In this document: piece by piece, positions 1 through 64,000 of the stretch | Layout: each line of letters starts with the position of its first letter | How positions within the stretch are numbered: the first letter of the stretch is position 1 | Source of the DNA: Hydrotalea sp. | Lineage (GTDB): Bacteria > Bacteroidota > Bacteroidia > Chitinophagales > Chitinophagaceae | Assembly (NCBI GenBank): GCA_027364735.1 | Contig: DAHXOT010000032.1 | Span: forward strand, 17,495 to 81,494 | Direction: 5' to 3' | Length of the DNA stretch: 64,000 nucleotides | Made by a program: the position numbers and the translations under genes | The notes under the pieces: model-generated | The model's input: the letters and a program-made list of their open reading frames with translations, nothing else | What the model was told of the DNA's origin: nothing | The model's database searches: none

Positions 1-100
1 TTGAAATAAAATATAATCAGAAAACGAATGCTAAATATAGCAGTCAGCCTAATAAGCCCATTGAAAGTATGATGTGGAAGAATAAGTTTTAATGATTGAT

Positions 101-1225
101 TTACCATTTTCCATATTCGCGCAGATACGCTATTAGCCAACCAATTACTTCATTATAACTTTCAATTCCTTCGTTTTGTAAATTAAATTTTAAGTATTGA
201 TTATACATTGACGACATTACCGGCGAAATGCTATTTTCTTCATTATAAAAAAATTGCTTTACAGCTTTTCTATCTCTTATCACTTTTTCATTTAAGTGTT
301 CTTTATTATAAATTAATTCCTGTTTTAAACCTGTTGTATCGCCATCTATTAAAAAAGTATTTATTTCTTCTTGTTGTGCATAAGAAAAAAAGTCAAGATA
401 TACCGAATACTTAAAAAATGGTAATTCAGAAATACTACATGCCAAATATCCAGCAAAATTAGCCTCACTTTCGCTGGCATAACCTAATTGATGGGCTATT
501 TCGTGGCAAATAATATAGGGCAATAGAACCTCCGGAATATCATTCCTAAATTGAGCTTCTCCACTAAACGGGTTATAATAACCTATAAATCCAAAATACA
601 TTCCCATTTTGCTGTACAAACTACTTTTAACCGAAATAGGATTATAAGAAAGAAAATAGTACTGCTTTGATGCACTATCATAACATTTTTTTGCTTCTGC
701 AATAATTTGCTGTATAGGCATGTGTGGCAAACCCGTATCAGGTATTTGCGTTCTATACTCATTTGCCTTATTAATAAGCTGATGCGTTAGTACAACAACT
801 TCCTCTTTACAGTAATGGGTCTTACTTAGTTGCAACTGATTGGAGATGCCGATTCTAAAATAATTCAATCCCCATAAAAAAAAGAAAACAATATATAGCC
901 ACATCAATTTTCTTACTAAAAAACCTAACTGATTTACAAAAGTCTTTCCTGAAAATTTTTTAATTAATGTAAAAATTGCTCGAAATAGTTTAATGATAAA
1001 AATCAATATTAATACAATATAAAAAATATCACCTACGCTAAATTGAACCCATCCGGTAATTGTTCTTTGAAAAGAAGCAATTTTATTATACCATATATTG
1101 CTGTAATAATGCTCTATCCAAATTGGATGAAGTTTAATAATTTCAATGAAACATATCCCTATAATTGGAACAATCCATTGAAGAGTAGGGAATAATAAAT
1201 TGGTAGTTTTTCCTTTTATGTGCAT
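101..1225 (-). CDS. DUF3810-family integral membrane protein with HExxH metalloprotease-like motif
   Basis: 374-aa ORF with N-terminal hydrophobic helices. Motif ICHEIAHQLGYASESEANF is typical of DUF3810 proteins. TAA stop. Confidence 0.6.
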   Translation of the reverse strand: MHIKGKTTNLLFPTLQWIVPIIGICFIEIIKLHPIWIEHYYSNIWYNKIASFQRTITGWVQFSVGDIFYIVLILIFIIKLFRAIFTLIKKFSGKTFVNQLGFLVRKLMWLYIVFFFLWGLNYFRIGISNQLQLSKTHYCKEEVVVLTHQLINKANEYRTQIPDTGLPHMPIQQIIAEAKKCYDSASKQYYFLSYNPISVKSSLYSKMGMYFGFIGYYNPFSGEAQFRNDIPEVLLPYIICHEIAHQLGYASESEANFAGYLACSISELPFFKYSVYLDFFSYAQQEEINTFLIDGDTTGLKQELIYNKEHLNEKVIRDRKAVKQFFYNEENSISPVMSSMYNQYLKFNLQNEGIESYNEVIGWLIAYLREYGKW

Positions 1226-1270
1226 AATAAACTATAAAGAAACTACTATTTCACAAATTCACAATTTCGT

Positions 1271-1301
1271 TTTGCCCTTTAAATGCAAAACCCTACCTTT
1301 G
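1271..1301 (+). promoter_or_regulatory. Bacteroidota-type promoter (TTTG-N19-TACCTTTG) for yceD-rpmF-plsX
   Basis: TTTG at 1271-1274 and TACCTTTG at 1294-1301 match the -33 TTTG / -7 TAnnTTTG consensus with 19-nt spacing. It lies about 20 nt upstream of the ATG at 1322. Confidence 0.5.
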
Positions 1302-1321
1302 CGAGCCCTAAAAATCCGAAC

Positions 1322-1867
1322 ATGAATTATCGACGTGAATACGAGATTGCATTTGTGGGTTTAAAGCCGGGTGTTCATGTGTTTGAATACAGGATTGAGG
1401 ATAAGTTCTTTATACCGTATGGCGAGCAAGATTTTAATAATTGCATTGCTGATGTTAAACTGAGCTTGGATAAGAAGAATGGATTTATGCAATTGCATTT
1501 CGACATTAATGGAAACATTGATGTAATTTGCGACAAATGCGGAAATAGCCTGCATAAGCAACTTTGGGACGAGTACGATATTATAGTAAAAATGGTGGAA
1601 GAGCCGGAATTAATGAATGAACAAGAGGCCGATCCTGATATATATTACATTAATAGAAGTGAAAGTCACTTGCATATAGCTGATTGGATTTATGAATTTA
1701 TTAATTTAAGCTTACCAATGCAGAAAAGGTGTAATGATGATGAAATGGGTGGTTCGCTATGCAATAACGAAGTACTGGCCAAGTTAAAAGAAATGGAAGA
1801 TGAAGTGAGAAAAGAAAACAATAATCTCTGGAAAGGATTAGAGAAATTTAAAGATTTAGATAATTAA
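1322..1867 (+). CDS. YceD/DUF177 family protein
   Basis: Conserved position directly upstream of rpmF. Cys pairs are present (CDKCGN ... C..D..GG..C). The start was moved to ATG 1322 because the ATG at 1283 sits inside the promoter motif. Confidence 0.7.
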   Translation: MNYRREYEIAFVGLKPGVHVFEYRIEDKFFIPYGEQDFNNCIADVKLSLDKKNGFMQLHFDINGNIDVICDKCGNSLHKQLWDEYDIIVKMVEEPELMNEQEADPDIYYINRSESHLHIADWIYEFINLSLPMQKRCNDDEMGGSLCNNEVLAKLKEMEDEVRKENNNLWKGLEKFKDLDN

Positions 1868-1897
1868 TATTTTTTTTGATACTATAAATTTTGTGTT

Positions 1898-2092
1898 ATG
1901 CCGAATCCTAAACGTCGCCATTCTCAGCAAAGAGGAGCAAAGAGAAGAACGCACTACAAAGCTGAAGAAGTAACTTTAAGCAAAGACACTACAACCGGAG
2001 AAATCCATGTACGTCATCGTGCACATGTTAGTGAAGGAAAATTATTCTATAAAGGAAAATTGGTTGCAGAAAAAGCACCCTTAAAAGCTTAA
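1898..2092 (+). CDS. rpmF: 50S ribosomal protein L32
   Basis: 64 aa with N-terminus MPNPKRRHSQQRGAKRRTHYKA, characteristic of L32. Confidence 0.9.
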   Translation: MPNPKRRHSQQRGAKRRTHYKAEEVTLSKDTTTGEIHVRHRAHVSEGKLFYKGKLVAEKAPLKA

Positions 2093-2113
2093 TTTTTTCT
2101 ATACTTATTTAAA

Positions 2114-2152
2114 AAATCCTATAAGGGTTAGCAATCCTTATAGGATTTTCTT
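2114..2152 (+). terminator. Rho-independent terminator after rpmF
   Basis: Perfect 13-bp stem AAATCCTATAAGG (2114-2126) / CCTTATAGGATTT (2136-2148) with a 9-nt loop, ending in a T run. Confidence 0.7.
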
Positions 2153-2164
2153 TACCTTGCTTTT

Positions 2165-3106
2165 ATGAATATAGGAATAGACATGATGGGCGGAGATTAT
2201 GCCCCCTTAGAAGCGGTAAAAGGTTTGCAATTATTTCTCAGCCAAAATCATATTCGAGCAACAATTGTTTGCATTGGTGATGAATCTATTATTCATCCAC
2301 TTTTACAGGAACATAAAATACATTCTTCTGTACAAATTGTACATGCACCCGAAATAATTGGCTACCACGAACATCCAACCAAAGCTTTAAAAGAAAAGCA
2401 ACAGAGCTCCATTGCTATAGGATTTCATTTATTATCAACTTGTAAAATTGATGCTTTTATAAGTGCAGGCAATACCGGTGCAATGCTGGTTGGTGCCATG
2501 TTTACTATTAAACCTATTGAAGGTATTCAACGCCCAACTATTGCCACCATCATTCCTAAACTTAATGGTGGTACGGGTTTATTATTAGATGTGGGATTAA
2601 ATGCAGATTGCAAACCCGAAAATTTAAATCAATTTGCCATTCTTGGTAACTTATATACACAACATATTTTAGGAATTCAACATCCAACAACTGGCTTATT
2701 AAATATTGGAGAAGAAGAAGGCAAGGGAAATATTTTGGCTCAAGCTACTTTTCCTCTTCTAAAAGAAAACCAACAAATTTCTTTTATTGGCAATATTGAA
2801 GGCCGAGACTTTTTTAATGATAAAGCAGATGTAATTGTTTGTGATGGATTTACCGGAAACATTATTTTAAAAATGGCAGAAAGTATTTATGATATTGCCG
2901 AACAAAGAGAGTTGCATCACGATGCTTATTACAATCGTTTTCATTATCAAAACTATGGCGGAACACCGGTTTTAGGTGTTGCCAAACCTGTAATAATTGG
3001 TCATGGAATTAGTAATGACATTGCTTTTAAAAATATGCTGCTACTGGCAGAAAAAATGATTGAAAGCGACTTATGTGGAAAAATTAAAGAAAGCTTCTCT
3101 ATTTAA
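2165..3106 (+). CDS. plsX: Phosphate acyltransferase PlsX
   Basis: MNIGIDMMGGDYAP N-terminus, GNTGA motif, GFTGN motif, and synteny after rpmF. Confidence 0.9.
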   Translation: MNIGIDMMGGDYAPLEAVKGLQLFLSQNHIRATIVCIGDESIIHPLLQEHKIHSSVQIVHAPEIIGYHEHPTKALKEKQQSSIAIGFHLLSTCKIDAFISAGNTGAMLVGAMFTIKPIEGIQRPTIATIIPKLNGGTGLLLDVGLNADCKPENLNQFAILGNLYTQHILGIQHPTTGLLNIGEEEGKGNILAQATFPLLKENQQISFIGNIEGRDFFNDKADVIVCDGFTGNIILKMAESIYDIAEQRELHHDAYYNRFHYQNYGGTPVLGVAKPVIIGHGISNDIAFKNMLLLAEKMIESDLCGKIKESFSI

Positions 3107-3197
3107 AAATTATCATTTTAGCAATTACCAAGATAAATCAATTACTAATCTTTGTTAGTTTTTGCAAAACTGTACTTTTGCTGCAAACTCCACTATA

Positions 3198-4556
3198 ATG
3201 GATATCAAACAAAATATTTTAGAAACTATTGGAAATACTCCGTTAATTAAGCTTAATAAAATAACAAAGGATTTTCCTTGCACTGTTTTAGCCAAGGTAG
3301 ATTATTTTAATCCAGGTAATTCTATCAAAGATAGAATGGCGTTAAAAATGATTGAAGTAGCAGAGCAAGAAGGAAAACTTAAACCCGGAGGAACTATTAT
3401 AGAAGGCACAAGCGGCAATACCGGAATGGGATTGGCTTTAGCGGCATGTGTAAAAGGCTACAAATGCATTTTTGTTACTACCGATAAACAAAGTAAAGAA
3501 AAAGCAGATATTTTAAAAGCTGTTGGTGCAGAGGTAATTGTTTGTCCTACTAATGTAACTCCCGAAGACCCTCAGAGTTATTATAGTGTAGCCAAAAGAT
3601 TGGCGAAAGAAATTCCTAACTCCTATCATTGTAATCAATACGATAATCTTGCCAATCGGTTAGCTCATTACGAAAGTACCGGACCTGAAATTTGGAATCA
3701 AACCGATGGAAAAATTACCCATTTGGTATGTACTGCAGGAACAGGAGGAACCATTACAGGCACTGCAATGTATTTGAAAGAAAAAAATCCAGCAATTCAA
3801 ATATGGGCTATTGATGTTTACGGTAGCTTACTTACAAAATATTTTCGTACTGGCGAAATTGATTCAAATGAAGTTCATCCATATATCAGTGAAGGATTTG
3901 GAGAAGATTTTGTTCCTTTAAATTACGATATGAGCGTGATTGATTACTTTGAACAAGTAACGGATAAAGATGGTGCAGTAATGGCAAGAAGAATTGCCAA
4001 AGAAGAAGGATTATTTTGCGGATATAGTGCCGGAAGTTGCTTACAAGGATTAATACAACTTAAGGATAAACTTAAAAAAGATGATTTAGTAGTATGTATA
4101 TTTCACGATCATGGCAGCCGTTATGTAGCCAAAATTTATAACGATCAGTGGATGATGGAACGTGGTTTTTTAGATGTAAAAACTTTTAAAGATATTGTTA
4201 GTGGCAGAATTCATAAAAAACTAATAACGGTACAACCTTCTCAAACGGTAGCAAATGCAGCGGAGTTAATGAAAAAGTATGATATTGAACAAATTCCAAT
4301 TTTTAGTGAAGGTGAACCCATTGGCTCTGTAAGCGAGAATGGCTTATTTCAAAAAATATTTAGCAATCCTGATATTAAACACGCTCCTGTTGATACTGTA
4401 ATGGAACGTGGCTTTCCTGTTGTAGCTTTCGATACGCCGGTTGAAAGGCTGGGCAGCTTAATTACAAAAGATAATGGTGCCGTTTTAGCTAAAGATGAGA
4501 AAGGCGATTATCATATTGTAACCAAGTACGATGTTATTCAAAGCTTAACTAAATAA
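3198..4556 (+). CDS. Cystathionine beta-synthase-like PLP enzyme (CysK/CBS fold plus C-terminal CBS-domain pair)
   Basis: TIGNTPLIKL, the PLP-lysine context NPGNSIKDR, and the GTSGNTG loop. The C-terminal ~120 aa look like tandem CBS domains. The ATG at 3198 is preferred over the upstream TTG. Confidence 0.8.
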   Translation: MDIKQNILETIGNTPLIKLNKITKDFPCTVLAKVDYFNPGNSIKDRMALKMIEVAEQEGKLKPGGTIIEGTSGNTGMGLALAACVKGYKCIFVTTDKQSKEKADILKAVGAEVIVCPTNVTPEDPQSYYSVAKRLAKEIPNSYHCNQYDNLANRLAHYESTGPEIWNQTDGKITHLVCTAGTGGTITGTAMYLKEKNPAIQIWAIDVYGSLLTKYFRTGEIDSNEVHPYISEGFGEDFVPLNYDMSVIDYFEQVTDKDGAVMARRIAKEEGLFCGYSAGSCLQGLIQLKDKLKKDDLVVCIFHDHGSRYVAKIYNDQWMMERGFLDVKTFKDIVSGRIHKKLITVQPSQTVANAAELMKKYDIEQIPIFSEGEPIGSVSENGLFQKIFSNPDIKHAPVDTVMERGFPVVAFDTPVERLGSLITKDNGAVLAKDEKGDYHIVTKYDVIQSLTK

Positions 4557-4573
4557 ATCAAATCGTTTAAAAT

Positions 4574-6535
4574 TTATCTATCAACGCTATTCTCTAAATC
4601 TATTATTTTTTCGAATAACAATTCGTATTCCTTATTAGCAGCTTTTATTTGCTGCTGAAGAAGCGTATATGCTTGCTCTAATTGTAAAAACTTGGTTTTG
4701 TCTTTATAACTTTCAGGATGTGAGAGAGATAACTCAATGTCCATTTTTTTATTATTCAATTTCAAAATATCTTCTTCCAATTTTTGAAATTGACGTTGTA
4801 CTTTTTGTAATTCTTTTTTCTGTTCCTTACTAATATTATTTTGTATTACTTGAACAGGTTTCGGTTTTTCTTCTATTATGGTAGGCGTAACATTATCAAC
4901 AGCAATTTGTTCTTTTTTTCTTATTAATTCTTGCTTAGCCATTCTTTCTTTCCATTCTACCCATTCAGCATAAGTTCCCTTAAATTCTTTTATTTCATAA
5001 TCAACAATTTCCCATATTTTATTAGCAGTTTGAGAAATAAAATATCTATCATGACTAACCAAAATATAACTTCCTTCATATTTATTTAATGCCTCTGCCA
5101 ATAGTTCTACCGAATGCATATCTAAGTGGTTGGTAGGTTCATCTAATAACAAAAAATTACTTTTACTAACAATTACTTTAGCTAAAGCCACTCTTGCTTT
5201 TTCGCCTCCACTTAATACTTTAATTCTTTTATCGGTATCATCGCCGCTAAATAAAAAACAACCCAAAATAGTTCTTAATTCTAAATCGGTTTTATTGCTG
5301 CCGCAATGTTGCATTTCTTCTAAAATAGTATAATTAAGATTTAAAGCTTCTAATTGATGTTGGGCATAAAAACTTTCTTGTACGTTATAACCCCAATTTC
5401 TTTGACCGGTAAATGATTCTGTTCCAGCAATCATCCTTAAAACGGTTGATTTACCTTTTCCATTGGCACCAATCAGGGCAATTTTATCGCCTCTATTAAT
5501 CTCCGCATGGGTGTGCTGAACGATTTGAATATCATTAAAATTTTTTGAAACATCTTTCAGTTCGCAAATAATTTTACCGGGTTGTTTATCTATTTGAAAG
5601 TTAATTCTAATATTGGGTCGTTCTAATTCAGTTTGCTCAATTCGCTCTAATTTATCTAATCGTTTCATGGCACTTTGTGCGGCAGCAGCTTTAGTAGCTT
5701 TTGCTCTAAAACGCTCTATAAACCGTTCTTGTTGCCGTATATAATCTTGCTGATTTTCGTAGGCTTTCTGCTGTAATTCTATTCTTATTTGCTTTTCCTT
5801 TTCATAAAACTCGTAATTGCCGGTATAAATATGCAGTTGTTGTTGATAGAGTTCAACAATTTTATTAACCATTCTATTCAGAAAAAATTTATCGTGACTA
5901 ACAATTACTACACTTCCCTGATAATGTTTTAAGTACTTTTCGAGCCATTCAATAGAGGGTAAATCCAAGTGATTAGTAGGTTCATCCAATAACAATACAT
6001 CGGGTTGTTGTAAAATCATTTTTGCCAATAAAACCCTCATACGCCAGCCACCACTAAATTCTTTATATGGTCTTTGCAAATCAGCATTAGAAAAGCCCAA
6101 TCCTTGCAAAACTTCTTCGGTTTTATGATGAATAGTATAACCGCCCATTATTTCTAATTCGTGTAATTTTTCCGAATAGAGATGTAATAATTTTTCATCC
6201 GATGTTTGTTCCAATTCTTTTCCTAATAATTCTATTTCTTTTTCAATATCTTTTACTTTTTGAAATGCTCCCATTGCTACTTCTAAAATAGAATCGTTTG
6301 TATCGAAACTCAATAAATCTTGATGCAAATAGCCAATAGAAGTTTCTTTACTTTTTTCCACAGTTCCTTTAGAAGGTAAATACTCTCCTACCAATACTTT
6401 TAACAAGGTAGATTTGCCGGTTCCATTATAACCAATTAACCCAACTCTATCTCCCGGATGTATATGCCATGTTGCTTCTTCAACAATTACTCTTGCCCCA
6501 AATTCAAAAGTTACATTTTGTAAACCAATTAGCAT
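4574..6535 (-). CDS. ABC-F family ATPase (two ABC cassettes, C-terminal coiled coil)
   Basis: Two Walker A motifs (GYNGTGKST, GANGKGKST) and two signature motifs (FSGGWRMR, LSGGEKAR). No transmembrane domain and a K/E/Q-rich tail. The ATG at 6535 is preferred over the TTG at 6556. Confidence 0.85.
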   Translation of the reverse strand: MLIGLQNVTFEFGARVIVEEATWHIHPGDRVGLIGYNGTGKSTLLKVLVGEYLPSKGTVEKSKETSIGYLHQDLLSFDTNDSILEVAMGAFQKVKDIEKEIELLGKELEQTSDEKLLHLYSEKLHELEIMGGYTIHHKTEEVLQGLGFSNADLQRPYKEFSGGWRMRVLLAKMILQQPDVLLLDEPTNHLDLPSIEWLEKYLKHYQGSVVIVSHDKFFLNRMVNKIVELYQQQLHIYTGNYEFYEKEKQIRIELQQKAYENQQDYIRQQERFIERFRAKATKAAAAQSAMKRLDKLERIEQTELERPNIRINFQIDKQPGKIICELKDVSKNFNDIQIVQHTHAEINRGDKIALIGANGKGKSTVLRMIAGTESFTGQRNWGYNVQESFYAQHQLEALNLNYTILEEMQHCGSNKTDLELRTILGCFLFSGDDTDKRIKVLSGGEKARVALAKVIVSKSNFLLLDEPTNHLDMHSVELLAEALNKYEGSYILVSHDRYFISQTANKIWEIVDYEIKEFKGTYAEWVEWKERMAKQELIRKKEQIAVDNVTPTIIEEKPKPVQVIQNNISKEQKKELQKVQRQFQKLEEDILKLNNKKMDIELSLSHPESYKDKTKFLQLEQAYTLLQQQIKAANKEYELLFEKIIDLENSVDR

Positions 6536-6610
6536 TATTTTGTATTTTGGCTGCAAAGGTAATTGCCACAGCTACATTTTTAAGTAGTTTTGATAATTGA
6601 ATCCAAGAAA

Positions 6611-7177
6611 ATGAAATTATTTTTCGTATCCCTACTATTAATTGCCGGTATAGCTTGCAATAGCAATAAAATGCCTAATAACGGTTTATTACTTACTGCA
6701 AAAAACATTAAGCCTTCTGTAACCATAACATTCGATAGCTCTATCAATAAATTAGTAACCAATTATTTTCATTTGAAAGATAATTTTATTACCGAAAACA
6801 ATAAGCTTATTAATTTTTATGCCAGTGAAATACAGAAAAATGCAGATTCGCTAAATTTTGCCGAATGCAAAGCCGATTCTATTACTACCGAATTAGCAAA
6901 AATTAATACAGAAAGTATTAGTGCAGAAATGCAAGCACTATTAGAAGAACCCGATATTAATTCGAAAAGAAAATCATTATACTTAGTAAGTGAAGAAGTA
7001 TTTGATTTATTGAAAGTGATGCAATACGATAACCAAAACGTGTATAAATTATATTGCCCCGATGCACTTGATGGATCGGGAGCAAATTGGTTAAGTAAAT
7101 CAACCGATATTCGTAATCCATATTTACCCAAAACAATGCTTACCAATGGTAAAGTTATCGATACATTACATTTTTAA
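6611..7177 (+). CDS. DUF3347-like lipoprotein
   Basis: Signal peptide plus lipobox MKLFFVSLLLIAGIAC. C-terminal YCPDA....GANWLS....NPY motif as in DUF3347. Confidence 0.5.
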   Translation: MKLFFVSLLLIAGIACNSNKMPNNGLLLTAKNIKPSVTITFDSSINKLVTNYFHLKDNFITENNKLINFYASEIQKNADSLNFAECKADSITTELAKINTESISAEMQALLEEPDINSKRKSLYLVSEEVFDLLKVMQYDNQNVYKLYCPDALDGSGANWLSKSTDIRNPYLPKTMLTNGKVIDTLHF

Positions 7178-8355
7178 ACATTGGCTTCAGCAATAAAAGA
7201 TTGGTAATACACTTGCACTTGCTGAGCATATTTTTCTGCAAATTGCAACAGCTTATTTTTCCATTCTAAATGTTTTTCTGCATACGCAATTAATTCATCT
7301 GCTATCACCGATCCATTTCTGCCGGTACTTCTTAAATGTGCAGATGCTGCCGCTTCGGCCATAGTTTGTAAAATATTTTCTAACTTTTTTAATTTACCCT
7401 TACATAAATTCAAATCCATTTTATCGGCACTGGGCTGCAATTGTTTCATAACAAAATATTTATTGCTAAACTGAAGAGGTTGTAATAAAGCAGGAGAAAT
7501 ATGTTGCATAATTTCTTGCACAAATACAATTCTTTCTGCTTCGTTATTAAATATGGGTTGTGATTGCACATATTGCCGTAAACAAGCAACTTTTGATTCT
7601 TTCATATCTAATAATACAAAAGATTTTTCTTGTATTTTTTTTGCCAAAATAATATATCTATCTACTCCAATACTTCCCGTACCTGCTATTCTTATGGCAG
7701 CATCTGTAAAAACATATTTGCCATTGTGGTATTGATTGCTCCAATTATTAAAAAATATTTTTAGTGCATTTTTAGTACGCTTAGTAAGTGCTATTGTTTT
7801 TTGATCATCAATTAAAAGCATTCTACCATTTTTTTTGTTAATTGTATGCGACTTGATTAAATCTGAATTAGACCTTTCACTCACTTGCACTATTAACTGC
7901 TTTAAAATACCACTCGCAGTATTTCTTTCAATAACCAATGATTTTCCTTTTTGCAAAACTTTTATATACTCTGCCAAGAATGAAGCTGCTATTTTTTTAG
8001 CTTTTAATTTAGATAAATGCATATCCTTCGCAGCTAAAAAAATACTGGTAAGCATACGCGATATTTCCCAACTAACAGGTGCTAAAACGGCTTCATCAAA
8101 ATCATTCAAATCAAAATATTCTAATTTATTATCTCCTTTATACGTACCAAAGTTTTCAATATGCAAATCGCCGCAAATCCATGATGTAGTTTCATCTTCC
8201 CAATTTTGCCAAGATTTAAAATCTTCATAAAACAAATGACAAGTTCCTCTAAAAAACCTAAATGCCGATTGCTTCATAGCCGCATATTTAAAAACCAATA
8301 ATTGTTGGTTTCTATCCTTATTATACTTTTGTATGCGATGCCAAACTGTACTCAT
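7174..8355 (-). CDS. DUF2252 family protein
   Basis: 393 aa with FFRGT and CGDLHIENFG motifs typical of DUF2252. Confidence 0.6.
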   Translation of the reverse strand: MSTVWHRIQKYNKDRNQQLLVFKYAAMKQSAFRFFRGTCHLFYEDFKSWQNWEDETTSWICGDLHIENFGTYKGDNKLEYFDLNDFDEAVLAPVSWEISRMLTSIFLAAKDMHLSKLKAKKIAASFLAEYIKVLQKGKSLVIERNTASGILKQLIVQVSERSNSDLIKSHTINKKNGRMLLIDDQKTIALTKRTKNALKIFFNNWSNQYHNGKYVFTDAAIRIAGTGSIGVDRYIILAKKIQEKSFVLLDMKESKVACLRQYVQSQPIFNNEAERIVFVQEIMQHISPALLQPLQFSNKYFVMKQLQPSADKMDLNLCKGKLKKLENILQTMAEAAASAHLRSTGRNGSVIADELIAYAEKHLEWKNKLLQFAEKYAQQVQVYYQSFIAEANV

Positions 8356-8369
8356 AAATAAATTATTAA

Positions 8370-9158
8370 ATGCCTTATTTTATTGATCAATGTAATAAAA
8401 AAATATGGATTAATGATAATCCAAAACGTATAATTTCATTAGTTCCTTCACAAACAGAACTATTATTCGATTTAGGATTGAATGAAGAAGTAGTAGGTAT
8501 TACAAAGTTTTGTATTCATCCAAAAGGTTGGTTGGGTAAAAAAGCTCAAATTGGTGGAACCAAAAATATTAATATCGAAAAAATAAAATCTTTACAACCC
8601 GATTTAGTAATTGCCAACAAAGAAGAAAATGTAAAAGAACAAATTGAAATGATTGAAAAATTTTGTTCTGTTTGGACAAGCGATGTAAGTAATTTAACTA
8701 CCGCTATTGAAATGATTCAATCAATTGGTATAATTACACAGCAACAGGCTAAAGCTGATAAAATAATAGCTACACTGCAAGATGATTTTTCAAAAACTAA
8801 ACCCAATTTTCCCTTATTAAATGCATGTTATTTAATTTGGAAAGACCCATACATTACAGTTGGTGGAGATACTTTTATTAATGATATGATGCATTGGTGC
8901 AGATTAAAAAATATTTTTGAAAATGATACTCGCTATCCACAAATATTACTAAAAGAAATAACTAACTTAAACTGTGAAATTTTACTTTTAAGCTCAGAGC
9001 CATACCCTTTCAAAAAACATCATATTACTTTACTACAAGAAGAACTTCCTACCGTAAAAATAGTTTTAGTGGATGGAGAAATGTTTAGTTGGTATGGCAG
9101 CAGATTATTAAAAACACCAACCTATTTTAAACAATTAAATAACCTATTGCATGCTTGA
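8370..9158 (+). CDS. TroA/BtuF-like (cobalamin/iron-chelate type) binding protein
   Basis: PKRIISLVPSQTELLFDLGL and PDLVIANKEEN motifs of class III helical-backbone binding proteins. Ends with a TGA stop. Confidence 0.6.
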   Translation: MPYFIDQCNKKIWINDNPKRIISLVPSQTELLFDLGLNEEVVGITKFCIHPKGWLGKKAQIGGTKNINIEKIKSLQPDLVIANKEENVKEQIEMIEKFCSVWTSDVSNLTTAIEMIQSIGIITQQQAKADKIIATLQDDFSKTKPNFPLLNACYLIWKDPYITVGGDTFINDMMHWCRLKNIFENDTRYPQILLKEITNLNCEILLLSSEPYPFKKHHITLLQEELPTVKIVLVDGEMFSWYGSRLLKTPTYFKQLNNLLHA

Positions 9159-9266
9159 TGAGTTATACTGATAACAGTCATGCCTAAAGCTAACAGTTGT
9201 TTGGAAGAGTATCAGTAACTTTGCACCTCGAAAAGAAAATATTCGATCAATTAAAATTTAAAAATC

Positions 9267-10334
9267 ATGGCAAAATACAGAGCAGGAGTTTTGTTTGGAA
9301 AAGAATTAGAAGCATTGTATAACGATGCAAAAGAAAATCAATTTGCTTTACCTGCGGTAAACACTATTGGCACAAATACTATTAATGCAGTTTTAGAAAC
9401 AGCCGCTAAAGTAAATTCACCGGTTATTATTCAGTTTTCGAATGGCGGTGCACAATTTATTGCCGGTAAGGGCATGCCCAACGATAATTTACAAGGAAAT
9501 ATTTTAGGTGGCATATCCGGTGCATTACATATTCATAATGTAGCTAAAGCGTATGGTGTTCCGGTAGTTTTACACACCGATCATGCTGCTAAAAAATGGT
9601 TGCCTTGGGTTAGCGGATTAATTGATGCCGGCGAACAATTTTATAAGGAAAAAGGCCAACCCTTATTCAGTTCTCACATGTTAGATTTATCTGAAGAGCC
9701 CATTGAAGAAAATATTCATACATCTGCTGCATTTTTTAAACGTATGGCTCCATTGGGCATGAGCTTAGAAATTGAATTAGGTGTAACCGGAGGAGAAGAA
9801 GATGGTGTAGATAATAGCGATGTTGAAAATGATAAATTATACACCCAACCGCAGCATGTAGCCTATGCCTATACCGAATTAGGTAAAATAAGCAATCTAT
9901 TTACTATTGCTGCTGCTTTTGGTAATGTGCATGGTGTTTATAGCCCGGGTAATGTGCAATTGCGTCCAGAAATTTTGCATAACAGTCAAGTATATATTGA
10001 AAAAGAATTAAAAACTGCTGCAAAGCCCGTTTACTTTGTATTTCATGGAGGTAGTGGTTCTCCTCAACATCAAATTCGTGAAGCCATAAGTTATGGTGCA
10101 ATTAAAATGAATATTGATACCGATATGCAATGGGCATTTTGGGAAGGAATTTTAGATAATTACAAAAAGAATGAAGCTTATTTACAAGGTCAACTAGGAA
10201 ATCCCGAAGGACCACAAAAACCCAATAAAAAATATTACGATCCACGTATTTGGTTACGCAAAGGCGAAGAAAGTTTTATTAAACGCTTAGAAGTTGCATT
10301 TGAAGATTTAAATTGTATTAACAGAAATGCATAA
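9267..10334 (+). CDS. fbaA: Class II fructose-bisphosphate aldolase
   Basis: 355 aa with FALPAVN, VILHTDH-like (VVLHTDHAAK), GVTGGEEDGV and FVFHGGSGS motifs. Confidence 0.9.
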   Translation: MAKYRAGVLFGKELEALYNDAKENQFALPAVNTIGTNTINAVLETAAKVNSPVIIQFSNGGAQFIAGKGMPNDNLQGNILGGISGALHIHNVAKAYGVPVVLHTDHAAKKWLPWVSGLIDAGEQFYKEKGQPLFSSHMLDLSEEPIEENIHTSAAFFKRMAPLGMSLEIELGVTGGEEDGVDNSDVENDKLYTQPQHVAYAYTELGKISNLFTIAAAFGNVHGVYSPGNVQLRPEILHNSQVYIEKELKTAAKPVYFVFHGGSGSPQHQIREAISYGAIKMNIDTDMQWAFWEGILDNYKKNEAYLQGQLGNPEGPQKPNKKYYDPRIWLRKGEESFIKRLEVAFEDLNCINRNA

Positions 10335-10354
10335 CTAATTTTTAAACTAACAGT

Positions 10355-10385
10355 AAAGGCAAGAATGTATTCTTGCCTTTTTTTA
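10355..10385 (+). terminator. Rho-independent terminator after fbaA
   Basis: Stem GGCAAGAA (10358-10365) / TTCTTGCC (10370-10377) with loop TGTA, followed by T7. Confidence 0.75.
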
Positions 10386-10536
10386 TACATTCAATTTTTA
10401 GTTGTTTAAAAATTATACATCAACTTAATAACTTTATAATTTACAACTATAATTTTTTATTTGAGCTCAACCAATTTCTAATAAACATTGTTACACAGTA
10501 ATAATAAATTGTATTAAATTACTTACAAATAGCCGA

Positions 10537-11076
10537 ATGGAAACCACCAAATTATTACTATTAGTATCTGTATTAGCTGCAATATCCATTGTAACATTCA
10601 GTTCATGCAGCTATCTTCCTAAAGGCACTGTTGCGGTTAAACCTTTCGATAGTAAAAAATATATCGGATTATGGTACGAAATTGCTCGCTTCGATTTTTA
10701 TTTCGAAAAAAACTTAAACAATACAACTGCTAACTATTCTTTTAATAAAAATGGAACTATTAAAGTAGTTAATCGCGGATACAATTACGTAACACAAAAA
10801 TGGAAACAATCTGTTGGCAAAGCAAAATTTGTTCGTACTTCGGATGAAGGGAGTTTAAAAGTATCTTTTTTTGGTCCTTTTTATGGCGGCTATAATGTAA
10901 TAGCAATTGATTCTGCTTATAGATATGCATTGGTTGCAGGAAGTAATTTTAAGTATTTATGGATACTTTCCAGAGAAAAAATAATACCCGAAAATATAAA
11001 GCAAGCCTATCTCTCTAAGGCTAAAAGTTTAGGATTTGCAACTGAAAATTTAATTTGGGTAGAGCACAATAAGTAA
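10537..11076 (+). CDS. blc: Bacterial lipocalin (Blc-like outer membrane lipoprotein)
   Basis: Signal/lipobox ..FSSC and the YIGLWYEIARFD lipocalin signature. Confidence 0.8.
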   Translation: METTKLLLLVSVLAAISIVTFSSCSYLPKGTVAVKPFDSKKYIGLWYEIARFDFYFEKNLNNTTANYSFNKNGTIKVVNRGYNYVTQKWKQSVGKAKFVRTSDEGSLKVSFFGPFYGGYNVIAIDSAYRYALVAGSNFKYLWILSREKIIPENIKQAYLSKAKSLGFATENLIWVEHNK

Positions 11077-11175
11077 TAAAAAGAGTTACGGCAATTAAGC
11101 CCTACCTTACGATAATAAGTACTAAAAAAAGAAACTCATTTTTTCATTACTTTGTATTATCATAAACTTTTAGCT

Positions 11176-12234
11176 ATGCCTAATCAGAAAATAATAAGCC
11201 TTTTAGGCGATAAAGCCGCTTATCTTTTAGAACACCAATGCGGTACCATTGATAAATCAACTTTATCATTACCCTCTCCTACTCATTTAGATGATATTTG
11301 GATAAATAGTAACCGCAACAATCAAACAATTAAAAGCTTAAATAATTTATTACATCATGGAAGATTAAATGGAACCGGTTATTGTAGCATTTTTCCCGTA
11401 GATCAAGGTGTTGAACATAGTGCAGGAGCATCGTTTGCACCCAATCCTATTTATTTCGACCCTGAAAATATTATTCAACTTGCTATAGAAGGAGGATGTA
11501 ATGGAGTAGCTTCTACTTTTGGCGTATTAGGAATTTTAAGTAGAAAATATGCTCATAAAATACCTTTCATTGTTAAAATTAATCACAACGAATTTTTAAG
11601 TTATCCTAATAGGTACGATCAAACCATGTTTGGCACCATTAAAAGTGCCTGGAATATGGGTGCCATTGCAGTTGGTGCTACTATTTATTGGGGAAGTGCC
11701 GAAAGTGCAAAACAATTAAAAGAAGTTGCCGAATATTTTGAATACGCACACGAATTAGGAATGGCCACTATTTTATGGTGTTATTTACGCAACAATGCAT
11801 TTAAGGTTGATGGAATAGATTATCATGCCTCAGCCGATTTAACGGGTCAGGCTAATCATTTAGGTGTAACACTTCAGGCAGATATTATTAAACAAAAATT
11901 ACCGGTAAATAATGGTGGATATTTAGCTACTAAACATGGAAAAACTTCGCCTTTAGTATATGAAAAATTAACCACCAATCATCCTATTGATTTAACCCGA
12001 TATCAGGTTTTAAATTGTTATAGTGGAAGAATTGGCTTAATTAATTCGGGTGGAGAAAGTAATGGTGCCTCAGATTTAAGTGAGGCAGTTTCTACTGCTG
12101 TAATTAATAAACGTGCCGGTGGAATGGGATTAATTTTAGGAAGAAAAGCATTTCAAAAATCATTTGCCGAAGGTGTAACACTACTAAATACTGTTCAGGA
12201 TGTTTATTTAGATGAATCTATTACCATCGCATAG
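11176..12234 (+). CDS. fbaB: Class I fructose-bisphosphate aldolase (FbaB/DhnA type)
   Basis: Near-colinear similarity to E. coli FbaB as I recall it: [54 protein letters not shown] and the DVYLD..ITIA C-terminus. Confidence 0.85.
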
Positions 12235-12261
12235 TTATTGAGTTATTATATACAATAGTAA

Positions 12262-12296
12262 AATAAGCACATTCTTTAAAAGAATTGCCTTATTTT
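12262..12296 (+). terminator. Possible terminator after fbaB
   Basis: Imperfect hairpin AATAAG..ATTCTTT / AAAGAAT..CTTATT followed by a short T run. Weaker than the other terminators. Confidence 0.35.
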
Positions 12297-12364
12297 GCAT
12301 ACTTCAAAAGATTGAAAAAGGGTTATACTAAATTATATACCCTTTAAACCAACCTAATGAGTTT

Positions 12365-13303
12365 ATGAAAAAAGATCAAGAAAAAGAATTAGATATAGAT
12401 CAAGATTTAACGGGAAGCGAAACCGATCATACATTAATTAACCAGCAGGAAGTAAAACCTAAATGGTATAAACGCATAAGAAAAGGAATATTAACCAAAA
12501 CATCTGAAAAAAAAGAAACTCCGGAAGGCTTGTGGAGTAAATGCCCCGAATGTAACTATATCTGTACTTCTACCGAGTTGAAAGAAAACGTTTATGTTTG
12601 TCCTAAATGTAATTACCATCATCGTATCGGCAGCAGCGAATATTTTGATTTGTTATTCGATAATAAAGAATATGGAGAATTATTCGATAATATTATTAGT
12701 AAAGATTTTTTAAAGTTTACCGACCTAAAGCCTTATCAACAAAGGTTAGATGAAATTTATGCAAAATCGCATTTAAAAGATTCTATGCGAGTAGCCGTAG
12801 GAAAAATTAATGGCGAGGAAATGGTAATTGCTTGTATGGATTTTGAATTTATTGGCGGCTCATTAGGCAGTGTAATGGGCGAAAAATTTAGTAGAGCAGT
12901 TGATTTTTGTATTGAATATAAATTACCTTATTTAGTAATTAGTAAAAGTGGCGGTGCCAGAATGATGGAAAGCGCTTTTAGTTTAATGCAATTAGCAAAA
13001 ACAAGTGGCAAACTTTCGCAATTAAGCGATGCTAAATTGCCCTATATTTCTTTACTAACAGATCCAACTTTTGGCGGTATTTCTGCAAGCTTTGGCATGT
13101 TAGGTGATTTAAATATAGCCGAACCGGGAGCACTGATTGGTTTTGCAGGACCTAGAGTTATAAAAGAAACAATTAAAAAAGATTTACCGGAAGGTTTTCA
13201 ACGAAGCGAATTTTTATTAGAACATGGTTTCTTAGATTTTATAGTAGATAGAAAAGAATTGAAAAGTAAAATGAGCCAATTGATAGTTCTATTTAAAAAT
13301 TAA
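12365..13303 (+). CDS. accD: Acetyl-CoA carboxylase carboxyltransferase beta subunit
   Basis: Zn-ribbon CPECNYI...CPKCNYH, then the carboxyltransferase domain ([17 protein letters not shown]). Confidence 0.9.
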
Positions 13304-13379
13304 ATCCCATTCGCACTGTTTTTATAGTATTAAAATCTCACAAAAATTCGGCCGTCAGGGTGATTTAGATTTAGTGGCT

Positions 13380-13820
13380 ATGGCAAAAGAAATGAACAAC
13401 AGACAGGCATATTTTAACTATCATATAGAAGATACCTATGTGGCCGGTATTGTTTTATTAGGTACCGAAGTAAAAAGTATTAGAGAAGGTAAATTAAGCT
13501 TTAATGATGCATTTTGCATGTTTGACAAAGGTGAACTTTGGGTAAGAGGTTTATATATTGCCGAATATAAATTAGGCACCAGCAATAATCATATTGCAGT
13601 TTACGACAGAAAGTTGTTACTTACCAAAAGAGAATTAAAACGATTAGCTGTTAAATTAAAAGATAAAGGCTATACTATTATTCCTTTACGAGTATTTATT
13701 AATGATAAAAATTTAGTAAAAATAGAAATTGGCATTGGAAGAGGAAAAAAATTACATGATAAACGCGATACTATAAAACAACGCGATACTGAACGAGAAA
13801 TTAAACGATATCTTGCTTAA
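13380..13820 (+). CDS. smpB: SsrA-binding protein SmpB
   Basis: AGIVLLGTEVKSIR and the basic C-terminal tail. The start is ambiguous between GTG 13374 and ATG 13380. Confidence 0.9.
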   Translation: MAKEMNNRQAYFNYHIEDTYVAGIVLLGTEVKSIREGKLSFNDAFCMFDKGELWVRGLYIAEYKLGTSNNHIAVYDRKLLLTKRELKRLAVKLKDKGYTIIPLRVFINDKNLVKIEIGIGRGKKLHDKRDTIKQRDTEREIKRYLA

Positions 13821-13825
13821 TTACA

Positions 13826-14380
13826 TTATTGCATTGGAATATCTACCAAAAAACTCATATTCATTTCATTCTCTGTTTTCATCAGCAATAAAGAAGGCCG
13901 CTTAACATTAAAATCTGTCAATAACAAAACAAATTTACCCGTAATAATTTTCCGTTTATTTAAAAAAACTTCCGAAGCCGTAAGTGTTATTGGTTTACTA
14001 ATACCATGAAAAGTAATTATACCATCTACAATAACCGCATTGCCATTGTCTTTTACTAAAGTGCTTATAAACTTTACTTCGGGATATGCTTGAGCATTGG
14101 TTATTGCCAGCATTCGCTCATCTCTTAGTTTATTTTTACTATCAAACGAAGCAACTTTTGCAGTAATAGTTACTTTAGTTATTTGAAATTTTTTTTCATC
14201 ATATTCAACATTGCCATCTACTACTTTACAAATTCCATCCCAACTATGTAATGGATTAGATAAATGATACTTAATATACGATGTTGTTTTATCAATTGTT
14301 GCCGTTCGGTTATTTTCAATTACAGCACCGTACATATTCATACAAAAAAAAGAAAGAAATACTGCCGCTATTTTTTTCAT
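13826..14380 (-). CDS. YceI-like secreted protein (putative)
   Basis: Signal peptide, about 180 aa, with general YceI-like beta-rich pattern and size. Assignment is tentative. Confidence 0.45.
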   Translation of the reverse strand: MKKIAAVFLSFFCMNMYGAVIENNRTATIDKTTSYIKYHLSNPLHSWDGICKVVDGNVEYDEKKFQITKVTITAKVASFDSKNKLRDERMLAITNAQAYPEVKFISTLVKDNGNAVIVDGIITFHGISKPITLTASEVFLNKRKIITGKFVLLLTDFNVKRPSLLLMKTENEMNMSFLVDIPMQ

Positions 14381-14470
14381 GCTATTTATTTAATTAAATG
14401 TACCACAGTCATACTATTATCCGATAATAATTAATGTAATCATATTTTTCTTTAAAGTTATCTGCGAAAA

Positions 14471-15559
14471 TTAAATAACAATTGGCAAAGAAATTTTAAC
14501 TAAAATTCCGCATGGCTTATTATCAGTAATTTCAATAGTCCCTTTTGCATTTTTAATAATGATATGAGCAATTGCCAATCCTAAGCCAATACCCGGATGA
14601 TGTTTTATTGGCTTTGCATCTAAAGAAAAAGGCTTAAAAGCAATTAAAGATTCTGCATCAGAATTTTTACCACAGTCGGCAATAGTAATGATGTACGCTG
14701 CTTCTTCAACTGCTGTATTGATGATTATTGGATTGCCCTTTTCTGAAAATTTAAAGGCATTATCTATTAATTCAATAAGTAAAGTTTCAAAAATATCTTT
14801 AGTTAATCGTATTCTAACATTGCCCTGTATATCACTTATTAAATCAGATTCTCGATTATACTTTTCCGAAATTATTTTGCAGGCTTTTTCTACTAATTCT
14901 TTTGTATGTACATACTCAGTTGTTGTTGATTTTAATGGTATGTTTTCTTCCTGATCACGCCAGTATTTTACTTTATTGAGTAATTGCAATAAACGATTAA
15001 TTGATTTTTCGATATAATTCATGTATTCCTGAGTGGCTATATCATCAATGGTTTTATTGCTTTTATTTTTTAATAGTTGTAGATAGCTGATGATATCATT
15101 AATAGTAGCAAAAAATTCTTGATTGGTAATAAGTGTAAATCCATTTTCTAATCGCTGCAATTTTTGTTCAAGAGGAAGATTAATTTCTTTTTTACGCATT
15201 AATCTGGTATTAATTGCATCAATTAATTGTGCCGATTTAACCGGTTTAACCAAATAATCATCGGCTCCAAAACTCATACCAGTCCTTAGATCATCATACT
15301 CCGATTTGGCAGTGAGAAAAATAAACGGTGTATTGGTATAGCCCTTTGAACGAAGTGATTCAATAAAATGATACCCATCCATATCAGGCATCATTATATC
15401 GCAAATAATTAAATCGGGTAATTCACTTTCATATTGCTGCAAGCCCTCTATTCCATTAAAAGCTGTTATTACCTCATACTCTTCAAACTCTAATATTCTT
15501 TTTAAGTTAAATAATAATGGTCGTTCATCATCAATCAGTAGTAGTTTGGTTTTTTTCAT
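14471..15559 (-). CDS. Response-regulator receiver domain fused to a histidine-kinase-like module that lacks the H-box histidine
   Basis: REC motifs are present (LLIDDE, DLIICDIMMPDMDG, KP). The C-terminal HATPase_c has the N box ELIDNAFKFS and G2 GIGLGLAIA. The H-box equivalent reads TNQEFFATIND, with Q where His is expected. Confidence 0.75.
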   Translation of the reverse strand: MKKTKLLLIDDERPLLFNLKRILEFEEYEVITAFNGIEGLQQYESELPDLIICDIMMPDMDGYHFIESLRSKGYTNTPFIFLTAKSEYDDLRTGMSFGADDYLVKPVKSAQLIDAINTRLMRKKEINLPLEQKLQRLENGFTLITNQEFFATINDIISYLQLLKNKSNKTIDDIATQEYMNYIEKSINRLLQLLNKVKYWRDQEENIPLKSTTTEYVHTKELVEKACKIISEKYNRESDLISDIQGNVRIRLTKDIFETLLIELIDNAFKFSEKGNPIIINTAVEEAAYIITIADCGKNSDAESLIAFKPFSLDAKPIKHHPGIGLGLAIAHIIIKNAKGTIEITDNKPCGILVKISLPIVI

Positions 15560-17882
15560 ATTGGATATATTTAAAATGAGTTATAAATGTGCTACCCTTT
15601 CCTTCTTCACTTTTTACTTCAATATTTCCATTGTGCATTTTAACAAACTTGTCAACAATAGCTAATCCTAATCCATATCCGTTATGCTGATCAGAATTAT
15701 CTGCCCGATAAAATGCTTGAAAAATATTAGGCATATCTTTTTCAGGAATACCAATTCCTTTGTCGGTAATAATTAGTTGAAATTCATTTTGCAAAAAATT
15801 TATCTCTACCAAAACCTCGCAATCAACAGGCGAATATTTAATCCCATTCGATAATAAATTACTTACAATATGCCAAAATAAACTAGGGTCAATCCATGCT
15901 TCCTTAGGTGTATTATAAAGTTTCAGTTGTATTTTTTCAGCTCCAAATTTTGTTTGAAACCTTGTTCGTATAATTCTCTTTGTCAATGCAACAATATCGG
16001 TTTGTTTTGGACGAAAAGGCATTTGATTTTCTTCAAATCTTCCCATAACTAAAAAGTTACGCATCATATCCGATAAGCGTTCTACTTCTTCATAAATATT
16101 TTCAAAAATTTCTTCCGATTGTTCAAATAATTCTTTATTACTTTTTTTAAGCTGCATCTCTAACAATTCGGTGCTGCTAACAATGGTAGAAAGAGGTGTT
16201 CGAAACTCATGCGAAACACTTGTAATCATTTTAGATTTCATTTCGTGTAACTCTTTTTCTTTATTCAATGTTTGCTGAATTAATAATTCGGCTTCTTTGC
16301 GTGCTGTTATATCTTGAATTAAAATAGATACTCGCTTTTCGCCATTAAACATTTTTACCAAATTCATTTTAGCCAAAAACCAATTATTAACATTCCCCAT
16401 TGAATCGAGATATTCAACCGATTGGGTAGTTTCTGTAATTAGTACTTTCTTAATAGCTTTTTCTAAAATATTTCCTATTTCAATACCTTTTATAGCTGTA
16501 ATTCTTTTTCCTTTCATTAATTCTTTCGGCATCGATAACATTGTTTCATCATTACACCAAATATTTACCAAATCGAGTTGTGCATTTACTTCTAAAATAA
16601 TATCATCTAATGAAGTTACTAACGATTGTAGTTCATCTTTACTTAAAGCCAATTTATAGGCATCGTTATTAGCATTACGAATAAATTTGCTATTACTTAA
16701 GATAGAAGTGAATAATTGCCGGAAATACGAAATAACTACCGATACCTGTGGTGTAGTATTATTTATTAATAATTCGGAAGTAACCAATACGCCCATAATT
16801 TCTCCTTTTTCAACCAATATATACAATAAAAATCCTGTACTATCAATGGTAAAAGGAAATGCATTATATAACGCCACTTCGTTTCGCTGATTAATATCTT
16901 GTTGAATATTTAAACAAGTTTCTTCTAAGTAATTTAATAACCGTTGCATAGAATTTTCCTGTGCATACAACCACGAGCCTACTTGTGCAACAATTTTTAA
17001 AGCAGGGTAAGTGCCTTTCCATTCTAATTCGGCAACAAAAGAAAAAGGTGCAATACCTTCATTCTGAAAAAAAGTTAAACAAATTTCAATAGCTTTTTTG
17101 GGTGTAGCTGTTTTAATATAATTTCCTTGTGCTTCAGAAATTACTTGTAAAATATCGGCATCGGGCACAAATGAATTAGCTGATGTTTTTTGAATCCTAA
17201 TTTCATTAATCGTTATCACATATTTTCTATCAACCGATAATTTACCAAATGCTGCCATTTGAATTTTGCACCATAAGTATTTATTATTTACATCTCTAAT
17301 TCTGCACCAGGTAGTTTCAAGCGATTCATTGTTTTTAAAAAAACTTGTAAGCAAATCTTTTTCATCGGGGTGCAAAAAATCTATTACCGATTTATTTTCC
17401 ATCCAATCGGTAAAATAGCCTAATATATTTTGTACTGCGGGCGATATTCTCAATACATTTCCATCTTCATCTATACTTAATGTAAACTCACTACTTTCCG
17501 ATATTTTGGGCAATAAATGTTCACTAAAAAGTTCTTCTTTATCATTGCTTATAAAGGCTCGTATACAAAGAAATTTACTAAAAACTTCAACTAACCTAAA
17601 ATCGAATTTTACTTTATTTTTATAATACTGGTCGCGTTTATTCGATTCTGTTGTATATTTTTTAAACTGAAATGCTTTATCGTAAGAATTTTTCCAGAAC
17701 AAATAATGCTCCGATTCTTTATTCATGCAATACAATACATCATCGCCTTTTTTTATAATTGATTGATAGGTACTTTCAAAAAAAATATAGAAAGATTTAT
17801 TGCCATAAATTAGCCTACAGCTTTCGTCAATAATCCAAAATGGTTCAGCGGCATCTTCAAAAAAAGATAGAAGGTTTTCCAT
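15531..17882 (-). CDS. PAS-domain sensor histidine kinase
   Basis: Canonical H box SHEFRTPL, N box LLSNGIKYS, and G boxes DKGIGI / GYGLGLAI, with PAS-like N-terminal repeats. Overlaps the downstream REC gene by 29 nt. Confidence 0.8.
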   Translation of the reverse strand: MENLLSFFEDAAEPFWIIDESCRLIYGNKSFYIFFESTYQSIIKKGDDVLYCMNKESEHYLFWKNSYDKAFQFKKYTTESNKRDQYYKNKVKFDFRLVEVFSKFLCIRAFISNDKEELFSEHLLPKISESSEFTLSIDEDGNVLRISPAVQNILGYFTDWMENKSVIDFLHPDEKDLLTSFFKNNESLETTWCRIRDVNNKYLWCKIQMAAFGKLSVDRKYVITINEIRIQKTSANSFVPDADILQVISEAQGNYIKTATPKKAIEICLTFFQNEGIAPFSFVAELEWKGTYPALKIVAQVGSWLYAQENSMQRLLNYLEETCLNIQQDINQRNEVALYNAFPFTIDSTGFLLYILVEKGEIMGVLVTSELLINNTTPQVSVVISYFRQLFTSILSNSKFIRNANNDAYKLALSKDELQSLVTSLDDIILEVNAQLDLVNIWCNDETMLSMPKELMKGKRITAIKGIEIGNILEKAIKKVLITETTQSVEYLDSMGNVNNWFLAKMNLVKMFNGEKRVSILIQDITARKEAELLIQQTLNKEKELHEMKSKMITSVSHEFRTPLSTIVSSTELLEMQLKKSNKELFEQSEEIFENIYEEVERLSDMMRNFLVMGRFEENQMPFRPKQTDIVALTKRIIRTRFQTKFGAEKIQLKLYNTPKEAWIDPSLFWHIVSNLLSNGIKYSPVDCEVLVEINFLQNEFQLIITDKGIGIPEKDMPNIFQAFYRADNSDQHNGYGLGLAIVDKFVKMHNGNIEVKSEEGKGSTFITHFKYIQYEKNQTTTD

Positions 17883-18103
17883 AATAGGTATACAGGATGT
17901 TTAATGCTTAAAACTACAAAATGTTTTTATAAGTTGTAAACTTGCCATTCAATTATCGCATAAATAATAGAAAATTGATTATTCACTTCATAAAAACACC
18001 TGATTATCAACCCAATACATTGCATGAGGTTTTTTCCTCTTTTTTTAGTAACATTTGTTTTGCTGTAGGTTAAAAAAATTAATTTCGATGCATAATTCAA
18101 TCA

Positions 18104-19318
18104 ATGAGTACTAACAAAAAACAAGCTGCATTAGGATTTATTTTTATTACACTCTTAATAGATGTTACAGGCTTTGGAATTATTATTCCTGTATTGCCTA
18201 AACTAATTACAGAATTAATTCATGGAACATTAAGCGATGCTTCGAAATATGGCGGATGGCTGCTTTTTGCTTATGCCGTAATGCAATTTATTTGTGCACC
18301 AATATTAGGTAACTTAAGTGATAGATATGGACGCCGACCGGTATTATTATTTTCGTTATTTGGATTTGGAATTGATTATATATTACAAGGCTTTGCTCCT
18401 ACCATTTATTGGTTATTTGCCGGCAGATTAATTGCCGGAATTACCGGTGGAAGTTTTACTACTGCATCGGCCTATATTGCCGATGTTAGTACACCCGAAA
18501 AAAGAGCACAAAATTTTGGTATGATTGGTGCTGCTTTTGGTATTGGCTTTATTATTGGCCCTGTTTTAGGTGGTATTTTAGGTCATTATGGAGCCAGAGT
18601 TCCATTTTTTGCAGCAGCAACACTTGCATTATTAAACTGGTTGTACGGATACTTTGTATTACCCGAATCTTTAGCAAAAGAGCATAGAAGAAAATTTGAA
18701 TGGAAAAGAGCCAATCCTTTAGGTTCTTTACTAAGCTTACAAAAATATCCTGCGTTTATTGGGTTATTTATGGCTATTTTTTTGGTAAACTTAGCAAGCC
18801 ATGCCGTACAAAGTACATGGACATACTACACCATGAGCAAATTTAATTGGGATGAACGTTTAGTGGGTTATTCGCTTGGTTTTGTAGGCTTAACAGTTGG
18901 AGTAGTACAAGGTGTTTTAATTAGAGTATTAGTGCCCAAACTAGGGCAGAAAAAAAGTATTTATATTGGCTTAGTTTTATATGCAATTGGATTTATTTTA
19001 TTTGCATTTGCCACAACAACTTGGATGATGTTTGTATTTATGATACCGTATGCTTTAGGCGGCTTAGCAGGCCCATCCATACAAAGCATTATTTCGGGGC
19101 ATGTGTTACCCAATGAACAAGGCGAATTGCAAGGTGCATTAACCAGTATTATGAGCTTTGCCGCAATTATTGGTCCACCACTAATGACCAATACTTTTTC
19201 TTATTTTACTGCTGCTAATGCCATTATACATTTCCCGGGAGCAGCCATGCTGTTAGGTGCTATATTAACAGGCATAAGCATTGTTATAGCACACCAATCT
19301 TTACAACACGAAAAATAA
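18104..19318 (+). CDS. MFS transporter, TCR/Tet (TetA-like) family
   Basis: 12-TMS-like hydrophobicity and the motif [14 protein letters not shown] of DHA12/Tet-family MFS pumps. Confidence 0.75.
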
Positions 19319-19515
19319 TAAACTGCGGATAGAACTTTTTTATACCTTCAATAAAAGGCAATAATTTATATTTTTTTATTTAGTAATTTGTATATTTATA
19401 CTCCCCTTTTTTTTACACTCAAAGTATAATACGTATTAACTGCAATCGCAGAATATTGGTGCAACTAATGCATTAATACAAAAGCTATAATAATTAAACG
19501 AGTGGAATGAATATA

Positions 19516-19600
19516 AAAAAGAAAAGCCCCCGTTAAAGTCGAGGGCAACTTAATGTTTTCACAACGGAATAATCCTTATTGTGATTTGCTTTCAATCGTA
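19516..19600 (-). ncRNA. tracrRNA: Predicted tracrRNA (anti-repeat, nexus-like hairpin, intrinsic terminator)
   Basis: The minus strand reads AUUGAAAGCAAAUCACAAU. This is 18 nt of perfect complementarity plus one G-U to nt 1-19 of the repeat in its GTTGTGATTTGC... orientation. It is followed by AAGGAUUAUUCCGUU, then the hairpin GCCCUCG-ACUUUAA-CGGGGGC (19526-19546) and UUUUCUUUUUU. Confidence 0.7.
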
Positions 19601-19633
19601 AAAATAATTATTAAATCGATAAAATGTAATAAT

Positions 19634-22600
19634 ATGAAAAAAATTTTAGGACTTGACCTAGGAACTAATAGTATTGGATGGGCTCTGTTAAATACCAATG
19701 AGAATGGAAAACCTTGCAGTATTGCAGGAATGGGCAGCCGGATTATTCCGATGACGCAAGATGTTTTAGATACTTTTAGTGGCGGCAAACCCTTGGAGAC
19801 ACAAACCTCAGCTCGCACAGGATATCGCGGAGTACGTCGGATTCGTGAACGGCATTTGCTACGTCGTGAACGTTTACATCGCGTGTTAAATGTTTTAGGT
19901 TTCCTACCTGAACATTATGCCAACCATATTGATTTCAATAAGCATTACGGAAAATTTGTTGATGAATCTGAACCAAAACTTACATACAACAACAGACAAT
20001 TTATTTTTGCAGAGTCATTTGAGGAAATGCTGAATGACTTCAAACAATTACAACCTCAATTATTCTATACAAAGTCCAATGGAAAAGAAACCAAAATCCC
20101 ATACGATTGGACAATTTACTATTTGCGTAAGAAAGCGTTGAGCCATAAAATTGCCAAAGAAGAATTGGCATGGATAATTCTGAATTTCAATCAAAAACGT
20201 GGCTATTACCAATTGCGTGGAGAAGAGGAAGAAAGAACTGATGTTAATGAGTTCTGTGCTTTGCTGAAAATAATATCTGTTGAAAAAGGAGAGAAAGACA
20301 AAAAGAACGATAGGAAAACTTGGTACAAAATTTCTTTTGAGAATGGATGGGAATATTCTGCCACATTTACTTCTGAACCCAAATGGCTAAATACTGAGAA
20401 AGAATTTCTAATAACGGAAGAATTCGAAGAAGATGGTAGCATTAAAATAGTAAAGGATAAGAAATCAGATACAAATGGTAAAGAAAAACGAAGAATCACA
20501 CCTTTGCCATCCTTTGATGAAATTAACCTGATGAGTAAAAAAGAACAGGATAAAATTTATAAAAAAATAAAAGCAAGAACAGAAATTACAATAAGAAACA
20601 GTAATAAGACCGTCGGCAGCTATATTTACGAAAGTTTATTACAAACGCCTGCACAAAAAATACGGGGAAAATTAGTCCGTACCATAGAACGTAAATTTTA
20701 CAAAGAAGAATTAGTTGCTATTCTGAAAAAACAAATCGAAATTCAGCCGGAACTGTTTACTGAGGAGCTGTACAATGATTGTGTGCGTGAACTTTACCGA
20801 AGCAACGAAACTCAACAGCTTGTTTTGAGCAAACGTGATTTTGTCCATTTGCTTGTTGAAGACATTATTTTCTACCAACGACCGCTTCGTAGCCAAAAGT
20901 CTTCAATTGGGAATTGCACCATGGAATACCGGATATATAAAGACAAAGACAGCAATCAGATAAAGGAATACCTCAAGGCTATACCCAAATCACATCCACT
21001 TTATCAGGAATTCCGGGTTTGGCAGTGGCTATATAATCTAAAAATATATCGAAAAGAAGATGACAAAGATGTAACCGCTGAATTTTTAAAAGATGCTAAT
21101 GCCTTAGTAGCCCTTTTCGAATTTCTGATGTTGCAAAAAGAAATTGGACACAAGGATGTTCTTAAGCATTTGATTTCACCGACACTAAAAGAGAAATACC
21201 CAAATGCAAAAGCAACGGCATTCAATAAAGAAGTTGATAAGGAAATTGCAAAATACCGCTGGAACTATGTTTTTGACGATTCAAAAGAGAAGGAAGAAGA
21301 AAAATCGAAGAAATACCCCTGCAACACCACCGGTTACGAAATCAGGCGGAGGCTTGAAAAAGTAGAAAACATTCAGACAGACTTTCTCACTCCTCAGGTT
21401 GAGCAACATCTATGGCACATTATTTATTCTGTTACCGACAAATACGAGTACAAATCGGCTCTTGGTAAGTTTGCCAGAAGATACTCTATTGATGAAAATT
21501 CGTTCGTTGCGAACTTTGAAAAATTCCATCCATTTCCAAGCGAGTACGGAGCATATTCCGAAAAGGCAATCAAAAAGTTTTTACCCTTAATGAGAATTGG
21601 TAAATATTGGAATTGGGATGCTATTGATAGTAAAACACAAGAAAGAATTGGGAAAATAATTTCAGGCGAATATGATGATAACATTAAAACCAGAGTCCGA
21701 GAAAAAGCAATAAGTCTAACCGACAATAATCATTTTCAGGGTTTACCCATTTGGCTTGCAAGCTATATTATATACGATCGCCATGCGGAAGCCGATATTG
21801 CCGGAAAATGGAATTTTATTGAAGACTTAGAACAATACCTTAAAGACTTTAAACAACACTCTTTACGAAACCCCATCGTAGAGCAGATTGTGACTGAAAC
21901 ATTGCGAGTGGTACGTGATATCTGGAAGCAATACGGACAAGGTGCTAAAGACTTTTTTAGCGAAATCCATGTTGAGTTGGGACGCGAAATGAAAAACACA
22001 GCTGACGACCGCAAATGGATGACCGAACAAATGGGCAACAACGAAGCTACAAATCTACGAATTAAGTCTTTACTAATGGAGTTGAAGGAAAATACCGACG
22101 GAAAATTACCGGTTGAAAATGTTCGTCCTTACTCACCAATGCAACAAGATGCGTTGAGAATATATGAAGATGGAGTGCTAAACTCAAAGGTTAATTTACC
22201 AGAAGATATTGTCAAAATTAGCAAAACCGCCCAGCCCAGTAAAGCCGAATTGCAGCGCTATAAATTGTGGCTGGAACAAAAATATCGTTCACCATATACA
22301 GGAGAAGTCATTCCATTGGGCCGCCTATTTTCGGAAGATTATCAAATAGAACACGTTATCCCGAAATCCCGATATTTCGACGACAGTTTCAACAACAAAG
22401 TGATTTGCGAGTCAGCCGTAAATCAACTAAAAGATAAGCAGCTTGGATTGGAGTTTATAAAGAATTATCACGGCGAGAAAGTGGAATGTGGTATGTGGAA
22501 AGTAGTGGAGATTTTTACAGAGGAAGCCTATCAGACTTTTGTAAAAGAAAACTATACAAAAAATAAAGCCAAGCGGCAGAATTTGCTATTGGAAGATATT

Positions 22601-24157
22601 CCCGAAAAAATGATTGCCCGCCAAATGAACGACACCCGATATATCAGCAAGTTTATTTCGTCTCTGTTATCAAATATCGTTCGTGCTGATAAAGAGGACG
22701 ATGGTATAAACTCAAAAAATCTGATTCCGGGAAATGGGAAAATAACAACAGCATTGAAAAAGGATTGGGGAATGGACGCTGTTTGGAACGATTTGATACT
22801 GCCTCGCTTTGAACGAATGAATCAATTGACCAACTCAGATGCCTTTACCTATTGGAACGAACAATATCAAAAATTCATGCCGGTTGATTATTCTCCAGCC
22901 GATTGGAAAAGAATTGAAAAGAAAAGAATTGACCACCGTCACCACGCTATGGATGCTTTGGTAATTGCGTGTATGACAAGAGACCATGTTAATCTGCTCA
23001 ACAATCAATCAGCAAAATCGGAAACTTCAAGATACGATCTACAAAACAAATTGAGGAATAAGAGTAAAGAATCATGGTTTGATAAAAGAGCGAATAAACA
23101 AATAGAAAGGGATGTATTTAAAGAATTCAAAAAGCCTTGGGACAACTTCACACTGGATGCAAAAAACGCTTTGGAAACTATTGTTGTCAGCTTTAAACAA
23201 AACCTTCGCGTAATCAATAAAGCAACCAATAATTACCAGAAATGGGTTGAAAAGAACGGAGTTAAAGTAAAGGGAATCGTAAAACAGGAAGGAACAAACT
23301 GGGCAATACGGAAACCGATGCACAAAGAAACGGTTTCGGGCAAGGTGGTCTTAAGCCGGATAAAAGTTCCAAAAGGGAAAATACTTACAGCTACTCGCAA
23401 AAGTATTGATACGACCTTCGATTTAAAGACTATAGACTCTATTACAGATACAGGCATTCAAAAAATCCTTAGGAATTTTCTGGCATACAAAGGCAATAAC
23501 CCAGAGCTTGCCTTTTCACCAGAAGGATTGGAAGAAATGAATGCCAACATAAAACAATACAATGATGGTAAATCTCACAAACCGATTAGGAAGGTTAGGA
23601 TATTTGAATTGGGAAGTAAATTCTCTTTGGGTGAAAGAGGAAATAAGAAATATAAGTATGTGGAAGCGGCAAAGGGAACAAATTTGTTTTTTGCAATATA
23701 CATCAATGAAGCTGGTATTCGGAGTTTTGAAACTATCCCTTTAAACATAGCTATTGAACAGCTAAAACAAGGTAAAAGCCCAGTAACGGAGATAAAATTT
23801 GATGAAAAGATGAATAAGTTTACTTTACAAACTTACCTTAGTCCAAATGATCTCGTTTATGTTCCGTATCAAGATCAGAGGACTCAAAGCAGTATTACTG
23901 TGATTGATAAGAGCAGAATTTATAAATTTATTGACTCAAGTGACTCTACTGCAAACTTTATTCCTGCCACTTCCGCTTCGACAATTTTCAATCTCAACAA
24001 AAAAGATCAGGAAAAAAAGGGATTGAATTTCGGAATGCAAAATGAATTTGGAATAGGAAGTCCTCAATCAAAAAACCAAAAAGCACTTTCTGGAGAAATG
24101 ATTAAAGATGTTTGTATCAAACTAAAAGTTGATCGATTAGGCAACATCTTATTTTAG
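19634..24157 (+). CDS. cas9: Type II-C CRISPR-associated endonuclease Cas9 (1507 aa)
   Basis: RuvC-I MKKILGLDLGTNSIGWA; Arg-rich bridge helix RTGYRGVRRIRERHLLRRERL; HNH YQIEHVIPKSRYFDDSFNNKVICESAVNQLK; RuvC-III IDHRHHAMDALVIAC. Followed by cas1 and cas2, with no csn2 or cas4. The ATG at 19634 is preferred over 19553, which overlaps the tracrRNA. Confidence 0.95.
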   Translation: MKKILGLDLGTNSIGWALLNTNENGKPCSIAGMGSRIIPMTQDVLDTFSGGKPLETQTSARTGYRGVRRIRERHLLRRERLHRVLNVLGFLPEHYANHIDFNKHYGKFVDESEPKLTYNNRQFIFAESFEEMLNDFKQLQPQLFYTKSNGKETKIPYDWTIYYLRKKALSHKIAKEELAWIILNFNQKRGYYQLRGEEEERTDVNEFCALLKIISVEKGEKDKKNDRKTWYKISFENGWEYSATFTSEPKWLNTEKEFLITEEFEEDGSIKIVKDKKSDTNGKEKRRITPLPSFDEINLMSKKEQDKIYKKIKARTEITIRNSNKTVGSYIYESLLQTPAQKIRGKLVRTIERKFYKEELVAILKKQIEIQPELFTEELYNDCVRELYRSNETQQLVLSKRDFVHLLVEDIIFYQRPLRSQKSSIGNCTMEYRIYKDKDSNQIKEYLKAIPKSHPLYQEFRVWQWLYNLKIYRKEDDKDVTAEFLKDANALVALFEFLMLQKEIGHKDVLKHLISPTLKEKYPNAKATAFNKEVDKEIAKYRWNYVFDDSKEKEEEKSKKYPCNTTGYEIRRRLEKVENIQTDFLTPQVEQHLWHIIYSVTDKYEYKSALGKFARRYSIDENSFVANFEKFHPFPSEYGAYSEKAIKKFLPLMRIGKYWNWDAIDSKTQERIGKIISGEYDDNIKTRVREKAISLTDNNHFQGLPIWLASYIIYDRHAEADIAGKWNFIEDLEQYLKDFKQHSLRNPIVEQIVTETLRVVRDIWKQYGQGAKDFFSEIHVELGREMKNTADDRKWMTEQMGNNEATNLRIKSLLMELKENTDGKLPVENVRPYSPMQQDALRIYEDGVLNSKVNLPEDIVKISKTAQPSKAELQRYKLWLEQKYRSPYTGEVIPLGRLFSEDYQIEHVIPKSRYFDDSFNNKVICESAVNQLKDKQLGLEFIKNYHGEKVECGMWKVVEIFTEEAYQTFVKENYTKNKAKRQNLLLEDIPEKMIARQMNDTRYISKFISSLLSNIVRADKEDDGINSKNLIPGNGKITTALKKDWGMDAVWNDLILPRFERMNQLTNSDAFTYWNEQYQKFMPVDYSPADWKRIEKKRIDHRHHAMDALVIACMTRDHVNLLNNQSAKSETSRYDLQNKLRNKSKESWFDKRANKQIERDVFKEFKKPWDNFTLDAKNALETIVVSFKQNLRVINKATNNYQKWVEKNGVKVKGIVKQEGTNWAIRKPMHKETVSGKVVLSRIKVPKGKILTATRKSIDTTFDLKTIDSITDTGIQKILRNFLAYKGNNPELAFSPEGLEEMNANIKQYNDGKSHKPIRKVRIFELGSKFSLGERGNKKYKYVEAAKGTNLFFAIYINEAGIRSFETIPLNIAIEQLKQGKSPVTEIKFDEKMNKFTLQTYLSPNDLVYVPYQDQRTQSSITVIDKSRIYKFIDSSDSTANFIPATSASTIFNLNKKDQEKKGLNFGMQNEFGIGSPQSKNQKALSGEMIKDVCIKLKVDRLGNILF

Positions 24158-24161
24158 GTAT

Positions 24162-24755
24162 ATGCCACCACTTCTTCCCAATCAATATTATCATATATAC
24201 AACCATGCCAATGGGGATGATAATCTTTTTAGGGAAGAGGAGAATTATCGTTTCTTTTTACAACAATACCATCAACATATAGATGCTATAGCCGATACAG
24301 TTGCATGGTGTTTGATGCCTAATCATTTTCACCTGCTTGTTAAAATAAAAAACGAAGAATCGCTGCTGCAAACTTTTTCAAAGTTTGAAACTTTGGAAAA
24401 GTTGCTGTCGAAGAAATTTTCTAACCTCTTCAGTAGCTATACGCAGGCTTTTAATAAATTATATCAACGCAGGGGTTCGCTTTTTATAAAGAACTTTAAA
24501 AGAAAATAAATCACTTCTTCTCAGTATTTACAAACCCTCGTTTTATACATCCACCTCAATCCTATTAAACATGGTTTTACAAAAAAGATTTCTGAGTGGC
24601 AATGGAGTTCTTACCACTACATTCAGCATCATTTCTATGAGCTTCCATTCATCGTAAAAGGGTTTGAAAATAAAAACACTTTTCTCGAACAACATCTAAT
24701 AAAACTCAATCGTTTTAGTGAATATATCGCATTAGAGGAATCACTCACTCAGTAA
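24162..24755 (+). pseudogene. RAYT-like Y1 (HUH) tyrosine transposase, IS200/IS605 TnpA superfamily, interrupted by an in-frame TAA at 24507-24509
   Basis: YHIYNHANG...; HUH motif MPNHFHLLV; RRGSLF..NFK; then, after the in-frame stop, YIHLNPIKHGF....WQWSSYH (catalytic Tyr region). Same reading frame before and after the stop. Starts 4 nt after the cas9 stop and ends 11 nt before the cas1 ATG. Confidence 0.75.
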
Positions 24756-24766
24756 ATCATATTAGT

Positions 24767-25681
24767 ATGATAAAACGCACTCTTTGCATAGAATCTCCTT
24801 GTCATCTTAAATGCCGCAACGAGCAATTGGTAGTAAGTTATGAGCACATAAAAGGATACGAGAACAGAGAAGAAAAAACAGTAGCTATTGAAGATATTGG
24901 TATGCTTATTTTAGAGCATCAGCAAATAACCCTCTCTCATTATTTGTTAGATAAGTTGGTGGCCAATAATACAGCTGTGATTACTTGCAACGAAACCCAC
25001 CACCCCAGTGGCATGCTACTATCGTTAGAAAGCCATACCCTACAAAGCGAAAGGTTTAGGGCACAGATTGAAGCTACCGAACCATTAAAAAAACAATTAT
25101 GGCAGCAAACGGTAAAAGCAAAAATAACCAATCAGGCATTGGTGTATGAAAGATGGAATATTGCCAATACGTATTTAAAAAACACAGCACAATCGGTAAA
25201 AAGTGGCGATACAGATAATAACGAAGCAAAAGCCGCAGCGTATTATTGGAGTCATCTCTTCCCTCCTGCTTGGCAATTTTTTAGACATAGAGAATGACCA
25301 CCACCTAATAATTTATTAAACTATGGTTATGCCATTATTAGAGCCGCAATGGCAAGAGCCATAGCAGGTGCCGGATTGTTACCTACATTGGGTATATTTC
25401 ATAAAAACCGATATAATGCGTATTGTTTAGCCGATGATATTATGGAGCCTTACAGACCATTTGTTGATGTAATTGTAAGAGGAATTATAGATACAACATC
25501 GGCAGTAGCAACATTAACACAAGATACCAAAATACAACTATTAAAACTGCCTACCGTTGATGTGTTGTTGGATGGAGAAAGCAGTCCGCTAATGATTGCC
25601 ATGCAACGAACTGCCGCATCATTAGCAAAATGTTATACCGGAGAAACAAGAAAAATTTTATATCCAACATTATCATCTTAA
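24767..25681 (+). pseudogene. cas1: CRISPR-associated endonuclease Cas1 (type II) with an in-frame TGA at 25295-25297
   Basis: ORFs 24767-25297 and 25349-25681 share one frame. The continuous translation reads ...[61 protein letters not shown]..., a typical Cas1 core. Total length of 303 sense codons is normal for Cas1. Confidence 0.85.
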
Positions 25682-25700
25682 CCACGTTGTTGAAAGATAA

Positions 25701-26054
<354 letters not shown>

Positions 26055-26110
26055 CTGCCAAACAAATACACCGAGTTTTTTTTACCGGCTTCCAGAATAC
26101 AAGTAGAAAT

Positions 26111-26146
26111 AAAAAAACCATTATAACTTAATGCATAATGGTTTTT
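26111..26146. terminator. Bidirectional intrinsic terminator between the cas operon and the CRISPR array
   Basis: A7 - CCATTAT (26118-26124) - 10-nt loop - ATAATGG (26135-26141) - T5. The hairpin is flanked by an A run and a T run, so it can terminate transcripts from either strand. Confidence 0.65.
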
Positions 26147-26213
26147 AACTACGATTTTTTAAGTTCTTATTTACTTCTAAAATCCTTACCAGATAAGGCT
26201 TACCGCTTAAGCT

Positions 26214-27952
26214 GTTGTTATCAAAGATCGTAAGAACTTAAATTGAAAGCAAATCACAACAGGGCTCAGCAGGAACTTCAAAAATCTTCAGTTGTTATCA
26301 AAGATCGTAAGAACTTAAATTGAAAGCAAATCACAACGAAGATGCTGCCATACTTCACAGAGTAATGGTTGTTATCAAAGATCGTAAGAACTTAAATTGA
26401 AAGCAAATCACAACAGTTCTTCAGTGGAACTCCATTTTAATTCGTTGTTATCAAAGATCGTAAGAACTTAAATTGAAAGCAAATCACAACTATTTTCAAT
26501 CCATTCAACATTACCTGTTGGTTGTTATCAAAGATCGTAAGAACTTAAATTGAAAGCAAATCACAACAAAATAAATATATGAGTGCTATAAGTCAAAGTT
26601 GTTATCAAAGATCGTAAGAACTTAAATTGAAAGCAAATCACAACATAAATGCTTCTGTTAGCGCAGAGGCATTTGTTGTTATCAAAGATCGTAAGAACTT
26701 AAATTGAAAGCAAATCACAACGCAAAAGCGTGTCATTACAACTGCGGTGTAGTTGTTATCAAAGATCGTAAGAACTTAAATTGAAAGCAAATCACAACGG
26801 TGGCATAATAGATGACCCATCGACATACGTTGTTATCAAAGATCGTAAGAACTTAAATTGAAAGCAAATCACAACATAAATGCTTCTGTTAGCGCAGAGG
26901 CATTTGTTGTTATCAAAGATCGTAAGAACTTAAATTGAAAGCAAATCACAACTAATAATAAAATGGTCTTTTAATAGTTCTAGTTGTTATCAAAGATCGT
27001 AAGAACTTAAATTGAAAGCAAATCACAACATACAGTATTGTGCAGTGTTCAGCAAACAAGTTGTTATCAAAGATCGTAAGAACTTAAATTGAAAGCAAAT
27101 CACAACATTCTGACATCATTTTCATATCCGCTATCAGTTGTTATCAAAGATCGTAAGAACTTAAATTGAAAGCAAATCACAACTTATACAATGTGGTTAA
27201 AGTATATTCATATGTTGTTATCAAAGATCGTAAGAACTTAAATTGAAAGCAAATCACAACAAAATGACTTTCGTATTTAATGTTGCTGGCGTTGTTATCA
27301 AAGATCGTAAGAACTTAAATTGAAAGCAAATCACAACATGCTGAAGAAGTAACAGCACTTTCCTCCTGTTGTTATCAAAGATCGTAAGAACTTAAATTGA
27401 AAGCAAATCACAACATAATAGCTTGTGTCTCTGTTCTTCCTGCAGTTGTTATCAAAGATCGTAAGAACTTAAATTGAAAGCAAATCACAACAATAGTGCA
27501 ACATTTCAAACTTGCTAAAATGTTGTTATCAAAGATCGTAAGAACTTAAATTGAAAGCAAATCACAACAAACGGCCTACGCTCAAATATTCAGTCTCAGT
27601 TGTTATCAAAGATCGTAAGAACTTAAATTGAAAGCAAATCACAACTATTAGATCAAAGCGACCATCCGGCATATGTTGTTATCAAAGATCGTAAGAACTT
27701 AAATTGAAAGCAAATCACAACACTTAAATGGTTTACGTGGTAATATTCAAAGTTGTTATCAAAGATCGTAAGAACTTAAATTGAAAGCAAATCACAACAA
27801 TGCCGAAGAAGTAAGCGCTTTATCATCTGTTGTTATCAAAGATCGTAAGAACTTAAATTGAAAGCAAATCACAACAAATTGATGCAGTAAAAGAAATTCT
27901 TCAATGTTGTTATCAAAGATCGTAAGAACTTAAATTGAAAACGAATCACAAC
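26214..27952 (-). CRISPR. CRISPR array: 23 repeats of 47 nt, 22 spacers (20 of 30 nt, 2 of 29 nt)
   Basis: Repeat on the plus strand is GTTGTTATCAAAGATCGTAAGAACTTAAATTGAAAGCAAATCACAAC. In the crRNA-sense (minus) orientation it is GTTGTGATTTGCTTTCAATTTAAGTTCTTACGATCTTTGATAACAAC. Period is 77 nt, and the 29-nt spacers are at 26415-26443 and 27646-27674. The strand was assigned from tracrRNA anti-repeat complementarity. Confidence 0.97.
27906..27952 (-). repeat. Degenerate terminal CRISPR repeat (2 substitutions)
   Basis: GAAAACGAATCAC replaces the consensus GAAAGCAAATCAC. In crRNA sense, GATTTGC becomes GATTCGT. All 22 other repeats are identical. Confidence 0.95.
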
Positions 27953-28019
27953 TTCCTAATTCAATAAAAATTTTATACTTAGCTACCAACCAGTATCTTA
28001 TAAACTAAAGACTTTCCCC

Positions 28020-28027
28020 TATATTTG
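28020..28027 (+). promoter_or_regulatory. Candidate -7 box (TATATTTG) for pdhA
   Basis: Exact TAnnTTTG match 11 nt upstream of the TTG at 28039. No convincing -33 TTTG partner was seen. Confidence 0.35.
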
Positions 28028-28038
28028 CCCCTCAAAAT

Positions 28039-29043
28039 TTGAATGCTGTGGCAACAAAATTTTCTAAAGAAACTTATCTATACTGGTACGAATTAATGCA
28101 ACTGATTCGCCAATTTGAATTAAAGGCTGAAGAAATGTATAAAATGGCCGGTAAAATTCGTGGCTTCTTTCATGCATATATTGGCCAAGAAGCTATTGCA
28201 GCAGGCTGTATGACTGCAACTACGCCCGATGATCCATTTATCACCGGTTATCGCGATCATGGATTGGCCCTATCAAAAGGAACTTCACCCAATGCTTGTA
28301 TGGCCGAATTGTACGGAAAAGCTACCGGTTGTGCAAAAGGAAAAGGTGGCAGTATGCACTTTTTCGATGTTAAAAATAAATTTTTTGGAGGGCATGGTAT
28401 AGTTGGTGCTCAAATTGGTACGGGTACCGGTTTGGCTTTTGCCGAAAAATATAAAGGCACTAACAATGTAGTACTTACTTTTTTTGGTGATGGTGCTGCT
28501 CGTCAGGGTATTTTACACGAATCGTTTAATTTAGCCATGCTATGGAAATTGCCCATTGTATTTATTTGCGAAAACAATAATTATGCTATGGGCACATCGG
28601 TTGAAAGAACTTCGAATGTAATTGATATTTACAAATTAGCCGATGCTTATGAAATGCCAGCCGATCAAGCAGATGGCATGAGTGCAGAAGCTGTGCATGA
28701 ATCTATTGCTCGTGCTGTAAAACGTGCCCGAGAAGGCGATGGACCAACCTTAATTGAAATGAAAACATATCGGTATAAAGGTCATTCTATTTCCGATCCG
28801 CAAAAATATCGCAGCAAAGAAGAGGTAGATGAATATAAAGAACAAGACCCCATCAACAAGGTAATAAAAACTATTCTTGACAATAACTTTGCAACCACCG
28901 CCGATTTAAATGAAATTGATACTAAAATTAGTGCGGTTGTTGAAGCGAGTGTAAAATTTGCAGAAGAAAGTCCTTGGCCCGATGACAGCGAAGTATTGAA
29001 AGATGTTTATGCCGATGCATCAACTCCATTAACAGTAGATTAA
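28039..29043 (+). CDS. pdhA: Pyruvate dehydrogenase (acetyl-transferring) E1 alpha subunit
   Basis: YIGQEA, the TPP-binding region GDGAARQG...NL..LW.LP..F.CENNNYAMGT, and YRY.GHS.SD. The start is uncertain (TTG 28039 or GTG 28048). Confidence 0.85.
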   Translation: MNAVATKFSKETYLYWYELMQLIRQFELKAEEMYKMAGKIRGFFHAYIGQEAIAAGCMTATTPDDPFITGYRDHGLALSKGTSPNACMAELYGKATGCAKGKGGSMHFFDVKNKFFGGHGIVGAQIGTGTGLAFAEKYKGTNNVVLTFFGDGAARQGILHESFNLAMLWKLPIVFICENNNYAMGTSVERTSNVIDIYKLADAYEMPADQADGMSAEAVHESIARAVKRAREGDGPTLIEMKTYRYKGHSISDPQKYRSKEEVDEYKEQDPINKVIKTILDNNFATTADLNEIDTKISAVVEASVKFAEESPWPDDSEVLKDVYADASTPLTVD

Positions 29044-29075
29044 TTATATTTTTAAATTTTAATAATAAAACTATC

Positions 29076-29762
29076 ATGAGCGATAAAATAGATATTGTAG
29101 AAAAAGATCCGGTGTTGGTATTACAAAGTTTTTGGCAAAAAAGTGGTAAAACAGTGGGTATTGTTGTATCGCTTATCATTATTTTATTAGGAGGATGGTA
29201 TGCCTACAATCAGTATATTATAAAACCTAATGAAGAAAAAGCTGCCGATCTTATGTATAAAGCACAAGCCTATTTTGCAGTAGATTCTTCTAAATTAGTG
29301 TTAGATGGTGATGGCACCAATAAAGGTGTGCTTTATATTATTAAAAACTATAGTGGCACTAAAGAAGCTAATTTGGCAAAATATTATGCCGGTATTAGTT
29401 ATCTTAAATTGGGCAACTTTAATAAAGCCATAGAGTATTTAAAAGATTTTTCTACCGATGCCAAACAAATTCAAATGGTGGCTTATGGCTCTTTAGGCGA
29501 TGCTTATTCCGAGCTTAATAAAAAAGACGATGCCATTGAATATTACAAAAAAGCAGGTAGTACTTTTGTAGAAGACGAAAACACATCGGCAGAATATTTA
29601 TTTCGTGCAGCACTCTTATCAGAAACAAGTGGAAAAACAAAAGAAGCCGTAGCTTTATACCAAGAAATAAAAGATAAGTTTCCAAAAACAGATAAAGGCT
29701 TTCAGGCAGATAAATATATTTATCGCCTTAGCCTGCAAAAAAACGATTTAAGTACAAACTAA
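29076..29762 (+). CDS. Membrane-anchored tetratricopeptide-repeat protein
   Basis: One N-terminal TM helix followed by TPR-like repeats (YYAGISYLKLGNFNKAIEYL, GDAYSELNKKDDAIEYYKKA). Confidence 0.55.
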   Translation: MSDKIDIVEKDPVLVLQSFWQKSGKTVGIVVSLIIILLGGWYAYNQYIIKPNEEKAADLMYKAQAYFAVDSSKLVLDGDGTNKGVLYIIKNYSGTKEANLAKYYAGISYLKLGNFNKAIEYLKDFSTDAKQIQMVAYGSLGDAYSELNKKDDAIEYYKKAGSTFVEDENTSAEYLFRAALLSETSGKTKEAVALYQEIKDKFPKTDKGFQADKYIYRLSLQKNDLSTN

Positions 29763-29766
29763 ACTA

Positions 29767-30252
29767 ATGGCAACAAAAGGAAATAATATTCTTCATAAAG
29801 GCATCCCTTCCATAAAGGATGCCTTTATTGTTATTATTAAAACCGAATGGAATAATGCTATTGTAAATAAATTAGAAACAGGTGCTAAAAAAATTTTGCA
29901 ACAGCAAAACATATCCAGTAAAACAATTATTGTTCCGGGTGCTATAGAAATTCCATTTGCCATTAAACAGCATTATGCATACAGCAAAAAAATACCCGAT
30001 GCCTATATTGCTTTAGGTACTGTTATAAAAGGCGATACACCGCATTTCGATTATGTATGTAAATTTACTACCGAAGGAATTTTGCAATTGAATTTATCAT
30101 TGGATGTTCCCGTAATATTTGGAATTTTAACGGTGAATGATGAACAGCAAGCTATAGAACGCATTGGTGGCAAACATGGACACAAAGGAGAAGAAGCAGC
30201 TATTACTGCACTTAAAATGATTGCACTAAACAGAAAATTAAACAACCATTAA
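29767..30252 (+). CDS. ribH: 6,7-dimethyl-8-ribityllumazine synthase
   Basis: VPGAIEIPFA, G.VI.G.T.HFDYV and FGILT motifs. Confidence 0.9.
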   Translation: MATKGNNILHKGIPSIKDAFIVIIKTEWNNAIVNKLETGAKKILQQQNISSKTIIVPGAIEIPFAIKQHYAYSKKIPDAYIALGTVIKGDTPHFDYVCKFTTEGILQLNLSLDVPVIFGILTVNDEQQAIERIGGKHGHKGEEAAITALKMIALNRKLNNH

Positions 30253-30274
30253 TTTAATATTGTTAACTTTTTGA

Positions 30275-30994
30275 ATGAACGTACAACTATTTATTCCTTG
30301 CTTTATTGATCAGCTCTATCCTACTGTTGGTTTTAACATGATTAAGGTTTTAGAAAAAGCAGGATGCACTGTTCAATACAACGATACGCAAACCTGTTGC
30401 GGCCAGCCTGCCTATAATGCAGGTTTTTGGGGCGAAGCAAAAGAAGTATGCCATAAATTTATACAAGATTTTGAAGGGGCAGATTATATTGTTGCACCAA
30501 GTGCCAGTTGTGTAGGTTTTGTAAGAAACTATTACGGAAAGCTTTTCGATAACTCTTCTGTACATAATGAAGTAAAAGCATTATCGGCAAGAATTTTTGA
30601 ACTAAGTGAATTTTTAATTAATATTCTACAAATTTACGATTTGGGTGCAACATTACATGCTAATGCAACTTACCACCATAGTTGTGCAGCATTACGTGAG
30701 TGTAAAATAAAACAAGCTCCTTTACAATTATTAAGTAAAGTAACAGGATTACAACTTACAGAAATGGCCGACAATGAAACCTGCTGCGGCTTTGGAGGTG
30801 CTTTTGCAGTTAAATTTGAACCAATAAGTGTAGCAATGGCCGATCAAAAAATAAATAATGCATTAGCTGTTAATGCTGAAATTGTAATTAGTACCGATAT
30901 GAGCTGCTTAATGCATATTGATGGTGTTATTCAACATAAAAAAAGCAATTTAAAAGTAATGCACCTTGCAGATGTTTTAGCAAGCGGATGGTAA
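30275..30994 (+). CDS. lutA: (Fe-S)-binding CCG-domain protein, LutA/YkgE-like
   Basis: V.LFIPCFIDQ N-terminus and two Cys-rich CCG motifs (TCCGQPAYNAG; TCCGFGG.F). Confidence 0.7.
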   Translation: MNVQLFIPCFIDQLYPTVGFNMIKVLEKAGCTVQYNDTQTCCGQPAYNAGFWGEAKEVCHKFIQDFEGADYIVAPSASCVGFVRNYYGKLFDNSSVHNEVKALSARIFELSEFLINILQIYDLGATLHANATYHHSCAALRECKIKQAPLQLLSKVTGLQLTEMADNETCCGFGGAFAVKFEPISVAMADQKINNALAVNAEIVISTDMSCLMHIDGVIQHKKSNLKVMHLADVLASGW

Positions 30995-31028
30995 TTATTT
31001 TTTCATTTATACTTTTTAATTTTTCGTT

Positions 31029-31442
31029 ATGGCTTATTGGTTAGTAAAATCTGAACCGTTTAAATATAGTTGGGAACAATTTGAAAAAGATGGACAAACC
31101 TTTTGGGATGGCGTTCGTAATTATGCTGCACGAAATAATTTAAAAGCGATGAAAAAAGGAGATCTGGTATTATGGTATCATAGCAATGAAGGAATGGAAA
31201 TTGTAGGAATAGCAAAAGTGATAAAAGAATTTTATCAAGATCCAACTACCACCGAAGATGCATGGGTGGCTGTTGATTTAAAGCCATTTAAAAAATTGAA
31301 AAAAGCGGTAAGTCTTACACAAATAAAAGCCCACAATCTTTTACAACAAATGGATTTGGTTAGGTTAGGCAGGTTATCGGTTCAAACAGTTAAGGAAAAT
31401 GAATGGAAAATAATTATGGAATTAAGTGAAACAAAAATATAA
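31029..31442 (+). CDS. EVE domain protein
   Basis: MAYWLVKSEP....W......WDGVRNY.ARN.L..MK.GD, a typical EVE/PUA-like signature. Confidence 0.8.
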   Translation: MAYWLVKSEPFKYSWEQFEKDGQTFWDGVRNYAARNNLKAMKKGDLVLWYHSNEGMEIVGIAKVIKEFYQDPTTTEDAWVAVDLKPFKKLKKAVSLTQIKAHNLLQQMDLVRLGRLSVQTVKENEWKIIMELSETKI

Positions 31443-31473
31443 TTTTCATTTTCTTCTCTCCTAAAACTAAAAA

Positions 31474-32355
31474 ATGAATCAAAAATTATTTTCTTTTCTT
31501 GTACTACTTTTCTTTGCATCATCAACATTACTTGCTCAAAATTCTTATGAAACAGAAATTGAAAATTGGAAACAAAAAAGAATTGATTATTTAAAATCGG
31601 AAGAAGGCTGGTTGAATTTAATTGGCTTGTTCTGGCTTCATCAAGGAAAAAATACTTTTGGTTCGGGCAATAATGTTGAAATAAAATTTCCTACAAACTC
31701 TATCCCGGAAAATGCAGGTTATTTTGAATTGAACGGAACAACGGTTACACTTTTTGCAAACGAATTAACCGATATTAAAATAAATAATACAAGTTCAAAA
31801 AAAGCCATTATTTTTTCTGCCGATACGGTTAATACTTTTGCAACATACGGCTCTTTAAAATGGAATATTATTAAGCGTGAAGATAAAATAGGCGTAAGAT
31901 TACGAGATCTGCAAAGCCCACTGGCAAAGAGTTTTACCGGAATCAATCGTTTTGCAACCGATAGTTTATGGCGAATAAAAGCTTATTTAAAAAAGCCGCA
32001 AATTAATTCCAATATTTTTATTACAAATATTTTAGGTCAAACAAATGCCGAAGCATCGGCCGGTAAATTGATTTTTAATTTTGCAAATAAAGAATATGTT
32101 TTAGATGCTTTGGAAGAAGATAACCAATTATTTATTCTTTTTGGCGATGCAACCAGCGGTAAAGAAACGTATCCAACCGGCCGATTTTTATATGCAAATT
32201 TTCCCGATACAAATGGCTATACAATTATTGATTTTAATAAAGCATTTAATCCGCCTTGTGCATTTACAAATTATGCCACTTGTCCACTTCCACCTAAGCA
32301 AAATATTTTGCCATTTGCAGTAACGGCCGGCGAAAAAACGTATGGGCATCATTAA
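31474..32355 (+). CDS. DUF1684 domain protein (secreted)
   Basis: Signal peptide plus the C-terminal motif FNKAFNPPCAFTNYATCPLPP characteristic of DUF1684. Confidence 0.7.
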   Translation: MNQKLFSFLVLLFFASSTLLAQNSYETEIENWKQKRIDYLKSEEGWLNLIGLFWLHQGKNTFGSGNNVEIKFPTNSIPENAGYFELNGTTVTLFANELTDIKINNTSSKKAIIFSADTVNTFATYGSLKWNIIKREDKIGVRLRDLQSPLAKSFTGINRFATDSLWRIKAYLKKPQINSNIFITNILGQTNAEASAGKLIFNFANKEYVLDALEEDNQLFILFGDATSGKETYPTGRFLYANFPDTNGYTIIDFNKAFNPPCAFTNYATCPLPPKQNILPFAVTAGEKTYGHH

Positions 32356-32410
32356 AATTTAATACAGCTATTTTTCATCCCTTATACAACAAACATTTTA
32401 ACTTTATTGC

Positions 32411-33097
32411 ATGAGCAAAAAGAAATTAGTTGTTTTAACCGGTGCCGGTATAAGTGCCGAAAGCGGATTAAAAACTTTTCGCGATACCGATGGCTTATGG
32501 GAAGGTTACAATGTGTACGAAGTAGCCACACCACGCGGGTTTGCTACGAATCCGAAATTGGTACTCGATTTTTACAATATGCGTCGCAGAGATGTTGTCA
32601 ACGCTAAACCCAATGCAGCACATATTGGTTTGGCTGAATTGGAAAATGATTTTGATGTTCAAATTATTACACAAAATGTGGATGATTTACACGAACGTGC
32701 CGGGAGTAAACATGTATTGCATTTGCATGGCGAAATATTTAAAATGAGAAGTGTAAACAATGCTTTTAAAACTTATGAAATTCGCGGCGATATTAATGTA
32801 GGTGATATTGCAGAAGATGGCTCGCAACTGCGTCCGTTTATTGTTTGGTTTGAAGAAGAAGTACCTATGTTACCAACTGCCATACAAATAGTACAAACAG
32901 CCGATATATTGGTAATTATTGGCACATCGCTGCAAGTATATCCTGCTGCGGGTTTGGTGAATTATGCAAAAAGATCCATACCCAAATTTATTATTGATAA
33001 AAAAATACCATATACTTCTTCTTTGCAGAATTTAACCACAATTGAAAAAACGGCTTGTGATGGAATTAAAGTTTTAGTTGAAAAACTAAATCACTAA
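32411..33097 (+). CDS. cobB: NAD-dependent protein deacylase, Sir2 family (CobB-like)
   Basis: GAGISAESGLKTFRD..GLW, QNVDDLHERAG, LHG and GTSL.VYPAA motifs. Size is typical of CobB at 228 aa. Confidence 0.85.
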   Translation: MSKKKLVVLTGAGISAESGLKTFRDTDGLWEGYNVYEVATPRGFATNPKLVLDFYNMRRRDVVNAKPNAAHIGLAELENDFDVQIITQNVDDLHERAGSKHVLHLHGEIFKMRSVNNAFKTYEIRGDINVGDIAEDGSQLRPFIVWFEEEVPMLPTAIQIVQTADILVIIGTSLQVYPAAGLVNYAKRSIPKFIIDKKIPYTSSLQNLTTIEKTACDGIKVLVEKLNH

Positions 33098-33157
33098 AAA
33101 ATTACTGTTAATTGTAATGAAACTTGCATTAATTTCTTCTATTTGGCAGGTTTCTCA

Positions 33158-33196
33158 CTTCGTTCGAAATGACGTTTTGCTTCGTTCGAAATGACG
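33158..33196. repeat. Tandem direct repeat of CTTCGTTCGAAATGACG (2 copies, 22-nt period)
   Basis: Identical 17-mers at 33158-33174 and 33180-33196, each with a TTCGAA palindrome. Located in the cobB-ychF intergenic region. Confidence 0.85.
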
Positions 33197-33389
33197 GCAT
33201 CGTTTACACTTCATTCATGTTATAAAAATTTAGCGTAAAAAATACCTGTTTGCCCTTACTTTTGCGGCTCGAAATAATAGCTGAATAAAGAACAGAACGT
33301 ACAAGTGTGCGACGCAACAGGTGCTGAATACTATTGCTTGCAGTTTGTACCAACCATCTTAAAACAAAAATTGTAAATAGTACATACAC

Positions 33390-34493
33390 ATGGCTCTACA
33401 AGCAGGAATTGTGGGATTACCCAATGTAGGAAAATCTACTCTATTTAATGCAGTTAGTAATAGTGCAAAAGCACAAGCAAGTAATTATAGGTTTTGTACC
33501 ATAGAACCTAATGTGGGTTTGGTGGACGTTCCGGATGAACGATTAAATAAACTGGCCGAATTGGTAAAACCCAATAGAACCGTACCTACTCAATTAGAAA
33601 TAGTAGATATTGCCGGTTTAGTTAAAGGTGCCAGTAAGGGTGAAGGATTGGGTAATAAATTTTTGGGTAATATTAGAGAAGTAGATGCTATTATACATGT
33701 AATTCGTTGTTTTGAAGATGAAAATGTATTGCGTGAAGAAGGTGCTATTAATCCTATTAGCGATAAAGAAATTATTGATACCGAACTGCAATTAAAAGAT
33801 TTAGATAGCGTTGAAAAAAAAATGCAACGTGTTGAAAAGCAAGCCAGAGTTGGATCTGATACAAAAGCTAAAGCCGAATTTGAAATTTTATTACGCTGCA
33901 AAAATCATTTAGAAAAAGGAAAAAGTATTCGTTCGTTAGATTTATCGAAAGAAGAACAAAATACTATTGCCGATTTATGTTTATTAACCAACAAATCTGT
34001 TTTATATGTTGCCAATGTTGATGAGGCAAGTATGCATACAGGCAATAACTATTCGCAAGCGTTAATAGAAGCCGTAAAAGACGAGGGTGCAGAAGTAATT
34101 ATTATGAACAATTCTATTGAAGCACAAATTGCTGAAATGGAAGCAGAAGATGACCGTAAATTATTTATGGAAGAATATGGCATGCATGAACCTGCATTAA
34201 ACAGATTAATAAGAACAGCCTATCAATTATTAAATTTAGAAACTTATTTTACTGCCGGCGTGCAAGAAGTAAGGGCATGGACTATTCACAAAGGTTGGAA
34301 AGCACCACAAGCTGCAAGCGTTATACATACCGATTTTGAAAAGGGTTTTATAAAAGCCGAAGTAATTGCTTACGAAGATTTTATAAAATATGGCAGCGAA
34401 GCAGCCTGCAGAGAAAATGGTAAATTGAGAATTGAGGGGAAAGAATATTTAGTAGCAGATGGAGATGTTATGCACTTTAGATTTAATGTTTAA
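33390..34493 (+). CDS. ychF: Ribosome-binding ATPase YchF
   Basis: GIVGLPNVGKSTLFNA, FCTIEPN, DIAGLVKGAS, and the C-terminal TGS-like end GDVMHFRFNV. Confidence 0.92.
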   Translation: MALQAGIVGLPNVGKSTLFNAVSNSAKAQASNYRFCTIEPNVGLVDVPDERLNKLAELVKPNRTVPTQLEIVDIAGLVKGASKGEGLGNKFLGNIREVDAIIHVIRCFEDENVLREEGAINPISDKEIIDTELQLKDLDSVEKKMQRVEKQARVGSDTKAKAEFEILLRCKNHLEKGKSIRSLDLSKEEQNTIADLCLLTNKSVLYVANVDEASMHTGNNYSQALIEAVKDEGAEVIIMNNSIEAQIAEMEAEDDRKLFMEEYGMHEPALNRLIRTAYQLLNLETYFTAGVQEVRAWTIHKGWKAPQAASVIHTDFEKGFIKAEVIAYEDFIKYGSEAACRENGKLRIEGKEYLVADGDVMHFRFNV

Positions 34494-34550
34494 CTATTTG
34501 CCGCTTTATATGCTTACAGTATAATTTTATACTCACAAATTATTTTTACT

Positions 34551-35363
34551 ATGCACAAAAATAGTATCATTTTTTTTATTGCACTTATAACGGTATTGGT
34601 AAGTTGTAATAATTCCAACAACTCATCAACCATTATAACAAGTGGCATACCGGAACCTACCCTAATGACTTATACCGTAACCAATATGTATCCGCATGAT
34701 ACTGCATCTTTTATTGAAGGTTTAGAATGGCATAATGGTTTTTTATATGAGAGCACCGGCGATCCGGACCAAAGAGGTATGAGCAAATTGGCAAGGGTAG
34801 ATATAAAAACGGGTAAAGACCTTCAAAAAATAAATTTACCAAAACAATACTTTGGGGAAGGAATTACCATTTTAAACGGAAAAATTTACCAATTAACATA
34901 TAAAACACAAAAGTGTTTTGTATATGATTCTGCTACTTTTAAAAAAATTAATGAGTTTAGTTATGATGGTGAAGGTTGGGGAATGACAAATGATGGTAAG
35001 TATTTAATTATGGACAATAGCTCTAATAATTTATATTACAGAGATCCGGAAACATTTAAAATTGTAAAAACCATAGGCGTTATTGATAATAATGGTTATT
35101 TAAATAGTATTAACGAACTGGAATTTGTAGATGGATTTATTTACTCGAATGTATTTATGAAAGATATTATTGTGAAAATTGATACAGCAACCGGACATGT
35201 AGTAGCAAAAGCCGATTTATCAAATATTCTACAAAAAAATATTCCTAATTTTCAGCAAGCCAATATTGATGTATTAAACGGAATTGCTTACAATAAACAG
35301 TTGAACAAATTTTATATTACCGGCAAATACTGGCCTAAAGTATTTGAAATTACTTTTAATTAA
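34551..35363 (+). CDS. Glutaminyl-peptide cyclotransferase (glutamine cyclotransferase, beta-propeller type)
   Basis: Lipoprotein signal, YPHD...F.EGL.....LYESTG..G.S.L..VD..TGK, and the LNGIAY...N.FYITGK.W tail. Confidence 0.7.
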   Translation: MHKNSIIFFIALITVLVSCNNSNNSSTIITSGIPEPTLMTYTVTNMYPHDTASFIEGLEWHNGFLYESTGDPDQRGMSKLARVDIKTGKDLQKINLPKQYFGEGITILNGKIYQLTYKTQKCFVYDSATFKKINEFSYDGEGWGMTNDGKYLIMDNSSNNLYYRDPETFKIVKTIGVIDNNGYLNSINELEFVDGFIYSNVFMKDIIVKIDTATGHVVAKADLSNILQKNIPNFQQANIDVLNGIAYNKQLNKFYITGKYWPKVFEITFN

Positions 35364-36303
35364 TCTTTTCTAACACATACACAACAGAACTGCATTGGTT
35401 ACGACTTTTCAAAGCAATAATATTCGATATTAATCCATTCCATATTGCAGTAAGTAAATTGTTTGTACCCGTTTTACACTGCTCACTTAACATGGCCACA
35501 TAAAAACTATCAAACCACATTGGCTGTATTTGTTTTACCGTAAACCCATGTAATTGGGCAAGCATTTGCATACTTTTAGGCGAGAAATGATATAAATGTC
35601 TTGGCACATCGTAAGCTGCCCAATAATTTTTATATACCTCGGCATCATACGATGTATAGTTAGGAACTGCAATAATAAGTTTTCCTTTAGCTTGTAAAAT
35701 ACGCCCATAAGTTTGAAAATAATCATGCAAATGATGTACATGCTCTAATACATGCCACATAGTTATTACATTAAAATGCTGAGAAGGTAATTTGTATAAT
35801 TTATCCGATGGCAATAAGGTTAACGAATATTTTTGAAAGGCATTTGTTCTTGCTGTTTCGTCGGGTTCTAAACCACTCACCTTCCATCCTGCCGCTTGCA
35901 TAGTAGCTGCAAAGGCACCAGTGCCGGCTCCTACATCTAATAAATTGCCGGTAGACAATTGCGTAACCGATTGTATTAACTTTCTTTTTTGCTTTAATGT
36001 GTAATTACGAATAACATGATAGAGTTTATTAATTAATCCTTCTTGTGTATCGGAATGAGAAACATAGGCATTAGATTGATAATATTTGCCAATTGAAGCT
36101 GCATCAGGAATATTTTGTGTAAAGCGTGCAGTACAATTATTGCAATGCCAAATTTCAAAATCTTCTTTAGTAACTGTATGATCTTTGGCCAGAAATGCAT
36201 ACTGAATATTGTTACTGTTGCAAACAGGACAATTATTATACGTTATAATTGGCTGATTGGTGTTTTGCTGTTGAAGTGATTGCGACGCAAGGAACGATGA
36301 CAT
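35356..36303 (-). CDS. Class I SAM-dependent methyltransferase with N-terminal Cys-pair zinc ribbon
   Basis: CPVCNS...HCNNC, followed by the SAM motif LLDVGAGTGAFA. Confidence 0.7.
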   Translation of the reverse strand: MSSFLASQSLQQQNTNQPIITYNNCPVCNSNNIQYAFLAKDHTVTKEDFEIWHCNNCTARFTQNIPDAASIGKYYQSNAYVSHSDTQEGLINKLYHVIRNYTLKQKRKLIQSVTQLSTGNLLDVGAGTGAFAATMQAAGWKVSGLEPDETARTNAFQKYSLTLLPSDKLYKLPSQHFNVITMWHVLEHVHHLHDYFQTYGRILQAKGKLIIAVPNYTSYDAEVYKNYWAAYDVPRHLYHFSPKSMQMLAQLHGFTVKQIQPMWFDSFYVAMLSEQCKTGTNNLLTAIWNGLISNIIALKSRNQCSSVVYVLEKIN

Positions 36304-36330
36304 GTAATACAGTTGTTGGTATCTTAAAAT

Positions 36331-36900
36331 TTACATATAATAATAAAGCAGAGCACCTACGCCCATGATAGATAAAATAATGGCATAAACCCACCAATAA
36401 TCATCCTGCTCTTTCAGTTGTATTTTTTCATCTTCCGGAATAGGCACCGCTTTTTGCGCAATTATTTTGGTTTCGCCCGATCCATATAACTCTGCCAAAT
36501 GAGCATTGGCAATTACCGGTGTATTTAATGATATTTCGGGAAGAATTTTTTGGGCTATTGCTTGAAATTGAAATTCGTCGTTATTGTTTTTAGTTAAAAT
36601 GCCTAAACCCGGTAACTCAATTGCTTTACCTTTTGCAGTATGTTTAATTTGCCGAGAAAAATCATTTAGCTGTCTAATGGCTTCCACTTCGGAAATATTC
36701 ATTTCCTCAGAAAGGAAATAAAACATTTTTTGATCAACGGCTAAGTTTTCTCTTGTAAATTGAACTGTTTGTTCGGGAGCTTTTAAATTTTGTGCAACAA
36801 AATCAATTTTAGCAGGAATTTCGTTAAGGTAAAAATTACCTATTTCCGGCAAACTAATTTTTTTATTTAGAATAAAATATTTGTATAAAAATTGATACAT
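36331..36900 (-). CDS. Hypothetical protein with C-terminal TM anchor
   Basis: ORF with ATG at 36900 and a C-terminal hydrophobic helix WWVYAIILSIMGVGALLYYY. I could not assign a family with confidence. Confidence 0.4.
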   Translation of the reverse strand: MYQFLYKYFILNKKISLPEIGNFYLNEIPAKIDFVAQNLKAPEQTVQFTRENLAVDQKMFYFLSEEMNISEVEAIRQLNDFSRQIKHTAKGKAIELPGLGILTKNNNDEFQFQAIAQKILPEISLNTPVIANAHLAELYGSGETKIIAQKAVPIPEDEKIQLKEQDDYWWVYAIILSIMGVGALLYYYM

Positions 36901-36910
36901 TAATAAGCAT

Positions 36911-38680
36911 TTATTGAAACGAATATACAACTCCTCCCAGAACATTAAAACCTAAAACTTGATATTGATTCCATCTTTCATATTTACTATTAAGCATATT
37001 GTTAAATTGAACCCATAAATTTAATTTAGGCAAAATGCTAAACTCTGCTCCAGCATTAAAATCAATAGCCGGTGATAGTTTTTGTGTTTGCAAATTGGCT
37101 GTTTGGTAATGTGTACCATCCCAAAAAAATAAATCCGATTTAAGAATTAAGTCTTTGGTTACTTTATATCGCAACGTACCGGTTAATTCTAAAGGCAATA
37201 TGCCAAAAGGTTTATTATATAATTGTTCGCTTGTAAACAAAGTATAATCAAAAGCACCTATAAAAGAAAGACGTTCTTGTACGGTATATCCTACTTCGGA
37301 ATGAAATTTAATCCCGGTTAATGATGGTTCATACAATAAATTAAACGTTTGTGTATTGTTCTTTGCGGTATCGTTGACAAATAAGACTTGGTTATTCCAT
37401 CGCACAAACGACAATTTTGCATTATACGTAATATGCTCTCCTTTACTACCTTTAATACCTACATATTGCTCAGTTACTTTGGTGTTAAGCAGCGAAGGAG
37501 GTTGTTCGATATACGGATTTATTAAAGAAAGTGAGTGATACGTGTTTTTGGTAAAACTACCCACCCATCCTGCCATAAGAATTAATTTCTTTTTATCTAA
37601 TTTCACTTCGGCGGTAACATTAGGAAGTAAAGAAAAGTTATTATTATCCCATGTTGGCAATACGCCTGCATTCAATTTAAAATTGGGTGTATTGAATTGA
37701 ATAGATGTTTTAACAGAATAAATATTATTTTGAATATTGGATGGAGCGATTAATTTTGAAAGAGAAGTTACATCGGCAGTAAGAGCTAAATCTAATGCAA
37801 ATATCCTACCCACCGCTTTATTCAAAGCACCAATTCCTGTAAAATTATATTCTGCTGCTCCATTGTTATCAAAGAAATAATCCATTTTTAATTGTGGGTG
37901 ATAAATAATTCCAAAATCAGTTCTTTGTTTGTTTTGTACGCCAAATTCAAATCCTAATGCATTAAAATTTTGTTGCAATTGGTTTTTACTAAATCCAATA
38001 TTGGATGTATAACCATATTTAAACAAATTATTGTTATTATAATACAGTTTAGAAGTATACTCATTCATACTCGAATTAAAAATTCCCAATGCTTGAATAT
38101 TGGCTTTTGTAAATTGTTGAAAAGGTAATTGACCTTTAGAAGAAGTAATTTGTCCTGTTAAATTAATAATCGATTTTTTTCCATTGCCAAATGTTAAGCC
38201 TGCTTCGGCATAAGGAGTTGAATAATTTCCCCATCCTAATTTAATGTATTGATTGTTCTCCCAATGTATACTGGTATCAATAGCCATAGCAATAGGATTA
38301 ATAGCAACGGGCTGATAAGAAAAAAACAAATTTTGTGAAGGTATATTATAGATTAATGGAATTTTATAGGTATCAATAACAGGAGTTGCTGCAGTAAAAT
38401 AAATTTTGGCAGCATTACCTAAAGATGGTTTAAATGTCGAAGTAATAGTTACCATTTTAGGTAAAGCAGTATCGGCAGCTATAACAACCGGCTGAGCCTT
38501 TACCAATGGTACCAATACAGGTAGTTTCTTTTTTTGAGAAATACTTTTTCTCTTACTTACATGTTTATTTACTATGGTTGATTTCTTTTTTTTCTTTTTA
38601 GAAGATTGTGCCTGTACACAATTCACAAGAAGAAAAAAAGAAAGAAAAAAACCTGCTATGATAAAAATGTGTTTTGCCAT
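36911..38680 (-). CDS. Putative outer-membrane beta-barrel protein (porin-like)
   Basis: Signal peptide, a Lys-rich segment, alternating beta-strand-like pattern, and an aromatic C-terminus ..GGVVYSFQ. Confidence 0.5.
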   Translation of the reverse strand: MAKHIFIIAGFFLSFFLLVNCVQAQSSKKKKKKSTIVNKHVSKRKSISQKKKLPVLVPLVKAQPVVIAADTALPKMVTITSTFKPSLGNAAKIYFTAATPVIDTYKIPLIYNIPSQNLFFSYQPVAINPIAMAIDTSIHWENNQYIKLGWGNYSTPYAEAGLTFGNGKKSIINLTGQITSSKGQLPFQQFTKANIQALGIFNSSMNEYTSKLYYNNNNLFKYGYTSNIGFSKNQLQQNFNALGFEFGVQNKQRTDFGIIYHPQLKMDYFFDNNGAAEYNFTGIGALNKAVGRIFALDLALTADVTSLSKLIAPSNIQNNIYSVKTSIQFNTPNFKLNAGVLPTWDNNNFSLLPNVTAEVKLDKKKLILMAGWVGSFTKNTYHSLSLINPYIEQPPSLLNTKVTEQYVGIKGSKGEHITYNAKLSFVRWNNQVLFVNDTAKNNTQTFNLLYEPSLTGIKFHSEVGYTVQERLSFIGAFDYTLFTSEQLYNKPFGILPLELTGTLRYKVTKDLILKSDLFFWDGTHYQTANLQTQKLSPAIDFNAGAEFSILPKLNLWVQFNNMLNSKYERWNQYQVLGFNVLGGVVYSFQ

Positions 38681-38696
38681 GAATAAAAAATCTTTA

Positions 38697-41600
38697 TTAC
38701 TGTTGATTAACTTTACTGTTTTTTAATTTTTCATCTAATACTATATCCAATTTTTTTTGAGCTTCCATTTTTAAATCGCTATTAGATGCATTTTCTACAA
38801 CACTTTTAAACGTTGCTTCGGCATTAAAAAAGTCATTTTGCTTAAAATAAACATCCCCTAATAAAATGTAGCTTTTGGTAACCCAATAATCGTATGAGCC
38901 ATAATTTTTAATTACTTCAAATCCTGCTTTTTCAGCATTCTTAAATTTATTTTGCTGCAATAAAATTTCAGCTATTTGGTATTGAGCTTCGGCACTAAAT
39001 TCAGATTTACCCAAATCAATTACTTGCTGATATGAAGTAATAGCAGCATCTAATTGCTCATCTAACTGTAAGCTTTTGGCTATACACATAGTAGCCATCA
39101 TCTTATCGTCGGTTGCGGCAGTTTTCTCTTGTAATAAGGCTTGTGCATTGGCAACAGCATCTTTCCATTGTTTAAGTTTGTATTGGCATCGCAATAAACC
39201 GCGCATAGCTTCCAATCTATTTTCTTGTTGTGTAGCCAATGAGGTTAATTGTAAATAATATTTTTCGGCGTTAATAAAATCCTTTAAGTTAAAATAATAA
39301 ATTCTGGCACTTTGCAACGAGCTTCGTTCGGCATATTTATTAGGAGCTTTCGCTGCAACTGCATTATAATAAGGCAATGCAGCATTAAAATTTTTATTTA
39401 CAATATTTATTTCTGCTAAAAAATAGTTTGCTTCTATAGCATATTTTCCATCTGAAAATTTAGATAAATAATTGGTATATCCTATTTGTGCATTGGCAAA
39501 GTCTCTTTCATCGTATTTCAATTGTGCAGAACGAAAAGTAAGTGAATCTTCTTCGGAATAAGTAATAGGCTTACCATTTTGTTTCATAAAAGCAATAAAA
39601 TCGGAAGGGCGTTGGTTGGTAATAAATATGTTTCGAATATATTCTATTGCTTCATCACTTTCTTGAGAGTTAGGATATTTGGCTACTAATTGCGTAAAGT
39701 TATTTAAAGAAGTTTCATTTTTATTTAAATTAAAATTGGCAACACCTAACTTTAAATACGCTTTGGGCCATAATGCTGTAGCAGAACTATCTTGTAAAAT
39801 TTGTTGTAACGGTATAATTGCTTCATCAAAATTTTCTTGAGCCATATACGTATTGGCAATTTCCATATTTACATCGGGCAATAAATTAGAAGATGGAAAA
39901 CGTTTTCCAATGCTTTGCAATAAATCTATTTTATCGATAGTTTTATTTGCTGCACCTGCAATGATTGCCTTCTGAAATAAAGCATAATCCGCACCCCGTA
40001 CATTTAATGCAATAACATTATCATAAATTGTCAATGCTTTTTTATAATCCTTCTCCATAAAATAACAATCAGCACTTCGTATATATGCATCAACTTCAAT
40101 TAAAGAAGTATTGAATGAAATAGTTTTTACAATTTGTTGAAAATATTGTAATGCTGTAGCATATTGCTCTTTTTTTAGCAAGCAATAGGCTAAACTGTAT
40201 TTTGCATTAATGCTATTAACTTCTCCATTTACTTGAGGATTGTTTAGATAGTTAGCAAAATAATTAATTGCTTCAGAAATATTCCCATTTCTATATGCTA
40301 TTTCGCCCTTCCAAAAATATACTAACTGAAGTAGTGAAGCATTGTATTGATCCTGTATAATTTTATTTAATAATTCATCGGCTTTATCAATTCGTTGATC
40401 ATTAATTAATTCTACTGCTCTGCCATATAAAATAGTTGGATATATTTTTTTTATGGAAACACTTTGTGTGGGAAGACTTTCAAACAACACCAATGCATCT
40501 TTATAATTACTGGTGGCAGATAATACACTTATCTGTAATTCTTTTGCTTCTTGCAAATAATCGGAATTTGGATAGGCAGTTATAAAGTTTTGCAATTCAT
40601 GCAACGCAATATCCATTAAACCTAACTCATAACTCAACTTAGCATAATTAAATAATGAAATTTCTTTCTGAAGCGGATTACTGTTGTTTGAACTGCAAAA
40701 TAAAAAAGCATTTCGTGCATTGGCTTTTTGATTGGTTTTTAAATAAGCAGTAGCTAAAAGATACATACTATTTTGTGCCAACGAATCTTCTTTACCGCCT
40801 AACTGCTTAAAGCCTTCAATACTTTTATTCCAATTACCTTCGGCATAATAACAATAAGAAAGTTCGTATAAATCTTCTCTGGTAACTTTTTCACTTTTTT
40901 TAATAAACTCTTCTAAGTAAGGCTGTGCTTTATTATACTCTTTTTTATCAAACCATAAATGACCCGCTAATTGTTTTAATTGCAAATCGTAGTATTGTCC
41001 ACCGGATTGAATAGCCGCTTCGGCATACTTTAATGATAGTTCATGGTCTCCTTTAAAATAATAAATTTCGGCAATATAAAATGGAACAATTTTTTTATAC
41101 GTTTCGCTGGTTACGGCAATATTAAAAGCATGCAATGCATCATCATAATTCTGTTCTGAAAAACTAATAAACCCATAATAATAGTTAGCATCAATGTAAT
41201 TAGCATATTTAGGCATTTGCCGTACTACATCTAATAAAGGTTTTGCTTCATTAAATTGTTGTAAGGTAAAATAACAATATCCTTGATGAAATTTTAAATC
41301 GGCAATTTCATCATTATCTAAATTATCAATCACCGACTTTTCATAATACGTAATTGCATTAACAAAATCTTTATTTCTATAAAAATATTCGCCTAACTGA
41401 AAACTTAACATTTCAATTCTTGGCGTATGATGTTCTAAATTAATAAAGCTGATAGCTAAAGGTGGAACAGTTATATCGTCCACCTTCAATCCGCATATTA
41501 TATAATAATACTTTGCCTCAGTTTGTATGGTAACAGGAATATTACTTTTACTTATGCCATTGTAATATAAATCTTTGAAAATAGGATATGCCAAACTATA

Positions 41601-41738
41601 TTGCTCTTTTTGATACAACTCTTTAGCCATTTTAAATTTGGCATCGGGATCGTCATTTATTTTTGTAAACTGTGCATCGGCAATACCAAATAATGCAATA
41701 AAAAAAATAATTGAAACTATTTTAAGGGGTGTATACAT
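38697..41738 (-). CDS. Large tetratricopeptide-repeat protein (about 1013 aa, secreted)
   Basis: Signal peptide MYTPLKIVSIIFFIALFGIADAQ, then many TPR-like A..Y/F repeats along its length. The ATG at 41738 is preferred over the longer ORF. Confidence 0.7.
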   Translation of the reverse strand: MYTPLKIVSIIFFIALFGIADAQFTKINDDPDAKFKMAKELYQKEQYSLAYPIFKDLYYNGISKSNIPVTIQTEAKYYYIICGLKVDDITVPPLAISFINLEHHTPRIEMLSFQLGEYFYRNKDFVNAITYYEKSVIDNLDNDEIADLKFHQGYCYFTLQQFNEAKPLLDVVRQMPKYANYIDANYYYGFISFSEQNYDDALHAFNIAVTSETYKKIVPFYIAEIYYFKGDHELSLKYAEAAIQSGGQYYDLQLKQLAGHLWFDKKEYNKAQPYLEEFIKKSEKVTREDLYELSYCYYAEGNWNKSIEGFKQLGGKEDSLAQNSMYLLATAYLKTNQKANARNAFLFCSSNNSNPLQKEISLFNYAKLSYELGLMDIALHELQNFITAYPNSDYLQEAKELQISVLSATSNYKDALVLFESLPTQSVSIKKIYPTILYGRAVELINDQRIDKADELLNKIIQDQYNASLLQLVYFWKGEIAYRNGNISEAINYFANYLNNPQVNGEVNSINAKYSLAYCLLKKEQYATALQYFQQIVKTISFNTSLIEVDAYIRSADCYFMEKDYKKALTIYDNVIALNVRGADYALFQKAIIAGAANKTIDKIDLLQSIGKRFPSSNLLPDVNMEIANTYMAQENFDEAIIPLQQILQDSSATALWPKAYLKLGVANFNLNKNETSLNNFTQLVAKYPNSQESDEAIEYIRNIFITNQRPSDFIAFMKQNGKPITYSEEDSLTFRSAQLKYDERDFANAQIGYTNYLSKFSDGKYAIEANYFLAEINIVNKNFNAALPYYNAVAAKAPNKYAERSSLQSARIYYFNLKDFINAEKYYLQLTSLATQQENRLEAMRGLLRCQYKLKQWKDAVANAQALLQEKTAATDDKMMATMCIAKSLQLDEQLDAAITSYQQVIDLGKSEFSAEAQYQIAEILLQQNKFKNAEKAGFEVIKNYGSYDYWVTKSYILLGDVYFKQNDFFNAEATFKSVVENASNSDLKMEAQKKLDIVLDEKLKNSKVNQQ

Positions 41739-41891
41739 ACTACAATTTATAAAGTCAAATATTTCTTTTTCTATCTTAATAAAAAGTAAAATCATACTAA
41801 AGTTACTTTTATCGTACTTTATGCAAACACCATTCCATGATTTGTGGAAAAACAAAAATTCTATTTTTACATTACCAACAAAATGTGAAAA

Positions 41892-42302
41892 ATGTTTGAA
41901 AGTACCACCAAATTAAGAGTAAGATATGCCGAAACAGACCAAATGAATGTTGTATATCATGGCAATTATGCACAATTTTTTGAAGTAGGCAGAGTAGAAA
42001 GTATTAGGCAATTAGGCTTAAGTTATAAGGATATGGAAGCCATGGGCGTAATTATGCCAATAGTTGAATTGCATTGTAAATTTTTACGTCCTGCACATTA
42101 CGATGATCTGTTAACCATAAAAACTATGTTAAAAGAATTACCAACCGACCATCGAATTGAATTTCATCAGGAAATATATAATGATGAAGAAAAGCTATTA
42201 ACTATTGGCAAAGTAATTTTATACTTTATTAGTGCAAAAACAAAAGAAAAAACTACCATGCCAATAGAATTATTGCATAAGCTGAGTGCCTATTTTATTT
42301 AA
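41892..42302 (+). CDS. Acyl-CoA thioesterase, YbgC/4HBT hot-dog family
   Basis: RVRYAETDQM.VVYHGNY..FFEVGR.E motif. Confidence 0.8.
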   Translation: MFESTTKLRVRYAETDQMNVVYHGNYAQFFEVGRVESIRQLGLSYKDMEAMGVIMPIVELHCKFLRPAHYDDLLTIKTMLKELPTDHRIEFHQEIYNDEEKLLTIGKVILYFISAKTKEKTTMPIELLHKLSAYFI

Positions 42303-42727
42303 GCTCTATCATAATCGGCTCTCCAATTTTTTATAAGTTTTTTAATATCGGTATTAGATAAGTTTTCTGATAGTGCTTTCTCGGCTAATGCAACAAATTC
42401 TTCGTCACTTGCAAATCGAAGTGCAATAATTTGTTGCATTTTTAAATTTTTATTGAATGGCTTTCCGGTTAAAATAAAGTATCTAAAATTTTCTTCAGCC
42501 CTTATAGCTCTATCTTGAGCTTTTAATGCAAAACTTCGCATATACCAAAAAAAACAAAGAAAAATAATAGCAGCTAAACATAGTAAAGATGCAGAATATA
42601 AATTATCATGCGAAGTAGTTAATACATTTTGAATAGTACCACCTAAAAAAGCAATAACAGCTAATGCCGTAAATCCATGAAAGCCTATAACTAATCTTGC
42701 ATGGTTTTTAAAATTTTGTTCTTTCAT
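42299..42727 (-). CDS. Small membrane protein of unknown function
   Basis: Two predicted TM helices. The N-terminus MKEQNFKNHARLV resembles a DUF family common in Bacteroidota, but I am not sure of this. Confidence 0.4.
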   Translation of the reverse strand: MKEQNFKNHARLVIGFHGFTALAVIAFLGGTIQNVLTTSHDNLYSASLLCLAAIIFLCFFWYMRSFALKAQDRAIRAEENFRYFILTGKPFNKNLKMQQIIALRFASDEEFVALAEKALSENLSNTDIKKLIKNWRADYDRA

Positions 42728-42836
42728 GATTTTTTTAATGAAGATAATAGGTTCTTTACCAATAAGTTGCATTTAGTATAAATACATATACTTTCAATTC
42801 TTTTCTATCCATTACTTTGCATATAATTTGTTTACT

Positions 42837-44093
42837 ATGAAAAATATTTTTGCATCAATCATTACTATTGGAGATGAATTATTAATTGGACAAGTAATTG
42901 ATACCAACAGTGCATGGCTTGCTCAGGAATTAAACAAAATGGGCATAAAAATAAAACATAGAATAGCCGTTGGAGATATATGGGAAGATATATGGAACGC
43001 ATTAGATGAAGAAAGTAAAAATGCAGATATTATTTTAATAACAGGCGGTTTAGGCCCAACATCGGATGATATTACTAAGCCTTTATTGTGCCAATACTTT
43101 AACGGAAAAATGATTGTGCATCAGCCAACTTTAGCATTTATAACAGATTTATTTGAAAAGGTACTGAATAGGCCAATGATTGAAAGAAATAAAAAACAGG
43201 CCGAAGTGCCCGATACATGTACCGTTCTTCCTAATGAAAAAGGAACTGCACCCGGAATGCTTTTTGAAAAAAATGGAAAACTATTTATTTCAATGCCCGG
43301 AGTGCCACATGAAATGAAATGGATTTTTTCACATCAAGCAAGTGCTTTCATCACACAAAAATATAATTCCGGATATATTGAACACAGAACACTATTAATC
43401 GGAGGTATTGGAGAATCTTTTTTAGCCGAGAAATTAATTCCTTTCGAACAACAACTCCCCTCACATATTAAGTTAGCCTACCTTCCCAATTTTGGTATGA
43501 TACGATTAAGATTATCTGCATTTAGCATTTATAAAGAAAAAATTACTGAAGAAATTAATTATCAATTTAACCTACTAAAACAATACGTGAGCGATTTTTT
43601 AATACTTGATGATGATTTACCATTAGAAGCTGTAGTAGGTAAATTATTACATAAGCAACAAAAAACTATTGCTACCGCCGAAAGTTGTACAGGAGGGTAT
43701 ATAGCTCATTTAATCACCTCTATTCCGGGTTCTTCAAATTATTTTAAAGGGTCAATTGTTGGTTATAATAATACTATTAAACACAACTTATTACATGTAT
43801 CCAATGAAACATTAAATAATGCCGGTGCCGTTAGCAAAGAAACCGTAACACAAATGGCCAATCATATTGCAAATATGATGCAAACAGATTATGCAATAGC
43901 CGTTAGCGGCATTATGGGCCCCGATGGAGGCACTGAAGAAAAACCTGTTGGCACGGTATGGATTGCTGTAACAAATAATGTAACTACAATTACAAAGCAG
44001 TTTCATTTTAGATTTGATAGAATTAGAAACATTCAACTCACTGCTACAAATGCCCTAAATTTAGTTCGTCAGTTAATTGTGGATAACAGATGA
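42837..44093 (+). CDS. cinA: Competence/damage-inducible protein CinA (MoCF-binding plus nicotinamide-nucleotide amidase domains)
   Basis: IITIGDELLIGQ..DTNS, ITGGLGPT.DD and TAESCTGG motifs. TGA stop. Confidence 0.85.
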   Translation: MKNIFASIITIGDELLIGQVIDTNSAWLAQELNKMGIKIKHRIAVGDIWEDIWNALDEESKNADIILITGGLGPTSDDITKPLLCQYFNGKMIVHQPTLAFITDLFEKVLNRPMIERNKKQAEVPDTCTVLPNEKGTAPGMLFEKNGKLFISMPGVPHEMKWIFSHQASAFITQKYNSGYIEHRTLLIGGIGESFLAEKLIPFEQQLPSHIKLAYLPNFGMIRLRLSAFSIYKEKITEEINYQFNLLKQYVSDFLILDDDLPLEAVVGKLLHKQQKTIATAESCTGGYIAHLITSIPGSSNYFKGSIVGYNNTIKHNLLHVSNETLNNAGAVSKETVTQMANHIANMMQTDYAIAVSGIMGPDGGTEEKPVGTVWIAVTNNVTTITKQFHFRFDRIRNIQLTATNALNLVRQLIVDNR

Positions 44094-44286
44094 ATAACTT
44101 TCAATTTCTAAAAACTATTTTTGATGGTGATTTAATTTGAAGGCATTGTATTATTTTTTTATACTGCTTGATTTTGAATAAGTTTTATCAAGTTGTTTTG
44201 CATAAAAAAATACATAAAATCCCAAATTAATTCATAGATTGGATTAGTTAGTAAGATTTTATCTCATTAAAATCAGTACCAGTAGT

Positions 44287-45963
44287 ATGGCAATAGCTGA
44301 ATTAATAATGCCCAAAATGGGCGAAAGCATTATGGAAGCAACCATTTTGCGTTGGTATAAAAAGGTAGGCGATTATGTAAAACAAGAAGAAACTGTTTTG
44401 GATATTGCTACCGATAAAGTAGATAGTGAAGTTCCTTCTACTGCCACTGGTATTATTAAAGAAATTTTATTTAATGTAAATGATGTAGTTGCAGTAGGTG
44501 CTGTAATTGCAAGAATTGAAGTTGCTGTTTTAAGTAATACATCAACTCCCACTGTAGCACCTAACACAACTTATTCATCCGAAAATATTGCACCACCAAT
44601 TCAAGAAGATAAAAGTTATCTATCTGCACCTACACATCAAGAATCCGTACCATATATTCCTCAACCTGCAAGCAATAAATCAACTACATCCACCAATAAC
44701 CGTTTTTTCTCTCCGTTAGTTTTAAATATTGCTAACAGCGAAGGTTTAAGTTTAAGTGAGTTAGAAAGAATTAGTGGAACAGGGGCCGATGGACGTGTTT
44801 CGAAAAAAGATATTCTGCAATATATTGCTGATAAAAAAACAGGGAAGATACCGAGTTACACACCACCACCTGTACAAGCACAGCCTTTTTATAATCCGCC
44901 ACCAACTACAGTAAAATATAGTCAGCAACCAACTGTTCAGCCTGTACCAAATATACCAACTTCAGCACCTATTGCTAAACCTGTTGAAGCAGTTACAGAA
45001 TCTGTTAACATTCAGCCACAACCCATATATATTCCTCCACAACCGGTGGTTTCTCAACCAGTAATTACTACGGAACAACCACTTGTTCAAGAAATTTCAA
45101 TACCTCCATCAACACCTGTTAATGTCGATCAACCTATTGTACAAACAGTTGTTGAGAAGACTATTATACCCGAAGTTGAAACAAGACTTGAACCTGTAAC
45201 TATACCAACAGAGCCTGCCAAACCAAGTGTTGAAATAATTGAAATGGATAGAATGCGCAAATTAATTGCACAACACATGGTTAATAGCAAGCATACTAGT
45301 GCACATGTTACAAGTTTTGCTGAAGCCGATGTTACCAATATGGTTATATGGCGTGACAGAATTAAAACCGATTTTGAACAAAAAGCCGGTACAAAAATCA
45401 CTTTCACACCAATGTTTATCGAGAGTTTGGTTAAAGTACTAAAGCGTTATCCAATTATCAATAGTTCAGTTGAAGGCGATAAAATAATTATAAAACACAA
45501 CCTAAATATTGGTATGGCCACTGCCCTACTAAATAAAAATTTAATTGTTCCGGTTATTAAACATGCCGAGCAATTAGGACTAATTGGTTTGGCAAAATCG
45601 GTAAACAATTTAGCCGAAGCTGCAAGAATTAATAAACTTAAACCCGAGGATACCCAAGGTGGCACTTTTACATTTACCAATGTTGGCACTTTTGGAAGTT
45701 TAATGGGCACTCCTATTATCAATCAGCCACAAGTAGCAATTTTAGCTGTAGGTGCCATAAAAAAACGACCTGTAGTTATTGAAACAGATAAAGGCGATTT
45801 TATTGGAATAAGGCACATGATGTATTTATCGTTAAGCTACGACCATAGAATTATTGACGGAAGTGTAGGTGCCAGTTTTATAACTGAAGTTGCCAAAGAG
45901 TTTGAAAAATGGGATATTAACAGAGAACTTAAATTGGTTGTAAAACAACAATACGTTGATTAA
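44287..45963 (+). CDS. 2-oxoacid dehydrogenase E2 (dihydrolipoamide acyltransferase) with an unusually long P/Q/T/V-rich linker
   Basis: Lipoyl domain (MPKMGESIMEATI..W, ATDKV), E3-binding domain (SPLV..IA...G..L..I.GTG..GRV.K.D) and catalytic domain (LSLSYDHRIIDG). Confidence 0.85.
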   Translation: MAIAELIMPKMGESIMEATILRWYKKVGDYVKQEETVLDIATDKVDSEVPSTATGIIKEILFNVNDVVAVGAVIARIEVAVLSNTSTPTVAPNTTYSSENIAPPIQEDKSYLSAPTHQESVPYIPQPASNKSTTSTNNRFFSPLVLNIANSEGLSLSELERISGTGADGRVSKKDILQYIADKKTGKIPSYTPPPVQAQPFYNPPPTTVKYSQQPTVQPVPNIPTSAPIAKPVEAVTESVNIQPQPIYIPPQPVVSQPVITTEQPLVQEISIPPSTPVNVDQPIVQTVVEKTIIPEVETRLEPVTIPTEPAKPSVEIIEMDRMRKLIAQHMVNSKHTSAHVTSFAEADVTNMVIWRDRIKTDFEQKAGTKITFTPMFIESLVKVLKRYPIINSSVEGDKIIIKHNLNIGMATALLNKNLIVPVIKHAEQLGLIGLAKSVNNLAEAARINKLKPEDTQGGTFTFTNVGTFGSLMGTPIINQPQVAILAVGAIKKRPVVIETDKGDFIGIRHMMYLSLSYDHRIIDGSVGASFITEVAKEFEKWDINRELKLVVKQQYVD

Positions 45964-45971
45964 TTACTGCA

Positions 45972-46847
45972 TTATACTCTTTTATATTTAATAATTCTAA
46001 AAGTTTGCAATACAACTGCTACTATTATTAAAATAAACCCATAGTAGAACCATTCACTTAAAAACTTATTTTCTTTATATACAATAAAAGCTAAAACAAT
46101 TCCATATACAGGTTCTAAATTTAAAGTAAGATTTTGTGTAAAAGCTGACACTTTTTTTAATGCTTGCAGAGATAAATTCATTGCCAGTATGGTACAAAAC
46201 CAGCTTAACAAAACTAACCAACCCATATCTTGAAAAGATGGAATAATATTTTTTGTAGGAAATAAATAAATATACAAAGGCATTACAAGCGTTAAAACTA
46301 ACCACCCGCCTGTTAATTCATAAAACATAATAATTGTAGGATTAAAGTTGGCTTTTACTATTTTCTTATTTAAAATAGTAAATAACACACTCAGAAACGA
46401 TGCAATTAATCCAATCACTATTCCTGTTCGATAACGTGAATCGAAATGAAAGATTAAGTAAATGCCAATAATAGCAATCAATCCTAATAAAATTTCAATA
46501 CTATTAACGGCATATTTCATTGCAATAGGCTCTAATATAGCTGTAAATAATCCGGCAGAAGATAAACAAACTAAAGCAATAGAAATGTTAGCATATTTTA
46601 TACTTCCATAAAAACATACCCAATGAAAAGCAATAATAGCACCTACCCCAAAAAACTTAATTAAGGTTTTAAAGGAAACTTTATGCAACATATTTTGATG
46701 CCATAAAAGAAAGAATAAAGAAATAATAGTAATTAATAATCTGTACCAAACCAATAATCCTTCATTCAGGGAAATTAATCTTCCTAATACTCCAGTAAAG
46801 CCCCACAAAAAAACAGCAACATGCAATTTTATTAATGAAGATTTCAT
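45972..46847 (-). CDS. DMT (EamA-like) family transporter
   Basis: About 10 hydrophobic helices and a size of 291 aa, typical of two EamA repeats. Confidence 0.65.
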   Translation of the reverse strand: MKSSLIKLHVAVFLWGFTGVLGRLISLNEGLLVWYRLLITIISLFFLLWHQNMLHKVSFKTLIKFFGVGAIIAFHWVCFYGSIKYANISIALVCLSSAGLFTAILEPIAMKYAVNSIEILLGLIAIIGIYLIFHFDSRYRTGIVIGLIASFLSVLFTILNKKIVKANFNPTIIMFYELTGGWLVLTLVMPLYIYLFPTKNIIPSFQDMGWLVLLSWFCTILAMNLSLQALKKVSAFTQNLTLNLEPVYGIVLAFIVYKENKFLSEWFYYGFILIIVAVVLQTFRIIKYKRV

Positions 46848-46909
46848 GAAAATTAAAGTTTAAGAAAATAATTCTGAAGAAATAATAATAAATAGACTAT
46901 TCCAAAATA

Positions 46910-47686
46910 TTATTTTTTTTGTGAGGAAGATATAGCTGCATCTGCCATATTTGCCACTCGCTTTACATACGAACCAAATAAACTTTCCCATTGAATTTTT
47001 AAAACTCCTAACATGCCTTCTTTCAAAATTTTTCCGCTCATTTTACTTTCACCCAGTAATCTATCTTTAAAAATAATGGGCACTTCGGTAATACTAAAAC
47101 CCAATTTCCATGCAGTAAATTTCATGGCAATTTGAAATGCATAACCAACAAAATTAATTTCATCTAAATTAATTGATGCTAATACTTTTTTAGAATAACA
47201 AATAAAACCAGCAGTAGGATCATTGACGGGAAGCCATGTAATTAATTTGGTATATAAAGAACCTCCTCGAGAATAAATATGGCGGTCTAATGGCCAATTT
47301 AATACTTTTCCACCGGCAACATATCTGCTACCAATTGCAAGATCTGCCCCGCCTTTATAACAAGCCAAAAATAGTCTTTCTAAATCATTGGGATTATGTG
47401 AAAAATCGGCATCCATTTCAAAAATATAATCGTATCCATGTTGTAATGCCCATTTAAATCCATGTATATAAGCAGTTCCTAAACCTAATTTTTCTTTTCT
47501 TTCTTCAATAAATAACTGCTGAGGAAATACTTGTTGCAAACGTTTTACAATTTCCGGCGTTCCATCGGGTGAATTATCGTCAACTACTAATACATGATAA
47601 TTAAGATTTAAAGAAAAAATTGTGGTTAGAATATTTTCTATATTTTCTTTTTCCTTATAAGTAGGTATAATAATTAGTTTATTCAA
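46910..47686 (-). CDS. GT2 polyprenol-phosphate mannosyltransferase-like glycosyltransferase
   Basis: IIIPTYKEKENI, VVDDNSPDGT and MDADFSH motifs. There is no in-frame ATG near the N-terminus, so TTG 47686 (or TTG 47746) is the likely start. Confidence 0.7.
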   Translation of the reverse strand: MNKLIIIPTYKEKENIENILTTIFSLNLNYHVLVVDDNSPDGTPEIVKRLQQVFPQQLFIEERKEKLGLGTAYIHGFKWALQHGYDYIFEMDADFSHNPNDLERLFLACYKGGADLAIGSRYVAGGKVLNWPLDRHIYSRGGSLYTKLITWLPVNDPTAGFICYSKKVLASINLDEINFVGYAFQIAMKFTAWKLGFSITEVPIIFKDRLLGESKMSGKILKEGMLGVLKIQWESLFGSYVKRVANMADAAISSSQKK

Positions 47687-47768
47687 GTAGTAATTTATTC
47701 GCCCGAAAATACAATAATAGATACAATAGCAAAAATGTAGAAGCAAATTTTAGAATTTCTTATACACA

Positions 47769-48539
47769 TTATGCTTTTTTAAGCAATGTTTTGTTCAATA
47801 TTTCTGTAAGCTTTTGTTTGGTATTAATCGGGAAATCTCCTTTCATCATCCAGTCGTAATATTGAGGTTCTTCTTTTAAAACCTGCATTACGGGTTTGCC
47901 TTTATGTTTACCAAAATTAAAAATTTCTATTCCTTTTTCTTTAATAAATCTTCTGGCAAAATCAACAATATCATCTTCACCCGTAAATTTTACAATGCTT
48001 TCAACCGTATTACCAATTTGGGTATATCGTTCAAGTTGGGCCTCTAATACTTCCCAAGTTGCAGTTGCATCTTGTTCGGCACTATGGGCTCCTTCTAATG
48101 TTCTATTGCAGTAAAATTTATAAGCAGCACTTAGTGTTCGTTGCTCCATCATGTGAAATATTTTTTGTACATCCAATGCTTTTTTATCATCTATACTAAA
48201 TTCTAATCCGGAACGCAGAAACTCTTCTATTAACATAGGAATATCGAATCTATTACTATTATAACCGGCCAAATCGCAATTATCAATAAACTGTTTTATT
48301 TCGTTAGCTACTTGTTTAAAGGTAGGTGCATCTTTTACCATTTCATTGGTAATTCCATGAACATCGCTTGCATTTTTAGGAATAGGAATTAGAGGATTAA
48401 TTAATTTTCTTTTTACTTGCTTTGATCCATCTACTAAAATTTTTACAATGGCAATTTCTACAATTCTATCCATTGTAATATTTATTCCGGTTGTTTCTAA
48501 ATCTATAAAGGCCAGTGGGCGTGTGAGTTGAAGTTTCAT
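47769..48539 (-). CDS. DnaQ-like 3'-5' exonuclease domain protein
   Basis: ExoI FIDLETTG, ExoII GYNS.RFD and ExoIII HSAEQDA motifs. Confidence 0.75.
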   Translation of the reverse strand: MKLQLTRPLAFIDLETTGINITMDRIVEIAIVKILVDGSKQVKRKLINPLIPIPKNASDVHGITNEMVKDAPTFKQVANEIKQFIDNCDLAGYNSNRFDIPMLIEEFLRSGLEFSIDDKKALDVQKIFHMMEQRTLSAAYKFYCNRTLEGAHSAEQDATATWEVLEAQLERYTQIGNTVESIVKFTGEDDIVDFARRFIKEKGIEIFNFGKHKGKPVMQVLKEEPQYYDWMMKGDFPINTKQKLTEILNKTLLKKA

Positions 48540-48552
48540 TTTTTACCAGTTA

Positions 48553-49908
48553 TTAAGTAATTTTTTTAGCGAAAGCAAATATATCTAATCCGTCATAATT
48601 ACCGCTACTCATTAACAGTAAATCTACATTTGCATAGTTTTGATGCTGCAACCATTGCCACAATTCTTCTTTAGTATTAAATACCAGTAATCCTTCTTTT
48701 GCAAATCCGGTAATTATACTTTCTTTAGTTAAGTTGGGCATACGTTTCAATTCCAATGCGTGTTTTGAATAAAATACAATAGCAATGTCGGCATTATTCA
48801 TTGCACCAGCATATTGTTGCATAAAGTTTTCATTTAAGCTGCTGTATGTGTGCAACTCTAACACTGCAATTAGTTTTTGATGAGGATGTTGTTGTTTCAC
48901 CGCATCTACAGTTGCTTTAACTTTACTGGGTGCATGTGCAAAATCTCTGTATACATTAGTGGCAGTATTGCATTCAATTAATTCTAATCTTTTCGAAGCT
49001 CCTTTAAATGTGCTAATAGCTTGCAAAAAATGAGATGCACTAATACCTAATTCTTTGCAAGTGTACCATGCAGCATTTATGTTAAGCAAATTATGATTAC
49101 CAAAAACTTTCAATTCTGCATCGGCATTCTCTATATGTATGGTGGTTTGATGGTTAAGAATTTGATATTCCGGAATTTGATAGGGTTGATATCGGATATC
49201 GCTTCGCATATTTTTTTCCACCAATTCTTTTAAAACAATATCCGTTTCATTATAAATTAAAATACCATTTTTTTCTATTTTATTGATGAAAAGAATAAAC
49301 TGTTGCAAATAAATTTCGAATGTTGGAAACACATTAATATGATCCCACGCAATACCTGTAATAATGGCTATGTGCGGAAACAGAAAATGAAATTTTGGTC
49401 TTTTTTCAATAATACTTGCAGGATATTCATCGCCTTCGCAAACTATTAATGGTGCATCTGTAATATTTACCGATTGATTAAAGCCTGCAAGATTTGCTCC
49501 AACCAAATAATCGAATGAAGTATTCATTTGTTGTAAAACATGCATCAGCATGGCAGTGGTAGTAGTTTTACCATGGCTACCTCCTACCACAATTCTCTTT
49601 TTGTTCTTACTTTCTTCGTAAATATATTCGGGAAAAGAATAGATTTTTAATTGTAACTCTTTAGCTCTTACTAATTCAGGATTATCAATTTTAGCATGCA
49701 TTCCTAAAATAATTGCATCAATATTGGTTGTAATTAGGTTGGGCTGCCATCCAATTTTCTCGGGCAACAATCCTTCTTTTTGCAAATTAGAAAAAGCAGG
49801 TTCAAAAATTTCATCATCAGTTCCACTCACTTCATACCCTTTTCTTTTTAATGCAATGGCTAACTGATGCATTACACTACCTCCAATTGAAATAAAATGA
49901 ATTTTCAT
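48553..49908 (-). CDS. mpl: UDP-N-acetylmuramate:L-alanyl-gamma-D-glutamyl-meso-DAP ligase (Mpl)
   Basis: MKIHFI.IGGS.M..LA..L...G..V.G.D N-terminus and the Mur ligase P-loop GSHGKTTTTAM. Confidence 0.8.
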   Translation of the reverse strand: MKIHFISIGGSVMHQLAIALKRKGYEVSGTDDEIFEPAFSNLQKEGLLPEKIGWQPNLITTNIDAIILGMHAKIDNPELVRAKELQLKIYSFPEYIYEESKNKKRIVVGGSHGKTTTTAMLMHVLQQMNTSFDYLVGANLAGFNQSVNITDAPLIVCEGDEYPASIIEKRPKFHFLFPHIAIITGIAWDHINVFPTFEIYLQQFILFINKIEKNGILIYNETDIVLKELVEKNMRSDIRYQPYQIPEYQILNHQTTIHIENADAELKVFGNHNLLNINAAWYTCKELGISASHFLQAISTFKGASKRLELIECNTATNVYRDFAHAPSKVKATVDAVKQQHPHQKLIAVLELHTYSSLNENFMQQYAGAMNNADIAIVFYSKHALELKRMPNLTKESIITGFAKEGLLVFNTKEELWQWLQHQNYANVDLLLMSSGNYDGLDIFAFAKKIT

Positions 49909-50026
49909 AATTAATAAAAAGGTGATAAATTAGTACAAAATAGAATTTATAAGCAATAAATGCTATTCAAGCTTATATTTGCACAAGAACAATGCAAAAT
50001 ACATTCTATTATTAATATTAATAGTT

Positions 50027-50146
50027 ATGAAAAAAATTATTACATTATTTATACTTGTAGCTACAATTTCTTTAGCTATAAGTGCATGTGCACCTACAAG
50101 AGGCCGAGGTTGCCCTACCACCAATAAGAACTTTTTTAAACCTTAA
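50027..50146 (+). CDS. Small predicted lipoprotein (39 aa), absent from the supplied ORF track
   Basis: ATG..TAA ORF encoding MKKIITLFILVATISLAISACAPTRGRGCPTTNKNFFKP. It has a signal peptide plus lipobox ISAC, a TATATTTG -7-like box at 49974-49981, and lies 21 nt upstream of ytxJ. Confidence 0.4.
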   Translation: MKKIITLFILVATISLAISACAPTRGRGCPTTNKNFFKP

Positions 50147-50167
50147 AGCTGCGGTAATTATTTTAGT

Positions 50168-50509
50168 ATGAATTGGATATCATTAACTACTATTAGCCAA
50201 TTAGAAGAAATTAAATCTAAGTCGTTCGAAAAACCTCAAATACTATTTAAACACAGTACAAGATGCAGTATTAGTGCAATGGTTTTAAATAGGCTTGAAA
50301 AATGGGAAAATACTACTGATGCAGATTTTTATTATTTAGATTTAATTGCCTACAGAATTATTTCGAATAAAATTTCCGAAGACTTTAACGTATTTCACGA
50401 ATCGCCACAAATATTAGTGATAAAAAACGGAAAATGCATTTATGACGAAAACCATAATGCCATCGCAATAGAAGATATTATACTCGATACCACCACATCA
50501 TCTTATTAA
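50168..50509 (+). CDS. ytxJ: Bacillithiol-system monothiol redox protein YtxJ (DUF2847, thioredoxin-like)
   Basis: KHSTRCSIS single-Cys motif and a size of 113 aa. Confidence 0.75.
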   Translation: MNWISLTTISQLEEIKSKSFEKPQILFKHSTRCSISAMVLNRLEKWENTTDADFYYLDLIAYRIISNKISEDFNVFHESPQILVIKNGKCIYDENHNAIAIEDIILDTTTSSY

Positions 50510-50510
50510 A

Positions 50511-50549
50511 AGTAAAGCATCTGTTTCTGAAACAAATGCTTTACTATTT
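50511..50549 (+). terminator. Hairpin terminator after ytxJ
   Basis: AGTAAAGCATCTGTTTC / GAAACAAATGCTTTACT, 17-nt arms with 1 mismatch, followed by ATTT. Confidence 0.55.
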
Positions 50550-50746
50550 CGCAGTTTATTATATAACATATTTTTGAGTGAATAATATCACACCCTTTTA
50601 AAAAATAATTCCCGACAGGGATATGCTATAAAACTGTTACTGCATCATCTTTATGTAAATTTCTATCATAACCTATTTATTAAAAATGAAAAAAATCAGT
50701 ATTTATTATCTTTATTTTCAGTAAATTACTAGAAATACATTTTATT

Positions 50747-51388
50747 ATGATAATTACAGTTTTTGGAGCAACAGGACAGGTAGGAAAACATATTGTAAGC
50801 CAAGCATTAGCAAAAAATTTTATTGTAAAAGCCTTCGGAAGAAATATTGAAGCATTGCCCTATAAGGATACACTTACCAGTAGTCTTGTTACGATGAAGG
50901 GATATATTTTTGATGAGCAAGAAGTGTATAATGCTATTAAAAAAAGTGATGCTGTAATATCTGCATTGGGCGGCAGTTTTGATGGAAGCGATAAGGCAAG
51001 AAGCTTAGGAATTAAAAATATTATTACACAAATGGAAAAAGCCGGCGTTAAAAGAATAATAGCGGTTGGAGGTTTGGGTGTGCTAAATGCCAACGATACC
51101 ACCATGATTATGGATACACCTAACTATCCTGTAATGTATTTACCGGTTGGATTAGAACATAAAAAAGCATTTGAATATTTAAATCAATCATCTTTAAATT
51201 GGACATTTGTTTGTGCACCGGATATAGTTGATGAAGATGCTAACGAAAAATATATTACCGCCGCCAATTATCCTCCTACACCCAATTATTACAAAGTTTT
51301 TGCCGGCAACTTGGCTTCTTTTATATTGAAAGAAGTAACTGAAAATAATTATCTCAAAACCAGAGTAGGCATCAGCAATACTATTTAG
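50747..51388 (+). CDS. NAD(P)H-binding (atypical SDR / NmrA-like) oxidoreductase
   Basis: Rossmann motif ITVFGATGQVGKHIV. Confidence 0.7.
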   Translation: MIITVFGATGQVGKHIVSQALAKNFIVKAFGRNIEALPYKDTLTSSLVTMKGYIFDEQEVYNAIKKSDAVISALGGSFDGSDKARSLGIKNIITQMEKAGVKRIIAVGGLGVLNANDTTMIMDTPNYPVMYLPVGLEHKKAFEYLNQSSLNWTFVCAPDIVDEDANEKYITAANYPPTPNYYKVFAGNLASFILKEVTENNYLKTRVGISNTI

Positions 51389-51487
51389 AATTAACCACCA
51401 ATGTCATAGTTATATCATTTTAATTTAAAAGTCTACCTTTTTTGTATAGAATACATTTTTTCTGTTATTTTGCAGCAAATATTATAC

Positions 51488-51943
51488 ATGGAAAAAACAA
51501 TTATTTGTCCTATTTCGCAAGAGAGAGTTAACGAATCAGTAGTTAGAGTAATTGCCAGTTTTGTATTTCTATTAAGCATGTTGTTATTACTTACCGGTGC
51601 AAAATGGATAGGCTTATTATTAATTCTAGACTTCTATATTAGAAGCTTTACAGATGGAAATTTTAGCATTTTAAAATACCTTTCTTTAAAAATTATCAGC
51701 ACACTTAATATTACTCCTAAACCTATTGATGCAGCACCCAAAAAGTTTGCAGCATTGGTAGGATTAATATTTTCCATTACAATTACAGTTACCATGCTAT
51801 TGCAATGGAATACCATTGCGTGGGTATTTGGTGTTGTATTAATTATCTGTGCTTTATTAGAGGCATTTATTGGCTATTGTGTAGGATGTAAATTTTACAC
51901 TTGGATTGTTTTACCCATAAAAAAAATAGTATCTAAACAATAA
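51488..51943 (+). CDS. DUF4395-like membrane protein
   Basis: N-terminus ..CPISQERVNE..VR, followed by 3-4 TM helices and a C-terminal GYC.GC motif. Confidence 0.5.
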   Translation: MEKTIICPISQERVNESVVRVIASFVFLLSMLLLLTGAKWIGLLLILDFYIRSFTDGNFSILKYLSLKIISTLNITPKPIDAAPKKFAALVGLIFSITITVTMLLQWNTIAWVFGVVLIICALLEAFIGYCVGCKFYTWIVLPIKKIVSKQ

Positions 51944-52451
51944 AATGTTTTACCATAACCCAATCGTCTTGTATATCTTTTCCTAAAACAAATTGAGCTG
52001 GTTTTAGAATTTCAAATCCAAATTTTTTATAAAAGGAAATAGCTGTTTCATTTTTTTGCCAAACACATAACCACATTACTTTAATTTGCTGTTCTATCAT
52101 TTTAGTAAAAGCATATTGAATTAATTGTTTGCCTATTCCTTTTCCATGATAATTCTTTATTGCATATAATCGAGCTATTTCTATAGATGGCAAATGCATG
52201 ATTTCTTCGGGAGGTTGACTTTTGCGTAATTTAATATATCCTATTGGCACTCCATCATTTTCGGCTATGTAAAATAAATTAAACTCATTACTTATTTCGC
52301 TACTAATTCTTTCTACCGACAAGTGTTCTTCCATGTACTCTTCCATATCTTCAACCGTATTATACGCATAATAAGTATCATAAAATGTTGTGCGGCTTAA
52401 ATCGGTTAGCAATAAATTATCGTTGAGAGTAGCTTTTCGTATTTGCATCAT
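51933..52451 (-). CDS. GNAT family N-acetyltransferase
   Basis: Acetyl-CoA motif YHGKGIGKQL and the FY.K.GF tail. The ATG at 52451/52448 is preferred over the longer ORF. Confidence 0.75.
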   Translation of the reverse strand: MMQIRKATLNDNLLLTDLSRTTFYDTYYAYNTVEDMEEYMEEHLSVERISSEISNEFNLFYIAENDGVPIGYIKLRKSQPPEEIMHLPSIEIARLYAIKNYHGKGIGKQLIQYAFTKMIEQQIKVMWLCVWQKNETAISFYKKFGFEILKPAQFVLGKDIQDDWVMVKHFIV

Positions 52452-52488
52452 CACATAAACATAACTGTAAAAAAATCTTATACAACTA

Positions 52489-53178
52489 TTAATCAGTAAT
52501 AGGGGCAGCACTATCAATCACTCTTCCTCGCTCGGTTTTAAGCATGCGAGAAGGATAACGATTGATAACAATAAAATCGTGCGTTGCCATAATAATTGAG
52601 GTTTGATAATGTCTACTTATTTGGAAAAGCAATTGCATAATTTCATCACTGGTTTCTGGGTCTAAATTGCCTGTTGGCTCATCGGCTAATATTAGTTTAG
52701 GAGAATTTAGCAATGCTCTGGCAATATCAATACGTTGTTGTTCTCCACCACTCATCTCAAAAGGCATTTTAAATCCTTTACTTTTCAAACCAACTTTATC
52801 CAATACATCATTTATTTTTTCTTCCATTAATTTTTCATCTTTCCATCCGGTTGCACGCAAAACAAATCGTAAATTTTCATGAACATTTCTATCGGTTAAT
52901 AATTGAAAATCTTGAAAAACAACACCTAAATTTCTTCTTAGGTAGGGTACTTTTTTCCAATCCATTTGTTTTAAATCAAATCCAACAACTGTTCCGGTTC
53001 CTTTTTGCAAGGGAAGTTCGCCATATAATGTTTTTAATAAACTACTTTTACCAGTTCCGGTTTTTCCAACCAAATAAACAAATTCAGCTTTATTTACAGA
53101 AAAGTTTACATTTTCGAGAATAAGACTATTACCCTGATAAATGCTAACGTTATTTAATGATACTAATGATTCAGACAT
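52489..53178 (-). CDS. ftsE: Cell division ATP-binding protein FtsE
   Basis: Walker [10 protein letters not shown], signature MSGGEQQR and Walker [13 protein letters not shown], at a typical 229 aa. Confidence 0.8.
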
Positions 53179-53257
53179 AATAATTATTAATAGTATTATA
53201 GAAAGGCATCACACAAAATTATTAGAAATAATAAAAGAATTTATTGTAGAAGTATAA

Positions 53258-54427
53258 TTAATATTGAATTTCACCAAAACTTCCTTGCAATATTAATTGG
53301 TTTTTTTCTGAAGGTTCAACTATTCCAATAATTTTTGCTTCAATATTAAATTGTTGGGCAATATTTATCATAGAAGATGCCGTTTTCTCGTCGGTAAAAA
53401 TTTCTAATCTATGTCCCATGTTAAATACTTGATACATTTCTTTATAATTAGCTTTTGAGTTTTCTTGTATTAGTTGAAAAATAGGAGGAATATCAAATAA
53501 ATTATTCTTAATAATTTTTAATGGGCGAGGTAAATATTTCATGCATTTTGTTTGTCCGCCTCCGCTACAATGTATTATTCCATTAATATTGTAAAAATGT
53601 TCTTCTAACAATATTTTTAGCAAAGGTGCATAGGTTCTGGTTGGCGATAATAAAAGTTCACCAATTGATATAAATGCATCGCCTATAGGCAATGTATCTT
53701 CCACTTTATTTTTCCCGATATATACCACTTCGCTACTTAAAGATGCTTCAAAAGTTTCAGGATATTTTTCGGCATAATATTTATTCAATACATCGTGTCT
53801 GGCACTGGTTAATCCGTTACTTCCCAATCCACTATTATAGGCTGTTTCATAAGTAGCTTGCCCACTGCTGCTAAATCCTACAATTACATTTCCGGCTGCA
53901 ATTTTATCGTTCGTAATTAATTTATTTTTTTCCCAACGAGCAGTAATAGTTCCATTAACAGCAATTGTTCTTACAACATCGCCTACATCGGCAGTTTCAC
54001 CTCCTAAATAATGAATATTAATGCCATAATCTTTTAATTGATTAAAAAAAGTTTGTGATCCATCAATAATTGCTTTAATAACTTCGCCGGATATTAATTT
54101 TTTATTTCTATCAATAGTTGAAGAAAATAATAAATTATCATAAACGCCCACACAAAGTAAATCATCCAAATTCATGGCTATTGCATCTTGAGCAATACCC
54201 TTCCAAACTGTTATATCGCCTGTTTCCTTCCAATATAAATAAGCCAAAATACTTTTGGTACCTGCTCCATCGGCATGACTAATATTTACAAAATGTTCAT
54301 CACCAACCAAATAATCGGGATATATTTTACAGAATGAATGAGCATAAATGCCGGGATGTAAATTTTTTATAGCTGCATGAACTTCTTCTTTTTGTGCCGA
54401 AACACCGCGTTGAGCATATAATGACAT
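53258..54427 (-). CDS. purM: AIR synthase-related protein (phosphoribosylformylglycinamidine cyclo-ligase, Bacteroidota long form)
   Basis: YAQRGVSA.K.EVH N-terminus and DGAGTK motif, with PurM-like N and C domains. Confidence 0.7.
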   Translation of the reverse strand: MSLYAQRGVSAQKEEVHAAIKNLHPGIYAHSFCKIYPDYLVGDEHFVNISHADGAGTKSILAYLYWKETGDITVWKGIAQDAIAMNLDDLLCVGVYDNLLFSSTIDRNKKLISGEVIKAIIDGSQTFFNQLKDYGINIHYLGGETADVGDVVRTIAVNGTITARWEKNKLITNDKIAAGNVIVGFSSSGQATYETAYNSGLGSNGLTSARHDVLNKYYAEKYPETFEASLSSEVVYIGKNKVEDTLPIGDAFISIGELLLSPTRTYAPLLKILLEEHFYNINGIIHCSGGGQTKCMKYLPRPLKIIKNNLFDIPPIFQLIQENSKANYKEMYQVFNMGHRLEIFTDEKTASSMINIAQQFNIEAKIIGIVEPSEKNQLILQGSFGEIQY

Positions 54428-54558
54428 GAATATAAATTATAAGTTATAAATGAATGCAACAAAATTGGCTATTAGTAACTATCCATTTTATACAAAGGTA
54501 ATTAAGCGTAAGCATTTGTTTTTCTGTTTTTACATTTACCTAAATTTGTCGGGAAATT

Positions 54559-55503
54559 ATGAAATGCTATAAAGATTTATCTACTCTTCCAAAGTTTAAA
54601 AATGCGGTAATTACCATTGGCAGCTTCGATGGTGTTCATTTAGGGCATCAAGAAATTGTAAAACAATTAAAATCGGAAGCAGAAAAGGTGAATGGAGAAA
54701 CAGTTATCATTACGTTTCACCCGCATCCCAGAAAAATAGTTTCTTCTATTCCCGGCGAAATAAAGCTACTTACCACGTATAAAGAAAAGAAGCATTTGCT
54801 AAAAAATGCAGGGATTAATCATTTAGTAATTGTTCCATTTAATCATCAATTTGCCAACCAAACACCAGAACAATATATTGAGGATTTTTTATACAAATAC
54901 TTTCAACCAAAAATTGTTATTGTAGGATATGATCACCGATTTGGAAAAGATAGATTAGGAAACTATACATTATTAGAAGCGAAAGGCAAAGAATTAAATT
55001 TTATGGTAAAAGAAATACCGGAACATATTGTAAACGAAGCCAAAATAAGTTCAACCAATATTCGAAAATTTTTATTAGATAGCAATATTACCGAAGCAAA
55101 TAAATTGTTAGGATATGAATACTTTTTTGAAGGACTTGTAATTGAAGGAAATAAATTAGGCAGAACTATTGGGTATCCTACCGCAAATTTACATATAGAA
55201 AGCGAGGATAAATTAATTCCGGGAAACGGTGTGTATGCAGTAACCATTGAGTTAAAAAATACAAAGTCAGAAATCAATATATATAAAGGAATGATGAATA
55301 TTGGTATTAGACCAACCGTAGATGGCAAAAAAAGAATGATTGAAGTAAATATTTTTGATTTTAATGAAACAATTTATGGTCATACCATTCAAGTAAATAT
55401 AAAGGAATACATACGCGGTGAAATAAAATTTTTGAACTTAGACGAACTGAAACAACAACTTTCGAAAGATAAATTTATTGCTCAAAAAATATTAGCTATT
55501 TAA
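54559..55503 (+). CDS. ribF: Bifunctional riboflavin kinase / FMN adenylyltransferase
   Basis: ITIGSFDGVHLGHQ and GYPTANL, plus the riboflavin kinase C-terminal domain. A TAAATTTG box lies at 54541-54548. Confidence 0.9.
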   Translation: MKCYKDLSTLPKFKNAVITIGSFDGVHLGHQEIVKQLKSEAEKVNGETVIITFHPHPRKIVSSIPGEIKLLTTYKEKKHLLKNAGINHLVIVPFNHQFANQTPEQYIEDFLYKYFQPKIVIVGYDHRFGKDRLGNYTLLEAKGKELNFMVKEIPEHIVNEAKISSTNIRKFLLDSNITEANKLLGYEYFFEGLVIEGNKLGRTIGYPTANLHIESEDKLIPGNGVYAVTIELKNTKSEINIYKGMMNIGIRPTVDGKKRMIEVNIFDFNETIYGHTIQVNIKEYIRGEIKFLNLDELKQQLSKDKFIAQKILAI

Positions 55504-55583
55504 TTGCCTGCCATTTGTAATTATATAAAATTTCTTAGCTTTAATTATTAAGATTATGTGTTTATTTAACAATATCTTGTTAT

Positions 55584-55835
55584 ATGCCCGATAAAAAAAC
55601 CAGATACATTATTGTAGTTATTATTTTATTTTCATTAATAGTATTTAACCCTACTAAACCCAATTTTAGAGATTATTTAAGCAAACGAAGCGGAATAACT
55701 ATTCAGGAGTTAGATGCAAAATATAATTATAGCAGAATAGCCAATTATATTGTGTTTTCGGTTTATGAAGTAACAGATGCAACGGGTAAGATTACTAAAT
55801 TTATAGCAGTATTGAGAAATTTTATACAGCAATAA
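55584..55835 (+). CDS. Small membrane-anchored hypothetical protein
   Basis: 83-aa ORF with one N-terminal TM helix. Confidence 0.4.
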   Translation: MPDKKTRYIIVVIILFSLIVFNPTKPNFRDYLSKRSGITIQELDAKYNYSRIANYIVFSVYEVTDATGKITKFIAVLRNFIQQ

Positions 55836-55843
55836 TTCATTGC

Positions 55844-56842
55844 TTAATAAATCATTTTAACCACCATTTCTTTTATTAAACCTGCATCAGAAGTTCCCTG
55901 ATCGCGAATGCCAACGCTCCGAAGGTTATATTCATGAAGTAATAACAAAATGTTTTCTACGCCAGCATAACTATAATTTCGAGCAGCTTGAATATAATCT
56001 TTAATAAAATAAGCATTGATACCTAATGATGCTGCAATTGTTTTTTCATCACTACTATTTACCCCAAATATCATAAATACCTTACTAAAAAAATTGTATA
56101 AAGCCGGCAATAACATTTGAATGGGAACAGCTTTAGGATTGGCTTCGAAATATTGAATTATTCTAATTGCTTTTGAGAAATTTTTTTTAGCAATTGCATC
56201 CTGCATTTCAAATACATTAAACTCTTTACTTACACCAATATAATTTTCAATATCATCTTCGGTAATATTTTTTCGATTACCAAGATTTACAGCTAATTTT
56301 TCTATTTCGTTTTGAATACGACTTAAATCATTCCCAATATGATCTACTAAAATAGTTAAAGCACGTTCACTAATTGTAAGTTTACGCTTATGAATTTCTT
56401 GAGAAGCCCATTCGGGAAGTTGATTATCATATATTTTTTTAGTTGAAAAAAATTCTGTTTTTTGTTTTAACATCTTACCAAAAACACTTCTTCCATCTAT
56501 CTTTTTATCTTTGTAGCTTATTATAAAAACGGTTGAGCTTAATGGATTATTAATATACGATTCTAATTTTTCAATATCACGCATTTGTTGAGCTTCTTTT
56601 AAAATAACAACTTGTCTTTCGGCAAACATAGGATACCTCCGACAAGCATTTACCACCGATACCCAATCTGCATCTTTGCCATAAAAAACAGTGAGATTAA
56701 ATTCGGCCTCTGCAATACTTAATATTTTATGCTCGGCATAATTTACAATAGCATCTATAAAAAAAGGTTCTTCACCCTCTAACCAATAAACCGGTTGGAA
56801 GGATTTTTTATTGAAATCTGATAATATTTTTTCAACGCTCAT
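55844..56842 (-). CDS. holA: DNA polymerase III delta subunit
   Basis: PVYWLEGEEPFFID N-terminus and a size of about 332 aa. The ATG at 56842 is preferred over the longer ORF. Confidence 0.7.
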   Translation of the reverse strand: MSVEKILSDFNKKSFQPVYWLEGEEPFFIDAIVNYAEHKILSIAEAEFNLTVFYGKDADWVSVVNACRRYPMFAERQVVILKEAQQMRDIEKLESYINNPLSSTVFIISYKDKKIDGRSVFGKMLKQKTEFFSTKKIYDNQLPEWASQEIHKRKLTISERALTILVDHIGNDLSRIQNEIEKLAVNLGNRKNITEDDIENYIGVSKEFNVFEMQDAIAKKNFSKAIRIIQYFEANPKAVPIQMLLPALYNFFSKVFMIFGVNSSDEKTIAASLGINAYFIKDYIQAARNYSYAGVENILLLLHEYNLRSVGIRDQGTSDAGLIKEMVVKMIY

Positions 56843-56894
56843 TACTGCAAATATCCGTATGGATTCAACAAGAACGAAATACGTTATTAAAATA

Positions 56895-57611
56895 TTATCC
56901 AGATACAATACTTATTCGGGAAGGCGTTAATAAGCTTTCATTTTTAAACCGAAGAATTACATTAGCCGAAACAATTACATCTTGTTGGCAATATTCTACA
57001 ATTCTTTTCAAATTTTTTTCTTTATAATATACATCTTGCACTTTGCTGCCATCCATATCGGTTTTAGAAGTTGGAATACCTAAAACAGAAGCCAATAAAT
57101 GTAAGGAAATATAATTTTTTGCATCCCCAAACTTCCACCAATTCAAAGTATCAAACATTTTTACATCCCAAGGTTTTTTATCATGTAATTGCAAGTACGA
57201 AGGCAGTGATAGGTTATTAATTAATAATCTGCGACAGATGTACGGAATATCAAACTCTCTAATATTATGCCCTCCAAAGAGAAAATTTTTATTTACAGCA
57301 TATACTTTATTACAAAGCTCTATAAAATTTTGCAGCAATTGTTTTTCATCATCACCAGATACACTTTTAATGCGTAATGCCAATTCTTTCTGCTCATTTT
57401 CATAAAAAAAAGCAGTACTAATGCAAATAATTTTTCCAAATTCTGCTAATATTCCTCCACGCTTTCGATAATTTTCTTCCAAAGAAATTGTTTCTGGCAC
57501 GGTTTTGGAAATTTTGTCGGCAAATAATTCTTGCCACTCAGTTGATAGCAAAGAAAAATCGCTACTCTGAGGAACAGTTTCAATATCAATTAATAATAAA
57601 TCTTTCAACAT
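56895..57611 (-). CDS. RNase H-like / PolB-type 3'-5' exonuclease domain protein
   Basis: LLIDIETVP (ExoI-like), GHNIREFDIPY and YCQQDV motifs. Confidence 0.6.
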   Translation of the reverse strand: MLKDLLLIDIETVPQSSDFSLLSTEWQELFADKISKTVPETISLEENYRKRGGILAEFGKIICISTAFFYENEQKELALRIKSVSGDDEKQLLQNFIELCNKVYAVNKNFLFGGHNIREFDIPYICRRLLINNLSLPSYLQLHDKKPWDVKMFDTLNWWKFGDAKNYISLHLLASVLGIPTSKTDMDGSKVQDVYYKEKNLKRIVEYCQQDVIVSANVILRFKNESLLTPSRISIVSG

Positions 57612-57647
57612 TGATTCAATTTTTACTCATTTTATAAAACTAAAAAC

Positions 57648-58598
57648 ATGACCTACGATTCTTCTACTCCGCAACAAAAAGACAACCGCAAAATTTGGTA
57701 TGGCCTTTTAATTGGCTTACTTATTGTAACCTGGGGTTATATTATTTACGACAAAAACAAAACCAAAGAGGTAATTACTCAAAAAGAAATTCAGTATGTA
57801 AATGTAAGCAATGCAAAAGATTCTTTACAAGCATTATTTAATGCTGCATCTGCAAGAGTAGATTCTATTACCGGAAATAATGTACAATTACAAGGTGCTT
57901 TAGCCGAAAGAAATAATGAAATAACAAAACTGAAATTGAATATTAGAAATATTCTTACCAAGAAAAATGCAAGTGATAGCGAATTAAAACAAGCTCAAGA
58001 AATGATTGCACAGTTAAATGGAAAAATTGATGAGCTATTTACTGAAATAACTAAATTAAAAGGAGAAAATCAGCAATTAACCAATACCAATCAGCAGCTT
58101 ACCACAGAAAAACAAGGCTTACAAGAGAACTTATCTGCTTCACAAACTGAAAATAAAAATCTTTCAGAGAAAGTAGATGTAGCTTCTACCTTACATGCAT
58201 CGAACATTACAATAGCTGCCGTTGAAATGAGAAAAAACGGAAAAGAAAAAGTAACTTCTAATGTTAAGCGTGCAGATATGTTTGTAATTTCCGGAAGTTT
58301 GGATGAAAACAGGGTTACACCAAGCGGTAAAAAAACAATTTATGTGGTGGTGTATAATCCCAATGGCTCAGTTTCCGGTTCAGAAGGTTCATTTACTTTA
58401 AGAGATGGCAGCAGCAAATCGTACACAAGCAAAGTGGAAGTAAATTATGAACAAGGAAAATCTTTACCATTAAGTTTTACATGGAAACCGGATGGGAAAT
58501 TTGAAACAGGAGATTATAAAATAGAAATTTATAATCATGGATTTAAGATCGGTGAAGGAATAAAAAATTTGAAAAAAAGTGGTTTCTTGGGTTTATAA
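57648..58598 (+). CDS. Membrane-anchored coiled-coil protein of unknown function
   Basis: One TM helix, about 130 aa of heptad-like Q/N/L/K-rich sequence, and a beta-rich C-terminal domain. Confidence 0.45.
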   Translation: MTYDSSTPQQKDNRKIWYGLLIGLLIVTWGYIIYDKNKTKEVITQKEIQYVNVSNAKDSLQALFNAASARVDSITGNNVQLQGALAERNNEITKLKLNIRNILTKKNASDSELKQAQEMIAQLNGKIDELFTEITKLKGENQQLTNTNQQLTTEKQGLQENLSASQTENKNLSEKVDVASTLHASNITIAAVEMRKNGKEKVTSNVKRADMFVISGSLDENRVTPSGKKTIYVVVYNPNGSVSGSEGSFTLRDGSSKSYTSKVEVNYEQGKSLPLSFTWKPDGKFETGDYKIEIYNHGFKIGEGIKNLKKSGFLGL

Positions 58599-58632
58599 TT
58601 AGCAGAACCAATTTTTATACCGAATAAAATAG

Positions 58633-58666
58633 AGGCAGTCTTTACAGGCTGCCTTTGTTTATTTTT
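58633..58666 (+). terminator. Possible terminator after the coiled-coil gene
   Basis: AGGCAG / CTGCCT stem with a 10-nt loop, followed by TTGTTTATTTTT. Confidence 0.45.
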
Positions 58667-58691
58667 AACCGGCGAATATTATCTTTAGTAT

Positions 58692-59849
58692 ATGAATAAC
58701 TATTGGATAAATGGAAGAACAATAATAGCATTTGTAGCAATTTGCATTGTGAGCGGAACTATTTTTTATTCGAATTATTTATCGAAAAAAATTGCAAAAG
58801 AAGAACGTTTTAAAGTGGAAAGTTGGATTGAAGCTCAAAGAACCATCCTCAAATCATCCGATAGCAGTTCACTAAATTTGGCCATAAAAATATCTTCCGA
58901 AAATCATGATATACCAATTATAGAAACCAACGAAAATGATAGTATTACGGGTAATTATCTAAATCTCGATAGCAATCTTATTAAGAACGATAAAGATTAT
59001 TTACAAAAAAAATTATTTCAATTAAAAAATCAAAATAAACCTATTGTTACGGTAATTTCTCAAACACCGTATGTTGCTAATAAATACTATTATGGAGAAA
59101 GTGTATTATCAAAGCAACTAAAATATTATCCATTCATTCAATTATTAATTATTGCATTATTTGTTTTTTATATTGTTGCCAGTTTACAAATTCATAATAA
59201 AAGCACTCAAAATCAATTATGGGCAGGGCTTGCAAAAGAAACAGCACATCAACTGGGCACACCCGTAACAAGTTTACAAGGCTGGATAGAAGTGCTGAAA
59301 GAAGATACTACCGATAATAAAAAAATTATTAGCGAACTTGAAAAAGATGTACAACGGTTATTATTAATATCTGATAGATTTGGTAAAATTGGAAGTACCC
59401 CACAATTAGAACAAAAAAACCTATTGAGTCAAGTTGAATACATGGTTGATTATATGAAGAAACGGGCCGGTGTTAATGTTGAATTTGAGATAAAAAGTAA
59501 CAAGAAAAGTATAGAAATATTTATTTCCCCACAATTATTTGATTGGGTACTCGAAAATATTTTAAAAAATGCATTAGATGCAATGGAAGGAATTGGTAAA
59601 ATAATTGTTGAAATAAAAGAGGATAATAATGCTGTTATAATTGATATAACCGATACAGGTAAAGGAATTAGTAAACAAAATTTTGAAAAAATATTTAAAC
59701 CGGGTTTTAGTACTAAAAGAAGAGGTTGGGGATTAGGACTAACACTTAGTAAAAGAATTGTTGAGCAATATCATCATGGTAAACTATTGGTACATTTTAG
59801 CGAATTAAATAAAGGAACAACATTTAGAATATTATTGAATAAAGTGTAG
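58692..59849 (+). CDS. Sensor histidine kinase (two TM helices)
   Basis: H box AHQLGTPV, N box NILKNALDA, and G boxes DTGKGI / GWGLGL. Confidence 0.8.
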   Translation: MNNYWINGRTIIAFVAICIVSGTIFYSNYLSKKIAKEERFKVESWIEAQRTILKSSDSSSLNLAIKISSENHDIPIIETNENDSITGNYLNLDSNLIKNDKDYLQKKLFQLKNQNKPIVTVISQTPYVANKYYYGESVLSKQLKYYPFIQLLIIALFVFYIVASLQIHNKSTQNQLWAGLAKETAHQLGTPVTSLQGWIEVLKEDTTDNKKIISELEKDVQRLLLISDRFGKIGSTPQLEQKNLLSQVEYMVDYMKKRAGVNVEFEIKSNKKSIEIFISPQLFDWVLENILKNALDAMEGIGKIIVEIKEDNNAVIIDITDTGKGISKQNFEKIFKPGFSTKRRGWGLGLTLSKRIVEQYHHGKLLVHFSELNKGTTFRILLNKV

Positions 59850-59877
59850 AAGCTAATTATTGAAGTTGCTTCTACAC
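59844..59877. terminator. Hairpin between convergent genes (bidirectional terminator candidate)
   Basis: Perfect 10-bp stem GTGTAGAAGC (59844-59853) / GCTTCTACAC (59868-59877) with a 14-nt loop. Confidence 0.55.
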
Positions 59878-59898
59878 TTACAATTGAATCACTTCAAC

Positions 59899-62286
59899 TT
59901 AATCGGCTTTTTCAAAAGTTAATTTAGTAGATGTTTTAATAATTTCCTCTTTGTTTAATTTCATTTTTCTGAATTCACCTTTCATATACATTTCAGCTTG
60001 ATCTTGATAATGTTTACTGAATGGATTGCCCGATTGACCGGTAGGTAAAATACTCCAACTATTTTCTACATCCGAAAAATCGATTACTCTTCTTGTAGAA
60101 GGACCAGCTTTTACCAAATATTCTCCTTTACCTGTAAAATCGCTTATCATATTATTAATTACTTCATTACTACCGCGAGCTTCAAACGGACCAACATTAA
60201 AATATTTACGCAAAGCTGCTACTTTACCTAATGGATGAGGATACTCTACAATACTCACTTTATTCCACGTCCATTTTGAAATATCATTCCCCGATTTTTT
60301 TTCTAAAAATGAAATAGTTTCTTTAAAAGATTGGGTTAAAATATCGGCTCTGGCTTCTTTTTTATTAGTAGTTGTTACATTATCCCACCAAATTGATTGT
60401 TCATTACTAATTTGTAACGAAATGGCTCTTTTAAGCAAATGAGTTAGTAAAAGTCTATTAAAATTTGTTTCACCCAATTCATCTTCAAAAGTGTTATATA
60501 AATACTGATAAATAAATTTGTTATAAATAGTTGGAGCTACAGATTGCAAACTTGCAGCACCATCCCATGTTTTTAAAATATTCAAGGCGTTTTTTTCATT
60601 AGCTGAAAGTTTAGTTGAATCAATGGCTTTTCCTAATATTTTAATGTTTTTAATTGCCGATAAAGAAACAATATCTGTAATCATTTCACTAACAGCTTGT
60701 TTATCCCAATTATTTCTGGCATTTAATAATTCAGTAATTCTTTCTGCCCTATCTGCCTGAACATAATATCCAGGATATAAAATTCCTGCAATAGAGTCGG
60801 GCTGATTATTGGCAGAATATACATAATTCCATGAAGGATTAACAGCAGAAGGATTTTGAGAAAAGTTGAGAAACTCCGAAATATCATCATTGCCACTAGC
60901 GCCATCTAATACTAAACTTCTATTGGCATTACTTTTAATTTTATATAATTTACCGGTAGCCCACCAACCAACATTTCCTTTATTATCTCCATACATTACA
61001 TTTAAGCCGGGTGCTGCAATTAATGAAGCTCCCTTTTCAAATTCATCTTTATTATTTGCATGAGATATTTGATACACTGCTTCTAATGCTTTTATTGGTT
61101 GCTGTGTGTAAATCCACTGCATAGCTAAAGGAGTTTTTTGATGAATGCCTTCAAGCAAATCATTAATAATAGGCCCATGTCTACTAACTTTCACTTCCAT
61201 CTCCACATCCTTTGCATTTTTAACCTTTATTGTTTTTTTAAAAATAGAGTACTCTTTCCAACCATCGGGAGTTTTGTATTGAGAATTATTAGAAGGATTG
61301 TTTTCTTCTTTATAAAAATCTAAATCATCGTTTTCGAACATCGTTACCCCGTAAGCATATTGATGATTATGACCCAATAAAGGAAATGGCACACCGGCTA
61401 AATGATAACCATACATTTCATAATCGGGGGTTTGAATATGTGCTTCGTACCAAACTGAAGGTTGAGAATACGCTATATGCGGATCGTTAGCAAAAATAAC
61501 TTTACCATTTTTAGTTTTAGACGGTGCAATTACCCAACTATTACTGCCAATAAAAGGCGGTACAGGCGATTGATTAAGAATATTGGCTATGGCTGAAGAT
61601 ATTTCGCCGTAATTAGCTGCTAACCCTTTATAATTTTTTATGAGTGTGGTTTGATTAGTAGGTTCAATACCTAACTCTTTTACATACACATCGCCCAATT
61701 TTTCTTTTATTTCTGTAAGTAATGGATCTGTTTTTTGTGCCATTGCAAAACTAAAAGACATATATCCCAAAACGTTATACACATCTTTCATTTCATACTT
61801 TTCTTTTTTTACACCTAAAAGATAAAATTCTATTGGGGTGGCACCTTTTTCTATAAACTGATTTACGCCATCTAAATAAGCCATAGTTAATTGATATACT
61901 TCTCCATTCTTATCTAAAGCATCAATAGCTTTAGTGGAGGCTTCTTCTATACCTAATCCGGCATAAAACTTATCACTATTTAATGCAATAGCCCCAAATA
62001 ATTCCGATAATCTTCCTGCCGTAATTCTACGCATTAACTCCATTTGCCACAATCTATCCTGTGCGTGTACATACCCTAAAACAGTCATTGCATCTTTTTT
62101 TGTTGGGGCATAAATATGTGGCACACCGTAATCATCAAAATAAACCGTTGTTTCTTTGCTAATATTTTTTAGATGAATTGTACCACCGTAGTTGGGTTTT
62201 AAATGATAGATAAATGCTATAATTACGATAGCAAAAACAATAATAAGAATACCCAAAACTTTAAAAAAGGTTTTAACTATTTTCAT
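59899..62286 (-). CDS. Penicillin acylase family (Ntn-hydrolase) protein
   Basis: 795 aa with a signal anchor, DRLWQME, and a GSNSW autoprocessing-site-like motif (FIGSNSWVI). Confidence 0.8.
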   Translation of the reverse strand: MKIVKTFFKVLGILIIVFAIVIIAFIYHLKPNYGGTIHLKNISKETTVYFDDYGVPHIYAPTKKDAMTVLGYVHAQDRLWQMELMRRITAGRLSELFGAIALNSDKFYAGLGIEEASTKAIDALDKNGEVYQLTMAYLDGVNQFIEKGATPIEFYLLGVKKEKYEMKDVYNVLGYMSFSFAMAQKTDPLLTEIKEKLGDVYVKELGIEPTNQTTLIKNYKGLAANYGEISSAIANILNQSPVPPFIGSNSWVIAPSKTKNGKVIFANDPHIAYSQPSVWYEAHIQTPDYEMYGYHLAGVPFPLLGHNHQYAYGVTMFENDDLDFYKEENNPSNNSQYKTPDGWKEYSIFKKTIKVKNAKDVEMEVKVSRHGPIINDLLEGIHQKTPLAMQWIYTQQPIKALEAVYQISHANNKDEFEKGASLIAAPGLNVMYGDNKGNVGWWATGKLYKIKSNANRSLVLDGASGNDDISEFLNFSQNPSAVNPSWNYVYSANNQPDSIAGILYPGYYVQADRAERITELLNARNNWDKQAVSEMITDIVSLSAIKNIKILGKAIDSTKLSANEKNALNILKTWDGAASLQSVAPTIYNKFIYQYLYNTFEDELGETNFNRLLLTHLLKRAISLQISNEQSIWWDNVTTTNKKEARADILTQSFKETISFLEKKSGNDISKWTWNKVSIVEYPHPLGKVAALRKYFNVGPFEARGSNEVINNMISDFTGKGEYLVKAGPSTRRVIDFSDVENSWSILPTGQSGNPFSKHYQDQAEMYMKGEFRKMKLNKEEIIKTSTKLTFEKAD

Positions 62287-62344
62287 AATGGCAAAATTAT
62301 AATCTGTGAATATATTTTATTTGATGCAAAAAACAACCGCGTTT

Positions 62345-62899
62345 TTAATACCTTAACCAGTTTAACCGAATCATTGCTTCGTATATAGCACCTAATTGAA
62401 CCCCATGTTGTAATTTATTATCGGCAAGTAATTGTATAAATTCCTCCTTCGAAAAGCTTACCACATCAATATCTTCTAAATCATCCAATCGTCTTTTAGT
62501 AATTGGTTGTGCATTTCTTACTAAATAAAAATAAGCCGTACTTGTATTTAATGCAGGGCTAGTAGCTGCTTTAAATAGATATTCAATTTCGGTAGAAACA
62601 TATCCAGTTTCTTCTTCCATTTCTCTCAAAGCCGCTACTGCTGGATCTTCGCCAACTTCAATTACACCTCCGGGCAATTCATAAGTAACTGATTGAATTG
62701 GATGCCTATATTGACGAACTAAAATAATTTTTTCTTCTTGGGTTACAACAATAGTATTACAAAAATCGGGGGCTTCTATAACAAAATATGGTTCAATAAT
62801 TCTGCCATCGGGCAATTGACAAGTATCGGTTTTTACATGTAACCATTTTTTTTCATACACATAATTTGATGATATAATTTTCCAACTTAAATCACGCAT
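62345..62899 (-). CDS. NUDIX hydrolase
   Basis: NUDIX box GGVIEVGEDPAVAALREMEEETG. Confidence 0.8.
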   Translation of the reverse strand: MRDLSWKIISSNYVYEKKWLHVKTDTCQLPDGRIIEPYFVIEAPDFCNTIVVTQEEKIILVRQYRHPIQSVTYELPGGVIEVGEDPAVAALREMEEETGYVSTEIEYLFKAATSPALNTSTAYFYLVRNAQPITKRRLDDLEDIDVVSFSKEEFIQLLADNKLQHGVQLGAIYEAMIRLNWLRY

Positions 62900-62911
62900 A
62901 AAAATTGTTGA

Positions 62912-63475
62912 TTATTGAATGATTATTCTTCCTAATTTTTGCAAGGCAAAGAAGATACATGATAATTGCATTGATTGAATAAATTGTTGTGTTTTTACCA
63001 TGTCAATTAATTCGTTCATAGTTACTAAAAATGTTTCTACATCTTCTTCTGCATCTAAAACTTGTGTAGTATCGAGCACCCCGCCGGTTGCCAAAAACAT
63101 GTGCATTAAATTGGTATTGGTAGTTGGGTTGGGAGATACATTTCCAAGATACTCGAAATTGCTAAACCTGTAACCGGTTTCTTCCAATAACTCTCGTTCA
63201 ACAGCATCTTTAATTGATGCATCGGATTTATCTACACAGCCACCCGGCAATTCTACCGTTACCATATTTAATCCATGACGATAAATTTTTTCTAAAATAA
63301 TTTTTCCATCTTTAGTTAAAGCAACTGCACAAGCATAATCGGGAAAAGTATAAACATAAAATGGCTCAATAATAGAGCCATCGGGTTTTTTACAAATATC
63401 GGCACGTACATCAATCCATTTATCTTTTAATAATTGTGTAGATGAAATTAGTTGCCACTTTAATTCTCTTGCCAT
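62912..63475 (-). CDS. NUDIX hydrolase (tandem paralog)
   Basis: NUDIX box GGCVDKSDASIKDAVERELLEETG. Colinear with the downstream paralog. The ATG at 63475 overlaps the upstream TAA by 1 nt (TAATG). Confidence 0.8.
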   Translation of the reverse strand: MARELKWQLISSTQLLKDKWIDVRADICKKPDGSIIEPFYVYTFPDYACAVALTKDGKIILEKIYRHGLNMVTVELPGGCVDKSDASIKDAVERELLEETGYRFSNFEYLGNVSPNPTTNTNLMHMFLATGGVLDTTQVLDAEEDVETFLVTMNELIDMVKTQQFIQSMQLSCIFFALQKLGRIIIQ

Positions 63476-64000
63476 TACCAATTATTTGCTTCACGAAGTG
63501 AACGAATATGAGCAGTATGATGTTTTCCATGCCATGCATATAAACCTAATAAAAACCATAAGCTCATTTGTCTGCCCGTTTCGGGATGAATAACAATTCT
63601 GTTAAATTGTTCGTCGGTAATATTGTTTAAAATAGCATACCAACGTTGGTGCAAAGCATATAAAAGTGTTATTGACACATTGATAGCAACCTGATTATTG
63701 TCGATTAAATTTGCCCATTCCTTTTCGTTATACGGTTTAATGGTGGGGCTATCTTCTGTTAACCCCAATTTAAATCGTACATAAGCATTAATATGACTAT
63801 CGGCAACATGATGCACTACTTGTTTTACATTCCATCCGCCTTCTCTGTACGGTGTGTTTAATTGAAATTCATCTAAATCAGTTACAGCCATTTCTAATTC
63901 TTTGGGTAAAAATTGAATATCGGCTAACCATTTTTCTTTTTGTTCAGTAGAAAATATTTGAGGTTCATATTTACCAATGGGATAACGTGGATCGTTTGAC
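63475..64000 (-). CDS. DinB/YfiT-like metal-dependent (bacillithiol transferase-like) protein, 5' end outside the window
   Basis: The open frame continues upstream of the ATG at 63891 to the window edge (..DPRYPIGKYEPQ...). VHHVADSH and WHGKHHTAHI are His motifs of the DinB fold. Confidence 0.7.
   Translation of the reverse strand, partial: SNDPRYPIGKYEPQIFSTEQKEKWLADIQFLPKELEMAVTDLDEFQLNTPYREGGWNVKQVVHHVADSHINAYVRFKLGLTEDSPTIKPYNEKEWANLIDNNQVAINVSITLLYALHQRWYAILNNITDEQFNRIVIHPETGRQMSLWFLLGLYAWHGKHHTAHIRSLREANNW

Follow-up and report, generated by a model that had tools for sequence, protein, structure and literature searches.

A predicted RAYT-class pseudogene between cas9 and cas1 in a type II-C CRISPR-Cas locus of Hydrotalea sp., and its recurrence in related loci

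Introduction

REP-associated tyrosine transposases (RAYTs) were described in 2010, and their cellular role has been open since. A survey of 2017 still discussed the role as unresolved and proposed a CRISPR-like action of RAYTs and REPINs (PMC5581495). The described group that appears closest to the gene reported here, as assigned by features only, is subclass 2.4 of TnpA_Y1 (Quentin et al. 2018, PMC6006769), which is RAYT group 4 (Bertels et al. 2017, PMC5581495). The features shared with this subclass are the length (about 194 aa; 197 here), the motif NH[IFV]H, a range that includes Bacteroidetes, a variable beta3-alphaC insertion and, as the most telling one, REPs inserted in frame between the HuH and Tyr motifs of the gene itself, besides flanking REPs (PMC6006769). 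Neither paper mentions a link to cas genes, and the words CRISPR and cas1 are absent from PMC6006769.

Accessory genes of subtype II-C have one close point of comparison in PcrIIC1, which is likewise a small gene with a nuclease fold, found in a minority of large-Cas9 II-C loci in Bacteroidota (PMC12669027, PMC13153721). PcrIIC1 has a PIN domain, whereas the gene described here has an HUH fold, and it binds the C-terminal helix of Cas9 and boosts interference. The Y1 gene is absent from the CRISPR classification of 2025 (PMC12669027).

We analyzed a stretch of 64,000 bp of Hydrotalea sp. (contig DAHXOT010000032.1, positions 17,495 to 81,494; hereafter the window), in which a RAYT-like Y1/HUH gene (hereafter Y1) lies between cas9 and cas1. 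A catalogue of genes associated with II-C loci is reportedly contained in Zhang et al. 2024 (Nature). A preliminary description of the window had suggested that this gene order is undescribed in II-C, and a literature search found no published description of a Y1/RAYT gene in II-C loci; Zhang et al. 2024 and Shmakov et al. 2018 lay outside this search and may list such a gene.

The CRISPR-Cas locus

On sequence grounds, the locus (Table 1) is of type II-C, with cas9 (RuvC and HNH domains), cas1, cas2, a tracrRNA and an array, and without csn2 and cas4. It resembles the Bacteroidetes branch of canonical II-C systems (46-48-nt repeats) in its cas9, cas1 and cas2, its 47-nt repeats and its putative tracrRNA upstream of cas9, and differs from it in the RAYT-like gene between cas9 and cas1 and in the premature stops in both Y1 and cas1.

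Table 1. Features of the type II-C locus, in positions of the window
Feature	Position	Strand	Basis
Putative tracrRNA, boundaries approximate	19517..19600	-	Anti-repeat 19596-19579, then intrinsic terminator 19546-19526 and T-run
cas9, intact, large type II-C, 1508 aa from MKKILGLDLGTNSIGWA	19631..24157	+	Pfam RuvC_III, HNH_4, Cas9-BH; TIGR01865 cas_Csn1, 383 bits
RAYT-like Y1/HUH gene, N-terminal 115-codon ORF with NHFH (residues 54-57)	24162..24509	+	ORF and stop read; NF047646 REP_Tyr_transpos, 70.6 bits
REP-type hairpin within the Y1 coding sequence, AACTTTTTCAAAGTT-TGA-AACTTTGGAAAAGTT	24371..24403		15-bp stem, one T/G mismatch
RAYT-like gene, C-terminal remnant, predicted untranslated, in frame with the N-terminal ORF	24510..24755	+	Translation
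cas1 (type II), broken by in-frame TGA at 25295-25297 (Gly177 to stop)	24767..25681	+	TIGR03639 cas1_NMENI matches both halves
cas2, intact, 112 aa	25716..26054	+	PF09827, TIGR01573
CRISPR array, 23 repeats of 47 nt, 22 spacers of 29-30 nt	26214..27952		Array definition

The anti-repeat of the putative tracrRNA matches repeat positions 29-46 at 18/18 nucleotides, and the terminator-like hairpin reads GCCCTCGAC..GGGGGC, then TTTTCTTTTT, on the minus strand; the position less than 100 nt upstream of cas9 agrees with the tracrRNA model for Bacteroidetes II-C systems (PMC9067536). Rfam, scanned at gathering thresholds across the whole window, had no match, hence its families do not cover the tracrRNA and the repeat. 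Judged from the strand of the tracrRNA, the crRNA is probably transcribed from the minus strand; the last repeat of the array, at its cas2-distal end, is degenerate. No terminator-like site was found on the plus strand between cas9 and cas2. A sigma-70 promoter scan is uninformative for promoters of Bacteroidota.

Only one TGA, and no frameshift, separates the two halves of cas1, which are read in the same frame. In the locus of another strain (L011), the position of this stop is occupied by Gly (GGA inferred) and Cas1 is intact with 304 aa. With its in-frame TGA, cas1 is expected to leave the strain of the window without a working adaptation module.

The Y1 gene and its premature stop

The cas9 TAG (24155-24157) is followed after 4 nt by the ATG (24162, plus strand) of a 197-codon frame that closes with a TAA at 24753-24755, 11 nt before the cas1 ATG (24767); both spacers are as given in the preliminary description. 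The start, end and length of the reading frame given there hold as well, but a TAA at codon 116 (24507-24509), located between the HUH motif and the catalytic Tyr, interrupts the frame. The two motifs named there were also found, NHFHLLV at residues 54-60 and YIHLNP...WQWSSYH at residues 129-152. The C-terminal remnant (24510-24755) carries YIHLNP (with Tyr129) and the C-terminal helices, and has no Met codon.

Glu or Gln occupies the position of codon 116 in the aligned Y1 homologues. The same TAA is found in an independent assembly (L012), which is 100% identical to the window across 23629-25459, and in the 96%-identical L011, and the stop is therefore taken to be real; the identical 115-aa product (P0006) is encoded in two other assemblies. 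The window copy is hence predicted to be a pseudogene, inactivated by a nonsense mutation (E116 to TAA). The preliminary description had missed the pseudogene status of Y1, the broken cas1 and the hairpin within the Y1 gene; its remark that REP hairpins would not fit is true of both spacers, yet the gene itself contains one of REP type (24371-24403).

Readthrough or recoding of the Y1 TAA and the cas1 TGA, by which both proteins would be produced at full length, would suit two adjacent genes with one in-frame stop each and no other visible lesion, and the cas1 TGA replaces a Gly codon, which is the meaning of TGA in genetic code 25. Such recoding is nevertheless extremely improbable: both positions are ordinary sense codons in close relatives, L011 combines the Y1 TAA with an intact cas1, each stop is a single G-to-T change, the window is densely coding under code 11 (other same-frame ORF pairs in it look like separate neighbours), and the relatives are Bacteroidota. 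We know of no reports of the use of code 25 in Bacteroidota.

Protein family and fold

Searched with the window sequence, the NCBIfam profile NF047646 (REP_Tyr_transpos) gave E=1.2e-19 and 70.6 bits, not reaching the curated cut-off of 80 bits, and Pfam PF01797 gave 18.3 bits, under the curated cut-off of 23. All of the 30 aligned homologues match NF047646 (best E 8e-22), and with scores below the cut-offs and matches throughout, the family looks like a divergent subclass. Homologue searches reached E=1e-105, with Hydrotalea and Niabella among the named matches. Chance similarity would not produce matches of this strength. N54, H55 and Y129 are invariant across the 30 homologues, and H57 is almost so.

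The AlphaFold2 model of the protein (pLDDT 92, pTM 0.86) had the E. coli TnpA_REP structure 4ER8 as top Foldseek match (E=3.1e-8, TM 0.58/0.67), followed by the TnpA proteins of IS608, ISDra2 and IS200 (E about 4e-4), which share the Y1/HUH fold. In a PDB profile search, Tyr129 (YIHLNP) aligned with Tyr115 of 4ER8 (catalytic YIYINP). The two proteins are alike in the fold, the HUH motif and the single Tyr in a YIxxNP context; they differ in sequence (about 18% identity) and in an additional C-terminal helical region of Y1 (residues ~150-197). The motifs of class-2 RAYTs are present (NHFH, YIHLNP) and those of class-1 TnpA (DH[VI]H, Y[IV]ENQ) are absent, and unlike IS200/IS605 elements, the locus has no TnpB/IscB partner and the window no left-end or right-end structures. 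Within the Y1 family the tyrosine motif is YIHLNP or YTHRNP, which differs from the consensus YIxNNP of subclass 2.4.

Motifs and model together place the Y1 protein in the RAYT class (TnpA_REP, class 2 TnpA_Y1) and not among the IS200/IS605 transposases. Of the earlier assignment to a RAYT-like Y1/HUH protein of the IS200/IS605 TnpA superfamily, the RAYT part is thus upheld by the motifs, by NF047646 (though under the curated cut-offs) and by the 4ER8-like fold, and the class-1 motifs of IS200/IS605 were not found.

No match to the Y1 protein was obtained in PADLOC-DB, and the PHROGs search returned a single weak family, of unknown function, only. The scan of viral contigs gave one distant relative and the scan of plasmids nine weak matches; because these replicons gave nearly nothing, the family is considered chromosomal and not phage- or plasmid-borne. 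With the RAYT/TnpA_REP class it thus shares a chromosomal location, low copy number and cognate hairpins near the gene in relatives, and it is set apart from that class by its place in a CRISPR-cas operon and by hairpins that are perfect palindromes of 12-18 bp with 3-nt loops.

Recurrence of the gene in related loci

The order cas9-Y1-cas1-cas2 recurs with intact alleles in close relatives, and two other lineages have intact 197-aa alleles of 80-83% identity at the same position. For these alleles, dN/dS was 0.12-0.15 at dS 0.5-0.9, which points to purifying selection on the gene. Among the best 80 Y1-family loci from species-representative genomes, 19 lie in type II-C operons, with the cas9-cas1 position in 16, and 61 are not adjacent to cas genes; a sample of Cas1-centred metagenomic loci contained the gene in 15 of 68 cases, i.e. 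about 78% were without it. The genera with CRISPR-linked copies span several Bacteroidota orders, as read from record titles. Y1 was found on the cas strand in 38/38 loci, about 33 of these 38 linked copies are intact with catalytic motifs, and the gaps to neighbouring genes in related loci go down to 3-5 nt or the genes overlap.

The preliminary description had viewed Y1 as part of the operon and not as a newly inserted IS, and had proposed to compare synteny and to count copies and REP sequences. The operon view is borne out by the same order in relatives, the constant strand, the tight packing and the purifying selection, and the gene does recur at the cas9-cas1 junction in intact form. The count, envisaged for the full genome, covered the 64-kb window here and gave a single Y1-family copy and one hairpin, the one in the gene.

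A recent and ordinary arrival of an IS200-like element, unrelated to the CRISPR locus, would accord with the non-CRISPR family members, which are hairpin-bounded units (at least two paralogues in one MAG), with database labels that call Y1 homologues transposases, and with other insertions into such loci (IS982 and IS256 in II-C loci of F. psychrophilum, PMC10309648; IS110 in L143). It is very improbable, and largely refuted by synteny: flanking ends are absent from the window, where the spacers measure 4 and 11 nt and one copy occurs in all 64 kb, the gene occupies the same position in lineages at dS 0.5-0.9 with dN/dS of about 0.13, the arrangement is kept across several Bacteroidota orders, and the family is almost missing from plasmids and viral contigs.

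Other genes are found at the same cas junction in other loci, namely MazF, AAA ATPases, DUF6155 and HIRAN/PRiA4, and since such unrelated genes land there too, the slot between cas9 and cas1 may simply be permissive. Neither TnpB nor IscB was found among the called genes of related loci.

Co-inheritance with cas genes, cas9 exchange and spacer turnover

With 16 loci, the distances of Y1 were correlated with those of Cas1 and Cas2 (Mantel r=0.55-0.61). A co-evolution of Y1 with Cas1 and Cas2, as proposed from these 16 loci, was weakened with 32 loci, where the deep signal was gone (Y1 vs Cas1, Pearson 0.17 and Spearman -0.16; Cas1 vs Cas2, 0.74). Nearest neighbours of Y1 and Cas1 were concordant in 15/32 loci, with about 3 expected by chance. 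Because of the weak correlation with 32 loci, co-inheritance of Y1 with Cas1 is seen only at shallow depth, and repeated insertion of Y1 at the same site is a possible alternative to long-term co-inheritance. In a neighbour-joining tree of about 100 sequences, which has long branches and no support values and was used solely for this purpose, the CRISPR-linked copies fall into several clusters that alternate with unlinked copies.

Exchange of cas9, as published for Flavobacteriales II-C loci, is also seen here. In L013, Y1 is 90-92% identical and Cas2 99% identical, whereas Cas9 has 22-27% identity; cas9 was swapped and the Y1 slot was kept. The breakpoints of DNA homology are at window positions 19683 and 24160/24161, the latter at the start of Y1. 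At this swap in close relatives Y1 follows cas1-cas2 and not cas9, in which it differs from PcrIIC1.

The Y1 of L011 is 100% identical to that of the window, including the TAA, and the five cas2-proximal spacers of L011 are absent from the 22 spacers of the window. This suggests that spacer turnover went on after the inactivation of Y1, provided that the TAA is older than the strain split and that no array was exchanged by recombination. Decoupling from Cas1 at depth, absence of the gene from about 78% of loci and spacer turnover after inactivation together make an essential role of Y1 in adaptation unlikely.

These data bear on a role of Y1 as an accessory nuclease of the adaptation module, which would capture or trim single-stranded prespacers with Cas1-Cas2, or nick the 47-nt repeat. 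Such a role would explain why the gene is retained immediately upstream of cas1, and it is consistent with the position-specific linkage (19/80 and 15/68 loci, always on the cas strand and mostly directly before cas1), with purifying selection in the absence of flanking element ends, with the catalytic residues kept in most linked copies, with the stay of Y1 beside cas1-cas2 through the cas9 swap, and with the nearest-neighbour concordance; further class 2 accessory proteins are probably undiscovered, and PcrIIC1 sets a precedent in II-C (PMC12669027). We consider the role unlikely all the same. Most sampled II-C loci lack the gene, 61 of the 80 family loci lie away from cas genes, the deep phylogeny of Y1 is decoupled from that of Cas1, and the window and L011 share the dead allele yet no compared spacer. 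Furthermore, the substrate of Y1 appears to be its own REP hairpin, with no convincing similarity between hairpin and repeat (the in-gene hairpin gave only chance matches of 6-9 nt to the CRISPR repeat and anti-repeat), and PADLOC has no model for it.

The preliminary description had also raised the idea that Y1 is left over from the IS200/IS605 (IscB) origin of Cas9, i.e. the original TnpA beside the descendant nuclease. Its sole support is thematic, in that Y1 transposases mobilise IscB and TnpB elements. This idea is not supported and is hardly credible: the motifs and fold are those of a class-2 RAYT and not of class-1 TnpA_IS200, the gene was found in our scans almost only in Bacteroidota and in a minority of II-C loci, its distances are uncorrelated with those of Cas9 (Mantel r=-0.18), its tree is decoupled from Cas9 and from deep Cas1, and the neighbouring cas9 gets exchanged.

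Hairpins within the gene and at cas junctions

The hairpin in the Y1 gene of the window encodes FSKFETLEK, lies in the loop after the strand of residues 55-62 in the AlphaFold model, and is the sole copy within the 64 kb. A hairpin of at least 10 bp at the same protein position is present in 32/38 CRISPR-linked homologues vs 16/61 other homologues. Among the linked homologues, the stems covary and differ in sequence; the stem pairing of 99% is circular, as the sequences were chosen for having hairpins, and the diversity of stem sequences alone is informative. An in-gene hairpin of this kind is no new trait, being already described as a hallmark of subclass 2.4 (PMC6006769).

REP-type hairpins were found at cas gene junctions in 13/36 Y1-bearing loci. 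In related loci, the hairpin copies occupy the cas9-Y1, Y1-cas1 and cas1-cas2 junctions, only where Y1 is present; the 57 loci without a cas1-adjacent Y1 had only terminator-like hairpins after cas2 and one hairpin in cas1, none of which was similar to the Y1 hairpins by inspection. Identical hairpins flank cas1 in L023, L025, L031, L161 and L174, and cas2 in L162 and L047, and hairpins flank the Y1 gene itself in the first five of these loci, in L176 and L112, and in the non-CRISPR units L036, L056 and L067. The Y1 gene of the window has no flanking hairpins, and most linked loci, including the closest relatives, have the internal hairpin only.

Outside CRISPR loci, the Y1 unit is a discrete segment of 0.7 kb with the same hairpin on both sides and a third copy in the gene. 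The three hairpins of a unit are identical, and the homology between paralogues, of which one MAG holds at least two, stops exactly at the outer hairpins. As hairpin-bounded units these segments resemble IS200/IS605 elements, from which they differ in that their outer hairpins are identical perfect palindromes with the third copy in the gene. Further hairpin copies in the fetched loci lie at most about 1.5 kb from the gene or in the cas operon, with one exception about 2.1 kb past cas2 (L023); distant copies were not seen in the 64-kb window or in the flanks of up to 8 kb of other loci. A canonical REP foot (GT[AG]G) was not recognisable by eye at the Y1 hairpins.

The hairpins might allow an exchange of cassettes, in which Y1 would cut and rejoin single-stranded DNA at the hairpins around Y1, cas1 and sometimes cas2, and so shuffle cas modules, in a manner resembling the peel-and-paste transposition of IS200/IS605 or attC recombination in integrons. 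The identical hairpins around cas1 and cas2, the discrete hairpin-bounded units outside CRISPR loci and the in-situ replacement of cas9 with a breakpoint at the start of Y1 are in line with such an exchange, as are a locus without Y1 (L099), whose Cas1 is 85% identical to that of L007 and which has 8 nt from the end of the Cas9 match to cas1, and the in-situ shuffling of cas9 documented for Flavobacteriales II-C loci (PMC12669027). That publication, however, makes no mention of a Y1 gene, so the shuffling is not known to require one, the window and most linked loci have the internal hairpin only, and homologous recombination in the conserved flanks explains the breakpoints equally well. We regard such an exchange as quite doubtful.

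Proposed interpretation

We infer that the window probably holds a dead RAYT-class gene of a resident, domesticated RAYT-REP lineage, which would be a passenger or an accessory at the adaptation end of the locus and not an essential adaptation factor. The lineage would reside at the cas9-cas1 junction of about one fifth of the sampled Bacteroidota type II-C loci, where Y1 is packed operon-like on the cas strand, is probably co-transcribed and appears to be kept by purifying selection. By homology with the TnpA_REP of E. coli, intact Y1 is expected to bind its own hairpin on single-stranded DNA and to cut or rejoin the DNA beside it, with predicted catalysis by Tyr129 and a metal held by His55 and His57; the activity would be directed at its own hairpins. 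More speculatively, Y1 may influence the expression of cas1-cas2 or local rearrangement. In the strain of the window, Y1 would have died first (E116 to TAA) and cas1 would have received its stop thereafter (G177 to TGA); no lesion is apparent in cas9, cas2, the tracrRNA or the array.

A wider reading, that RAYT-REP is a functional and hitherto unrecognised module of Bacteroidota II-C systems, with a hairpin-specific ssDNA nuclease recruited to the adaptation side that would either feed or trim ssDNA for Cas1-Cas2 or drive the excision and exchange of cas cassettes through the hairpins around cas genes, is given tentatively, as the less probable one.

Significance

Subtype II-C, in which the in-situ shuffling of modules is a recent finding, gains a candidate accessory gene, with PcrIIC1 as the only characterised precedent, and a variant of gene order. 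For annotators, the case is a caution against writing off a 'transposase' call within a cas operon as an IS insertion. The copy in the window is only a decayed example, yet it offers a natural knockout for comparison. A RAYT subclass that occurs repeatedly, with its own hairpins, in the cas9-cas1-cas2 operon makes the role of RAYTs testable by ordinary genetic and biochemical means in cultured strains, with Paenimyroides aquimaris, Belliella calami, Saccharicrinis sp. FJH62 and Hydrotalea sp. AMD as candidates; if the functional-module reading is true, a RAYT would for the first time have a concrete role in the cell.

CRISPR-Cas locus of the window

The window carries a type II-C CRISPR-Cas locus on the forward strand (19.5-28 kb), whose features are listed in the table together with those of related loci. 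Since an anti-repeat and a terminator lie on the reverse strand, the putative tracrRNA was placed just upstream of cas9, as in Bacteroidetes II-C systems (PMC9067536); its orientation implies crRNA transcription antisense to the cas genes. The putative tracrRNA had no match in Rfam, and no terminator-like site was found on the forward strand from cas9 to cas2. One 30-nt spacer is present twice in the array, three units apart.

Features of the window and of related loci
Feature	Sequence	Position	Strand	Remarks
Putative tracrRNA	window	19517-19600	-	18-nt perfect anti-repeat, 19579-19596; strong terminator, 19546-19526
cas9	window	19631-24157	+	1508 aa; RuvC_III, HNH_4 and bridge-helix domains; TIGR01865, 383 bits
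Y1 frame	window	24162-24755	+	between cas9 and cas1
In-gene hairpin	window	24371-24403	+	coding strand, AACTTTTTCAAAGTT-TGA-AACTTTGGAAAAGTT
Stop in Y1 frame	window	24507-24509	+	TAA, codon 116
cas1	window	24767-25681	+	TIGR03639
Stop in cas1	window	25295-25297	+	in-frame TGA
cas2	window	25716-26054	+	
CRISPR array	window	26214-27952		23 repeats of 47 nt
Repeated spacer	window	26645-26674, 26876-26905		ATAAATGCTTCTGTTAGCGCAGAGGCATTT
cas2-proximal spacers	L011	2767-3198		five spacers
Non-CRISPR unit	L056	7385-8086		bounded by perfect hairpins
Non-CRISPR unit	L067	76-834		same MAG as L056; bounded by perfect hairpins
Non-CRISPR unit	L036	2316-3087		bounded by perfect hairpins
AAA_14/DUF4143 ATPase gene	L001	8606-10201		between Y1 and cas1
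DUF6155 gene	L045	7400-7921		between cas9 and Y1
DUF6155 gene	L118	5790-6311		between cas9 and Y1
113-aa ORF	L173	3228-3569		N-terminal part of DUF6155 protein
MazF/PemK toxin gene	L021	5978-6310		cas9-cas1 junction
HIRAN-domain and PRiA4_ORF3-like genes	L022	6848-7929		cas9-cas1 junction
Full Y1 gene	L041	8001-8618		upstream of cas9
Y1 fragment	L041	~13300-13618		between cas9 and cas1
Tandem repeats	L112	about 1080-2150		Y1-cas1 gap

Identity of the Y1 protein

The frame between cas9 and cas1 had been described as a Y1/HUH gene of the RAYT (REP-associated tyrosine transposase) kind, starting 4 nt after the cas9 TAG and ending 11 nt before the cas1 ATG; this spacing is exact, and the motifs reported for it, NHFHLLV and YIHLNP...WQWSSYH, are both found in the translated frame. 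NCBIfam NF047646 (REP-associated tyrosine transposase) was matched by all 30 aligned family members; the window protein matched this profile and Pfam Y1_Tnp, in both cases below the curated cut-off (70.6 bits, cut-off 80, and 18.3 bits, cut-off 23). The family profile matched one solved structure, E. coli TnpA_REP (4ER8), in which YIYINPVKHGW, the segment with the catalytic Tyr115, aligns with YIHLNPVKHGF of the family. The AlphaFold2 model of the Y1 protein is confident (pLDDT 92, pTM 0.86), and its best structural match was again 4ER8 (E=3e-8, TM 0.67 on target), followed by IS608, ISDra2 and IS200 transposases; motifs, profile and fold thus bear out the RAYT assignment.

The motifs had been assigned to RAYTs as part of the IS200/IS605 TnpA superfamily; in the table of Quentin et al. 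2018 (PMC6006769), class-1 IS200/IS605 TnpA has DH[VI]H and Y[IV]ENQ, whereas NHFH and YIHLNP are motifs of class-2 TnpA_Y1 (RAYT). Given these class-2 motifs, and Y1 distances that are uncorrelated with those of Cas9, it is very improbable that the gene is a relic of the descent of Cas9 from IscB. We conclude that the gene encodes a hairpin nuclease of the RAYT class and has a REP of its own; by analogy with TnpA_REP, the intact protein would bind its hairpin on single-stranded DNA, with cleavage and rejoining via Tyr129.

Premature stops in the Y1 gene and cas1

The frame has the reported length of 197 codons but is not open, and the ORF in the window is ended by TAA after 115 aa; the Tyr motif sits in the in-frame remnant past the stop, which is without a Met codon. 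The TAA is judged a true stop and no sequencing error, because the 115-aa product recurs in an independent assembly (L012; 100% identical to the window over 23629-25459) and in a second strain (L011; locus 96% identical, Y1 DNA identical). Since the 29 homologues carry mostly Glu at this position, and Gln in P0003 of the closest lineage, the stop most likely arose by a single substitution, G-to-T (GAA to TAA) or C-to-T (CAA to TAA).

In cas1, a single in-frame stop replaces Gly177 and, with relatives' codons inferred, looks like a G-to-T change similar to the probable GAA-to-TAA in Y1; Cas1 is intact in the near-identical strain L011 (304 aa, Gly at the stop position). Coding in the window is ordinary and dense, and the remaining ORF pairs that share a frame seem to be distinct genes lying side by side; that both stops, in Y1 and in cas1, are read through deserves very little credence. 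In the window strain the Y1 gene is recently dead; decay on the adaptation side of the locus seems to proceed in steps, first in Y1 and then in cas1.

Although the window and strain L011 have the same inactivated Y1 allele, the five spacers nearest cas2 in L011 are all missing from the window's set of 22. The degenerate repeat at the far end of the array makes the cas2 side the likely leader side, and the difference suggests spacer turnover, or array exchange by recombination, after Y1 inactivation. Spacers gained after the loss of Y1, as apparently happened here, argue against an essential role in acquisition, and the reading that we rank second, a true adaptation accessory, is unlikely.

Synteny and selection among close relatives

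Two homologues with intact 197-aa products lie between cas9 and cas1: P0001, from Hydrotalea sp. AMD (83% identity), and P0002 (80%). P0003 (92%) has the same genomic neighbourhood as the window and a frameshifted C-terminus. Among these lineages, dN/dS is 0.12-0.15 at dS 0.47-0.94, hence the gene has long been under purifying selection, without flanking element ends. With intact alleles in the same slot and on the cas strand, the preliminary description was right to see an operon member rather than a fresh IS insertion; an ordinary IS insertion is most improbable in view of the slot shared across lineages, the purifying selection and the lack of element ends.

Compared with the related locus L013, the upstream flank and first bases of cas9 are alignable up to 19683 (91% identity), and alignment resumes exactly at the Y1 start and continues beyond it (86% from 24161); the breakpoints, 19683 and 24160/24161, correspond to 3677 and 8000 in L013. 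The cas9 body is not alignable (Cas9 proteins 22-27% identical, Cas2 99%), and cas9 was replaced in situ while Y1-cas1-cas2 stayed. Such exchange is already known from II-C loci of Flavobacteriales (PMC12669027) and from F. psychrophilum (PMC10309648).

Hairpins within and around the gene

The in-gene hairpin (15-bp stem, one mismatch) encodes FSKFETLEK in the loop after the HUH strand, and no second copy was found within the 64-kb window. At the equivalent protein position, 32 of the 38 CRISPR-linked homologues (median stem 15 bp) and 16 of 61 other family members have hairpins of at least 10 bp. Stem sequences vary among lineages with complementarity kept (13 of 15 pairs changed on both sides), in a set selected for having hairpins, so that only the diversity of stems is informative. 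In-frame REPs between the HuH and Tyr motifs have been described as the unique trait of TnpA_REP subclass 2.4/RAYT group 4 (PMC6006769), whose members are ~194 aa long, carry NH[IFV]H and come from Cyanobacteria and Bacteroidetes; the RAYT family and its in-gene REP are therefore known, not new.

Non-CRISPR family members form discrete units of ~0.7 kb, comprising a hairpin, ~40 nt, the gene with its internal hairpin, and a second hairpin. DNA homology between the paralogues L056 and L067 extends precisely to the outer hairpins and no further. Within each unit the left, internal and right hairpin have an identical 15-bp stem, and stems differ between paralogous units (AACTTCCCGAAAGTT vs AACTTTCCGAAAGTT), which suggests that the protein and its three hairpins evolved in concert.

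In 13 of 36 Y1-bearing loci, perfect hairpins of at least 12 bp were also found beyond the gene itself, most of them copies of the in-gene hairpin: 50-60 nt upstream or 20-60 nt downstream of Y1, 16-45 nt past cas1 (L023, L025, L031, L161, L174), or past cas2 (L162, L047, L040). The window and its closest relatives have the internal copy only. The 57 loci without a cas1-adjacent Y1 gene have terminator-like hairpins after cas2 and one within cas1 (L142), none Y1-like by inspection. Y1-type hairpins thus come with the gene, as expected of a RAYT-REP pair. We consider it probable, and rank first, that the gene is a resident domesticated passenger or accessory that acts on its own hairpins; that the hairpins mediate cassette exchange, ranked third, is improbable.

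Locus L040 has two hairpin types (8189, 8613, 9926), with GACCTGCCAGGTTTT in the gene, the related AGATCTGGCAGGTTTT after cas2, and TTTTCCAAAGTT between Y1 and cas1. In L112, a ~1.1-kb stretch of tandem repeats with the hairpin motif, inferred from repetitive ORF translations, fills the gap between Y1 and cas1.

Distribution, co-inheritance and neighbouring genes

A pattern scan of species-representative genomes yielded 596 Y1 relatives; among the best 80 of these, which were examined for neighbours, type II cas genes adjoin Y1 in 19, with Y1 between cas9 and cas1 in 16. Linked taxa include Pelobium, Ginsengibacter, Fluviicola, Paenimyroides, Owenweeksia, Saccharicrinis, Draconibacterium, Paludibacter, Belliella, Negadavirga and Fulvivirga. 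In the reverse test, on 68 Cas1-centred metagenomic II-C loci with sufficient upstream sequence, the Y1 gene was present in 15 (12 directly upstream of cas1) and missing from 53. All 38 linked copies are on the cas strand, and in about 33 of them the frame is intact and includes both the HUH and the Tyr motif (YTHRNP in one clade); gaps to neighbouring genes are often 3-75 nt, with a 4-nt overlap with cas1 in L062. The family was almost absent from the viral contigs and plasmids scanned. One Fulvivirga locus (L041) has a full Y1 gene upstream of cas9 and a Y1 fragment between cas9 and cas1.

Across 16 loci, Y1 distances follow those of Cas1 and Cas2 (Mantel r 0.55-0.61); they do not correlate with Cas9 distances. 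Over 32 loci, Y1 distances correlate weakly with those of Cas1 (Pearson 0.17, Spearman -0.16; Cas1-Cas2 0.74). In 15 of the 32 (~3 expected), the locus closest by Y1 is one of the three closest by Cas1, and a rough neighbour-joining tree interleaves several CRISPR-linked Y1 clusters with unlinked copies. Co-inheritance is thus clear at shallow depth and lost at depth, which fits repeated gain at one slot or exchange within the slot, and which also counts against an adaptation accessory.

Other genes at the cas9-cas1 junction encode DUF6155 (three loci), MazF, AAA ATPases, PRiA4_ORF3 and HIRAN proteins, and an IS110-like transposase (by sequence inspection). The conserved DUF6155 protein (173 aa) is found between cas9 and Y1, with a shorter ORF in L173, and may be another gene that is recurrently associated with these II-C loci. 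In loci like that of Hydrotalea sp. AMD (L001, also L002-L005), Y1 and cas1 are separated by an ATPase gene; a duplicate of the first ~75 nt of cas1 precedes this gene (L001), hence it looks inserted into the cas1 5' end. A similar AAA ATPase occupies the same place in L033.

Implications

In many Bacteroidota II-C loci, the Y1 gene has long resided next to the adaptation genes. The analysis shows its identity and fold, its pseudogene status in the window, the conservation of its position and strand, purifying selection, and its pairing with hairpins; a part in CRISPR biology is hypothetical. Accessory genes in II-C loci are a known category, with PcrIIC1 as the characterised example. Neither the accessible literature that was searched nor the 2025 classification was found to describe a RAYT or other Y1 gene that recurs within the cas9-cas1-cas2 operon, in keeping with the earlier view that no described II-C subtype is known to have this gene order. 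Through the linkage of Y1 and cas genes, the function of RAYTs can be approached in a tractable system.

Follow-up and report, generated by a model that had tools for sequence, protein, structure and literature searches.

The CRISPR–Cas locus of a Hydrotalea strain (Bacteroidota; Chitinophagaceae) contains a cas1 gene that is interrupted by a single in-frame TGA and is otherwise complete. This nonsense allele is genuine and very recent, and it probably leaves the strain with little or no spacer acquisition and with interference retained. The stretch of DNA analysed (the window) is 64,000 nucleotides long and corresponds to positions 17495–81494 of contig C21 (DAHXOT010000032.1) in a draft genome of 2.77 Mb, 54 contigs and 32% GC (GCA_027364735.1); coordinates below are those of the window unless another contig is named.

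The cas1 gene lies at 24767–25681 on the plus strand and has 304 codons with one interruption, a TGA at 25295–25297 that is followed by C at 25298 (AGA GAA TGA CCA CCA CCT AAT AAT; gagaaTGAcc at 25290–25299). As proposed in the initial annotation, the open reading frames on its two sides share one frame when translated across the stop: the upstream frame (24767–25297) encodes 176 amino acids, and the downstream frame, starting from the first in-frame ATG (25349–25681, plus strand), encodes 110. The joined product matched the Pfam Cas_Cas1 profile (PF01867) with 103.6 bits (E = 1.4e-29), with residues 10–243 aligned to profile positions 6–252 of 283, and each fragment alone also matched the profile, in complementary parts. 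The stop, at codon 177, leaves the catalytic glutamate (NNEAKAA) on its 5′ side and the histidine (GIFHKNRYN) and acidic (DDIMEP) motifs on its 3′ side; all three are retained, in agreement with the first reading of the sequence.

The nearest solved structures to the joined product are the type II-A Cas1 proteins of Enterococcus faecalis (5XVN) and Streptococcus pyogenes (4ZKJ), to which residues 34–237 align with E about 4e-25. The Glu, His and acidic motifs (NNEAKAA, GIFHKN and DDIMEP) align with their counterparts in both structures, at positions that we take to be the catalytic ones (NNEAKAA/NREGHAA, IFHKN/LKHAN and IMEP/LMEP in window Cas1 and type II-A, respectively). The window protein differs from these enzymes in belonging to a type II-C Bacteroidota clade, in sharing roughly 30% identity with them, in being interrupted and in the residue at position 177, which is N or P in the structures. 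Profile match and catalytic residues are thus those of Cas1, but the frame is not uninterrupted over its full length, being broken by the TGA at codon 177, and the copy reads as a disrupted family member, either a pseudogene or a hypomorphic allele. It is the single cas1 that a search of the 2.77-Mb genome returned; no second copy was found. Public records annotate the two fragments as separate proteins, a split that should serve as a caution for annotators.

Orthologues identified the lost residue. Relatives were retrieved with the Cas1 protein and comprised Chitinophagaceae and other Bacteroidota. Codon 177 was GGN in all 14 orthologues that could be read at this codon in the relatives’ genomes, and GGA both in the closest, a sister species of the same genus (G001; 97% amino-acid identity, uninterrupted), and in five conspecific contigs. 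At the protein level, glycine occupied the position in 98/99 orthologues (48–97% identity), the remaining one having Glu; none of the 99 carried a stop at codon 177, and an in-frame stop at any position was present in one. The ancestral codon is GGA, and the change is a single G>T transversion at 25295. The orthologue comparison that had been called for at the outset therefore places Gly177 as the one residue replaced by the stop, before a conserved Cas1 segment as originally described. A chance juxtaposition of two reading frames is excluded, as the 97%-identical orthologue has no break in its frame and carries GGA here. In the type II-A structures the aligned N or P belongs to a short loop that precedes the conserved N..LNYGY helix, so that Gly177 is a clade-specific, non-universal constraint.

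We found the same allele in public sequence data. The exact 176-residue truncated Cas1 was encoded on Logan contigs of SRR5161807, SRR5161794 and SRR5161800, two of the three contigs being 100% identical to the window over 1.0–1.8 kb. Intact 304-residue Cas1, with its first 176 residues equal to those of the window, was encoded in SRR5161805, SRR5161788 and SRR5161795, from the same accession series, and in the metagenome-assembled genome (MAG) GCA_027309295.1; a near-identical intact allele was present in a later run, SRR19845294 (contig L028). In the alignment the TGA always occurred within a few bases of window-type synonymous variants (AGA..CAT..AGA), within one 31-mer span, and L028 carries those same variants together with GGA. 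This linkage marks a real haplotype as opposed to a consensus error, and it fits a single origin. The TGA is therefore a genuine segregating polymorphism of a natural population, co-occurring with intact alleles in one series of runs. Support from outside the window consists of contigs, and the window genome may itself derive from one of the same runs. Metagenome contigs may also be mosaics of co-occurring strains, which makes haplotype combinations such as those of L022 and L024 unreliable; Logan contigs of 1,632 nt had identical end points and the look of a per-bubble consensus mosaic. A four-gamete argument for recombination between the cas1 TGA and a TAA in the adjacent gene (described below) was accordingly set aside: all four combinations were seen, but on contigs that look like mosaics.

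Two explanations would leave cas1 intact in the cell, one by correcting the sequence and the other by reading it differently. A sequencing or assembly artefact over a true GGA codon, suggested early on as one option, would require an error at one base in a 54-contig draft; however, three other runs, each assembled on its own, gave the same truncated product, and the TGA sits with the AGA..AGA synonymous variants in one 31-mer span as a real haplotype would. The artefact is thus effectively refuted, and we consider it very improbable. Alternatively, UGA could be recoded in this organism (translation table 4 or 25, or selenocysteine), giving full-length Cas1. It is in keeping with this idea that the lost residue is glycine, that UGA is read as Gly in table 25 and that the genome is AT-rich (32% GC), but the rest of the genome speaks against it. 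Among 1,725 open reading frames of at least 200 amino acids, 1,355 ended in TAA, 229 in TAG and 141 in TGA. Inside the window, TGA had been noted as a genuine stop at 9156–9158 and 44091–44093; both triplets, and a third at 15531–15533, each end long open reading frames. The genome encodes release factor 2 (prfB), which contains an SPF motif and has a CTT-TGA-A frameshift site in its own gene. Trp-CCA, Gly-UCC and Gly-CCC are among the 30 tRNAs found, and none of the 30 was a tRNA-Sec or had a UCA anticodon, a soft negative as the draft clearly misses some tRNA genes; no SelA reached the 22.8-bit cut-off, the best match scoring 15.4 bits. When the whole genome was screened for stops flanked on either side by 90 or more open codons, 15 TGA cases were returned, cas1 among them. 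The six others that lacked an ATG within about 20 codons downstream look like adjacent genes or non-coding frames, leaving cas1 as the only TGA-split gene found, and conspecific strains have GGA. The genome uses the standard code and shows the features of neither a UGA-sense code nor a selenoprotein system; full-length Cas1 by recoding is scarcely credible.

Two features of this genome outside the window were recorded during the same survey. The programmed +1 site of prfB (contig C20, about 11960–12000; AGGAGG..TTT CTT TGA A) has A after UGA, where E. coli has C. On the same contig, a gene for a PKD-repeat surface protein has an apparent in-frame TAG inside a repeat (stop at 16311; ...TYQTSGN*EVKLIVTSDFGC...), at a position that Tyr or Phe occupies in the other repeats; it would be the third nonsense-interrupted gene of the genome.

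The age of the cas1 stop can be judged from its closest intact relative. Over window positions 19563–26241, the L028 contig of SRR19845294 differs at 3 of 6,679 bases, and G001, used as the outgroup, polarises all three. One is the cas1 stop itself (25295; G in L028, T in the window). Another, at 24507 (C in L028, T in the window), turns a CAA into a TAA in the gene next to cas1, and the third, at 25641, is a Gly>Val missense change found in L028 alone. The dN/dS of cas1, computed against alleles of the same species and genus, was 0.02–0.10 both before and after the stop, from which it follows that strong purifying selection acted on the gene until very recently and that it has not decayed since. 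On this evidence the stop is very young, one G>T step from an otherwise identical intact allele.

That youth explains the low dN/dS. Cas1 might still be made from a functional leaky stop, in which UGA-C would be read through at a few per cent by a near-cognate tRNA, probably that for Trp, giving a throttled dose of Cas1 from an allele that is kept. UGA-C is reportedly the weakest termination signal in the E. coli tetranucleotide studies of Poole, Brown and Tate (1995). The cas1 stop has this context, and TGAC is strongly avoided at gene ends here: as the rarest TGA context, it ends 6/141 frames against about 23 expected, an approximately four-fold depletion relative to the 16% C of the genome (binomial P = 1e-5). 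The depletion fits a weak terminator, and TGA-C is plausibly leaky in this organism, although the rule derives from E. coli and not from Bacteroidota, and avoidance at gene ends is no proof that useful protein comes from the cas1 stop. Elsewhere, TGA is the leaky stop, which E. coli and Salmonella occasionally read as Trp, TGA reporter read-through reaches 6% in wild-type Bacillus subtilis, and many bacterial in-frame stops have been argued to remain under purifying selection (Belinky et al. 2021, PMC7918605). The cas1 stop resembles the stops of that study in being a single TGA-type nonsense codon in a conserved gene whose two sides both look selected; it differs in that the paper infers frequent read-through from conservation of the stop, whereas the cas1 stop is in no relative.

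Other observations bear on read-through in both directions. The N or P at the Gly177 equivalent in the type II-A structures suggests that the loop may tolerate substitution, and a read-through product might retain activity; Trp would, however, probably replace a glycine that 98/99 clade orthologues keep. A hairpin is predicted about 24 nt downstream of the stop (z = −2.8 versus shuffles), which counts weakly in favour of read-through, but it lies in coding sequence common to intact alleles and so did not evolve for the stop. The context is weak, as at a read-through site, but the stop is shared with 0/99 orthologues, the allele is polymorphic and one base from an intact haplotype with no sign of long-term maintenance, a suppressor tRNA was not found among the 30 tRNAs, and the stop in the gene next door is TAA-A, which terminates strongly and fits plain decay of the segment. 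Taking these together, we regard a maintained leaky stop as unlikely. Frameshifting past the stop was considered and rejected: the sequence offers no slippery site, and in the +1 frame a TAA follows within 10 codons. A split enzyme, formed from the 176-residue N-fragment and a C-fragment re-initiated at the ATG at 25349, deserves next to no weight. Each piece is an open reading frame with a protein annotation of its own, but the break lies away from a domain boundary, re-initiation at 25349 would delete residues 177–194, the most conserved block of the family, and the arrangement is found in 0/99 orthologues.

The locus is that of a type II-C system, with cas9, cas1 and cas2, neither csn2 nor cas4, an adjacent array and a tracrRNA anti-repeat; the order is anti-repeat, cas9, RAYT-like gene, cas1, cas2, array. 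The candidate tracrRNA anti-repeat (19579–19596, minus strand), upstream of cas9, matches repeat positions 2–19 at 18/18 bases in the GTTGTGATTTGC... orientation. Further upstream of it, on the plus strand, are a GC hairpin and a T-run. cas9 (19634–24157, plus strand) is intact and encodes 1,507 amino acids with Pfam matches to RuvC_III (1.5e-56), HNH_4 (6.5e-19) and Cas9-BH (8.2e-09). Its start is the conserved MKKILGLDL at 19634, the mechanical open reading frame beginning at 19553; the 80 bases between the two overlap the candidate minus-strand tracrRNA. cas2 (25716–26054, plus strand; Pfam CRISPR_Cas2, 1.4e-18) is intact and identical to that of L028.

The CRISPR array (26214–27952) has 23 repeats of 47 nt and 22 spacers of 29–30 nt; 22/23 repeats are perfect and the last is degenerate (2 mismatches). 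No other array was found genome-wide. Spacers 6 and 9 are identical (ATAAATGCTTCTGTTAGCGCAGAGGCATTT; 26645–26674 and 26876–26905), with two unique spacers between them. At the cas-distal end, window spacers 19–22 and spacer 13 are common to a conspecific MAG (L115), and at the cas2-proximal end the five spacers seen in the MAG (L024) all differ from those of the window. This polarised pattern shows that integration takes place on the cas2-proximal side, with the cas2–array intergenic region (26055–26213), which adjoins the strain-variable spacers, as the leader side. With trailer-end spacers shared and leader-end spacers all different, adaptation was active in the species after the lineages split; as short-read contigs break at repeats, the comparison dates acquisition to the species and not relative to the TGA. 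Two Logan contigs, L118 (SRR5161794) and L119 (SRR5161788), align to window positions 26076–26260 and 27905–31097, so that the leader with the first repeat runs straight into the last repeat with the downstream flank. The junction is most likely an assembly collapse through the 47-nt repeat or, less probably, a real array-less variant in those samples.

Between cas9 and cas1 lies a RAYT-like gene (24162–24755, plus strand; 197 codons) of the Y1/HUH, IS200-like type, which carries the second nonsense codon of the locus, a TAA at codon 116 (24507–24509) derived from CAA (Gln116). Strain alignment shows that this codon is polymorphic as well: position 24507 is C in L028, L022, L025, L027 and G001, and T in the window, L021, L023, L024 and L026. 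An intact 197-residue version is present in L028, and the 115-residue fragment matches Pfam Y1_Tnp weakly (E = 3.5e-4). Among 78 related Bacteroidota loci, 10 have a homologue immediately 5′ of cas1 and in the same orientation, 8 of these copies being intact; in two further loci it follows closely after cas1. In the sister species G001, the gene has an 11-nt deletion and a frameshift, on account of which the RAYT-like gene may simply be decaying. A 26-nt segment of it that overlaps the TAA is similar to the CRISPR repeat (21/26, the sole genome match); we treated this as chance, with about 0.6 chance matches expected for the segment by a rough estimate and more across the 22 segments scanned.

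The two nonsense codons raise the question of whether selection contributed to their spread. When the comparison was widened with flanking contigs of SRR19845294 (L111 and L116), 5 differences were found in 26.4 kb, 3 of them within the 1.5 kb of the RAYT-like gene and cas1 (binomial P = 0.0017); there was no difference across the 4.5-kb cas9. The other two, at 11711 (K/R) and 38560 (V/L), are both amino-acid changes in the 19.7 kb of flank, and thus all 5/5 differences between the window and the SRR19845294 strain are protein-altering. Since stop-creating changes make up 5.6–7.1% of the possible substitutions in the RAYT-like gene and cas1, the neutral probability that both changes on the window lineage (2/2) are nonsense is 0.003–0.005, in a post hoc test based on five substitutions. 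It is possible, and we put it forward tentatively, that inactivation of the RAYT–cas1 segment was favoured by selection, for example by avoiding the cost of self-targeting acquisition, and was not mere drift. Self-targeting spacers were examined as a driver and rejected: 0/22 spacers match the strain’s own genome beyond 20/30 bases. A further step would be to see the two nonsense codons as an adaptive shut-down or throttle of acquisition, with the RAYT-like HUH nuclease as an adaptation partner of Cas1 and a leaky UGA-C that leaves a trickle of Cas1 and a one-step return to GGA; we find this combination improbable.

The preferred reading is that spacer acquisition was lost recently and interference kept. 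As one of the options first raised for this gene, it has gained support: the allele is one G>T from an otherwise identical intact allele, dN/dS shows no decay, and cas9, cas2, the anti-repeat and array have all stayed intact. In the mechanism that we propose, termination at the TGA in place of Gly177 would release a 176-residue fragment in which the N-terminal domain and first catalytic Glu are preserved. Without the conserved block, the catalytic His and the acidic residues, this fragment would not be expected to integrate spacers, and the allele is therefore predicted to abolish acquisition or, at the least severe, to act as a strong hypomorph. The intact cas9, cas2, anti-repeat and 22-spacer array would keep existing immunity in place, next to a RAYT-like gene with a nonsense codon of its own, also polymorphic. 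We infer that integrase activity has been lost and interference retained.

Loss of the cas1–cas2 adaptation module, with effectors and arrays persisting, has occurred in many bacterial lineages and is usually ascribed to the cost of autoimmunity. The Hydrotalea locus shares with those cases intact interference genes and an intact array beside an integrase gene inactivated by simple mutation, and arrays in this species show recent polarised acquisition. It differs in that the loss is still polymorphic, one base from an intact haplotype, and in that a second nonsense mutation has hit the RAYT-like gene beside it. The event is of a known kind, here well documented, and involves no new mechanism; in the literature we found no specific report of a cas1 nonsense polymorphism, nor a paper that names the runs or the assembly.

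Taken by itself, the allele is a newly formed pseudogene of an ordinary sort, or possibly a hypomorph. It is useful as a clean natural snapshot of a CRISPR system that is losing adaptation yet keeping interference, with mutant and intact cas1 alleles one base apart and co-occurring in one sample series. If selection repeatedly hits both genes, the HUH nuclease would be a working partner of Cas1 in Bacteroidota type II-C adaptation. Should the clustering of protein-altering changes in the RAYT-like gene and cas1 hold with more strains, it would provide population-genetic evidence that spacer acquisition is costly in nature, and would place the RAYT-like gene, which lies between cas9 and cas1 at about one in eight related loci, functionally on the adaptation side of these systems.
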